Below, piece by piece: positions 1 to 43,723 of a DNA stretch of 43,723 nt (position 1 is the first letter of the stretch; each line of letters begins with the position of its first letter). Both the position numbers and the translations under genes were made by a program. Location of the stretch: the IMG/VR virus record IMGVR_UViG_3300030376_004869, positions 1 through 43,723 of that record. One strand, 5' to 3'. The notes beneath the pieces are model-generated. The model ran no database searches and had not been told where the DNA came from. It saw nothing but the letters and a program-made list of their open reading frames with translations. The stretch is from a virus. Its lineage: Duplodnaviria > Caudoviricetes.

Positions 1-259
1 TGTCTAGTCATTTGTCCTGATTCTCTGACAATGTGCGGCAACAGATCGCGAGAGATCGAGAGCCGCGCCTGTATCGCGCGTGAATCCTCTTACCGCGCCC
101 CCGCGAGTCGTTTTACCGCGCGCAGGTCATGCACCCGCGTTAATTGATCGCGCGTAACTGCCGAGATCTGTTGCTATCACTAGCTTTGCACCGCACTATA
201 GATGCGGTGACGACCTGAGACCCCCCTCCGGGGGGCAAGCGCGTCCGTACGTATACGTA
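1..259. repeat. Direct terminal repeat, copy 1 (259 bp)
   Basis: Bases 1-259 match 43464-43722 by eye; the next base differs (A at 260, T at 43723). GC/CGCG-rich, ends in the palindrome TACGTATACGTA (248-259). T7-like phages have DTRs. Confidence 0.93.
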
Positions 260-275
260 ATCTCTCTTCTCAAAT

Positions 276-935
276 TTATGCCAAAATTTTAGCCTTCATC
301 TCTGCAAAATCCTTATTAAACACTTGATTACCTATATCTGTTAGCTCATGTTTAATCATTTCATCGTATACGCTGACTGGAATCGTACATATATCAGCTC
401 CATACTTAAAAGCCTTATCAACACTCCTAACATTCCTAATAGAAGCAGCTAATACCTTAGTTTTTATTGATTTTAACTTGTAAAAGAGGGCTATATCCTT
501 CACAAGACCAAAACCATCCAAGTTATTATCTGTCATCCTGCCAATAAAAGGAGACACATAGGTTGCACCTGCTAAAGCACATAAAATTGCTTGACTAAAG
601 CTAAATACCAAAGTGACATTAACTTTAATACCTATACCTGTTAAGTACTTACAAGCTGTAAGACCATCAGGAGTACAAGGAAGTTTAATTGTTGTTTGAT
701 TATCATAAGTTCTATGATGTTCTATACCATATCTAATGAAATCAGCTGAATTATCAGCCACCATTTCCATAGAGATATCTGGTATACCAAGATCTACTAA
801 TTTATTGTAGACATCATGAATATTCATCCCACTCTTCTTAATAAGGGATGGGTTGGTGGTAACACCTGATATAAGTCCTGATGAGAATCTCTGTTCTATA
901 GCACTTACGTCAGCTGTATCTAAAAAGAGTTGCAT
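276..935 (-). CDS. talC: Transaldolase TalC (auxiliary metabolic gene)
   Basis: FLDTAD, GVTTNPSL, IKLP (Schiff-base Lys), NVTLVFS, YVSPFIGR and LAASIR motifs; 219 aa. The position after terL is typical of cyanopodoviruses. Confidence 0.95.
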   Translation of the reverse strand: MQLFLDTADVSAIEQRFSSGLISGVTTNPSLIKKSGMNIHDVYNKLVDLGIPDISMEMVADNSADFIRYGIEHHRTYDNQTTIKLPCTPDGLTACKYLTGIGIKVNVTLVFSFSQAILCALAGATYVSPFIGRMTDNNLDGFGLVKDIALFYKLKSIKTKVLAASIRNVRSVDKAFKYGADICTIPVSVYDEMIKHELTDIGNQVFNKDFAEMKAKILA

Positions 936-1035
936 CTATATTTATACTGTTAATACGTGATATACGTATTGAGGAAGTTTAACTAGTTGGGGGATAGTGT
1001 TAGTACTTATAAGATCATCATTAACGGATGATAAG

Positions 1036-1061
1036 TAAAGGGAGATTTGTGTCTCCCTTTA
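1036..1061 (-). terminator. Hairpin between terL and talC (possible terminator)
   Basis: Perfect 10-bp inverted repeat TAAAGGGAGA-N6-TCTCCCTTTA with only a short U tract. Confidence 0.4.
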
Positions 1062-1114
1062 GCTTGAGGGAGCGAGTCCACCCTTCTCTCTCCCTGTATA
1101 AACCCCTTATTACC

Positions 1115-2848
1115 CTAAACCCAGTTGTTAACTGAGTTTCCAGACTCTAACCCTCTAGCTTGATCTCTTTGGTCTTTATTCATGCCAAAGACTAGGTGGT
1201 TAGCGGAAGCTTGAGGGTTATCTAGGTAGTCTTCTAAGACGCTATTCCATTCTTCAAGTTGTCTTTGTTTAATCTGTTGTTCAGCTGAGATAGATAAAGC
1301 ATCAGTAAAATACTTTACGCCTTGTGCAAGACAATCGATTCTGTCGTCATGTTTAACTGCATATTTCTGTCTACACATTCTCGACATTTGATAAAAGAGC
1401 ATGTAGAGGAGTCTTTCTTCAGGAGCTGCATTTTGATTGGAGTTATAATCCCATTCAACGACAGACCTGTTGATAATGAGGCGATGCTGGTTAAGGACAG
1501 GCTCAAGAGAATCAATAATACGATCTTCTTTACGGACATTAGCTCTAGTTTCTTCAATGTATATAGCCTGTTTAGTATTTTGTAGATGTTTTTTAAATAG
1601 TTCAGCTACTATTCCATCACCAAAGTTAGATTCAATTAATAAGGTTGTCGCATTTAGCTTTTTACAACCTTTAAGAATATCTAACAAGGTTGAGTCTGAG
1701 TACCCATCTCTGTATGCACGCATTTCATGCAAGTAAAGGAAACCATTTCGTTGGGAGATAAAGGCTGCAGTAGTTTCGTCGCTTCCTCTACCCGACGGGT
1801 CAACGCTGCAAATTGTTTCTTGGTAATCTCCCCAGTCTCCAGTAAGTTGCATTGGAGAGTAAAAATAATCTCCCGGGAGACCGACTGTGGGTAAATCTTT
1901 GATGACGTTAGCTGGGTCTGAGCACCAAACGACGGATTCAGGAGCTTTAGTTGGGTTAACGGAAGTAACAACAAGATCAGCCATTTTAAGTGGGAACTTC
2001 TCAGCATCACTGAGGGAAGTATCCAACATAAACTGAAGCATGAAGTTAGAACGTCCCATGGACGCTTCACGTTCAAGTAAGTTGTCGTCATTAAATCTAT
2101 CTGGATCTGTTGTATTCCATGGTTCAACACCTTTATCAATATCTTCTTGAAGTTGAGGAGCTATTAGCCCTTCATAATTAGCCAAAGAACGAGGATAACG
2201 AGCTGGCCATACAAAGGGTCTGTAGTTACGTTCAGCAAGTTTTCTATAGACGGTAAAAGTGGTTTGTGGGGTTCCGAGGAAAATAATTCTACTATCATCA
2301 TGAGGAGTAAGGATTGATTCAGCTTCAGTACAAAGTTGTAAAAGTTTCTCTCTCATAAATTCTGTCATTGAGTTACCGGGAACTTCTATGTCGTCTAAGA
2401 TCATTAGATCTGCACGGCTTCCGGTTAACTGACCAGTAATACCAACACTCTTGACTGATGGAGCTTGGTGAGGAGAACAATTTACGTCGAAGGAAATTCT
2501 TGACCATCTTGCGTCGTCGCTCTTTGGCTGTAGATGTTTCAGCCATTTTGTTTCAATGATAAGTTTTTGTAAAAAGATAGACATGTTATCTGCACGTTCT
2601 TTAGACGCAGAGATAACCATTATTTTCTTTTCTGGATTATTGAATAATGTCCACAGCACGAATGCTCCAGTAATCCAAGATTTACCGACTCCTCGGAAAG
2701 CTTGAATCTGTAGACGTTTAGGACCGTGCTGTAGATAATCTGCTATTGCATATTGTGCTCTTGTAGGTGGTGGTAGATCAAGCTGCTCCCATAAAGCAGT
2801 CAGAAACAGCTTGAAATCGTCCTGTAAGGCACTTAAAACGTCTTCCAT
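1115..2848 (-). CDS. terL: Terminase large subunit (T7 gp19-like DNA maturase B)
   Basis: AFRGVGKS Walker A, LTGSRADLMILDDIE Walker B, VDPSGRGSDET nuclease motif, HDDRIDCLA. Confidence 0.97.
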   Translation of the reverse strand: MEDVLSALQDDFKLFLTALWEQLDLPPPTRAQYAIADYLQHGPKRLQIQAFRGVGKSWITGAFVLWTLFNNPEKKIMVISASKERADNMSIFLQKLIIETKWLKHLQPKSDDARWSRISFDVNCSPHQAPSVKSVGITGQLTGSRADLMILDDIEVPGNSMTEFMREKLLQLCTEAESILTPHDDSRIIFLGTPQTTFTVYRKLAERNYRPFVWPARYPRSLANYEGLIAPQLQEDIDKGVEPWNTTDPDRFNDDNLLEREASMGRSNFMLQFMLDTSLSDAEKFPLKMADLVVTSVNPTKAPESVVWCSDPANVIKDLPTVGLPGDYFYSPMQLTGDWGDYQETICSVDPSGRGSDETTAAFISQRNGFLYLHEMRAYRDGYSDSTLLDILKGCKKLNATTLLIESNFGDGIVAELFKKHLQNTKQAIYIEETRANVRKEDRIIDSLEPVLNQHRLIINRSVVEWDYNSNQNAAPEERLLYMLFYQMSRMCRQKYAVKHDDRIDCLAQGVKYFTDALSISAEQQIKQRQLEEWNSVLEDYLDNPQASANHLVFGMNKDQRDQARGLESGNSVNNWV

Positions 2849-2879
2849 GTATGTTTAAGTGTACAAGTAGTTTAGAGGG

Positions 2880-4181
2880 CTAGAAAAAGGGATTACCGAC
2901 GTATCCGTATTTAGCTCCAGTTTCATATGCCCTATGTAAATTTTCAGAATTTTTTACTACGTCAATGCCCTGATTTAATAAATTGGCAGCAACTCCTGTT
3001 GGTTCTGTTACTAAGGATTGAGGACCCGGTACTAACCCAGCTTGATCTGCTCTAAGTTCAGCTTCTGAAAGTTTGTGTTGAATTTTATTTAAAAGAGTTG
3101 GGTTGTTTTCATATTCTTCTGCTCTTGCATCGATATCACTAAGCAGAATACTTGCACCTCCCAAAACACCAGAGGGAAGAACAAGTCTTGCTAGGTTTTT
3201 ATTTGCCTTAAGTATATCCATGGCTTTAGATTTAAGAGGTATTTTAGACAGCCATTCAGCTTTCATTTCTAAAAGACTTTGCCCTGTATCTACTACTCTT
3301 TCAGAAAATAAATATCTCCATTTTTTATATAGTTCTTCTAGACCGTTTTTCCCATTTACACCGTTTATACCGTTTACACCGTTTACACCATTCTTTATTC
3401 CGTTCGTTACACCGTTTGCTTTCTTATGATAACTTTTTTCTAATTGATCAAGGAAATCTTTTGACTGTGGAGTTTTTATAAACTGTTTAAACTTAGCAAA
3501 CTCGCCTTGACTTAAAGCGATACCTTTACTAAATGGATCAAAATTATTAAAGTCACTAGCATTTACAGCCCAAAGCTTGTCAGCGTGTTGACCTAAATCA
3601 CTTTGTTGTACTTTAAAAGCCCACGGTGCTTTATAAATATCACCACTTCCCATTTGTTTGGAAAATTGTTCTGCTAGATCTTTATCAGTTTTTAGCCAAT
3701 CAAGTTCTCTAAATATGACATTACCTATATCATCAGAGCCAATACTGTCAGCACCAAATCTTTTGTAAAACTCTAAAGATGTATCGTGCTCTTCGTAAAA
3801 CTGTAAACCATACTTAGCACCTTCTTTTACTGTATTTTTAAAATTTGTTCTAGCTTTGTTTACTTCTTTAAATGAATCTAGATTTTTATACCATTTGTTA
3901 TTTGTTCTTTTTAATTCAGAACTCTTTTGGGTTAGTACGTTATTAAATTTCCAGTTACCATCATTACCAGATTTAAAAAAACCTGAGTGCATATAGTTGC
4001 CTTGATCATCAGTAAAATTTACCGTTGCTTTCCAGTCCCTTAAGCCTTTTTTAGACCAGTTACCCGTATCTGTTTTTAGTCCACTTTCTTCTAATCTTGT
4101 TATAAACTGATTTTTTAATTTATCTTGTTGGCTATAGGGAACTGTAAATACACCTTTCTCATCTGGCGTAAATGTTTCCAT
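2880..4181 (-). CDS. Hypothetical 433-aa protein with a possible degenerate HNH-like segment and an (NGV)n low-complexity linker
   Basis: Long ORF in the gene orientation; EEHD...GSDDIGN resembles HNH beta-beta-alpha spacing; NGVTNGIKNGVNGVNGINGVNGKNG linker. Confidence 0.75.
   Translation of the reverse strand: METFTPDEKGVFTVPYSQQDKLKNQFITRLEESGLKTDTGNWSKKGLRDWKATVNFTDDQGNYMHSGFFKSGNDGNWKFNNVLTQKSSELKRTNNKWYKNLDSFKEVNKARTNFKNTVKEGAKYGLQFYEEHDTSLEFYKRFGADSIGSDDIGNVIFRELDWLKTDKDLAEQFSKQMGSGDIYKAPWAFKVQQSDLGQHADKLWAVNASDFNNFDPFSKGIALSQGEFAKFKQFIKTPQSKDFLDQLEKSYHKKANGVTNGIKNGVNGVNGINGVNGKNGLEELYKKWRYLFSERVVDTGQSLLEMKAEWLSKIPLKSKAMDILKANKNLARLVLPSGVLGGASILLSDIDARAEEYENNPTLLNKIQHKLSEAELRADQAGLVPGPQSLVTEPTGVAANLLNQGIDVVKNSENLHRAYETGAKYGYVGNPFF
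3342..3417. repeat. Imperfect 9-bp tandem repeat (ACCGTTTAC-like) encoding NGV/NGI repeats
   Basis: ccatttacaccgtttataccgtttacaccgtttacaccattc seen directly. Confidence 0.8.
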
Positions 4182-4206
4182 AAAAAAAGCCGCCCTTTCG
4201 GACGGC
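4182..4206 (-). terminator. Intrinsic terminator abutting the start codon of the 433-aa ORF
   Basis: Minus strand GCCGTCC-GAAA-GGGCGGC-TTTTTTT-ATG. Confidence 0.85.
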
Positions 4207-4228
4207 GTGAAATATCTATTTCGGGTGG

Positions 4229-4558
4229 TTAATTAATGTGGCTATGTATTAGCCGTTCTCTATGAGGGATATGACCAAAAGTTGATCTCATCCAACTCAA
4301 CCAGTAAGTACTACCTTTGTCCTGATTACATCTTCTGCAAGCGGGTACGACGTTACTTGTAAGGTCTTCACCGCCATAACATTTAGGTTTGACATGATCG
4401 ATAGTGAGTTGATGTAGTTCATAATTGTTTCCGCAATAAACACATGTGCAATCGAAGTGCTCTTTCACAGCACGTCGCCATAATCTCTTTGATTCAGAGC
4501 TGGTCATGGTTATTAGGTTATAAAGGTAATGTTTAGGACTAGGTAGTAAGGGGGTCAT
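4229..4558 (-). CDS. HNH endonuclease
   Basis: CVYCG...LTIDHVKPKCYGGEDLTSNVVPACRRCNQDKG is a canonical Zn-HNH motif. Confidence 0.92.
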   Translation of the reverse strand: MTPLLPSPKHYLYNLITMTSSESKRLWRRAVKEHFDCTCVYCGNNYELHQLTIDHVKPKCYGGEDLTSNVVPACRRCNQDKGSTYWLSWMRSTFGHIPHRERLIHSHIN

Positions 4559-4809
4559 TTACGAATTTTCAGTCTGCTACGTCTATTTATTGAGGGAGAT
4601 TGAAGTCTGCCTTTAGTGGTACTGCCTTTAAAGTGAGCAGCATCTTTGCCATCACCATTTCCGTAGGTACCAAGTTTTCTATTTAAACGATTAGCGTTAG
4701 TTCTGATACGTAGACCCTTAGCTGTTTTGTTATATCTTCTTTGTTGTTTTAATCTTCGTTTTCTAGCTTTAGTATTATTTCTGTAATAGCTAGCGGTACG
4801 ACTTGCCAT
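4555..4809 (-). CDS. Basic hypothetical protein with a degenerate HNH-like DAAH...N motif
   Basis: MASRTASYY start; very Arg/Lys-rich; GDGKDAAH...SINR resembles small proteins next to terS in T7-like phages. Confidence 0.7.
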   Translation of the reverse strand: MASRTASYYRNNTKARKRRLKQQRRYNKTAKGLRIRTNANRLNRKLGTYGNGDGKDAAHFKGSTTKGRLQSPSINRRSRLKIRK

Positions 4810-5038
4810 GTACTCTCTCCGCAATAATTTCGGGGTCTATTTTTGGCATTACTGCTGCTAGTTTTGATAGTGGACTACCTTCAAAAGCAACGCCAGATAT
4901 GTCATTTGTTTTCAGCCAATCACAGGCTGCTTTTAAATCTTGAGTTGTTGCCTCGCCACTTCGGACTCTTTTTAAGAATTCATCAGTAACGAGATTATGT
5001 AATTCATTGAATTGGTCTTCAGTTGCTTTCTTCATCAA
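4790..5038 (-). CDS. terS: Terminase small subunit (gp18-like DNA maturase A)
   Basis: KKATEDQFNELH...GEATTQDLKAACDWLKTNDI resembles T7 gp18; size and position fit. Confidence 0.85.
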   Translation of the reverse strand: MMKKATEDQFNELHNLVTDEFLKRVRSGEATTQDLKAACDWLKTNDISGVAFEGSPLSKLAAVMPKIDPEIIAERVHGKSYR

Positions 5039-5226
5039 GATTTTTTCCCTTTATTAATTTTTAGTTGGCTCTTGTTTGACGAACCTTTCGCTTGTATGAA
5101 ATCAATCGCAAAAGTAGGTCGTTCATAATCTCTGATACATTTATCTTGGAATTTCTGAGCAGCTTTTAAATTGCTAAAAGTCCCCATTGTTTTACCAGTT
5201 TTTGTATCAACTACACTGCATTTCAT
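5035..5226 (-). CDS. Hypothetical protein (63 aa)
   Basis: Tightly coupled to both neighbours (TAAATG upstream, ATGA overlap with terS). Confidence 0.65.
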   Translation of the reverse strand: MKCSVVDTKTGKTMGTFSNLKAAQKFQDKCIRDYERPTFAIDFIQAKGSSNKSQLKINKGKKS

Positions 5227-5394
5227 TTATTCTTCCTTTAATCCGGGAAATAAGTTTTTCTTAATTAGCTTTACAGCTTGGTCATCAATCGTATTATCAG
5301 TACTTTCGGCATATGCCTCTAATAATGAGATCACTAGTTCCTTGACTGCGTTTGAAGTAAGGAATGCCATTAGGATGGGTTTGATAATAATCAT
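5227..5394 (-). CDS. Small protein MIIIKPILMAFLTSNAVKELVISLLEAYAESTDNTIDDQAVKLIKKNLFPGLKEE (55 aa; possible holin-like/membrane-associated)
   Basis: Translated by hand (below the ORF-track cutoff); TAAATG coupling on both sides; STDNTIDD motif recalled from cyanophages; lies near terS like the T7 holin. Confidence 0.75.
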   Translation of the reverse strand: MIIIKPILMAFLTSNAVKELVISLLEAYAESTDNTIDDQAVKLIKKNLFPGLKEE

Positions 5395-6267
5395 TTAAAA
5401 TAATCCGAATTTCTTTTTAGGTTTTTTAGGTTGTAAGGCTGATATTGGTACGACGTCGTGGCACATCACATATAGCTTGGATTTAGGATGCAGGGTAAAG
5501 CCCTTTTGCATAATTTCTGCACATTTGATTGCACGAGTCAACTCGTAGTCCAGCCTCATTTTTTCTTCTACTCTTTTGGCAATACGTTTGCATTGCTTTA
5601 AAGCTTCTCTATCTAGGGGAACCATAAAATTTAATTGCATCCCCCAGTTCTCTCCCTTGGTATAAGAGTCTTGTCTTAAAGAACCAGTATCCTCATTGAA
5701 TGATCTAGGTTCTGTATGATTACCCATATAGAAAGGTGAGAACGTCATTGTGCTGCCATTACAGCTCACATTAGGACCAAAATATTGTCTACTTTGTGAT
5801 CCGTTATTCTGGAATTGCACTGCTGAATTGGTGACATTTCCGGTCGCTGCCGCTATTGGATTCGAGGTGTTATTTACCTCTGGCTCATTAGCCAACACCG
5901 GGCTTCCTATTGCGAGAAGACAGAGAGCGATGTAGTAGTTGCGTTTGTTGTTACATTTCTTGTAACGTCGATCTGCTCGATCACCCCTGCAGCTCTGGTC
6001 ACTGTTTCTAGTTGAAATGCGTTGCCAGCTGTGTGAATATCGAAGACTGTATCTGTAGCAGATATTCCTCCAGATGTTGCTGAGGTTGCAGTAACGTTGG
6101 ATCCTGTCCAACTTTGCAGAGCACCACCGAACACCTGTGTTTGCAATGTCTCCGTCACTGTCTGAGTTGTGGTGGTCGTCGAATTCATCGATCCTTGGGT
6201 GAACTGGGGAGTAATAGTGTTTGCTCTCGCTACCGTGGGTGACAACAGAGCTAAGAGTATTAGCCAT
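5395..6267 (-). CDS. Exported/membrane-anchored Cys-containing protein with uncertain start; frame overlaps the upstream gene
   Basis: The part from YYIALCLLAIGSPVLA-NEPEV onward (~5950 down to 5395) is protein-like, with a signal/TM segment. The nearest in-frame ATG is at 6267. Confidence 0.7.
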   Translation of the reverse strand: MANTLSSVVTHGSESKHYYSPVHPRIDEFDDHHNSDSDGDIANTGVRWCSAKLDRIQRYCNLSNIWRNICYRYSLRYSHSWQRISTRNSDQSCRGDRADRRYKKCNNKRNYYIALCLLAIGSPVLANEPEVNNTSNPIAAATGNVTNSAVQFQNNGSQSRQYFGPNVSCNGSTMTFSPFYMGNHTEPRSFNEDTGSLRQDSYTKGENWGMQLNFMVPLDREALKQCKRIAKRVEEKMRLDYELTRAIKCAEIMQKGFTLHPKSKLYVMCHDVVPISALQPKKPKKKFGLF

Positions 6268-6275
6268 TTCTTCAT
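5907..6275 (-). CDS. Exported Thr-rich protein with signal peptide (122 aa)
   Basis: MKKWLILLALLSPTVARA signal peptide; PQFTQGSMNS...SLSVFSQ family recalled from cyanophages; ATGA overlap with the upstream gene. Confidence 0.85.
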   Translation of the reverse strand: MKKWLILLALLSPTVARANTITPQFTQGSMNSTTTTTQTVTETLQTQVFGGALQSWTGSNVTATSATSGGISATDTVFDIHTAGNAFQLETVTRAAGVIEQIDVTRNVTTNATTTSLSVFSQ

Positions 6276-6591
6276 GTTTCTTTTTTCTTTGCCATTGGAC
6301 AATCAACAGTTTTACCGTTGTTTCTATTTCCGTTATTTGTCTGTAAACCAAAAGAATAAAGGGCACTGCCAAAGATACTTGCCACGAAGGTTATATCTGT
6401 GTTTTGTGTCTTCTTAATCATTGGTATTTCGACATAATTCAGAGTTATGACTCTCAAATAAAGCCCGACCAAACCACAACACCAAGACGTACGAAAGTAC
6501 CAAGCACTTGAATATGATGCTCAGTATCTTCAGCAGCGTCTTTTATTTTGGTGAGTAAGTTCTTTTTCGGGCTTTCCTCTTTTCCTTCCAT
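6272..6591 (-). pseudogene. Two-TM membrane protein gene interrupted by an apparent 8-bp insertion (6449-6456)
   Basis: ATG 6591 gives MEGKEESP...RLGVVVWSGFI-stop; another frame continues ITLNYVEIP...DITFVASIFGSALYSFGL. Removing TGAGAGTC restores a 103-aa ORF. Confidence 0.7.
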
Positions 6592-6953
6592 TTATCAATT
6601 TTACCTTGAATAAATTTCTGTAGTTTCTTTTTTATTTGGTCAAAAAAAGGTGTAGCTAACGTGGTTGTTGCTACTGCAGCTACAGCCGCATAAGTTGCTG
6701 TTGCCACTACCTCTGTTGTGGGTAATGGCATCTTTATATCTATGACAGGTATTTGTAGACTTGGTGGTTCTGGTTGTTCTGCTTTCTGTTCTGCCTTAAC
6801 ACCCTCTGGTCTTTCCAAATCGCTTGGAGGTACCACCATTGGTTTATATGATGGTATCTCAGCGGTTGGTATAAGTAATGTAGGTGTTTCTATAGGTTGT
6901 GCAGAAGGCAGACTTATATAAGGTAAACCACTAGGTTGGTTTGGGATTGTCAC
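6543..6953 (-). CDS. Pro-rich protein with C-terminal hydrophobic segment and basic tail
   Basis: Pro-rich N-terminus, VVATATYAAVAAVATTTLA segment, Lys/Arg-rich end; lies downstream of the tail fibre. Confidence 0.75.
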   Translation of the reverse strand: MTIPNQPSGLPYISLPSAQPIETPTLLIPTAEIPSYKPMVVPPSDLERPEGVKAEQKAEQPEPPSLQIPVIDIKMPLPTTEVVATATYAAVAAVATTTLATPFFDQIKKKLQKFIQGKIDKWKEKRKARKRTYSPK

Positions 6954-7251
6954 TCTTTACTTTTTCACAAGCTGCGTAATAGGCGGTAAGTTTACTAGCA
7001 TCTCCCTTTGAGTTCCAGTACATAGCATCAGCAAAATCTGCTAGATGTGGATATAAAGGTTGACGATCTCTTTGGTATTTTTTGTTATTGTAAGCAGTCT
7101 TTAATTCATCAAGTTTAGTTGTAATTTGAGAGTCAGTGGGCTTTGTATCGCCGTTAGCTATCAGCCAATTTAAAGTTGAGTTATCAACGACTTGAAACTC
7201 TGCATTTGGAGCAAGAGCTTTAACAGCATCATAAAAAGTAGGTTCCATCAT
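6931..7251 (-). CDS. Tail fibre-associated protein (XkdW/chaperone-like)
   Basis: AVKALAPNAEF...YQRDRQPLYP...DAMYW...VKSDNPKP pattern is typical of genes following cyanophage fibres. Confidence 0.7.
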   Translation of the reverse strand: MMEPTFYDAVKALAPNAEFQVVDNSTLNWLIANGDTKPTDSQITTKLDELKTAYNNKKYQRDRQPLYPHLADFADAMYWNSKGDASKLTAYYAACEKVKSDNPKPT

Positions 7252-9446
7252 GTTGCAATCTCCAATACAAAAATACTTGATTTCTTACCGTTAACATTGA
7301 TCTGAACATAAGCTGTGCCGTTATTGTCTCTCTTACTCTTCATTTTAATGTTTACTGCACTGGTTCCGGGGGAGTCAAACTCTCTTACAAAAGTTTCAGG
7401 ACCAGTCCAATAAGTTTCATAATTACCAGTAGAGTTTCTACCACGATAAACTCGTATTTCCCCTTCCTCTGTACCATCTACATCTATAAAAAGATCAAAA
7501 TCTGCATAATAACTATTATCAGACGCCATCGAATATACATTTGTAGTAGCTGTAATAATCAATTTACTGCTTGCAGAAACAGGGGTATAAGAAAACGAAC
7601 TTCCCGGGATATCTGTTTTTGCGTAAGTACTGCTTATATTTGTTGTTGTTGTATATTCATGAAAAGCATATTTTAAAACTTTTCCTCCACCAGCAGCAGC
7701 TTCCCATGTCATACCTCCAGTATTACCAGACCTAGCTGTTAGGACATAACCATTGGTAGGTGCATTACTTACTTTTAGATTTGCTTCGTCAACTATATCG
7801 TCTGCAATAACTGTGGCACCATCAGCTGTAGAAGTTACTTCTCCTGAGTGGTTAGGGTGTACGTAGGCATTAGCTGAAGCTGCAATACCATTTAATTTAG
7901 TATGGTCTGCATCAGTAAATACGTTACTGTCAGTTGCTGCTTCGACTGCTGCTCTAATTTCAGCATCTGTTTGGTCTGCTGTAGCTGATGCCTCTATACC
8001 ATTAAGTTTAGTGTGGTCTGCATCAGTAAACACGTTACTATCACTCGCTGCCTCAACAGCTGTTCTAACTTCTGCGTTAGATAATTGAGTGTTGGTATCT
8101 GTAGTCTGAGCAACCCAATCTAGATTTCCACTACCGTCAGTTTTTAAAACTTCATTTGCAGAGCCATCATCATTTGGAAGGGTTAATGTATAACTCGCAG
8201 CTGCACTATGAGGTGGTCCTTTAATAACTATACCGTGACTATTATTTTCACAATTTAGTTTAAATTGACCAGCACCTTTAGTTGCATTACCTTTAAAGAC
8301 AACCTTACCTGAACCATTAGGATCTAAGTCAATATCTCCATTAGATGTAGAGACAATATCTTGTGAGTTAACATCAAGGTTACCTCCTAGTTGTGGAGTT
8401 GTATCTCCTACAACAGCTGATAATCCACTTGATCCTCCAGCCGCATTTATTGTTACTGAATCAGCAGATGCATCAGTTGTAATCGTGACATTAGTTCCTG
8501 CTACAAGTGTTACCGTATCAGTTGTTGAGTCCGCAGCTACGGTAGTTTGACCACTAACCGCTACGTTTGAGAATGCATTTTGGTTAGCATCACCACCGCT
8601 TGCTGCAGCCCATGTAAGACCACCAGCAGCACTTGATTTAGCTGTTAATACATAATCATTAGTTGGACTATTATCAACCTTTAAATTAGCTTCATCAACG
8701 ATATTATCAGCGATAACAGTAGCTCCGTCAGCTGTAGATGTCACCTCACCGCTATGGTTAGGGTGTACATAGTTGTTAGCTGAAGCTGCTACTCCTGATA
8801 ACTTAGTTTTCTCAGCATCAGTAAATGCATTTGTATCACTATTAGCTTCGTAAGCTGTTTTAATTTCTGAGTTAGATTGATTGCCTGTAGCTGTAGCTTC
8901 TATCCCTGCAAGTTTTGTTTTCTCTGCATCAGTAAAAGCATTAGTATTAGACTCGCCTTCATAGGCTGTTTTAATCTCAGCACCTGTTTGATCTGCAGTT
9001 GCTGAAGCTTCTATTCCATCAAGTTTAGCTTTATCCGCTGCTGACATATCGCCTTGTATAGCAGATGTAGCGGTAAAAGCTGGTTGGTTTTGTTCTTCTT
9101 GTACAGCATATAAAAGTTGATCTTCGTTGTTATTTAGATCAGTAGCTCTTATAGAAGAACCTGCAGCAAACACAGCTTTAGCTGTATCTACTTCAGTATC
9201 TCTATAAACCCTTACAGTAACTCCTGTTTTAGGAGCACCGCTAGATTCTTGATATGTACTATCAACGTTTGTATTATTGAAAGTAATTTTAGTAGGCGAG
9301 GTGGATACAGTGTATTTAGTTGTTGCTTGCACTACTCCATTGAGTGCAACTTTGACATCTTCAGTTTTTAGGTATGGAAAGGAAAATGTGTACTCTAAAT
9401 TAGAGCCATTTACCGCCCCTCCATTCTCTACATAAGTTGTAGCCAT
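7248..9446 (-). CDS. Tail fibre protein (gp17-like)
   Basis: N-terminal T7 fibre attachment domain (YTFSFPYL...DVKV...VYRDT...DLNNN), internal repeats, DTTPQLGGNLD motif, variable C-terminal domain. Confidence 0.92.
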   Translation of the reverse strand: MATTYVENGGAVNGSNLEYTFSFPYLKTEDVKVALNGVVQATTKYTVSTSPTKITFNNTNVDSTYQESSGAPKTGVTVRVYRDTEVDTAKAVFAAGSSIRATDLNNNEDQLLYAVQEEQNQPAFTATSAIQGDMSAADKAKLDGIEASATADQTGAEIKTAYEGESNTNAFTDAEKTKLAGIEATATGNQSNSEIKTAYEANSDTNAFTDAEKTKLSGVAASANNYVHPNHSGEVTSTADGATVIADNIVDEANLKVDNSPTNDYVLTAKSSAAGGLTWAAASGGDANQNAFSNVAVSGQTTVAADSTTDTVTLVAGTNVTITTDASADSVTINAAGGSSGLSAVVGDTTPQLGGNLDVNSQDIVSTSNGDIDLDPNGSGKVVFKGNATKGAGQFKLNCENNSHGIVIKGPPHSAAASYTLTLPNDDGSANEVLKTDGSGNLDWVAQTTDTNTQLSNAEVRTAVEAASDSNVFTDADHTKLNGIEASATADQTDAEIRAAVEAATDSNVFTDADHTKLNGIAASANAYVHPNHSGEVTSTADGATVIADDIVDEANLKVSNAPTNGYVLTARSGNTGGMTWEAAAGGGKVLKYAFHEYTTTTNISSTYAKTDIPGSSFSYTPVSASSKLIITATTNVYSMASDNSYYADFDLFIDVDGTEEGEIRVYRGRNSTGNYETYWTGPETFVREFDSPGTSAVNIKMKSKRDNNGTAYVQINVNGKKSSIFVLEIAT
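7684..9038 (-). repeat. Duplicated fibre module (~7684-8085 and ~8592-9038) containing 37-aa (111-bp) tandem units
   Basis: KL.GIEA.AT..Q...EI..A.E.....N.FTDA..T units; YVHPNHSGEVTSTADGATVIAD.IVDEANLKV occurs twice. Confidence 0.85.
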
Positions 9447-9455
9447 TCTGTATCA

Positions 9456-12400
9456 TTAATTATTTTTTGGTTGTTGAAGCCTTATTATTTCTTCTACATT
9501 TAAAACGCGTTTATTTTTATCGATCCTTTGCTTTGTATTTATTCGACTTCTCATTTCTTGATATAAAGGACTTGATCTTTCAGCAAATTTCTGTGCCTTA
9601 CGTAATGCCATATTTAATTTTTTATGTACATTTTTAACTTCTGAGGGATCAACATAAACACCTTTTAACCTAGCCTCTTTAATCTCTTTCACAAAATTTT
9701 TTCCATATTTTGAGTTCATTACTTGTTGTATTGCTTTTTTGTAATGACCCTGTTCACCCATAATTCGAGTGACTTCACTTCGTTCATCTGGAGTATATTC
9801 AACACCAGCTGTTCCCTTTATTAAAGAAGGTCTACCATCAAATTCAATATCAATTAAAAATTGTTTTTCAGGGGATATTTTCCCAGAAACTCGTCCTGTT
9901 GGAGAGTAAGTATTCCAAAGACGTGTAAATAAATTATCAGGTTCTTTTATTTTGCCACCATCAATATAGTCATGCATATCAGGTAACTGGTCTTTTAAAA
10001 TAGGGTTTCTATTAGCCCATAACTGACCTAATTCCATTTCAACTTCTTTAAGTTGTGGTGTTATTAAACGACCTAACTCATTACGTTGTCCACTTAAAGG
10101 AAATAGTGAATTACCAAAACTAGCAGTCCAACGATTTATTGCACCGGGATTACCAGATAACACATCGAATAATGGCTCTAAGCCAGCAGTAAATGATTTA
10201 TTAGTTAAGTTTGCACCTAGTAAAAATCCTACTTTTCTTAAATTATTTTCTAATGTTGGTTCATCCATCATGTCATAGTTATCCATGATGTCTGCTGTTA
10301 CAAATAACCAATCAGCAACTGGACCTAAAAATTCAACACTATACCAATTACCATCTAAACCTTTTATCTTACGAGGTTCCCAACCTACTTCACGTCTCGT
10401 TCTTTGTTTAGTTTTATCATAAAGTCCATTCCCATGTAGTCGGTCTTGAGTAAACAATCCAACTGCACCTAATGTTGCAATAGTACCAATAGCTTTTCTA
10501 CCTTTTAATTCAGCTCTTATAGTGTTATATGCATTTTCCATTTGGTCAGGGGGTACATGAACACCTCTTTGTGCTAATAACTCTTTCGCTTTATCAAAGG
10601 TAATTTCATGAAACTTTCCACCAAACTGATTTAATTCATCAACAAATAAACCTGCTGGGTTATGAGAACCCGTAAACTTCAGCATATTCATTGAAGTTTT
10701 GGGAAACATAAGGAAAGGTTTTAAACCGGGTGCACGTTTGATTAAATCTGATAAAGAATTGACAGCCTTATTATCTAAGTTCATAGCAATTTCTCTACTA
10801 GCGTAGTCAACTGCTTCATCTGTAATTATTCCAGTTTCGTCAAACATTTGCTTATATGTTTCATCTGCATATTTTTTAAACTCAGCCTCATCAATAATCT
10901 TGCCACCATCATTTAAGAAATCAAATGCCTTACCTCTAGCTTCAATTTGTCCAACAAATGCTTTTGTAAATCCATCAAATGCACTCATGGCATTAGCACT
11001 AAATCTTAAAGCAGGATGTTCAGATAAATTATTCATCTCTTCGATCATGTTTACCATAATTGAAGGACCAAATTCCCCATTTGATTCTTTGGCATTAGCA
11101 AATTCTCTTAATAAAATTATTTGATCTTCATTAGCTCTAGCAAAATCTTTTTTCATTATGTAGCCAACTGAACCGGGATCAGTAGAAGCACGTTTAAATA
11201 CTTGGCTCATATGTCTAAACGAATTCTGCAAAGTATCTACAAGTCCATAGTTATACATATAACTTGCCCGTCTTAAAATCTTTTGATCTCCTGAAATCAT
11301 TGCTCCCGCCCACGTTGCAAGTGGTCTTTCTATCATTAAAGATATGTTAGATAAAGCTGCTTTTGAAGGAGTACCAAATGAAGATAAAACAGAGTTATAA
11401 ATATTTGACCATACACCTGTCATAAATGCTGAAGGCAATTCTGGATTAGTATCTACAATTGCTTTCTTAAATACACCTAATGAGTTTTTAACATAGTCAT
11501 TTAAAGCTCCAACAGTTCTGACATTACCATCTGTTAATTCGTAAGCTAACATTAATGGACCAAGCATTTCTGGTTTTTCTGCTTTTAAAGCTCGAAGTGT
11601 ATCTATCGTTTCCTTTGACTCAGCAGATATTCGTTGTAGATTTTTAAGAGTAGTATTTCTCTCACCAGCTACAGCCTCACGAGCAACCTTAGCACTTACT
11701 GTTTTAGAATCTTTACCTAAACGATTCCATAGATTTAACATATTTAAAGCTCGACCTCTTGCATAAGAAGTCTGACCTTTAATCATCATTAAATATTGAA
11801 GACGATCTAATATTTGATCTTGTGCTCTTTGTACTTGTGAAGTATTTACCATTACATCTCTTGAACCTTGAGCCATATCAGAAACCTGACCAGCTAATGA
11901 TGTAGATACATACGCTTGTGCACGCGCAATATCCATATTTATAAAATCATCAGTATATTTTTTCATAGCTTCTACTACAGCTACATATCCTTTAGATGTA
12001 AGAACTCGTGCTCCAGAATCCGCATCAGTTCCAAACTGACCTAATTTCTTAAGCATGTTATCCATATCTACTACATCCATCCGATATAAATCAGCAGCAA
12101 GACTTTTCCCGGCATCAACTATGACATCATGTGATAAATACTTTTTAGCCGTTGCTTGGTAACCATATTTGGAATTAGCTAAATCATTAGCTAAAGATTT
12201 AATGAAAGTAATACCTGCCTCATTTCCTTTAGTGATTAGTTGTAAGGCTCCATCCGAAACAACACTTCCAACTCTTCCATCTATTGTATTAATGTTATTA
12301 GCTATTTTAACTACATCAACAGAAGCTCCAAAAATACCGTCTTTATCTGTAGATCTTATTCCAGATTCATACCAGTCATAAGCATCATGAACACCTAATA

Positions 12401-13415
12401 ACGGTTGATCTAAATCAACTGAGTTAGTGATATTAACAGCACCTAATTCAGTAAATTCATCGTATCTTCTTTTTCTTTGATTTAATACTGCATTCTCTAT
12501 TGGGTCTTCAGATAGAATCTCTTCTTTAGAAAATTTGTCAATAACTTGTTTAGCCTTTTCGTTTTCCGCTACCCATTTAGTAGCTTTACTTGTACCTCTT
12601 AAACCTCGAGCTAATCTAGCAAAACCTAATATTATGTCTGAAGTTATGCCTAGCATTAAACCTTCATTACGATTCTTTATTCTTTTTAAATCAGATTCGT
12701 CAGCATCTAAAGTTGCAATATCATCAGGTACCCAACCCCAAGTCTGTGGCCAACTTTTTTTAAAGAAGCCAAGCATATTGTGATCTCGTTCTTGTACTGG
12801 AGCTATTGTGTCAGCTAAGACACCACTACCTGCACCGATACCAGTTTTTGCAAACCATTTAAACGCTGCGTCATTACCTAATTTCCATTGCTTTGCTTTA
12901 TGAGCTGTTTTTCCAAGTTTTGTTAATCCTCCTTGCACAAAAAGCATAGGTAAAATAAGAGAACTTAGATCCCTTACTGTTGTTAAAGTTGTACTTGTAT
13001 ATTGAGGTACTTGTGGAATATTTACTCCCGGTAAAAGATTCAAAAGTCCAGTACCAGAATCAATTAATCCCATACCTGCAGCAGCGGGTATAGCAGTTGG
13101 ATTTTTCCAACCAATTTTTTGTTGTTTAAATTCTTGTGCAAATGCTTCCGCAAAAGTTTTATTAGTATCTTCTTGGGTTGGTTCTACAACTTCCGTAGAA
13201 GTTGAATCTTGTTGAGTTGTTGGGGTTTGTGTTACTTGTTCAGGTGAAGAAGCTTGGGGTGGTTCCATTGCTTCTTCCTCTTCTTTTTCTACTTGTTGTT
13301 GAAACGATGTCGCCTCTTTTGTACGAGTATCATTTTCAGTTATCAGGTCATCTAAAGCTTCCTTGTCAAGTATTGGCGTACCTCCCAACAATTCATCAAT
13401 TGAGGGCTGTTCCAT
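9456..13415 (-). CDS. Internal virion core/ejection protein (gp16-like)
   Basis: 1319 aa; synteny between the gp15-like gene and the tail fibre. Confidence 0.8.
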   Translation of the reverse strand: MEQPSIDELLGGTPILDKEALDDLITENDTRTKEATSFQQQVEKEEEEAMEPPQASSPEQVTQTPTTQQDSTSTEVVEPTQEDTNKTFAEAFAQEFKQQKIGWKNPTAIPAAAGMGLIDSGTGLLNLLPGVNIPQVPQYTSTTLTTVRDLSSLILPMLFVQGGLTKLGKTAHKAKQWKLGNDAAFKWFAKTGIGAGSGVLADTIAPVQERDHNMLGFFKKSWPQTWGWVPDDIATLDADESDLKRIKNRNEGLMLGITSDIILGFARLARGLRGTSKATKWVAENEKAKQVIDKFSKEEILSEDPIENAVLNQRKRRYDEFTELGAVNITNSVDLDQPLLGVHDAYDWYESGIRSTDKDGIFGASVDVVKIANNINTIDGRVGSVVSDGALQLITKGNEAGITFIKSLANDLANSKYGYQATAKKYLSHDVIVDAGKSLAADLYRMDVVDMDNMLKKLGQFGTDADSGARVLTSKGYVAVVEAMKKYTDDFINMDIARAQAYVSTSLAGQVSDMAQGSRDVMVNTSQVQRAQDQILDRLQYLMMIKGQTSYARGRALNMLNLWNRLGKDSKTVSAKVAREAVAGERNTTLKNLQRISAESKETIDTLRALKAEKPEMLGPLMLAYELTDGNVRTVGALNDYVKNSLGVFKKAIVDTNPELPSAFMTGVWSNIYNSVLSSFGTPSKAALSNISLMIERPLATWAGAMISGDQKILRRASYMYNYGLVDTLQNSFRHMSQVFKRASTDPGSVGYIMKKDFARANEDQIILLREFANAKESNGEFGPSIMVNMIEEMNNLSEHPALRFSANAMSAFDGFTKAFVGQIEARGKAFDFLNDGGKIIDEAEFKKYADETYKQMFDETGIITDEAVDYASREIAMNLDNKAVNSLSDLIKRAPGLKPFLMFPKTSMNMLKFTGSHNPAGLFVDELNQFGGKFHEITFDKAKELLAQRGVHVPPDQMENAYNTIRAELKGRKAIGTIATLGAVGLFTQDRLHGNGLYDKTKQRTRREVGWEPRKIKGLDGNWYSVEFLGPVADWLFVTADIMDNYDMMDEPTLENNLRKVGFLLGANLTNKSFTAGLEPLFDVLSGNPGAINRWTASFGNSLFPLSGQRNELGRLITPQLKEVEMELGQLWANRNPILKDQLPDMHDYIDGGKIKEPDNLFTRLWNTYSPTGRVSGKISPEKQFLIDIEFDGRPSLIKGTAGVEYTPDERSEVTRIMGEQGHYKKAIQQVMNSKYGKNFVKEIKEARLKGVYVDPSEVKNVHKKLNMALRKAQKFAERSSPLYQEMRSRINTKQRIDKNKRVLNVEEIIRLQQPKNN

Positions 13416-16252
13416 TAATTACTATCTCCATTAAATACGGGAAATGTCATGTTTTGCAATGCAGTTCTATCTCCAAAACTAAGTAGTTCTAAATTGAATT
13501 GGCGATTATCTTCTTCATCTAATTCTTCTTCACCATTATAAACTGCATCAACAAAATTTATAAGTCTATTAATTAGACCTGTGCCTTCATCTAATAATAT
13601 CTCGCCTATTTCACTTTCACCCGGGGTACCTGTAACACTTGCAGTAGCTAAACCTAAACCAGTTTTACCTATCGTTTCACCTAACGATGCTAGCTCACCA
13701 CTGTTGTAGGCATTTCTTGCAGACTCAGCAATTAATTTATTTGCATTATTTTCAGCAGCTGACTGGGAAAAATGGTTATAAATTTGAGCAATAGACTCCG
13801 GTGGGAAAGTATCTGTCATTACTTTCATTAAAGCTTCGCCGGGATCGTTATATATCCTTTGATTACCTAATTTAGTTAAAAGATCAGTTACTATATTTGT
13901 TATTTTACCTAACTCAACTTCTTGTTTATTTACTGTCTTAACAGTATTTACTGTTTCTTCAACTGGCTGTATTTGAACAGGTTCATCAAAAGACACTTCA
14001 TACTTTTGTGCAAGTAAGGGTTTATATTTTAAAAAGTTATAAGCACCAAACACAGAAGATTTAGAGATATTGGTACCTTCCTGTCTTAAATTTTCTGCAG
14101 CTTCATTTAATATATCGCCTTTATTATTTGTCACTAAACTTTGATTATTTGGATCCTTTTTAGCTGCGTTAAATAAAGTTCGAGATTTGCTGTAAGTATT
14201 CCTGAAAAGATTTTGTTGGTCTGCCTTAGTAGTGTTGTTATAAACATAGGTACTTGATGGACTTTCAGGTAGTAATGGTAAACCACGTTGACTTAACATT
14301 AAATTTTCTATCTCATGTGGTGAGTAATAACGTGATCCATCAGGTGTTTTTAATACTTTAGATGCCGCTATAGCTCCCCTTGTATACCTATGATTTGCTT
14401 GACCAAATGTACGTTGAGAAAGTTCTAATTCAGTTTTACTAGATAAAGCATTTTCACCTGTCTTACTCAAAGCGTTAACGCCAAATTTTTTAATAATATC
14501 TGAAATCTTTTTTTCATGTACAGCTTTATTCACTACAAAACTAGAAGCTTCTTTGCTCGACATTAAGTCGGGTACGTATGGATAACCTGTGTTAATGTTA
14601 ATACTGTCAGTAGGAAACTTTTGATTATATTCAGCTACTGTTTGTTGGTAAGCAGCTTCTGCCGCTTTTTGAGGATCTATACCATCTAGATTTTTTAACT
14701 TATCTAAATACGAACGTTTAAAGTAAGCTATAACAAGCCCTGTATTTGGGTGACTTGACATTTCAGGATCATATTCAACTGGTGCACCAACCAAATCCTG
14801 AATAGCTTTTAAATGCGTATCTACAATTTTATTTTTACTAAGACTATCAATATATGTGGCATCATTCATAAATTCATTCCACAGCTGTACTGGGAACTCC
14901 TCTTTTAAAACTCTAGTAGTTAACTTTTTATTATCTCTTAAAAATTCAGCATTTTCTCTAGCCTTGTCTAACTGTCTAGCTTCTAAAGTTAAATTATTTT
15001 TTATATGTTCTAATTTTGTAAATTTAACACCGGGATATGTCTCTGAAAGTATATCTATTGTTGTTTCTACATCAGTCTCATTTGGTATACCTTCACTTGT
15101 TAAAGCTACAATTGCAGATTCTTCAGCTCCTTTTACTTGTCTCTCTTTTATTTTTTCTTTTCTATCGTAATCTTCGTTACCTGCTTGTATAAATGCATCC
15201 TGTACCTCGTCAACTAACCCAGCGACCATATTATAGTTAATTCCATATTTCTTTTGATTCTCTGGATCTAGGTAAAAAGCTTGTATAGATTCTATATGTT
15301 CTGGTTCAAGTACTCTCCCTGACGCTAATCCTTTTAAATAAGTTTTTACGGCATCTTTGGCTTTAGTTCTATTTTCCCAATGTGTGTGCCCTGTGGTAAG
15401 CATTTCAAATACTTTCCTACCAACTGCTTGCTCAGAATCTTTTAGTTGCTCTGGAGTATATTTTTCAATAACTTTTCCGTCTGCACCTACTTCATTTTCT
15501 AAGGGTGAAAAAGTTCCAATAGATAAACCTACTTTATTTAACTCATCTTCTTTCATTGCTTCGTTGTATGCCTTATTTGCTCTGGCATCAAACGCCGCTT
15601 GAGATGTTTTATTCGTTTTATGAATTACATTAAAAGCATATTTATTTAAAATAGCTGGGTTTATACCATTAAAATTTTTAAAAAAATTACTTTGATAAGT
15701 TGATAGTGCTGCTGCTCTTTCAGTATTATTAGCTGCATTAACAATCTCATTAACACTGTCAGGGTTATATTTGGAGACTATATCTTGGGTATACATAATC
15801 GTATAACCCAAACGTGCAGCTGGACTTAATTTTCTATAACGTTCTTGTATATCAGCTGGCTCACCTCTTAAACGTGATTCTTTAGCAAGTTGATTAGCTG
15901 AAGCTGCTTCACTATCAGAACCAGTAAGTAATGAAGTTTCATACTCTTCATATGCTGATGCTTCATCGTCTGGAAAACCATTTTGCATATAAAACTGCAT
16001 ACCTTCAGCTAGCTGCCTTTCTTGTCTTTCTTTTGTTTTTGCAGCTAAAAATTGATTAAATTTACCTGATAACGCTTCAAGTTGTTTTAATTGTGCAGCA
16101 GAAGTGTTAATACGTGTTTGGTCATTCATCCGTTCGATGCTTTCAGCACGTTCAAAACCTCGATTTATACCTTGATATGACCCTTGTAATGCAGGAACGT
16201 AGTTAGAAAATTCACGGGGATTAAAACTACCTCCTCTAAATGATGTTGTCAT
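13415..16252 (-). CDS. Internal virion core protein (gp15-like)
   Basis: 945 aa, helical composition; synteny. Confidence 0.75.
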   Translation of the reverse strand: MTTSFRGGSFNPREFSNYVPALQGSYQGINRGFERAESIERMNDQTRINTSAAQLKQLEALSGKFNQFLAAKTKERQERQLAEGMQFYMQNGFPDDEASAYEEYETSLLTGSDSEAASANQLAKESRLRGEPADIQERYRKLSPAARLGYTIMYTQDIVSKYNPDSVNEIVNAANNTERAAALSTYQSNFFKNFNGINPAILNKYAFNVIHKTNKTSQAAFDARANKAYNEAMKEDELNKVGLSIGTFSPLENEVGADGKVIEKYTPEQLKDSEQAVGRKVFEMLTTGHTHWENRTKAKDAVKTYLKGLASGRVLEPEHIESIQAFYLDPENQKKYGINYNMVAGLVDEVQDAFIQAGNEDYDRKEKIKERQVKGAEESAIVALTSEGIPNETDVETTIDILSETYPGVKFTKLEHIKNNLTLEARQLDKARENAEFLRDNKKLTTRVLKEEFPVQLWNEFMNDATYIDSLSKNKIVDTHLKAIQDLVGAPVEYDPEMSSHPNTGLVIAYFKRSYLDKLKNLDGIDPQKAAEAAYQQTVAEYNQKFPTDSININTGYPYVPDLMSSKEASSFVVNKAVHEKKISDIIKKFGVNALSKTGENALSSKTELELSQRTFGQANHRYTRGAIAASKVLKTPDGSRYYSPHEIENLMLSQRGLPLLPESPSSTYVYNNTTKADQQNLFRNTYSKSRTLFNAAKKDPNNQSLVTNNKGDILNEAAENLRQEGTNISKSSVFGAYNFLKYKPLLAQKYEVSFDEPVQIQPVEETVNTVKTVNKQEVELGKITNIVTDLLTKLGNQRIYNDPGEALMKVMTDTFPPESIAQIYNHFSQSAAENNANKLIAESARNAYNSGELASLGETIGKTGLGLATASVTGTPGESEIGEILLDEGTGLINRLINFVDAVYNGEEELDEEDNRQFNLELLSFGDRTALQNMTFPVFNGDSN

Positions 16253-16258
16253 CTTTTA

Positions 16259-17077
16259 TTAATTCCTAATATTGAATGGTAGTGGGGTCAGTTTGTCCAT
16301 ATTTATTGATTTATACCCTGCACCAAATGGAGAAAAAGGTTCAGAAGCAGTGTCTGTTATCCAAGCAGGTTGATAGTTACTAAAACTTTTCTCATCAAAC
16401 ATGTTCAAACTGTTTTCACTTGGCAACTTATTAAGTCCTTTCACTTTTAATGAAGCACCATAGCCAGCTACAGCACCACCAATTGCTGAACTTATTAAGC
16501 CCATCATTGGTGATGTACTTTCCATTACAGGTTGTGGAGGAGCAACATCTGGTACAGGTTCAAATGCCACTTCAGAAAATAATTTGCTTCTTGCACTCTT
16601 CTGTTGTCTACTAATATCTTGTACATTTTGATTAAATGATTCAAGAGATTGAGATACAGCATAAGATTGTCTACCAGCAAACCTTTCTAATGCACCTATA
16701 TCTAATGTGTTTATTCGGTTGATTGATCTACCTGTTCTTCCAGACGCAGTTAATCTTCCATGCTTTTGCATAAATTTAATTAATGCACCTTCATTAGCTT
16801 GTATTGAAGCTGCATACTGAGCATTTAAACCTTGCTGTGCTTGGTCATAACCACGTTGCGCGGCAAGATCATTTTCATTTAAATCTTTAAAATACTTATT
16901 TCGTTTGGCTCCCCAAATGCTAAGTGATTGATACCACTCTCTCTTGCGAGATTCCATTTGAGCTTTCCATTGTCTTTGTCTAGCGGTATTACGGGCTTTA
17001 GCTGCTTTCGATGCTCCGAATGCTCCTATTGCTCCTTGAGCGAATGTCCCGACTCCGACTGCTGTTGGACTGCACAC
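16259..17077 (-). CDS. Internal virion protein (gp14-like)
   Basis: MCSPTAVG Gly/Ala-rich N-terminus and ASGRTGRS motif; synteny. Confidence 0.75.
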   Translation of the reverse strand: MCSPTAVGVGTFAQGAIGAFGASKAAKARNTARQRQWKAQMESRKREWYQSLSIWGAKRNKYFKDLNENDLAAQRGYDQAQQGLNAQYAASIQANEGALIKFMQKHGRLTASGRTGRSINRINTLDIGALERFAGRQSYAVSQSLESFNQNVQDISRQQKSARSKLFSEVAFEPVPDVAPPQPVMESTSPMMGLISSAIGGAVAGYGASLKVKGLNKLPSENSLNMFDEKSFSNYQPAWITDTASEPFSPFGAGYKSINMDKLTPLPFNIRN

Positions 17078-17501
17078 GGCAAAATTCTATAAAGGGTAAG
17101 TTGTTAGGTCCATGAGATCTTTCTCCTAGAAATTGAAAATCTAAAAACCTAAGTAGTTTTAAGTGGACTGCATTTCTTTTATCAGCTATATTCCACAATT
17201 TTTTTTCTTTACGGGTGTTTAAATACCTTTTAAGTCCTCTAGAAAAAGTTAAAGGGTATTTATAAATTACATCTGTACATAACATCCATATTTGACCTGT
17301 AGGATAAATCCCTGCTACAGCAGCAATTTCACCGTAAAGCTCTATATACTTTGACTCGATATTTGCAGAAGCTAAGGGTATAGCCACCATAGGATCATGT
17401 CCATGACCCTCTGTAACTTCTTTAAAGTCAGCAGGTAATAAATTGGAGGCGACATGAATAGCCGCCTTATAGGTCAATTTTTTTAATTTGAAATTAGACA
17501 A
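16998..17501 (-). CDS. gp13-like protein (acetyltransferase-like fold)
   Basis: IWMLCT...LWNIADKRNAVHLKLLRFLDF pattern; follows tail tube B. Confidence 0.8.
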   Translation of the reverse strand: MSNFKLKKLTYKAAIHVASNLLPADFKEVTEGHGHDPMVAIPLASANIESKYIELYGEIAAVAGIYPTGQIWMLCTDVIYKYPLTFSRGLKRYLNTRKEKKLWNIADKRNAVHLKLLRFLDFQFLGERSHGPNNLPFIEFCRVQSNSSRSRDIRSRSNRSIRSIESS

Positions 17502-20403
17502 CTCTATAATTTTTATTAGTTAAGTCTCCCTCCCATGCCAATGAATATAATGTCGTTGGAGAAGGATGAGATGACGATATAGTTATAGTTACGTTTGTAT
17601 TTCGATCATAGATTGGTACATTTTGGACTTTCTCAGGTAAAAAACTTATAGCATTGGCTTGAGTAGTATCAGCAGTTGTAGATTCATAAGTTTGTTCATA
17701 ATCAGCTCGACCTGTTCTACTTAATTTAGTTTTAAATAAACCATTAGTACCAAAGAACACTTTAAGTCTATGCAGAATAAGAGAGTTATTTTGTTGTACA
17801 CGCTGTTCATTGCCACTGGTAACTTTATAGTAAAAAGTTGGTAGCTTTACTTCCATATCAAATAGATAACCAATCTTAAACGTTTCACTTTTCCAGTCAC
17901 CATCAAGCTCTAAATTACTACCATTTACCGTAGCCGCTCCATACCTAGTAATGTTATTACCAGAATCTATGTCAATAGCAACAATTTGATTTGTACTTTC
18001 AAACCCGGTTGGTTTAGCAAAAGTAGTTTTATTTGTTGTTGCATTATAGGTATTAGATGCCGTTGTCACAGAAGCTATATTGTCTAAATGAATCCTATAA
18101 ATAATGTCATCATCAACAATTGTATTGGATGAAGTATCAAGTTTTAAATCAATTCTTTGCAGTTGATCTTTACTGTTGTTTCTGACTACTGCATATAAAG
18201 AATCATCTAGTACACAATGATGTTGGATAGTTCCTGTTAGCTCCCATGTAAACCATGCTTGCTGTATACGCTTCTGACCTACATCAAAATACTTATAACC
18301 ATATAAGATATTTTTATTTTTCTCTCCAAACAGAATTAATCCATTCTCTCTAGAGATTGCAACCAACGTTATATTCTTATCAAATAATCTACTAACAACT
18401 TTTGATTGCTCTATTATTTGTGGCTCACCTTCTCTTTGTGCTCCAGCCATTTCCCAGAATCTGGAGTATTTACCAGCATCATCTAAGAAACCAATAGTTG
18501 TACCGAGTGAAACTGGATTACTTTTAATATTAAAATTATAAGATGATAAAGAATTTATTTTGGCTGTATTAGATGACAAGACATCACTATCTGTTGTCAA
18601 CATAAACTGTTGATTTTTAGTAAATAAAATTAAACCACTATTAACTTGTATACCATCATAAACAATAGCTGGATATTCAGAACTACAAGATAAGTCAATC
18701 ATATCTGAACTCGAGAATGTCACAGCAGTTTTAGCCCAGAAATTATAAAAATCTCCGGGTTGAGACATGATGACATTTTCATCACTTAAAATAACTAATC
18801 TATTTCTAAAAAATAAAAGCTTATTTATAGTGGATCCTACAAAACTTCCACGTGGATTAGTTCCATTTTCTCCAGTAGTACCAACAAGTGCATTAGTCCA
18901 AGATATCTGTTCAACTTTAAATGTGCCATCAGCTAACCTTTGTATTTGAATAGGTAATGTAGCTGCGTCATATTGAATATTTTCTCCGGGTTTTACACAT
19001 TCTTCCCAAACACCTTCACCATCTCTGTCATTATGACCAAAGAATTTGACGAAATAATCATCCTCTTCTGCTGTACTGTTAGCAACTTTGACTATCATTC
19101 CGTGTTTACATTGCCGTGGTAATTCAGCAACGTCATTAACTTCTCCAGAGACAACAGTTAATAACTCACTTGCAGAAGAAGCCGCATTAAAGGAACCTGA
19201 CGCTCTTGTTATATACAAACCATTACCAATAGTTTGAACATTAGCATCACTAAAATTACCTGTGGCAATAACATCTTTACGTATACCACCAAGAATTGAA
19301 TCGGTAGTAACTGTTGTTTGAGTATCGAAAGCTGTTGGTGTAGGACGTATTAAACCTAAGTTTGCTTTAACAGAAGATTCACTATGATCTTTAACTGTAA
19401 TTTTATACTTAGCATTCTCCATCCAGACATAGAAGAAATCACCAGTTCTCCAACCTTGTCCACCATGTAATAATTCAACTTGTGTTCTATAACGACAAGT
19501 ATATTTTGGATTTCCTACATCACTTTCGGGTAAAGCTTGTCCAGTGGTATCAATTCTAAATATTAAATCTTTACGATCACTAGCACTTCCACCATTAGCT
19601 GTAACTGAATATGTATGAGCGATATTATTTTTATCGGCTGCAATTCCAGAATCACCGTTACTTATAGAAAATATACGTACAGCTACATTGGGGCACATCC
19701 CATCTTCTTGGGGATTATTTGTGTTGTAACACCAGCTTGTATAACTCCCTGTACCGGGTTCTGTTCCAGATGGTGCGAATGTTTGTCCATCACTTGTACA
19801 ACTATTACCACTATCTACCTCTCTGTCTATATCTATTCTAGTGGCAGTATAAACAGTTGTTGTACTTGTACTGTCATATAAATCTACTGAATATTGTGAG
19901 GCATATGATTTTCTTTTTAATTCTAAAAATACTTCCGGTGGTCTAGCTGTTTCAACTGTACTTGTCATAGCTACAGTCTTAGTACGATTAGTTACATAAG
20001 TAATATCGTTTAAAGTTAGAGTTTGTAGCTGTTCGTCATCTGTATGAGTTAAATAATTTGTTAACGCACTTGATGTACCAGAATCATAATTGACAGTCAT
20101 TGATGCACCGTCACTACAACGCCACATATTGACATCACCTGCCCTAGTGATCTGTCCTATATATTGTTCAGTTTCATCTCTGTAATAACTAAACCATCTT
20201 CCATTAGTGGAGGAGTTTAAGGCAGATGTCCCGTTATCACTTAATGAAGCTATAAATTTACTACCGGGTCTTTTTATCAATCCGAGAGTTACATCAGGCA
20301 ATACATTTTTAGCTGAAGAAACTTGTCCCGGTAATTTTAAATCATCTGGTTGTTGTGAAATACCAGCGGTTAAAGTAGGTATTGTCTGAGTAACACTTGT
20401 CAT
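17494..20403 (-). CDS. Tail tubular protein B (gp12, nozzle)
   Basis: TQTIPTLTAGISQQPD, GLIKRPG, FFRNRL, QQAWFTW motifs. Confidence 0.93.
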   Translation of the reverse strand: MTSVTQTIPTLTAGISQQPDDLKLPGQVSSAKNVLPDVTLGLIKRPGSKFIASLSDNGTSALNSSTNGRWFSYYRDETEQYIGQITRAGDVNMWRCSDGASMTVNYDSGTSSALTNYLTHTDDEQLQTLTLNDITYVTNRTKTVAMTSTVETARPPEVFLELKRKSYASQYSVDLYDSTSTTTVYTATRIDIDREVDSGNSCTSDGQTFAPSGTEPGTGSYTSWCYNTNNPQEDGMCPNVAVRIFSISNGDSGIAADKNNIAHTYSVTANGGSASDRKDLIFRIDTTGQALPESDVGNPKYTCRYRTQVELLHGGQGWRTGDFFYVWMENAKYKITVKDHSESSVKANLGLIRPTPTAFDTQTTVTTDSILGGIRKDVIATGNFSDANVQTIGNGLYITRASGSFNAASSASELLTVVSGEVNDVAELPRQCKHGMIVKVANSTAEEDDYFVKFFGHNDRDGEGVWEECVKPGENIQYDAATLPIQIQRLADGTFKVEQISWTNALVGTTGENGTNPRGSFVGSTINKLLFFRNRLVILSDENVIMSQPGDFYNFWAKTAVTFSSSDMIDLSCSSEYPAIVYDGIQVNSGLILFTKNQQFMLTTDSDVLSSNTAKINSLSSYNFNIKSNPVSLGTTIGFLDDAGKYSRFWEMAGAQREGEPQIIEQSKVVSRLFDKNITLVAISRENGLILFGEKNKNILYGYKYFDVGQKRIQQAWFTWELTGTIQHHCVLDDSLYAVVRNNSKDQLQRIDLKLDTSSNTIVDDDIIYRIHLDNIASVTTASNTYNATTNKTTFAKPTGFESTNQIVAIDIDSGNNITRYGAATVNGSNLELDGDWKSETFKIGYLFDMEVKLPTFYYKVTSGNEQRVQQNNSLILHRLKVFFGTNGLFKTKLSRTGRADYEQTYESTTADTTQANAISFLPEKVQNVPIYDRNTNVTITISSSHPSPTTLYSLAWEGDLTNKNYRVV

Positions 20404-21065
20404 TATCTATGTAAAGCGTGAAATGGCTGATAAGATTTATATGCACTTTCATGTGGCAAGCCATAGAAGCTTGCATCACTCATGTTGCATTCATATTCCA
20501 TACAAGAAGCTCTAGCTTTTGCTTCTTCTATCTGTAGTTGTTGTACGAGTTGTGGGTTATTAACTAACTGAGTAGCTGCTCTTACGGCTGCAGATTTAAT
20601 AATGTATCTTTGAAAGACACTTGGTAAATCTGTAAATTTATAAAGAGTAACTACATCTATAAATAGATCTTTATCAAACTCGTTTGTATGTTCAACAAGG
20701 TCATATAGTTTTCCATCTCTTGTAACAACATCCATTTGCTTATCTTGTAAACCTTCATGTAGGTCGTACCTCAAAGCATCAGTTGGTGGCAAGATATTTT
20801 TATTTGCATCAGGTGTAACTTTTACATGCTCTTCTGTATTGAAGTGCCAACCTTCATTTTGAATATCTTTATTGCACTCAGTTAGTAAGTTATATACTAA
20901 GGCTATTTCTGGATTGGCATAAGTGTTAGCTATCTCAGTCGCACTGTTAGTTACATCTGAAGTTACTGTCCCTAATGTTGTAACTGGGGACTGACCGATA
21001 GCTCCCAGTATTGAATTAACTGCGGATAGTTCGGTATCGGTATCAATAGTAGTGGGAGTCGTCAT
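20403..21065 (-). CDS. Tail tubular protein A (gp11)
   Basis: TELSAVNSILGAIGQSPV, QNEGWHFNTE, LPSVFQRYI motifs. Confidence 0.93.
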   Translation of the reverse strand: MTTPTTIDTDTELSAVNSILGAIGQSPVTTLGTVTSDVTNSATEIANTYANPEIALVYNLLTECNKDIQNEGWHFNTEEHVKVTPDANKNILPPTDALRYDLHEGLQDKQMDVVTRDGKLYDLVEHTNEFDKDLFIDVVTLYKFTDLPSVFQRYIIKSAAVRAATQLVNNPQLVQQLQIEEAKARASCMEYECNMSDASFYGLPHESAYKSYQPFHALHR

Positions 21066-21077
21066 AATTTATTGCAT

Positions 21078-21103
21078 AAAAAAAGGGGGTACAAAGACCC
21101 CCC
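21078..21103 (-). terminator. T-phi-like terminator after the capsid gene
   Basis: GGGGGT-CTTTGT-ACCCCC followed by T7, in the same position as T7 T-phi. Confidence 0.85.
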
Positions 21104-21118
21104 GTATAAACACTGAAT

Positions 21119-22267
21119 TTAGAAAGCAGCAGGTTTAGTTGTAGTACCAGCGAATAGTTCTACAGAAGCTGCAGGGTTTAGATAATCTGCACCCATAGCA
21201 AGTCTTCCAAGAATCACATCACCCTGATAGATGACTGAAACATCACCAGAGGTTACTTGTACTTGTGGACCTATTGCTTCGACAACACCAGCGGCTTCAC
21301 GTTGGAAGATAAGTCCGCATGAGTTGGCGAATGAAGTTGCATTACCGTAATCGTTGTTAATACCAGTTACGGAACTGCGAGCATCTTCAGTGGCTTCTCC
21401 AACAAATGATCCTGTGTTACCGGGATCTACTGTTGCTGGGTCAGTACCAGCTGTAGGACTAGATGCTGGAGCATACTTAGTACCATACTTACTGAAGAAA
21501 GGTACATTCATAGACTTGAAGATCTTGATACCAGCTATCTCAATGATGCCGTTACCAGACTGCAAGGCTGTACCTTGTACGTCTCTATTAATGAGACCGT
21601 TTGAACCAACGTCTTGGATAAGAGCGTAGTACTGTCTTGGGTTAAGAACAGCTACTCTGCCGTCACCACTAACTCCTTTTTCATCAAGAGCTGCAGCTGC
21701 ATCATAGAATGCAGTTACAAGCTTACCTGCGTTAAGAGCGTCGTCAGCATCAGAACCAGCTCCAACTTGGATCTGAGTTCCGCCGGGTTCTACGAAATTA
21801 GATTTCGTGATTGGGCTAGCTACTCTTGCACCGCGAGTTACGGCACGTAAGATTAGTCGGTCATATTTCTGAGCAAGTGCATATCCAATCTTCTTAGATA
21901 TTTCTCCTCTCAACTCATAATGTGCAAGTGTCTCGTCTAGCTCATACACAAAAGCTGAACTGATAAGGAGATCATCGCATGTGATAGTCTTCTCAGCTAC
22001 TGGAGGTGCTCCATCGGAGTTACCAAGTATGCTGTTTCCCGGTGTATGGAATTCAGCTTTGGTGTGTCCTGTGTAGATAAATTGTAAAGATTTCCCGTTC
22101 TTAAGGGTTCTCTTCATTACAAGGTCACGCGCAATTGACTGGTGCTCGAACCCTTTAAACATCTCTCCACTAAAAAGTTTCAAGTAAAGGGCACGGGCAT
22201 CACCTGTGCTATTGGCTTGACCTGCTCGGGTCAACGACGCTGAAGCGTCTGTTTGCTGTTGAGCCAT
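21119..22267 (-). CDS. Major capsid protein (gp10)
   Basis: ALYLKLFSGEMFKGF, RTLKNGKSLQF, GYALAQKYDR, GRLAMGA motifs. Confidence 0.96.
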   Translation of the reverse strand: MAQQQTDASASLTRAGQANSTGDARALYLKLFSGEMFKGFEHQSIARDLVMKRTLKNGKSLQFIYTGHTKAEFHTPGNSILGNSDGAPPVAEKTITCDDLLISSAFVYELDETLAHYELRGEISKKIGYALAQKYDRLILRAVTRGARVASPITKSNFVEPGGTQIQVGAGSDADDALNAGKLVTAFYDAAAALDEKGVSGDGRVAVLNPRQYYALIQDVGSNGLINRDVQGTALQSGNGIIEIAGIKIFKSMNVPFFSKYGTKYAPASSPTAGTDPATVDPGNTGSFVGEATEDARSSVTGINNDYGNATSFANSCGLIFQREAAGVVEAIGPQVQVTSGDVSVIYQGDVILGRLAMGADYLNPAASVELFAGTTTKPAAF

Positions 22268-22343
22268 TTTTCTATATTTTTAAAAGTTTGAAGGTATAAA
22301 TGATCCTTTGCGCAAATAGAATTAAACGTTTTTTGGACGTTTG

Positions 22344-22441
22344 TGTGGTCTATCCCACCGTCATGACGGCTAATAGGTATCCTGCGTACAGGGCTAAAAG
22401 CCAAATGAAAAGGGAGTCCGACTCTGAGGTGCTCCCTTTCC
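22344..22441 (-). promoter_or_regulatory. Structured capsid leader (several hairpins)
   Basis: AAAGGGAG..CTCCCTTT, GGCT..CCTG-TACG-CAGG..AGCC and CCGTC-AT-GACGG stems in a non-coding gap. Confidence 0.5.
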
Positions 22442-22443
22442 TT

Positions 22444-22644
22444 TTATTTTAAATATTTATTTATTACTTCTACTTGATCATGGTAACGAGCAACTTTATC
22501 AAGCTCAATACCTATTGCTTCTGTTACGTCAGAGTGCTCACCAATCCCAACAGGATTGTGTAAGTAAACCTCAACGTTTGCTAGATGTTTTGCAATCTCC
22601 CCAGAAGCATGTGCTTTAAGAGCATTTAGTAATTGTGTTCTCAT
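22444..22644 (-). CDS. Conserved cyanophage hypothetical protein (66 aa)
   Basis: MRTQLLNALKAHASGEIAKHLANVEVYLHNPVGIGEHSD motif recalled from cyanophages; start placed at the ATG at 22644. Confidence 0.8.
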   Translation of the reverse strand: MRTQLLNALKAHASGEIAKHLANVEVYLHNPVGIGEHSDVTEAIGIELDKVARYHDQVEVINKYLK

Positions 22645-22753
22645 TTTGTATATGTTGGTGGTAGATAACATGAGACCACTCAATACCAGCAAATAGAAAT
22701 AGGACTGCAAAGCAGATTACCCAATATCCATTAACTTGTAAGAGCTTCTTCAA
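22616..22753 (-). CDS. Small single-TM protein (45 aa, TTG start)
   Basis: Hand translation MKKLLQVNGYWVICFAVLFLFAGIEWSHVIYHQHIQNENTITKCS fills the gap and overlaps both neighbours. Confidence 0.55.
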   Translation of the reverse strand: MKKLLQVNGYWVICFAVLFLFAGIEWSHVIYHQHIQNENTITKCS

Positions 22754-22859
22754 GAGAGTCGTATTCAACGTCCTCTTCTTTTTTCTTTTCTTCAATTTCT
22801 TCAGATTCGGGTGTTAGGCGCGTTACGAATGCGCGTGCTTGGTTTTGTTGTTGTGACAT
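22731..22859 (-). CDS. Small acidic protein (42 aa)
   Basis: MSQQQNQARAFVTRLTPESEEIEEKKKEEDVEYDSLEEALTS; TAATG coupling with the porin-like gene. Confidence 0.7.
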   Translation of the reverse strand: MSQQQNQARAFVTRLTPESEEIEEKKKEEDVEYDSLEEALTS

Positions 22860-23221
22860 TAGAATGACCACTTAGCACCAAGCTTTGTACCCCAACCATT
22901 ATCTGTGTCTTCGTCGAAAATATTAGAGAAAGCTAGCTCACCATATAGACCAAGCTTTTCCGTAGCAGCTACAGAGCCGCCCACTTTACCAGACCAATTT
23001 GAATCAGAATCAACACCATCTGCAGCATTAATTGTTTTACCGCCTTGTACATACCAGTCAAAAGAACCAAGTGTATTCTCATAACCTATGTGTAGATCTG
23101 TAGCTCTTGATGTGTAATCAGAGCCAGTATATGAAGCGTTAGTTTCTACATTTACATATGGTCTAGCCATTGCAGGTGTAGAAGCGAGAGTGGTCGCTAG
23201 GACAAGTGCAAGTTTTTTCAT
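22859..23221 (-). CDS. Small outer-membrane beta-barrel/porin-like protein
   Basis: Signal peptide MKKLALVLATTLASTPAMA, alternating amphipathic strands, and C-terminal LGAKWSF beta-signal ending in Phe. Confidence 0.8.
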   Translation of the reverse strand: MKKLALVLATTLASTPAMARPYVNVETNASYTGSDYTSRATDLHIGYENTLGSFDWYVQGGKTINAADGVDSDSNWSGKVGGSVAATEKLGLYGELAFSNIFDEDTDNGWGTKLGAKWSF

Positions 23222-23329
23222 TTAATTTTTGTATGATTTGTAATAAGTGATGCCACGATATTTGAGTTTTTGTTCTCTTTTAAAAATCTCTTGTTCTTGA
23301 ACACGAGCTTGTAATTCTATTGGAGACAT
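23222..23329 (-). CDS. DUF4278-like peptide (35 aa)
   Basis: MSPIELQARVQEQEIFKREQKLKYRGITYYKSYKN with the L-x-YRG-x-x-Y motif; GAGG RBS; directly after the riboswitch. Confidence 0.85.
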   Translation of the reverse strand: MSPIELQARVQEQEIFKREQKLKYRGITYYKSYKN

Positions 23330-23342
23330 AATAAACCTCAAG

Positions 23343-23396
23343 TACCAAGACCCCGTTCCATGCCTTGGTTTCATGCGTCCCAATGGGGGATGAACG
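23343..23396 (-). promoter_or_regulatory. Glutamine-II (Downstream-peptide) riboswitch
   Basis: CGTTCATCCC-CCATT-GGGACGCATGAAACCAAGGCATGGAACGGGGTCTTGG: CGTTC/GAACG P1, and a CCAAG/CTTGG pseudoknot near the RBS. Matches the recalled consensus and its usual gene context. Confidence 0.85.
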
Positions 23397-23405
23397 GACG
23401 TGGAC

Positions 23406-24479
23406 TTAGGCGATAGCAGGTGCTATCAATGCAACTTCTTGAGTTTCAGTTGAAGCTAAATCTAACGGGAAATTATGTGCATTTCTTTCATGCATAACTT
23501 CCATACCGAGATCAGCTCTGTTTAATACGTCAGCCCAAGTTGGGATAACGGCTCCATTTGCAGCATTAACGGACTGATTAAAATTGAATCCGTTAAGATT
23601 AAATGCCATCGTAGAAACTCCCATGGAGGTAATCCAGATGCAAGTGACTGGCCAAGCAGCAAGAAAGAAATGAAGAGCCCGACTATTATTGAAAGAAGCA
23701 TATTGGAAAATCAAACGTCCAAAGTATCCGTGAGCGGCAACAATGTTGTATGTCTCACCTTCTTGTCCAAATTTATATCCGTAGTTCTGGGACACGTCTT
23801 CAGCTGTTTCTCTAACAAGTGAGGAAGTAACAAGACTTCCGTGCATAGCAGCGAATAAAGCTCCACCGAATACCCCTGCAACACCGAGCATATGGAACGG
23901 ATGCATAAGGATATTGTGTTCGGCTTGGAAAACGAACATGAAATTGAAAGTGCCAGAAATACCAAGAGGCATACCATCACTAAAACTCCCTTGACCGAAT
24001 GGGTACACAAGGAAGACTGCAAAAGCTGCAGCTACTGGTGCGGAATAAGCAACACATATCCATGGTCTCATTCCTAATCTGTAACTAAGTTCCCATTGTC
24101 GTCCCAAGTAAGCTGAGATACCAATGAGGAAGTGGAAGACGATGAGTTGATATGGTCCACCATTGTAGAGCCATTCATCAATGTTTGCCGCTTCCCAGAT
24201 GGGGTAGAAGTGTAGCCCGATAGCATTGGAGCTCGGGACAATGGCTCCTGAGATGATGTTGTTTCCATAAAGCAATGAGCCAGCTACTGGTTCGCGAATG
24301 CCGTCAATATCGACGGGGGGTGCAGCAACAAACGCAATAAGAAAGCAGGTCACTGCAGTTAAAAGTGCAGGGATCATAAGCACACCAAACCACCCCACAT
24401 AGAGGCGGTTGTTTGTGCTAGTAACCCAGTCACAAAAGCTATTCCAATTTGACGGTTTAGTTAATGTGGCTGTTGTCAT
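23406..24479 (-). CDS. psbA: Photosystem II D1 protein
   Basis: [39 protein letters not shown]; uninterrupted 357 aa. Confidence 0.99.
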
Positions 24480-24656
24480 TTAAATAATTCCGGGGATAAT
24501 TTGTCCAGTTGTTAAATACGCACCAAGAGCTGCGACAACGCCTAGCATTGCTACACGTCCATTTAGCTCTTCTGCATTACGCATTAAATAATTTTGTTCT
24601 TCGTTATTCATAATTCTAATAGGTGGTTCTAAGGCGATTACTTCTGTATCGTTCAT
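24480..24656 (-). CDS. hli: High-light-inducible protein (58 aa)
   Basis: Hand translation ...NAEELNGRVAMLGVVAALGAYLTTGQIIPGII with the ExxNGRxAMxG chlorophyll-binding motif; TAAATG coupling to psbA. Confidence 0.95.
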   Translation of the reverse strand: MNDTEVIALEPPIRIMNNEEQNYLMRNAEELNGRVAMLGVVAALGAYLTTGQIIPGII

Positions 24657-24711
24657 GTATTTAAAAGTAGTGGACGGCGGCGAGGATGATAGGTCAGGTC
24701 GCCACGTCTCA

Positions 24712-24786
24712 TTACTTTTTCTTTGTTGTTTTTTTAACTGGAGGTCTACCGACCTTGGTTCCGTAAGTTCCTTTTCCTTTTGGCAT
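24712..24786 (-). CDS. 24-aa basic peptide MPKGKGTYGTKVGRPPVKKTTKKK
   Basis: ATG 2 nt after the scaffold stop; GRP core flanked by Lys. Confidence 0.65.
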   Translation of the reverse strand: MPKGKGTYGTKVGRPPVKKTTKKK

Positions 24787-24788
24787 GA

Positions 24789-25595
24789 TTAAAAATTAAT
24801 GTTTGAACGTTCTAGTTTTTCAATTAAATCTGCACGATATGCAGGGTCTCTATCGTAAGCAGGATCACTCATTGCTTTAACTACTTCAGCTTGACTTCTG
24901 AAAACATCACGACTTGATGAGGCTGCTTTTCCAGTAAGGGTTGTACCCTCAGTTCCGTAGTTATTTTCGTATTGTGCTTTAAGTCCAGATACAGCTAATT
25001 TAATTAGCTCTACATCCCCTGTGTTAACAGCATTATCAAATGCAGTTACTTGATTCTCAGCTAAATTATTTGCAGCCCAAGAAATAATATCGTTATAATT
25101 TTTCTCGCCACCAACTGAGTTCTTAATTGTATTTATGTCAGTATCAGTTAAATCTGAAACCTCTATATCTCCTGAGTTCTCAGTTGGAGCTGGTTGATTA
25201 TTTTGAAGTTCTACATAAGCTTCTACTAAATCTTTACTACTAAGACTGGAAAACTTTTCAATAGTTTCTGCGCTTAATGAGTTCTTATTATCGTAATACT
25301 CTTTAGATGCTTCATTAATTAAATCAATAGCTGGAGTGGATTTAATCTCAGGTTCTTCTGTTTCTGCTTCAGTTTCTTCAGTTTCTTTCTCAGAAGATTT
25401 TTCTCCTAATTTTTTCTGAAGTTCAATATGTGCTTTTTCAAGTTCTTGAGCATTCTTGTATTTACCAGCTAGAAGTCCTTCTTGTTCTTCTACTAATGCT
25501 TCTCCTACTTTTAAAGATTCTTGTTCAGCTTCAGTTAAATTATCTTCTCTTGTAACGGTATCGCTACCAGCATCATATGTAAGTGTTTCTGCCAT
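24789..25595 (-). CDS. Capsid assembly scaffolding protein (gp9)
   Basis: Acidic; LLAGKYK, VGGEKNY...WA, FRSQAEVVKAMSDPAY motifs. Confidence 0.93.
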   Translation of the reverse strand: MAETLTYDAGSDTVTREDNLTEAEQESLKVGEALVEEQEGLLAGKYKNAQELEKAHIELQKKLGEKSSEKETEETEAETEEPEIKSTPAIDLINEASKEYYDNKNSLSAETIEKFSSLSSKDLVEAYVELQNNQPAPTENSGDIEVSDLTDTDINTIKNSVGGEKNYNDIISWAANNLAENQVTAFDNAVNTGDVELIKLAVSGLKAQYENNYGTEGTTLTGKAASSSRDVFRSQAEVVKAMSDPAYDRDPAYRADLIEKLERSNINF

Positions 25596-25597
25596 AG

Positions 25598-27175
25598 TTA
25601 TTCTTCGGGTGGTTCTTCAATACTTAGGTTTTCTTGTAAGTTTGGATTTTTAGATGGATCCATTATTGGTGCACTTGCTAATTGACCAGCTTGTGCAGTT
25701 AAGGCTTGCTCATTAGCAGCTTGTTGTTCAGCTGCAGCTTCCTCTTGCAATTGTTGTTCAGTTTTAACAAGATTCAATATGTCTATACCTTGTGAAGCAG
25801 CTAATCTTTTTATTACCTCTAAAGGATTAACAAATGATTGCAACGCATCTGCACCCATTGTTTGACCAATGGTTGTAATAAAGGCAGTTAGACTTTCTCT
25901 ATCTTGTCCTCGTCCTAATGCATTAATACCAGCAACTATTTGTGGACGTACTAAATCTTTAGGAATACTTGGTATCTCCTTATTACGTTGTAAAACTAAT
26001 AAAGTTCTATTTAAATAAGGTATTAGGAATGTCACAGTAAGCAATGAAAATATTCCACCTAATTGCTGTTCGATTTCTAATTGTGTAAGTCGTACCTCTT
26101 CTGCAGTAGTTCGTTCACTTTGACGAATATTTAACTGCATAAATGCTTCAGCTATTCTTCGTTCAAGTTGTCCAACCATTGTGGCGGCTGTAGAAAAATC
26201 TGCTGTTTTCCCTACTTGAATTACTGCTATGTCCTCTGGTCTTCCCTGAACAATAGCTCCAGATCCAGCATCTGCAATGGTTTTTGGCTTTGTAGTAGAA
26301 GATGGGCTAACTAGAAAAATTACTTTCGAGGCTGCTGCCGCTCCTTCAACAAGAGCTTGACTTAAACCTTCAAGTGATTTTAAATCGCCAATAAATTCTT
26401 CTACGCGACCTCTACCATAAGCTTCTGAATCAACCGTATTAAATCGGAGAACGAGCCAAGGACTTGCATTCTTTGGTGCGGTGCTACGACTATCAGGAAT
26501 GATCATGTCATCACATTCTTGATGCCAAACCCAACGACCACTTTTACTGTCAAGTCTGACGTGAGTGTATACTTCTGCGTCGTCTCCATCTGAACCTGTC
26601 TTACCAGCAACGACTGATTGCTGATGTGGTTTAGGCGGTTCAATACCTAATACCTTGCGACTGATAATTTCTTTCGTAACTATTTCGAGTACATTACCAT
26701 TACCATCACGATCTACAACATACCTATTTAATGGATAGTTTTTTAAACCATCCTTACTCATAAAGACTAATGAGTTACCACCAACAATTAAATGTTTAAT
26801 AGCTTCATGCAAAATAATACGATCATTAGATGCAGCTATATATTCCATTACCATCCTTTCCATTTTTGCGAAGGATAGTTCTAAATCTGTTTTAACTTCT
26901 GGGGGTATATCTTCACCTAGCTTGTCATCTCTAATTTGAAATTTAAAGAATGTAGATTGTGGCGGTAAAAGAGCAAGTACTAATTTACTCGCTAAACTAA
27001 CTACCGCTTTAGATCCAACTGACTGCCAAGGTTGCTTTAATCTTTTATGGTTTGGATTTGTTGTTAAGTCATCTGTAATTAAGTAAGGCAATGTAAGTTC
27101 AGAACATTCAACTGCTGTATCTAAAAATTGATGTCGATCACTAGCAAGTCGATTGTATCTTTCTTTAGCCTTCAT
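25598..27175 (-). CDS. Head-tail connector/portal protein (gp8)
   Basis: PWQSVG, LASKL..ALLPP, YGRGRVEE, ERTTAEEVR motifs. Confidence 0.96.
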   Translation of the reverse strand: MKAKERYNRLASDRHQFLDTAVECSELTLPYLITDDLTTNPNHKRLKQPWQSVGSKAVVSLASKLVLALLPPQSTFFKFQIRDDKLGEDIPPEVKTDLELSFAKMERMVMEYIAASNDRIILHEAIKHLIVGGNSLVFMSKDGLKNYPLNRYVVDRDGNGNVLEIVTKEIISRKVLGIEPPKPHQQSVVAGKTGSDGDDAEVYTHVRLDSKSGRWVWHQECDDMIIPDSRSTAPKNASPWLVLRFNTVDSEAYGRGRVEEFIGDLKSLEGLSQALVEGAAAASKVIFLVSPSSTTKPKTIADAGSGAIVQGRPEDIAVIQVGKTADFSTAATMVGQLERRIAEAFMQLNIRQSERTTAEEVRLTQLEIEQQLGGIFSLLTVTFLIPYLNRTLLVLQRNKEIPSIPKDLVRPQIVAGINALGRGQDRESLTAFITTIGQTMGADALQSFVNPLEVIKRLAASQGIDILNLVKTEQQLQEEAAAEQQAANEQALTAQAGQLASAPIMDPSKNPNLQENLSIEEPPEE

Positions 27176-27404
27176 TTATTCCTCCACTTGTAGGCACGTT
27201 TACGTTTGTCTTAAGTGGAATTCTTAGTTGAGATATGCCTGTTTGTTGACTTCTTTTCCTTTTAGCTCGCCTTACTTGTGGATTAACTCCTTCATCTAAA
27301 GGCTTTGCTTCGGGTAATGGTGGTGGTGGTACTGGAGGTGCAGGTGGTGGTGGTGGTAAAGGTGTAGTTGGCATTAACTGACTACTTCTTGCTCCTAAAC
27401 ACAT
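27165..27404 (-). CDS. Pro-rich virion/tail-assembly protein (gp7.3-like position)
   Basis: MC start, poly-Pro stretch and GISQLRIPL; immediately before the portal gene. Confidence 0.7.
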   Translation of the reverse strand: MCLGARSSQLMPTTPLPPPPPAPPVPPPPLPEAKPLDEGVNPQVRRAKRKRSQQTGISQLRIPLKTNVNVPTSGGINEG

Positions 27405-27409
27405 TAGTT

Positions 27410-27595
27410 TTATTCCTCTTGTATTTGTTTGATGTATTCAATAACACTGGCTTGACCAGCTCTGTACATAATTTGCTCAATACTGTCGGATGGAACTATA
27501 GGTTTTTGGGAAAACATTTGATCTAACTTATCTACAAGTTGATCTAGTTTTTCGCTATGTAGCCTAAGAGTATTGAGGTAGGTTGGTGTTTGCAT
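27410..27595 (-). CDS. Conserved small protein (gp6.5-like)
   Basis: IMYRAGQASVIEYIK motif typical of this slot in T7-like phages. Confidence 0.75.
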   Translation of the reverse strand: MQTPTYLNTLRLHSEKLDQLVDKLDQMFSQKPIVPSDSIEQIMYRAGQASVIEYIKQIQEE

Positions 27596-28279
27596 GTTCG
27601 AAAAATGCTGGCATTCGTGCTCGCTTAGTCTCAGAAAACTCAGGTGCTTTACCTTCGTACATCAAGCGATCACTTGCATCCAACCAAAATTTTTTGTCTA
27701 AATATCTATCAGTTGGATTAGTTTTTAAGGGTTGTAATATCCAATTAATGGTGGCTTTCCTAAGTTTGTCCAAAGAAGAGCTAGGGGATAAACCCAACTC
27801 AGCACAAACAAGACTATTAGTCGCCACGTGTATTTGTTCATCTCTGGAAATATCAGCTGATACCGTTCTGAGACCAGCATCGCCATTAAACCTAAAGAAA
27901 GGTAAAAGTACAAAGAATATTGCACGTTCTGCTACCAAAGCTTTTGTAATTGTGTGATCAGGGTGCGCTTCCCACGCATCCCTTAAACGAAAAGCCTCCT
28001 GTTCAGACTTTTCATCAACGCCTATAGCGTTTGTTATATAGCCAAGGGCAAGATCATGCTTAATCTCATCCTTAACGTTGGACTCTAAAAGTGTTCTGGC
28101 AGATTCGGGAACCTTTTTATCAAGTGCCTCTGCAATAAACTCGCCAACTGGTAACTCCATGTGGCGTATTGCAAGAGCACGGTAGATGGTTTCTTCGGCT
28201 CCACTTTTAAGGTTTCCAGCTGTAGTTTGTACAGGTGTCCATGTCCGCTTACGGCTAAGTAATTTTTCATATGGGTTCA
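27564..28279 (-). CDS. Ribonucleotide reductase beta subunit (ferritin-like, cyanopodovirus type)
   Basis: Two ExxH motifs (DEIKH, DEQIH) plus E residues in MELP and AERAIFF; adjacent to the alpha subunit; likely start MNPYEK. Confidence 0.8.
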
Positions 28280-29653
28280 TTCTTGACAATCGCATGTAAC
28301 GGGTTCGTTGTTTAATATTCCCGCTAAGTAATCTTCGACTTCATTCTCATCTAATGCTGCATATGCACTGGACTTATCTTGAACGTCTCCCATTACTTGT
28401 AGAGAATAATAAAGAGAAGTTTGGGGGCTATCAAGCCACTCTTCCACGAACGCATTGTCGTAGGTTACAACGTCACTCCAAGAGTTAAAGCTATATCCAT
28501 GAAGAAGCCCTGTGTGATTTAGCATTGCTACGATCATGTCGGCTACTTTTTTATAAGCATCCCAACCTACTTCACTTGCAATTTCTACATCACCATAATC
28601 GTAATGTTGTACACCAAAAGTTCCACTGTCTCTATCTATAGAGGTTGCTATCGGTGGAGCAATTTCTGGTGCACATGTATATCCCTCTCTATCTTTACTT
28701 CTATATGAACATGATGCAGTAGGAGCTATTGCAAATGCTCTAGCCATATTATGTTCACGTGCTATGTCTGCTGCACCTTGGACTGCTTTATAAAATTCTG
28801 TAGCAATAAGACCAGCTTTTCCAAGTCCCGGGATACCGTCCAAGGTAGCTTCTAGTGCATCACCAAATTGTTTATATGTAACGTTTTCTTGTCGTAGGAA
28901 ATTTGCTAATCCAAGCAATCCAAGTCCGACTTGCCTATCCGTCTTCGGGGATAAGTATTCCCCTGAGCTATCCACGCCTGTTCTGCTATGTAGTTCGCAC
29001 AAGCTGGACATGCCTTCACGGAAAGCACTGCGGAGGTCTCCGATTTTACAGGCACCAATATTGCAGTGCTGGAGCAAGCAAGTTCCGCGTGAGGGCAGAT
29101 ATACTTCGAGACATACGTTACCTCTGATACGTTTTCCATTTTTATCGTGTTTTATTTTGTTAAGCCAAATGTCTCCACTTTTAATTCCGTGGAGGATGGC
29201 TGATTTAGTTTCTGTAGTTGCTTCTTGCCAGCTCCTTTTATCAAGGTTGACGCAGCGTTTAACCCAAGGAAGTTCACTACGATTGGTCGTAACGAAATCC
29301 ATAATATCGGGATGTGTAATATCAAGATGAAGGACACAAGCACCGTTTTTGTAGTGCCCTCCACGGCGAATAATTTCATTTAATGTACTGTAAATTTTTC
29401 CGAACGAGACAGGTCCGCTCGCTGTAAGACCTTTTCCATTTTCTGTTCCTTTTGGACGCAGTTTAGAAAGGTGTACAGCAACTCCGGCTCCGTATCGCAA
29501 AGCGTGTGAAACGAATCTCCAACTTGCTTCAATTCCATTTGGTCCCTCCATAGAGTCTTCTACAACGAAGACTGTGCATGACACAGGAAGACGTGATTCT
29601 GGATCGTCAATCCAGTTTTGAACTCTTCCAGTTCGCGATATAAAATTGCTCAT
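28277..29653 (-). CDS. Ribonucleotide reductase catalytic (alpha) subunit, short cyanopodovirus type
   Basis: PVSC, GNVCLE (N-x-C-x-E), GTCLL, QVGLG, AIAPTASCS, SLYY and C-terminal CDCQE. Confidence 0.92.
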   Translation of the reverse strand: MSNFISRTGRVQNWIDDPESRLPVSCTVFVVEDSMEGPNGIEASWRFVSHALRYGAGVAVHLSKLRPKGTENGKGLTASGPVSFGKIYSTLNEIIRRGGHYKNGACVLHLDITHPDIMDFVTTNRSELPWVKRCVNLDKRSWQEATTETKSAILHGIKSGDIWLNKIKHDKNGKRIRGNVCLEVYLPSRGTCLLQHCNIGACKIGDLRSAFREGMSSLCELHSRTGVDSSGEYLSPKTDRQVGLGLLGLANFLRQENVTYKQFGDALEATLDGIPGLGKAGLIATEFYKAVQGAADIAREHNMARAFAIAPTASCSYRSKDREGYTCAPEIAPPIATSIDRDSGTFGVQHYDYGDVEIASEVGWDAYKKVADMIVAMLNHTGLLHGYSFNSWSDVVTYDNAFVEEWLDSPQTSLYYSLQVMGDVQDKSSAYAALDENEVEDYLAGILNNEPVTCDCQE

Positions 29654-30027
29654 TAGACAAGATCAGTAAGTGTTGGTGGTTTGTAATTTTTGCCTTTTAA
29701 AACTTTTCCGTCTTCTCTGTAAACAGGCTTTCCATCCTTTCCCAGTTTCGACATATTACTTTCATGGACTCGACTTAAGGCTTCGTCAAGATCCCAATTT
29801 TCATTAGCTGCAAATTGATAACAGACATAAACAAGATCAGCTAATTCTTTTAAAGCTTCAGCATGTAATGGCTTGCTATCTCTAAAAAGTAAATCTTCAG
29901 CTTCTAAAAATTCTTTGAACTCTTCAACGATCAAAGATTTCTGCATCGTACGAGTATCCTTCGTCTTTGAGTTTGTCACTCGGAAGGATTCTCGGAACTC
30001 TTTGGCTTGTTCTAAATTCGACTTCAT
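29653..30027 (-). CDS. MazG-like NTP pyrophosphohydrolase
   Basis: LIVEEFKEF...LKELADLVYV...VHESNMSK...REDGKVLKG. Confidence 0.88.
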   Translation of the reverse strand: MKSNLEQAKEFRESFRVTNSKTKDTRTMQKSLIVEEFKEFLEAEDLLFRDSKPLHAEALKELADLVYVCYQFAANENWDLDEALSRVHESNMSKLGKDGKPVYREDGKVLKGKNYKPPTLTDLV

Positions 30028-30211
30028 TCTCTAGGTAATGGATGGCTTTTTGTAAATCTTCTATATCGTTATCTTTATATCCAACTCGGCATACATATTT
30101 AATGACGTTCCCAAGATGAAAATTTAATTCTTGATCACGAATAAAATCCCAGACTTGGATGGATCCACGTTTGTAATATTTACCCCCTCTTTCATTGGTG
30201 GTGTTGGCCAT
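29924..30211 (-). CDS. DUF3310 protein (T7 gp1.7-like)
   Basis: YYKRGSIQVWDFI...FHLGNVIKYVCR.G.K...EDLQKAIHYL. Confidence 0.85.
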   Translation of the reverse strand: MANTTNERGGKYYKRGSIQVWDFIRDQELNFHLGNVIKYVCRVGYKDNDIEDLQKAIHYLENEVEFRTSQRVPRILPSDKLKDEGYSYDAEIFDR

Positions 30212-30414
30212 TTTTGTAATAAATTTTGTAGACAGTTTTGTAAAGTAAAACTTTGTTTTTGTAGAGCAAGGAAAACAGTAACAATATCTTCCTTGCTTGT
30301 TTCTTTTTTATTGAGTGCAATTTCTAATTGCCTCATCTTAAAATCTTGTTCAGTTGTTAACTTGGTAATTGGGGCAGGGATCCCAGAGTATTGGTTCTTG
30401 TTTGTCGAAGTCAT
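30124..30414 (-). CDS. nblA: NblA-like phycobiliprotein degradation adaptor, overlapping the exonuclease 3' end (start uncertain)
   Basis: LTTEQDFKMR...SKEDIVTVFLALQKQ...QNCLQNLLQKW parallels the NblA pattern L(S/T)xEQxF...L..Q....N....L. Confidence 0.65.
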   Translation of the reverse strand: MTSTNKNQYSGIPAPITKLTTEQDFKMRQLEIALNKKETSKEDIVTVFLALQKQSFTLQNCLQNLLQKWPTPPMKEGVNITNVDPSKSGILFVIKN

Positions 30415-31087
30415 AATCTTCAGCGGTAAGTATTTTGGCAAGGCGTGCATTTTGTAATGCAATATCTTCTCCTAAGTCTTTATCTGCAAATGCATCTACT
30501 AAAGTTTTCCAACTCCAACCATTAGCTTCAAATAATTGAGTTGCTTTTTTAATTCCAACACCGGGTATACCTGCATAACCATCTGTATTATCTCCAGCAG
30601 CACTTTGCGTTAGATGCCATTTTTCACCCTCAGATTTAGTGATTGTGAAAACATCTTCAAAGTTATATAACTGACCGGGTATTTGTTTCATGTCTTTATC
30701 TGGACTAACAATAATGTTGCCCGGATATTTGGTTGCATATACACCCATTGAATCGTCTGCTTCTAATCCATCTTTAATTATTACTCTGTACTCTGTTTTT
30801 AATTTCTCTATTACACGTTTATATCCACATGGCTTTTTTCTATTTCGATGACCTTTATAATCAGGGTAAATTTTTTTCCTAAAATTATTAGGGCTACTAA
30901 AAAATAATATAAGCTCATCAAATGATCCAAAGACTTTTTCAATCTTTGCTAATTCTCTTTTAACGCACGCATAAGCTTCACTAAAATTTGAAGTGACAAC
31001 TATTACATCGTCACCAAAATCCATTTCTGTTTCAGAAGCTGCGCAACATTTATATACCGTAAAATCGGCATCTATTAATAATTTCAT
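30350..31087 (-). CDS. 5'-3' exonuclease (gp6-like)
   Basis: LLIDAD, YKGHR, LEADD, DKD, GDNTDGYAGIPGVG motifs. Confidence 0.94.
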   Translation of the reverse strand: MKLLIDADFTVYKCCAASETEMDFGDDVIVVTSNFSEAYACVKRELAKIEKVFGSFDELILFFSSPNNFRKKIYPDYKGHRNRKKPCGYKRVIEKLKTEYRVIIKDGLEADDSMGVYATKYPGNIIVSPDKDMKQIPGQLYNFEDVFTITKSEGEKWHLTQSAAGDNTDGYAGIPGVGIKKATQLFEANGWSWKTLVDAFADKDLGEDIALQNARLAKILTAEDYDFDKQEPILWDPCPNYQVNN

Positions 31088-31089
31088 AG

Positions 31090-32352
31090 TTAATGTACGT
31101 CAGCCCACGTATGTCCGTTCTTTGCTTCTGCTTCTATAGGACAACGTAAGTTGTAATATTCACCAGCTTGTGTAGCAGAAAGACACAATAAAAATTGGAG
31201 GTCTACTATGTCTTCTGCAGCACATTCATACTGCAATTCATCGTGAATAAATGCAAGTTGATGAGCTGATTTTGGTAGGTGTTGATTAGCTATATATAGC
31301 CAACGCTTTGCGATAATTCCAGCCGATCCTTGAAGCAAATAATTTAAACTTTTATGAGTACTATCGACTAAGATTTTACGTCCGTCTATAGCTCGTATAT
31401 AGCCTCTCTGACCTGCCTTTTTAATCGCCTTAAGAAGTTCCGATAATCCGTCAATAGCATCGACATAGGCTTTACGTACCTCCTTACCTTTTTCTTTAGC
31501 ATCTTTTTCGGATAATGTTTTATCGACTGATAGACCTATTTTTTGGTCTCCAGCCCCATACAAGAAGGCATAAGTAACTGTTTTAACTTGTCTTCGGGTA
31601 ATCCCAATTTTGTCAGCATTTTGTTGGTGTATGTCTCCGTTGACCAATACATCCGCATATTTCCCGTCATCATATCTGCCCAAATAGTGAGCAAGCATAC
31701 GTAACTCAATACCGCTAAGGTCAGCACCAACCATTCGTAAATTTGGACTAGCAGTAAATAAACGTCTGAATCTCTCATCACTAGGTACCTGAGCAAGGTT
31801 TGGATTTCGATGGCTTGCGCGATGTGTGGCACATCCAACTGAACAATGGTGGTGAATTCTACTAGATGTCGTACATAGCTTCTGCCATGCGTTCACGCCT
31901 TCGGATATCATCCCAAGCTGCTTCGTCAGATCCAAGAGTCTCGCAAAATTCAGAGCTATATCCGTCCCAAATTCTTTGAGTGTAATTTCGTTGATTACTG
32001 GTTTTCCGGTAGCCGTCATTGATGACGGTACCCATCCGTAATGTGTTTTGAGAATCCATGCAATGTGATCCCGTGAGGTGGGATTAAAATCTTTTAATCG
32101 GGTGAATGTGGCGTTCTTGATGTATCCACTGGTTTTGTTGTCTCTTCGAGGAGTAAATTCGTGTCCTTTAACGAAAGGGTGCCTGTCTCGAAGTAATTGA
32201 GTAGTTTCTTCCAGCTCTCGTCTGAGAGTTGATTCAAGTTCCCGTGCAGCTTTTTCATCAAAGTACCATCCATGAATTTCTTGTTGTAAAAGTATTTTTG
32301 CGACTTCATGCTCTAGCGAGCACCAGTCAGGTAAGGGTGGAAGTGCTTGCAT
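31090..32352 (-). CDS. DNA polymerase family A, polymerase domain (separate ORF or -1 frameshift continuation)
   Basis: DLSGIELR (motif A), RRQVKTVTYAFLYG (motif B), IHDE (motif C). The protein-like part begins about LPDWCSLEH; an ATG (MQAL) lies at 32352. Confidence 0.93.
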   Translation of the reverse strand: MQALPPLPDWCSLEHEVAKILLQQEIHGWYFDEKAARELESTLRRELEETTQLLRDRHPFVKGHEFTPRRDNKTSGYIKNATFTRLKDFNPTSRDHIAWILKTHYGWVPSSMTATGKPVINEITLKEFGTDIALNFARLLDLTKQLGMISEGVNAWQKLCTTSSRIHHHCSVGCATHRASHRNPNLAQVPSDERFRRLFTASPNLRMVGADLSGIELRMLAHYLGRYDDGKYADVLVNGDIHQQNADKIGITRRQVKTVTYAFLYGAGDQKIGLSVDKTLSEKDAKEKGKEVRKAYVDAIDGLSELLKAIKKAGQRGYIRAIDGRKILVDSTHKSLNYLLQGSAGIIAKRWLYIANQHLPKSAHQLAFIHDELQYECAAEDIVDLQFLLCLSATQAGEYYNLRCPIEAEAKNGHTWADVH

Positions 32353-32831
32353 AATTTTGTTGTTATTCGTACGTCTTGCTCGCAATAATCTTGCATCTCT
32401 TGACTCCACTCTTTCCAGTCAGTTGTTTTAGAAAAATTTCCTTTATATTCGCCTAAACGATAACCGTATGACTCCAAGCTATGCCGTCCATACTGTTGTA
32501 AAGGCATAAATTTCCAATTATGTTTATCATCTATATCTCTTATATTGGGATGAAATAGACGTGATAAAAGTAGAGTGTCTATTATCTGGGCTGCAGGTTT
32601 GAACCAATCATAAATAGACTGTGCAACTGGTATATCAAAATCAATAACGTTATGACCAGCAATACTATCGGCAAGCATTAAATTTTGTAAGCCTGTATGT
32701 ATTGGATAGTGATTATCTTTCTCGTTGTTATACGTTTCGTATTGATCAGTTTCAGTGTCGTAAGTAACTAAACAATGAATACGATCTGCTATACCTCTTA
32801 ACCCATTTGTTTCTAAATCAAATATCAACAT
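32313..32831 (-). CDS. DNA polymerase 3'-5' exonuclease domain
   Basis: FDLET (ExoI), GHNVIDFD (ExoII), YCEQDV (ExoIII); overlaps the polymerase-domain ORF in another frame. Confidence 0.93.
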   Translation of the reverse strand: MLIFDLETNGLRGIADRIHCLVTYDTETDQYETYNNEKDNHYPIHTGLQNLMLADSIAGHNVIDFDIPVAQSIYDWFKPAAQIIDTLLLSRLFHPNIRDIDDKHNWKFMPLQQYGRHSLESYGYRLGEYKGNFSKTTDWKEWSQEMQDYCEQDVRITTKLCKHFHPYLTGAR

Positions 32832-33019
32832 TATTTACTCCACTTGTAGGTTTTATCTACAAATGCAGCTCGTTGTACTTGATCTTTTGTAGGTGGGTTT
32901 GGTTTTTTTAATTTATCTTTTTCAAAAGCTTTATACCAAGGATGTACATAATGCTCAAAAATCGCAGGGCGATTCGACGGCATTGAAAATTGTGTGTCCC
33001 GCAGTTTCATCTTCTTCAA
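32831..33019 (-). CDS. Hypothetical protein (62 aa)
   Basis: Overlaps the helicase end and is TAATG-coupled to the polymerase; KPNPPT...AAFVDKTY motif. Confidence 0.6.
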   Translation of the reverse strand: MKKMKLRDTQFSMPSNRPAIFEHYVHPWYKAFEKDKLKKPNPPTKDQVQRAAFVDKTYKWSK

Positions 33020-34553
33020 ATCGACAAGTTTGTAAGTTATAAGTTAGGTTTGCAGCTATGCCTGTCTCGCCAGAATATCTATTCTTAAGGACTCGCAAAG
33101 TCGTAGAGCTTCCCACTTGGTTGGACTGCTGATTTCGTTCGAGCGCAAGCAAATTATCGCTGATTTGAGATATCGAAGCAGATCCTCTGAGTTGCCCGAG
33201 TGTAACTCTTGCTCCTTCTTCATGATTTTTATCAGTTTGTGTTCTTCTTAAATGACTAACTAAGAAAAGGTGTATACCTGTTCGCTCAACTAAGCTTCTA
33301 AGCTTTGTCATTGTTTGGTCAATCATGCGACGTTCATCGCCATCTAATCCAGACAATAATATTGATAGGTGATCTAAAAAGATAACACGACATTCCAATC
33401 CACAGGCAAGGTATTCGATACGCGAATAAATGAGGTCGCTTTCATAAGAACCAAAGCCATCAAAGAGAAATAAATTCCAATTAGCAATCGTGCTTCTATA
33501 AGCTTCCTCGAGTTCTGATTTTTCATGGGTTCCAAGATGTAATGCTTTACCAACCGCTGTGGACATTAATCCAAGGGCTGTGCGTCTATTTGATTCTTCA
33601 AGTGCCAAATAGCCAACCCGTTCTCCCCTTGAGAGAAGGTGAGTTGCAAGCTGCCTACAGTAGGACGATTTTCCAATACCAGTACCCGCAGTAATTGTCG
33701 TAAGCTCTCCGTATCTGATCCCGTGTGTTTTATCTTGTAATCCTTTAAATGGGTACTCATGGTCGCATGGGGGTTCTGGTTTAGTAACTATCTCTAATAA
33801 ATCTTTTGCTTCTACTATTCCGTCAGGTCTGTATGGTTTTGCATCCCATATAGCTCTTCTTACTAAATCTTGTTGCCCAGCGGATAATGCTTCTGAAGCG
33901 TCCTTGTAATTTTCTAACCTAGCTATAGTAACTTTGCCCGGTGGTAGTACTGAAGCACATTCCTCTGTTGCTTTTCTGCCTGCCTCATCATTATCAAAAA
34001 ATAAACAAATCTCAGCATAACCTTGTAAAAATGGTAGTGCTTTTTGTATATCTTTTTTACCTCCTGCAGCTCCGTGAGCAAGGCTAACCATTGGCCAACC
34101 TGACATAACTTCATAACAGCTAGCAGCGTCTAATTCACCCTCAGTAACGACAACACGTTTACCAATAGTAGGGAATAAATGCTGACCAAATAAAGTGTCA
34201 GTGGAAACTCCTTCATAATAAAAATCCTTTTGCTTAGTCTTTACTTTGACTCCTTGAAGTATTCCATCGCCGCTGTAATAATGGAAGAGTAGTTGTGAGT
34301 CGTCTCTGTATATTTTGTAGAGTTCGTTTGTTTTGACCGATAATCCTCGTTTTCTGAGTTCAACGGCATATCCTCGTAGTTGTACATGGGTGGTCATTTG
34401 TTGATTGTGAAGTATTGGTTCGCCATCACCGTGTATATAGTTTTGGCAAACAAAACAAAATGTATGTCCATCCGAATAGAGAGAGTTCCCATCGGATGAA
34501 CCACAGTTATTGCAAGGCTCATGCCTTACGAATTCGCTAGTTATATCAGCCAT
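32955..34553 (-). CDS. Primase/helicase (gp4)
   Basis: CNNC..CFVC zinc finger, TOPRIM (EGELD, FDND), AGTGIGKS, FLDH, LRGS, KNR. Confidence 0.97.
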   Translation of the reverse strand: MADITSEFVRHEPCNNCGSSDGNSLYSDGHTFCFVCQNYIHGDGEPILHNQQMTTHVQLRGYAVELRKRGLSVKTNELYKIYRDDSQLLFHYYSGDGILQGVKVKTKQKDFYYEGVSTDTLFGQHLFPTIGKRVVVTEGELDAASCYEVMSGWPMVSLAHGAAGGKKDIQKALPFLQGYAEICLFFDNDEAGRKATEECASVLPPGKVTIARLENYKDASEALSAGQQDLVRRAIWDAKPYRPDGIVEAKDLLEIVTKPEPPCDHEYPFKGLQDKTHGIRYGELTTITAGTGIGKSSYCRQLATHLLSRGERVGYLALEESNRRTALGLMSTAVGKALHLGTHEKSELEEAYRSTIANWNLFLFDGFGSYESDLIYSRIEYLACGLECRVIFLDHLSILLSGLDGDERRMIDQTMTKLRSLVERTGIHLFLVSHLRRTQTDKNHEEGARVTLGQLRGSASISQISDNLLALERNQQSNQVGSSTTLRVLKNRYSGETGIAANLTYNLQTCRFEEDETAGHTIFNAVESPCDF

Positions 34554-34894
34554 TCCATTGGTATGTCATGCCAAGATGTCCATGGGATTTCATGTTTCTC
34601 ACACCATTTGGCATAGGTAGTTTTAGATTTTTTAGAAATTTTATTAAAAGGATTTTGAAATATCATTCTCAGATCTATATAAGGATTATCCTCTTTTACC
34701 TTTTTTATTTTGCGGCGGTCTGCAGGAGACCACCATCCTTTAGTCTCTAGATATATCCCGTTAGGTAGTAGAAAGTCAGGTGTATAATTATGTTCAATTG
34801 TATAAGCAATTTGAGTTGGTTCATAATCATAGTCAATGCCTAATCCAACTAATAAATCTGCGACGTTCTCTTCTAATTTTGAACGAAACCCCAT
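34541..34894 (-). CDS. Endonuclease I (gp3, Holliday junction resolvase)
   Basis: FRSKLE...YTPDF...ETKG...TTYAKWC. Confidence 0.95.
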   Translation of the reverse strand: MGFRSKLEENVADLLVGLGIDYDYEPTQIAYTIEHNYTPDFLLPNGIYLETKGWWSPADRRKIKKVKEDNPYIDLRMIFQNPFNKISKKSKTTYAKWCEKHEIPWTSWHDIPMEWLI

Positions 34895-35472
34895 TAGAAT
34901 TCATCGTCAACTTGCACTGATGATGGAGCTGCATCAACTACTACATTAGGTTCGCTAGCTTTAAATCCTGAGCATGTGCCAAATATTTCAGCGGCTTCAG
35001 TTTCATTTAGATCTCCACTGTCAACACCTGCACCACCTTTAACGGAGACAACTTGTATACAAGATAGCTTTAAACTTGTGCCATATGTAGACCCGTCCTT
35101 GAGTATGTATGGCTTCTGTATAAAGCCAAGCTTTACCTTCGAGCCTTCATATACTGGGGTATCTAAATCAGTTACTGGAGTCCCTTCTGTGTCTACTACA
35201 GGGGGTTTTTTATCTTCTTTCCAGCTAAACTTAAGTAGATATTTTCCTTTAGCTACCTCTTCCCATGGCTCAGGTTTTGCTACGGATCTTTTTGGATTCT
35301 TTAATTTAGAAGTAGCCCAGTTAAGGCAGCCTTCTCTCTCTTCTTCTAAAACATTTATTAAATCCTCACCGACGACTGCTTTTAAACTATATCCAAATTT
35401 ACTTGGCTTAAGTACTGCTTGAAATCCTTCAAGTGTTACAGGTTCAGCGGTGGTGTGAATTGCTCTAGTCAT
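34894..35472 (-). CDS. Single-stranded DNA-binding protein (gp2.5-like)
   Basis: Position after RNAP; GSKVKL...YGTSLKL..IQV; acidic C-terminus ending in Phe (DDEF). Confidence 0.9.
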   Translation of the reverse strand: MTRAIHTTAEPVTLEGFQAVLKPSKFGYSLKAVVGEDLINVLEEEREGCLNWATSKLKNPKRSVAKPEPWEEVAKGKYLLKFSWKEDKKPPVVDTEGTPVTDLDTPVYEGSKVKLGFIQKPYILKDGSTYGTSLKLSCIQVVSVKGGAGVDSGDLNETEAAEIFGTCSGFKASEPNVVVDAAPSSVQVDDEF

Positions 35473-37808
35473 TAACAAAAAAAATAGGGTGAATCAATTA
35501 CGGCATCTGATGTCAGATCACCGATAATTGGCGGTTTAGTTTCAGCATTAATCTGTTTAGCAAAAGTTAGTAATGGCTCTTGCTCAAATAAATGCTTATA
35601 TATTTCTCGTACGACAAGGGATATTTCATCCATGTCAGTCGCACGACACAGTACGGAGTCGTGTATTAAAGCTATAGGGTTATTAAATTTTAAAGTGCTT
35701 AAACAAAGTAAAGAGGCATCTAGTGAATGAATTAAGTTAGGTGCCGTAGCAGCCTTATGTCTAGCTATATCTGGTTTATCTTTATCACCTGTGGCTACGT
35801 ATAACTCACAAGCTCCAAGCAGATGTAGTTGTAAACGTTGTACTTCTTTCTTCATTAATTTTTGACGAACAACAAATCCTGATGGTGTTGTCCATTCAAT
35901 TTCCTTTTCTCCTCGTTTAATAGCTTTTGATATTTCTAACTCGATCCACTTCATTACTTGCATAGCCCCGGGAACGACCTTGTTCATGGCATCCCTGACA
36001 GCTACTACAATCTCCGTTAATTCATCTTTATCTAATTCTATATTATCTTCTTTAAATGCTTGCTTTATGTAAGCTCTATTTGAAAAAGGTTTTGCATTAT
36101 AAGGAATAGTCATAACTGTTCTCTTAGTCTTTTTCCTATTCCAGATATGACGATATCTCTCAGGTATATTTGGCTTTGATAATTCAGCTACTACTTTATA
36201 GGCATCTTGTGGTTTATCTGATTTTGTAACGTTGACTAATTTAGCAGTACTTGCATCTTGAGCTAACAAAGCAAGTAACTGTAATCCTGAGCAAGTAGCA
36301 TCAATAGCTACAGGCAAACAAGTAGTTGAACGAGTTTTCTTAAGACACACATGATAATATTCTTCACATGCTGCTAAGAATTGGAACGGCTCTTCCGCTA
36401 CTTCCCAGTCACCTATATTTTCTATTGGATCTACTGCTACACGTTTAATAAGATCAAGATTTTCATCTATCCATTTCTGTCTATCTTCATAAGTATCTTT
36501 ATCTAATCCATATGTTGTTGCTATTTGAAACCTTAAAAAATATTCTCCTCTTTCTGTAATTGGTACAGCATCTGCAAAAACAAGTAAGCTTTTACCCCAG
36601 TCTGTATCTTGTGGTGTTAAGACTGATGGAATGGGATAAATGCGACCTCGGTAATCGTATGAAAAAGGTATGAAAAATTTCTTTTTATCCTTAAATCTAT
36701 TTATTGCCTCCATTGTCATACGTGTTCGACAAGATTTCTTAAACTCTTGTGCGTTACGATTGTTTACTTCAGCAGCATCTCTTCTATATTTGTGTCTTGC
36801 TTCTTCGTTAGTTGCTATATCAACAGGTTTTGGTGGTAACTCATGGTTAACAATCGGTAGGAATTTTCCAACAGGTCTTTGTAGTCTGTCTAATTCCTCA
36901 GATACCTTGACAATACAGGGGTTTAGCTTAAACGCTACCTTTTGAACTTTATTAATAAATTCATAGGTTTGTTTTCCCTGTATAAACCCCTGATTAGAGC
37001 GTCGAACAAAGTCATGGGCATGCATTAGCTCATTTAAAATGTATCCACCTTGCTTATCCGGCTCCCAGTCATTCGGCTCAACTAACATTGGCCAAGCACA
37101 TGGACTAAATAATTCAGCTTCAGCCATAATCTGATCTTTAATTGCTAAGAATTGATCAGTGGGTGTAATTTTTAAAGTCTGTTTACGTCCCTGCCTTATA
37201 TATGTTTTTTCAAACCAACCACTTACTGATAATAAACACTCTAATAACCATGTACCTAAACGAACTCTTAAGGCATTACCCCAGGATTTCCAAGGTTTAA
37301 CCTCATATCTATTCATTAAGGTTTGGATATTCTTAACTTTCCATGCCGTCCCTGTGGATTTATGCCAATAATTATCTTGTAAAACTTTTAATAAACCGGG
37401 TGCGTGTTCTACATAGTGTCTCATTTGACATTCATCTTCTAAGGCATTACCAATAGCTTTAGTTATGTAAGTTGCATAATCTTGTTTAGGTTTGGTACTA
37501 AATATGTGATCGAAACTAATTTTGCAAGTTATTGTTGCAGCAGCTAAAGGTTCTACATCAATAAGATATTGTTTAATATCTGCAAAATGTGTACCTGCTT
37601 TTCCTTTTCTAATTCTTAAATAAGTATTTTCTATTTTGTTTACAAGTAAAGGTAAAAGAGTATCCATACTTGATACCCCATAAACAGTCGCAGAAGCATA
37701 ACTTTTATCTTCTAAATTCTTAGTGTTATCTTTTAATCGTTTTAATCCACAAGCAATTGCTTCTCTTTCAAATGCAATTTGCTCTACAATGTCTGGAAAA
37801 TGTGTCAT
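35472..37808 (-). CDS. Single-subunit phage RNA polymerase
   Basis: DYRGRIY, DATCSGLQ (motif A), RKKTKRTVMTIPY (motif B), PNLIHSLDA, IHDS (motif C); compact 778 aa. Confidence 0.98.
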   Translation of the reverse strand: MTHFPDIVEQIAFEREAIACGLKRLKDNTKNLEDKSYASATVYGVSSMDTLLPLLVNKIENTYLRIRKGKAGTHFADIKQYLIDVEPLAAATITCKISFDHIFSTKPKQDYATYITKAIGNALEDECQMRHYVEHAPGLLKVLQDNYWHKSTGTAWKVKNIQTLMNRYEVKPWKSWGNALRVRLGTWLLECLLSVSGWFEKTYIRQGRKQTLKITPTDQFLAIKDQIMAEAELFSPCAWPMLVEPNDWEPDKQGGYILNELMHAHDFVRRSNQGFIQGKQTYEFINKVQKVAFKLNPCIVKVSEELDRLQRPVGKFLPIVNHELPPKPVDIATNEEARHKYRRDAAEVNNRNAQEFKKSCRTRMTMEAINRFKDKKKFFIPFSYDYRGRIYPIPSVLTPQDTDWGKSLLVFADAVPITERGEYFLRFQIATTYGLDKDTYEDRQKWIDENLDLIKRVAVDPIENIGDWEVAEEPFQFLAACEEYYHVCLKKTRSTTCLPVAIDATCSGLQLLALLAQDASTAKLVNVTKSDKPQDAYKVVAELSKPNIPERYRHIWNRKKTKRTVMTIPYNAKPFSNRAYIKQAFKEDNIELDKDELTEIVVAVRDAMNKVVPGAMQVMKWIELEISKAIKRGEKEIEWTTPSGFVVRQKLMKKEVQRLQLHLLGACELYVATGDKDKPDIARHKAATAPNLIHSLDASLLCLSTLKFNNPIALIHDSVLCRATDMDEISLVVREIYKHLFEQEPLLTFAKQINAETKPPIIGDLTSDAVIDSPYFFC

Positions 37809-37861
37809 TAAATGTGCACCGCATTTTTATCTCCGCATATACATGCGCGTACAGGTTCATA

Positions 37862-37894
37862 AATAAAAGAGGGTCAGGGATTTAACCCCGACCC
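37862..37894 (-). terminator. Terminator-like hairpin between attP and RNAP
   Basis: GGGTCGGGG-TTAAAT-CCCTGACCC-TCTTTTATTT. Confidence 0.65.
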
Positions 37895-37921
37895 GTGCAC
37901 TTGAGTATATTGGTTCTAACT

Positions 37922-37963
37922 AGATTTTAAGTCTGGTGCGTCTACCAATTCCGCCATACTCCC
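37922..37963 (-). mobile_element. Putative attP core: 42 bp equal to the 5' half of tRNA-Leu(UAA)
   Basis: GGGAGTATGGCGGAATTGGTAGACGCACCAGACTTAAAATCT spans acceptor 5' strand, D-arm and anticodon loop TAA. No T-arm follows. It lies just downstream of the integrase, as described for P-SSP7. Confidence 0.88.
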
Positions 37964-38091
37964 AGTCATACCAACGGATCTCAAGGACATTTGTTACCTT
38001 TTTTATGATCCATGTGATATTTTTCATCGTATCAGAGAGTTATGGGAATGGGTACGCACGTCACCAGATAAATAAAATCTAGTAAAAACTT

Positions 38092-39030
38092 TTACCCAAG
38101 TGGGAGTGCCAACGTTGATTTGATCTGATCAAAACCAGACTCACGTTGAGCTTGTGCTAATGCAAGAATTGCTTCTCTTTTAGCTTGATTTGTTGCCCTT
38201 GCATATCTAAGTGTCACGTCCATGGTGGAGTGATCACATAAATCTTGAACAGTTACTAATGGAATACCTTGTTCAATTAGTGTTGTACAAAATGTATGCC
38301 TTAAATATTTAATAGGGTACGCTTTCTCAGGTACTGCATATTCAGCCACTGCAGTAAATGCACGGCTAATTTCATACCTAGAAGACCAATCATCTCCAAA
38401 TAACTTTTTATTATTTGGTTGATTTAATGACCTATTTTGTAAGAGTTGATAAATAGGTGAATTAGGTGCAATTGGTACACCCCCAGCACCTTGCCCCTTA
38501 GATATGAAGTCTTTACGACCACCGATTTTCAAGAAATGATTGTGAAAATCAACGTCTTTTACTTCTATTTGTAGGAACTCACCAAGTCTCATACCAGTTG
38601 AACTTTGTACGATAATCGCATCAGCTAACTTTGGCTTGTTGAAATCATTCAATGCCGAATTAACTAAGCGAGTTACCTCGTCCATGGTATAAACCTTGAC
38701 GTGCTGCTTAGGTACTTTTAACCTCAAACCTTTAAATGAAGGTAAGGTATGTGTTATTACTCCTGAGTCAAAACAATAATTAAGTACTGTTGATACTGCA
38801 GAAATAATTTTATTGATCGTGGCTGGAGCTTTATGCTCATGAGTCATTGCAGAAATAATTTTATGCATGACTGTTCGATCCAGTTGAGTTACTGGAAATG
38901 ACTTACCAATAATGCGTGATACATGTTCGCAGTTAAATAGCTGCGCACGTGCTCCATTACCAGTAATCCATTGATAACGATTGGATGCTGTGTATTTAAC
39001 ACATTGCCCCCACGTTTTAAGTTTCGTCAT
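38092..39030 (-). CDS. int: Tyrosine integrase
   Basis: TGMRLGE (R), SKG (K), KYLRH (HxxR variant), LCDH, TLRY (Tyr). Confidence 0.92.
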   Translation of the reverse strand: MTKLKTWGQCVKYTASNRYQWITGNGARAQLFNCEHVSRIIGKSFPVTQLDRTVMHKIISAMTHEHKAPATINKIISAVSTVLNYCFDSGVITHTLPSFKGLRLKVPKQHVKVYTMDEVTRLVNSALNDFNKPKLADAIIVQSSTGMRLGEFLQIEVKDVDFHNHFLKIGGRKDFISKGQGAGGVPIAPNSPIYQLLQNRSLNQPNNKKLFGDDWSSRYEISRAFTAVAEYAVPEKAYPIKYLRHTFCTTLIEQGIPLVTVQDLCDHSTMDVTLRYARATNQAKREAILALAQAQRESGFDQIKSTLALPLG

Positions 39031-39391
39031 AAAGAATACGTTTAATACGAGCTACTAAAACTTCTCCTTTTTTTGTAAGACGGAGTTGAAGTCTTCTTCG
39101 ATTACATGGGTCTGCCTCCTTAATTATTAATCCGAGTCCTTGTTTCCCTACCCAATGCTTATGGGATAACCAGTCAGTGCATCGACTGGCAGCAGCAGTT
39201 GATAAGCCGAGTCCTTCATTAGGATCTTCGAGTGCTTGTTTATGACAATCTTTGTGACTAGCAATATATAGCAACGTACTTAATAACTGCGCTGGCATCT
39301 CCCTGTCATATTCACGCAGGATATTTATAACTTCGTAAAGTTTAAATATCTTTTGATCCGTCAGGGTCTTGCGGTAAGGATCCATCGTCAT
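39017..39391 (-). CDS. MarR-like winged-helix regulator
   Basis: EMPAQLLSTLLYIA...LSTAAASRCTDWL...GLI....DPCNRRRLQLRLTKKG. Confidence 0.88.
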   Translation of the reverse strand: MTMDPYRKTLTDQKIFKLYEVINILREYDREMPAQLLSTLLYIASHKDCHKQALEDPNEGLGLSTAAASRCTDWLSHKHWVGKQGLGLIIKEADPCNRRRLQLRLTKKGEVLVARIKRILYDET

Positions 39392-39500
39392 CGTTGGGGC
39401 AAGTGTATTCTATACGTAAATTACCTAAGTGGATAGATAAGTCACAATATTTAGTATCATCTACACCCATGTAAAAGGTTCCGGCTGAAAATAACTGCAT
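39342..39500 (-). CDS. Hypothetical protein (52 aa)
   Basis: Hand translation MQLFSAGTFYMGVDDTKYCDLSIHLGNLRIEYTCP...; overlaps the MarR start. Confidence 0.55.
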   Translation of the reverse strand: MQLFSAGTFYMGVDDTKYCDLSIHLGNLRIEYTCPNDDDGSLPQDPDGSKDI

Positions 39501-39580
39501 GTGTATGTGGATTGTTTGTGTTATTTATACCTAGATCTTATTACTTAACAACTTCATAAATATTGTATTGTAAATTCTGG

Positions 39581-39733
39581 TTAAGTGTTTTTACAGTTTT
39601 TCTGTAAATCATGTAAATACATAGTTACAGCTTTAATTGTTAAATCATTAATCGTCATATCCTGCTCGGCAGCAGCGATTTTGATTTTTTTATGTAGCCA
39701 ATCTTCTAAATTGACTGTCATCCTTTTTACCAA
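39581..39733 (-). CDS. Ribbon-helix-helix (Arc/CopG/ParG-like) DNA-binding protein (46-50 aa)
   Basis: (M)VKRMTVNLEDWLHKKIKIAAAEQDMTINDLTIKAVTMYL fits the RHH pattern; TTG 39733 or ATG 39721 start. Confidence 0.75.
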   Translation of the reverse strand: MVKRMTVNLEDWLHKKIKIAAAEQDMTINDLTIKAVTMYLHDLQKNCKNT

Positions 39734-39747
39734 AAATTGATACCTAT

Positions 39748-39873
39748 TTATATGAAATATACATCATGGTGTACTTGATCTTTTATAATATCAAGCAAAA
39801 TTGTCTTTTGAGGATGATTTGTGATTTCTGATACTAAACGTTGTATCAGTTTCTCTTTAGTTTTTTTATTCAT
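39748..39873 (-). CDS. Hypothetical protein (41 aa)
   Basis: MNKKTKEKLIQRLVSEITNHPQKTILLDIIKDQVHHDVYFI; GGAGG upstream; overlaps the previous stop. Confidence 0.65.
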   Translation of the reverse strand: MNKKTKEKLIQRLVSEITNHPQKTILLDIIKDQVHHDVYFI

Positions 39874-40183
39874 TTGTGAAAAATCCTCCTGCTTGTAAGC
39901 CTTGTACTATTTCGTGATTGCATACAACAATTTCTAAATCAGGTTCTGTTACTAGTTTCCTAAATTTTTTAATCGCTGCGTCCTTACGTTTATATGAATA
40001 TTCTTTTACTTTCTTTGTTTCAATGTTCTTAGTCCTGATAAGACACTCAACTTGTCTGGGTAATTCCCATCCAAAGACTCTGAGATTCATAAAAAGTTCA
40101 AACTCAATTGGATCGAACTTGTCTGAAGGGGCATCGGAGTATACCTGCCATTTATTGGGGTAATACTTTTTAGTTTTTTTCAT
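39866..40183 (-). CDS. Conserved early hypothetical protein (105 aa)
   Basis: KKYYPNKW...WELP...IRT.N..T.KVKEY.Y motif recalled from cyanopodoviruses. Confidence 0.8.
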   Translation of the reverse strand: MKKTKKYYPNKWQVYSDAPSDKFDPIEFELFMNLRVFGWELPRQVECLIRTKNIETKKVKEYSYKRKDAAIKKFRKLVTEPDLEIVVCNHEIVQGLQAGGFFTNE

Positions 40184-40349
40184 GTGGAAATACGTCTACA
40201 AGTTTTGCATTAAGTTTGTTGGCTAAATCGGCTGCGCTATATGCTGCGTCCATGTCGTCCTCAGCTAGCACAAAAGTCTCCCCATGTTTATCAATTAGCA
40301 CGCGATATTCTCGACGGATATTACCGTCAGAATTTTTTGTTAGAGGCAT
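40170..40349 (-). CDS. Hypothetical early protein (59 aa)
   Basis: Hand translation MPLTKNSDGNIRREYRVLIDKHGETFVLAEDDMDAAYSAADLANKLNAKLVDVFPHEKN. Confidence 0.7.
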   Translation of the reverse strand: MPLTKNSDGNIRREYRVLIDKHGETFVLAEDDMDAAYSAADLANKLNAKLVDVFPHEKN

Positions 40350-40376
40350 AATTGTTAATGACTTTGTGAAAGTTTT

Positions 40377-40613
40377 TTAATTAATTGTTTCGTTCTTTTC
40401 TTTGATTGTTTTAGAGCTACTGGGTTGCGCTTTGATTTGTCTTTGCGCCTTACGTCCCCTTGTGCGTGTTTTAGTTGCCTTATACTGTCCATCTTTAACT
40501 TTCCTTAATAACTCTGTGTATTGTTCTGTCCATTCATGTTCTGGAAAATGATATAACCAACACGAAATGGCATTTTCTAGTAGCCATTCATCTGACTTGT
40601 TTACTACGGGCAT
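40377..40613 (-). CDS. Hypothetical early protein with basic tail
   Basis: DEWLLENAISCWLYHFPEHEW core; start uncertain (40613 or 40622). Confidence 0.7.
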   Translation of the reverse strand: MPVVNKSDEWLLENAISCWLYHFPEHEWTEQYTELLRKVKDGQYKATKTRTRGRKAQRQIKAQPSSSKTIKEKNETIN

Positions 40614-40743
40614 AATATTCATTTAGTAATTTATCTTTTAAATGCTCCACGTCCTTGTGTAATAACGTGCAGTTTTTAGGACGGTGGTGTATGAAGTCAA
40701 AGCGTCCTATTAAATGTAGTAATTCTTCTTTGTTTAGTTGCAT
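40588..40743 (-). CDS. Hypothetical early protein (51 aa)
   Basis: GGAGG RBS, then MQLNKEELLHLIGRFDFIHHRPKNC...YYARSKQVR. Confidence 0.65.
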   Translation of the reverse strand: MQLNKEELLHLIGRFDFIHHRPKNCTLLHKDVEHLKDKLLNEYYARSKQVR

Positions 40744-40769
40744 AACCTCCGTGAGATAAAGGAAAAGAA

Positions 40770-40818
40770 GAGGGAGAGTCCCTCATTTAGCCCACCAAAA
40801 AGGAAGGGCTAAAAGAGA
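40770..40818 (-). ncRNA. Intergenic RNA motif copy A (TCTC-hairpin-TGAGG.ACTC..CCTC)
   Basis: TTTAGCCC/GGGCTAAA stem followed by GAGGGA-CTC-TCCCTC. Confidence 0.45.
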
Positions 40819-40821
40819 AAA

Positions 40822-41028
40822 TCATTCAGCAATAATCCATTGGTTCTTATCAACCCATGTTTCATTGCCATCTACACAATGCCGACAGAGAACGGCTGTC
40901 CATGAAAAGTGATAAGCTCTCCAGCTATCACCGCAATGTGGACACTTAATTAGTTTTCCTTCTCTGCCTGCTTTTGTATATCTATCAACGAATTTAATTC
41001 TCTCTTGTTCTGTTATAACAAGAGTCAT
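40822..41028 (-). CDS. Zinc-ribbon protein
   Basis: CPHC-x14-CRHC. Confidence 0.8.
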   Translation of the reverse strand: MTLVITEQERIKFVDRYTKAGREGKLIKCPHCGDSWRAYHFSWTAVLCRHCVDGNETWVDKNQWIIAE

Positions 41029-41207
41029 ATTGTACCTTCTAATAAGTCAACACATTCCCAGTATGATTGTGAAAGATAAGGTACTTTGTTTATTCTTTCT
41101 AGTAATAAATTCCTTATCTCATTATCAAGTATTTGTCTGCGTCCATGCTGACTATTATTAGTGGTCTGAATAAGCGCGTCATATGCGCGTGCTGTAAGTG
41201 GGTGCAT
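41025..41207 (-). CDS. Hypothetical early protein (60 aa)
   Basis: ATGA overlap with the next gene. Confidence 0.65.
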   Translation of the reverse strand: MHPLTARAYDALIQTTNNSQHGRRQILDNEIRNLLLERINKVPYLSQSYWECVDLLEGTI

Positions 41208-41228
41208 GTATAAATCCGTGCTTGTACG

Positions 41229-41298
41229 TGAGGCGTCGAGTACCTCATCCTGTTCGCCTATCCATTATGTGTAAATGGACAGGTAGAACAAGAGGAGA
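41229..41298 (-). ncRNA. Intergenic RNA motif copy B (long hairpin + TGAGG.ACTC..CCTCA)
   Basis: TTGTTC..CCTGTCCATT/AATGGATAGG.GAACAG stem followed by TGAGG-TACTCGACG-CCTCA. Confidence 0.45.
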
Positions 41299-41301
41299 TA
41301 G

Positions 41302-41550
41302 TCAAAAGGTGATTAACTTCCGAGTGTAAGCACCAGCGTTCCTGACATCCCTGATTAATAAAGGCAACTCATACTTTATTTGTTTAATAAGTAGAGCTAC
41401 GCCCTTGTTAATTAGTTCAAGTGCTGGTGGTTCTTCTAACTCTTTAACTAAGCAATGATCTTGCAATGAATGTGCAATTTCAATTAATTGTTTCTTAGTT
41501 AATCTCTCTGATATAGATGCAGTTAATGCAGACTCAAATGATTTAGACAT
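41302..41550 (-). CDS. Hypothetical early protein
   Basis: ORF in the gene orientation that fills the gap; likely start MSKSFE. Confidence 0.65.
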   Translation of the reverse strand: MSKSFESALTASISERLTKKQLIEIAHSLQDHCLVKELEEPPALELINKGVALLIKQIKYELPLLIRDVRNAGAYTRKLITF

Positions 41551-41607
41551 TTTCAATGAGTAGATAGGTTACGAATAGAGGAAGTAAAGCAAGAGGGAAT
41601 AATAAAA

Positions 41608-41910
41608 TCATGCGAAACACTCAGTCATAGCCAAGCGTTGCTGACAATAGTGTTCAACTACTATCCAAACAATTTTATTAATGAGTCGATTAACCGTACT
41701 CCAATCGCCTGTGATTTCTTTCATGTAGTTGTCATTGTACAACTCACTCATTAAATCCTCGATCTCATACTCATACTCAAAAAAGAATTTGCGAATCTCA
41801 TTGGAATAAATAAAACCGCCAACTCCCATTGAACATCCGTATTCTGCTACGTCCTTGACTTCATCTAGATCATCAAAGCGTGCATCTAATGCATCAATTA
41901 AACGTGACAT
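41608..41910 (-). CDS. Acidic early protein (100 aa; GC..GV.GFIY family)
   Basis: Start placed at MSRLID; Asp/Glu-rich; sits in the early region. Confidence 0.8.
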   Translation of the reverse strand: MSRLIDALDARFDDLDEVKDVAEYGCSMGVGGFIYSNEIRKFFFEYEYEIEDLMSELYNDNYMKEITGDWSTVNRLINKIVWIVVEHYCQQRLAMTECFA

Positions 41911-41944
41911 GTTTGAATGAAAGCTTCTCTCATTGAGAAGCAAA

Positions 41945-41989
41945 AGCACTGGCAGGAGTTGCACCCACCCCGGGCTATTATCCCGTGCT
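41945..41989 (-). ncRNA. tRNA-like mini-element E3
   Basis: AGCAC/GTGCT outer stem, GGG-ATAATAG-CCC hairpin, GGTGGG-TGCAACT-CCTGCC T-arm. Confidence 0.5.
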
Positions 41990-42002
41990 GAATGTTAATT
42001 AG

Positions 42003-42275
42003 TTAAACAAATGCGGGTAACTCTACAGACTTATAAGGTATAAAATCAGTAACCCCATTGTCCTTGACACGACTAGCTTTTAGGCAGTTATTGTTTACCC
42101 AAAAACCTAAAGATATATCGGGATTAAATAATACATTTGCAATAGCACGAGCAGATACATTTGTGTATCTGTACTGATAACCATTTACAAAAGTTACTAA
42201 TACCGTTCTTGATAATAGATCTACTTTTAGATCATCAATAGCTTTAGATGTACGATAAGGCACAGTGATAAACAT
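42003..42275 (-). CDS. Early protein, KTSC-like
   Basis: SKAIDDLKVD...TVLVTFVNGYQYRYTNVS resembles KTSC domains. Confidence 0.75.
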   Translation of the reverse strand: MFITVPYRTSKAIDDLKVDLLSRTVLVTFVNGYQYRYTNVSARAIANVLFNPDISLGFWVNNNCLKASRVKDNGVTDFIPYKSVELPAFV

Positions 42276-42322
42276 AAAGTTAATGAATGAATAAGTTTAA
42301 TTAAATGGGAATTAAATCCCAA

Positions 42323-42354
42323 TGTCTGTCGGAGGAGTCGAACCTCCGATACAC
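42323..42354 (-). ncRNA. tRNA-like mini-element E1
   Basis: TCGGAGG-TTCGACT-CCTCCGA is a canonical T-loop hairpin; a TGGGA/TCCCA hairpin follows. Confidence 0.55.
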
Positions 42355-42356
42355 CA

Positions 42357-42713
42357 TCAGACTAATAACCAAGCGTTAGGAATTTCGTATTCGTCATACA
42401 TACCTGTTGCAGGATCAGTTTGTTTCATAAACCACTGACCTTGTTTCTGGAAGATGAAGGATAAATCATTTAGTACAAACTTAATTAAGGCGTTAAGTCT
42501 TGATTTAGTTGTATTAGTTTTCCAACCTTGATGGTTGATAAAGAGTTGACCGTCATGTTTATAAGTAGCGATGTGATTATCATGTAGATAAACACGCATC
42601 TCAGCTTTAGAATCAGCGCCCTTGGGTACATGTACTTGTACCTTGGTGTTTGCTTTTTCAAAGTGTGAACGGTCCATGATTGCTTGAATCATTTCTCTCT
42701 CGATTTTTCGCAT
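42357..42713 (-). CDS. Conserved early protein (118 aa)
   Basis: MRKIEREM..AI...VYLHDNHIA...GW.TNTTKSRLNAL...FQK..QW family recalled from cyanophage early regions. Confidence 0.85.
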   Translation of the reverse strand: MRKIEREMIQAIMDRSHFEKANTKVQVHVPKGADSKAEMRVYLHDNHIATYKHDGQLFINHQGWKTNTTKSRLNALIKFVLNDLSFIFQKQGQWFMKQTDPATGMYDEYEIPNAWLLV

Positions 42714-42714
42714 G

Positions 42715-42801
42715 TTAATAATGAACGATGTTTAAGTGGACAAGTTGCACAAAAAAAAGTGCAAAGAAAAGAGTGCCGATTTGATCGGCTGCGTCTAGCA
42801 T
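42715..42801 (-). CDS. Possible 28-aa hydrophobic peptide
   Basis: MLDAADQIGTLFFALFFVQLVHLNIVHY; TGATG coupling. The same bases also form GCCGAT/ATCGGC and TTGCAC/GTGCAA hairpins, so it may be non-coding. Confidence 0.3.
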   Translation of the reverse strand: MLDAADQIGTLFFALFFVQLVHLNIVHY

Positions 42802-43022
42802 CACCAAGCGTTAGCACTGGCGTACTCTTCCCGATATTCATCGAGCAATTCTTGCTCTTGAATACTGATTAACTCTTCAACGGAGTAGCGAGGTGCTAGT
42901 CCTGAACTGACTTTATGCCATGACTTATCTAATACATCGAGCACTAATTGCTCGCAATGTTCAGATACTATAGCCACTGGCTGAGTTAGCTCTTGAGGAG
43001 TGAATGATTGAAAGTTAGTCAT
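42801..43022 (-). CDS. First early protein (73 aa, acidic)
   Basis: Start placed at MTNFQSF; the upstream extension in the ORF track runs through an RNA structure. Confidence 0.7.
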   Translation of the reverse strand: MTNFQSFTPQELTQPVAIVSEHCEQLVLDVLDKSWHKVSSGLAPRYSVEELISIQEQELLDEYREEYASANAW

Positions 43023-43040
43023 AATTAAATAGCGACAAAA

Positions 43041-43085
43041 ACCAAGGCGAGGACTTGAACCTCGACGCATGCCTTCATGCTTGGT
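43041..43085 (-). ncRNA. tRNA-like mini-element E2
   Basis: ACCAAG/CTTGGT outer stem, CATG-AAGG-CATG hairpin, CGAGG-TTCAAGT-CCTCG T-arm. Confidence 0.55.
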
Positions 43086-43140
43086 GTTCATTCATATTCA
43101 TGTGATTAACAACAAGGTGTAAGGGCTACTTCTTGTTTTC

Positions 43141-43317
43141 GCTAATGTCCCGAGTCGGGGTAACCTTCGGTGGGGCGGCTTATCAAGACCGCTGTGTTTG
43201 TTTCCAAACCCCATTAGCTCGTTTTCTGGATCTCTCTAGACTCTTGATTGAATCTTGAGAACTCTCTCACCCTCTAACGAGAGTTCGAAAGATCTCAATC
43301 TTCAAAGAGTCTTAGAG
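43141..43317 (-). ncRNA. Structured early leader (long hairpin + multibranch domain)
   Basis: Imperfect long inverted repeat at 43234-43317, plus a GCTAATG/CATTAGC-closed multiloop at 43141-43218 containing a GAAA tetraloop. Confidence 0.55.
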
Positions 43318-43322
43318 TTTTC

Positions 43323-43331
43323 ATTATAGCA
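43323..43331 (-). promoter_or_regulatory. Host sigma70-type extended -10 promoter for early genes
   Basis: TGCTATAAT is a perfect TGnTATAAT, oriented into the early region; no good -35. Confidence 0.75.
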
Positions 43332-43463
43332 GAGTGGACAGGTTGGTAAGGTGAGTATTTATGCTTAACTTGTGCTCTAAGTGTACAGAAGCTAGGCTAT
43401 GACAGGGTGATTAGCGTTGCTTATAGGTCAGAGGTCGATTCATATATCACAGTGTTTGCAAGG

Positions 43464-43722
43464 TGTCTAGTCATTTGTCCTGATTCTCTGACAATGTGCG
43501 GCAACAGATCGCGAGAGATCGAGAGCCGCGCCTGTATCGCGCGTGAATCCTCTTACCGCGCCCCCGCGAGTCGTTTTACCGCGCGCAGGTCATGCACCCG
43601 CGTTAATTGATCGCGCGTAACTGCCGAGATCTGTTGCTATCACTAGCTTTGCACCGCACTATAGATGCGGTGACGACCTGAGACCCCCCTCCGGGGGGCA
43701 AGCGCGTCCGTACGTATACGTA
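43464..43722. repeat. Direct terminal repeat, copy 2
   Basis: Matches 1..259. Confidence 0.93.
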
Positions 43723-43723
43723 T

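Follow-up and report, generated by a model that had tools for sequence, protein, structure and literature searches.

The locus considered here raises the question of why a second reading frame should stay free of stop codons through the whole of another gene. It lies in a complete T7-like cyanophage record, analysed over its full 43,723 nt (the window), which encodes RNA polymerase, psbA, hli and talC and in which two genes, A and B, are placed between the tail fibre and small terminase genes. Gene A belongs to DUF6322 (phrog_650) and is a homologue of P-SSP7 gp44 and myovirus gp166 (T4-GC 236), while gene B belongs to phrog_848/1755 and is a homologue of P-SSP7 gp45 and myovirus gp165 (T4-GC 235); tested against each other, A and B are not homologous. 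The B family matched 439 phage records, 430 of them named Synechococcus, Prochlorococcus, Cyanophage or Tiamatvirus. The features of the locus are:

6272..6591, minus strand: upstream DUF6450 membrane-protein gene (P-SSP7 gp43-like), whose stop overlaps the ATG of A.
5907..6275, minus strand: gene A, 122 aa, with a predicted signal peptide and a Thr-rich long beta-hairpin.
5395..6267, minus strand: gene B at its proposed full length of 290 aa, in the -1 frame of A.
6265..6267, minus strand: proposed B start ATG, made by Lys3 (AAA) and Trp4 (TGG) of A and separated by 4 nt from the TGA that ends the upstream gene.
6109..6111, minus strand: second possible B start, a TTG on an internal Trp of A, which is CTG or otherwise absent in 23 of the 121 relatives whose B start is assigned to Trp4 (the Trp4 class).
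5938..6267, minus strand: leader (n-region) of B, 110 codons lying entirely on A, stop-free and nearly unconstrained in amino acids.
5890..5937, minus strand: hydrophobic and cleavage region of the predicted B signal peptide, shared with the final codons of A and its stop.
5395..5889, minus strand: predicted mature B, 164 aa, with a conserved N-terminal segment, an amphipathic beta-hairpin, a 35-residue helix and four invariant Cys.

The DUF6450 gene is itself split in the window into two reading frames (6591-6454 and 6457-6272) by a TTGA stop/start overlap. At this site in the two-TM gene an insertion of 5 or 8 nt is found in 6 of 163 scored loci, in three sequence variants (111 further loci were not scorable and were left out of the 163), and the gene seems to have undergone a real fission, giving two peptides with one TM each. 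Elsewhere in the window the DNA polymerase (32831-31090, minus strand) matches phrog_17 in two ORFs, 32313-32831 and 31090-32409, for which a split gene, a frameshift or an assembly error are the alternatives.

The B frame runs uninterrupted from 6390 to the stop codon at 5395 and spans all of gene A, bearing out the initial annotation, which had followed it back through A to the ATG at 6267. That annotation had also counted about 13 codons of A that could synonymously end in T and so create a -1 stop; our recount gives 14, none of which ends in T. Under a null built on genome codon usage the frame stayed open in 13 of 200,000 replicates and under the codon usage of non-overlapped A homologues in 6 of 20,000, while the within-gene synonymous shuffle, a test proposed at the outset, gave 2,109 of 200,000 (~1%); the range over the genome-usage and shuffle nulls is 6.5e-5 to 1e-2. 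The longest -1 open run among 20 other window genes is 74 codons. A chance origin of the open frame is rejected by these three nulls, and an assembly artefact is ruled out since the arrangement recurs in 294 loci. Upstream of mature B the frame holds four canonical starts (ATG 6267, TTG 6111, GTG 5898 and TTG 5895), of which the last two fall within the c-region and would lose the signal if used. The TTG at 6111 had been missed in the initial annotation.

Comparison with relatives suggests what keeps the frame open: B very probably takes its start from a Trp codon of A and, in the window, begins at ATG 6267. Initiation there, 8 nt inside A, would yield a predicted 290-aa precursor. A set of 365 loci was reduced to 294 distinct A-B pairs, which were scored after removal of 36 duplicates, 34 truncated or unscorable loci and one non-adjacent pair, the window being represented by a locus (L001) identical to it across A. 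Relative to A, the B frame is -1 in 289 of the 294 loci and +1 in the other 5, and in 294/294 an ATG, GTG or TTG lies in the B frame inside A, past the last stop. In the -1 loci this start falls on a Trp codon of A without exception (289/289), compared with ~69/289 expected under synonymous recoding of A. For a start in the -1 frame, a codon of A has to begin with TG; since Cys is missing from mature A in all 294 loci, only Trp can supply it. The starts fall on Trp4 (121 loci), on an internal Trp near codon 55 (16), 112 nt before the end of A (66), 64-67 nt before it (71) or at other myovirus sites (15), counts that come from related loci, the first 80 of which were found by search patterns biased to Trp4.

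The position of the start and the extent of the open frame go together. In loci whose frame is closed within A (n = 174), the median distance from the last stop to the first start is 12 nt. With an ATG at position +9 of A, the position equivalent to 6267, 120 loci are open and 10 closed; without it, 1 is open and 158 are closed. Independent pairs on the tree (n = 9) change in the same direction in 5.9 cases on average and in the opposite direction in 0 (median p 0.03, range 0.008-0.125), on a quick tree built on mature B in which A/B recombination may inflate the transition count. In 23 of the 121 Trp4-class loci the +9 ATG is the sole canonical start. Codon 2 of A varies (AAG 52, AAA 52, others 16), whereas codon 3 ends in A in 120/120, and the base preceding the used Trp codon is A in 235/289 loci, compared with 36/118 for Trp codons upstream of the last stop. 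B thus appears to use Trp codons for which the preceding base is A, G or T, and initiation would take place there.

The comparison indicates that stops have been purged by selection from the used Trp codon onward. Sites at which a synonymous T would create a stop end in T in 0 of 2,185 cases in Trp4-class loci and in ~41% upstream of the start in closed lineages, where the zero follows from the definition of the Trp4 class but the size of that class does not. Another 0/359 is found in 62 Trp4-class loci that also carry an internal ATG and yet are open from +9. The position used would depend on the Trp codons at hand: lineages with a usable Trp 64-112 nt before the end of A would have a brief overlap, and those without one would overlap from an internal Trp or from Trp4. 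Among the deep-overlap loci (n = 137), the last 120 nt of A hold no start in 122, only a TTG in 10 and an ATG or GTG in 5. There is no room for a start closer still, because the hydrophobic signal of B is encoded by the conserved last codons of A. Between lineages the start would hop among Trp codons, with the frame closing just upstream of it. The view in the initial annotation that selection maintains the second frame gains support from the Trp-based starts and stop avoidance in relatives, as does, from the positions of those starts, its option of a fully overlapped N-terminal extension. The near-complete overlap is real and selected, and it is a case of overlapping genes rather than recoding.

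The five +1-frame loci (L085 2432-2962; L318; L341-L343) have their own start and an ordinary short signal peptide with an n-region of 5-7 residues, indicating that the leader is dispensable. More distant B proteins in databases, seen as protein records only, have long extensions or none. In one IMG/VR locus (L267 796-1458, minus strand) an opposite-strand 220-codon ORF, the start of which we take from its motif to be GIY-YIG-like, sits between A and B; past this ORF, B seems to have acquired an ATG and a signal peptide anew.

Selection on the B leader is confined to very little. The amino-acid difference is 48% in the leader versus 18.5% in mature B, and the fourfold-site difference is 0.50 over the leader and 0.31 over the last 20 codons (1,849 non-independent Trp4-class pairs), compared with 0.59 in mature B (400 of those pairs), so that synonymous variation across the overlap is reduced only in the last 20 codons. 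Leader length spans 5 to 114 residues across classes, and selection for a basic leader is not seen (net charge +5 versus a null mean of +10). This drift, together with the variable length and a charge not above the null, argues that selection acts on stops and on the signal and not on the leader sequence. The dual coding first suggested is thus replaced by an extension that drifts almost neutrally, and the synonymous-constraint comparison proposed with it gave little difference between leader and mature B. A hydrophobic stretch with a median uncharged run of 17 residues follows the leader, and an AxA site stands after it in 271/294 loci, compared with 21/294 in a control window by the same pattern test; a Tat motif is found in 0/294 loci and a lipobox in 2/294. 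These n-, h- and c-regions and the AxA pattern point to B as a predicted Sec/SPase I exported protein, whose near-neutral 110-residue leader would probably be removed along with the signal peptide. A long n-region before a normal hydrophobic and cleavage region is also a feature of the extended signal peptides found in autotransporters and serine-rich adhesins. Their extensions are conserved and functional, unlike the B leader, which is set by the other frame.

How the two starts would be served is suggested by the ATGA overlap between the upstream gene and A: ribosomes finishing the upstream gene there may re-initiate either at the ATG of A or at that of B 8 nt further on. The upstream stop overlaps the ATG of A in 113/121 Trp4 loci. 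The ATGA overlap is, however, found in all podovirus classes and so does not explain the choice of Trp4. No RNA structure was detected at the double start (z 0.43), and no promoter or terminator was found on the coding strand.

Other routes into the open frame have to be set against initiation at Trp4. A programmed -1 frameshift inside A, in which ribosomes entering from A would keep the frame open and make an A-B fusion, fits the -1 geometry of 289/294 loci, and four database proteins do join part of A to B. The open stretch, however, begins at differing places and in every case contains a Trp-based start, B has a canonical start of its own in all 294 loci, an XXXYYYZ heptamer lies within the open stretch in just 26/289, and the five +1 loci again have their own start. 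Of 7,997 candidates scored, 8 proved to be longer relatives of A; four of them are A-B fusions, and in two others OMP1, an A paralogue, is fused to A. Each of these six is a single-contig record with a junction of its own, and the four A-B fusions compare with 3,591 A relatives of normal length; these fused records look like sequence errors. The frameshift, raised as an option in the initial annotation, is accordingly highly improbable. Initiation at a non-canonical ATC or ATA, or at TTG 6111, with the long open frame as a relic or by-product, is very unlikely. In-frame ATC and ATT codons and the TTG do exist, the latter could also serve in the window, and a short n-region is enough in other lineages, but such a start leaves the upstream stop avoidance (none in Trp4-class loci versus ~41% in closed ones) unexplained, and the 23 Trp4-class loci noted above have no other canonical start. 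A non-canonical start, also suggested early on, loses its ground where a canonical one is available in every locus. Against the Trp4 rule itself stand the 10 closed loci with a +9 ATG, and the 62 loci in which Trp4 is kept over internal ATGs find no explanation in the overlap.

In the accessible part of the S-TIP37 infection proteome (PMC12695635), the B homologue STIP37_47 is represented by 9 peptides and 296 spectra, with 0 spectra at 1 h in 6/6 samples and, at 5 h, 25-30 in each wild-type sample, while 7/7 virion proteins checked have spectra at 1 h. The absence of B at 1 h, when virion proteins are present, suggests that it is probably not packaged, and the homologue is apparently an abundant late, non-virion protein. 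The database entry for B used there is a 117-aa fragment, so the peptides do not locate the start; in the S-TIP37 genome the B frame closes just before an ATG at A+159, the predicted B start there, and for P-SSP7 the predicted start is a GTG at A+251. Two metatranscriptome runs yielded short contigs only. A is not among the proteome rows listed in that source, and its tryptic peptides are long (24-48 residues). An unannotated membrane-protein-like frame precedes A in S-TIP37 (L367 1210-1410) and continues into the -1 frame of A, which may reflect a missed gene or an error in the sequence. A and B alike are predicted to undergo export and cleavage, and would be made late and left unpackaged.

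The predicted folds give an outline only. The A model is all beta, with a 24-residue two-strand hairpin and a small head (pLDDT 87, pTM 0.44), while the B model (pLDDT 77) combines a hairpin with a 35-residue helix at 94-128 and the four invariant Cys. PDB sequence searches with A and B gave nothing below E 0.18, and Foldseek and VIA gave no significant match to a solved structure for either. A weakly resembles pore stems, collar tubes and fibres (best Foldseek E 0.019; best VIA Z 4.2, rmsd 5.0 over 52 aligned residues), B gave no structural matches with these two programs, and an OEP match came from 1 of 47 family members (E 0.018). Five rows of the viral structure library fall under E 0.001, all unnamed or uncharacterised, and the ESM Atlas returned own-family clusters only. 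In outline the A hairpin and the B hairpin plus helix are like beta-pore stems (lysenin or aerolysin type), lower-collar tubes and TolC-type hairpin-plus-helix proteins, from which they differ in that no match is significant. In myoviruses the upstream OMP1 gene (e.g. L082 1572-2024, L088 1657-2103) is a paralogue of A (hhalign 96.8%), present in 73/294 loci but in none of the Trp4, Trp55 or 112-nt classes and in no podovirus locus. From their folds, A and B would most likely oligomerise as subunits of a beta-barrel or tube in the host envelope.

An alternative is raised by the late, non-virion expression of B, by the place of the pair next to a two-TM gene and flanked by the tail fibre and small terminase genes, and by the long helix predicted in B: A and B would form a spanin-like lysis pair with genuine dual coding, B being a type II membrane protein that stays uncleaved and has the leader as a working domain in the cytoplasm. 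The survey PMC6139136 lists P-SSP7, Syn33 and further marine cyanophages as lacking spanins and, in the part available, allows for other topologies. Two-component spanins are overlapped or embedded gene pairs, as are A and B. For the periplasmic coiled-coil helix of spanins, the comparison gives a predicted helix at 94-128 in B and an all-beta A. The o-spanin signature of a lipobox and lipoylated Cys is, however, lacking, with the near absence of a lipobox in B and no Cys in mature A (0/294), and the 17-residue uncharged run followed by AxA points by its pattern to cleavage rather than to the uncleaved anchor of an i-spanin. The leader diverges more than mature B in amino acids (48% versus 18.5%), with fourfold sites differing 0.50 versus 0.59; its charge does not exceed the null, and its length varies from 5 to 114 residues. 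Syn5 and P60, also listed as spanin-less in that survey, match neither A nor B: a first look found no candidate in either genome, and both controls matched. In the myovirus records read, the cassette sits among hsp20, hli, psbA or talC and not among annotated lysis genes. We regard the spanin-like pair as improbable. None of the 60 window proteins carries a lysis label among its best five PHROG rows. The hint of lysis in the initial annotation survives as a lead, against which stand the near absence of a lipobox, a predicted cleavable signal in place of an anchor, and the lack of a match in Syn5 or P60.

Envelope remodelling, such as a superinfection block or permeability, is the single role we favour, short of an even chance, followed by some other role and then by an aid to lysis. 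The accessible part of PMC9381782 describes Syn5 as a fast phage of clade A and S-TIP37 as a slower one of clade B; the lack of a match to A and B in the former and their presence in the latter fits, with the thin support of two genomes, a function in the upkeep or defence of the infected cell. Phage outer-membrane proteins are discussed as superinfection blocks in bioRxiv 2026.10.24.761521, the available part of which does not name DUF6322. A rather unlikely but specific possibility, offered as speculation, is that A and B, joined in myoviruses by the OMP1 paralogue, assemble into an envelope machine peculiar to cyanophages. This oligomeric beta-barrel or tube would replace spanins or exclude competing phages. 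Its subunit ratio would be set by two out-of-frame ATGs 8 nt apart competing for the same re-initiating ribosome, and B would be exported behind a 126-residue signal peptide from its partner's shadow frame.

Among known systems, the Rz/Rz1 spanins of lambda and the embedded type of T7, as far as described in the available part of PMC6139136, are likewise two late envelope proteins with an out-of-frame overlap and an often mis-annotated second start, at a similar genome position in T7-like phages. They differ in that B overlaps through a drifting leader and not through a functional domain, that A, a long beta-hairpin, and B have no lipobox or clear uncleaved anchor, and that the overlap depth hops between Trp codons. 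The nblA/exonuclease overlap of T7-like cyanophages, in the accessible part of PMC12695635, is also under-annotated and out-of-frame (up to 110 nt) and comes from the same phage group, whereas the A/B overlap reaches 361 nt, covers nearly all of the upstream gene and carries a signal-peptide leader. In the window two overlapping ORFs downstream of the exonuclease (30450-30124 and 30211-29924, minus strand) match phrog_27006 and a nucleotide kinase; their position matches the nblA and gp1.7 location in the available part of that source, making these candidate identities by position. T4-GC 235/237 is a conserved hypothetical cluster in 15/16 cyanomyovirus genomes and comprises the same families, B being T4-GC 235 and the upstream OMP1-type paralogue T4-GC 237; the account of it in section 27 of PMC3037559 gives no function and mentions neither overlap nor start. 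The A/B overlap is not described in the literature searched, subscription papers lying mostly outside the search scope, and B is annotated without a signal peptide in P-SSP7, S-TIP37, S-H38 and P-RSP2.

The proposed B start would bring out a widespread pair of predicted exported proteins in phages for which passage across the outer membrane has yet to be explained. The pair also offers a natural case of how a long overlap may originate, with a start tied to the Trp codons of the partner gene, hopping between them, and with stops as the sole target of selection. As an engineerable phage, S-TIP37 would allow both the start and the function to be tested.
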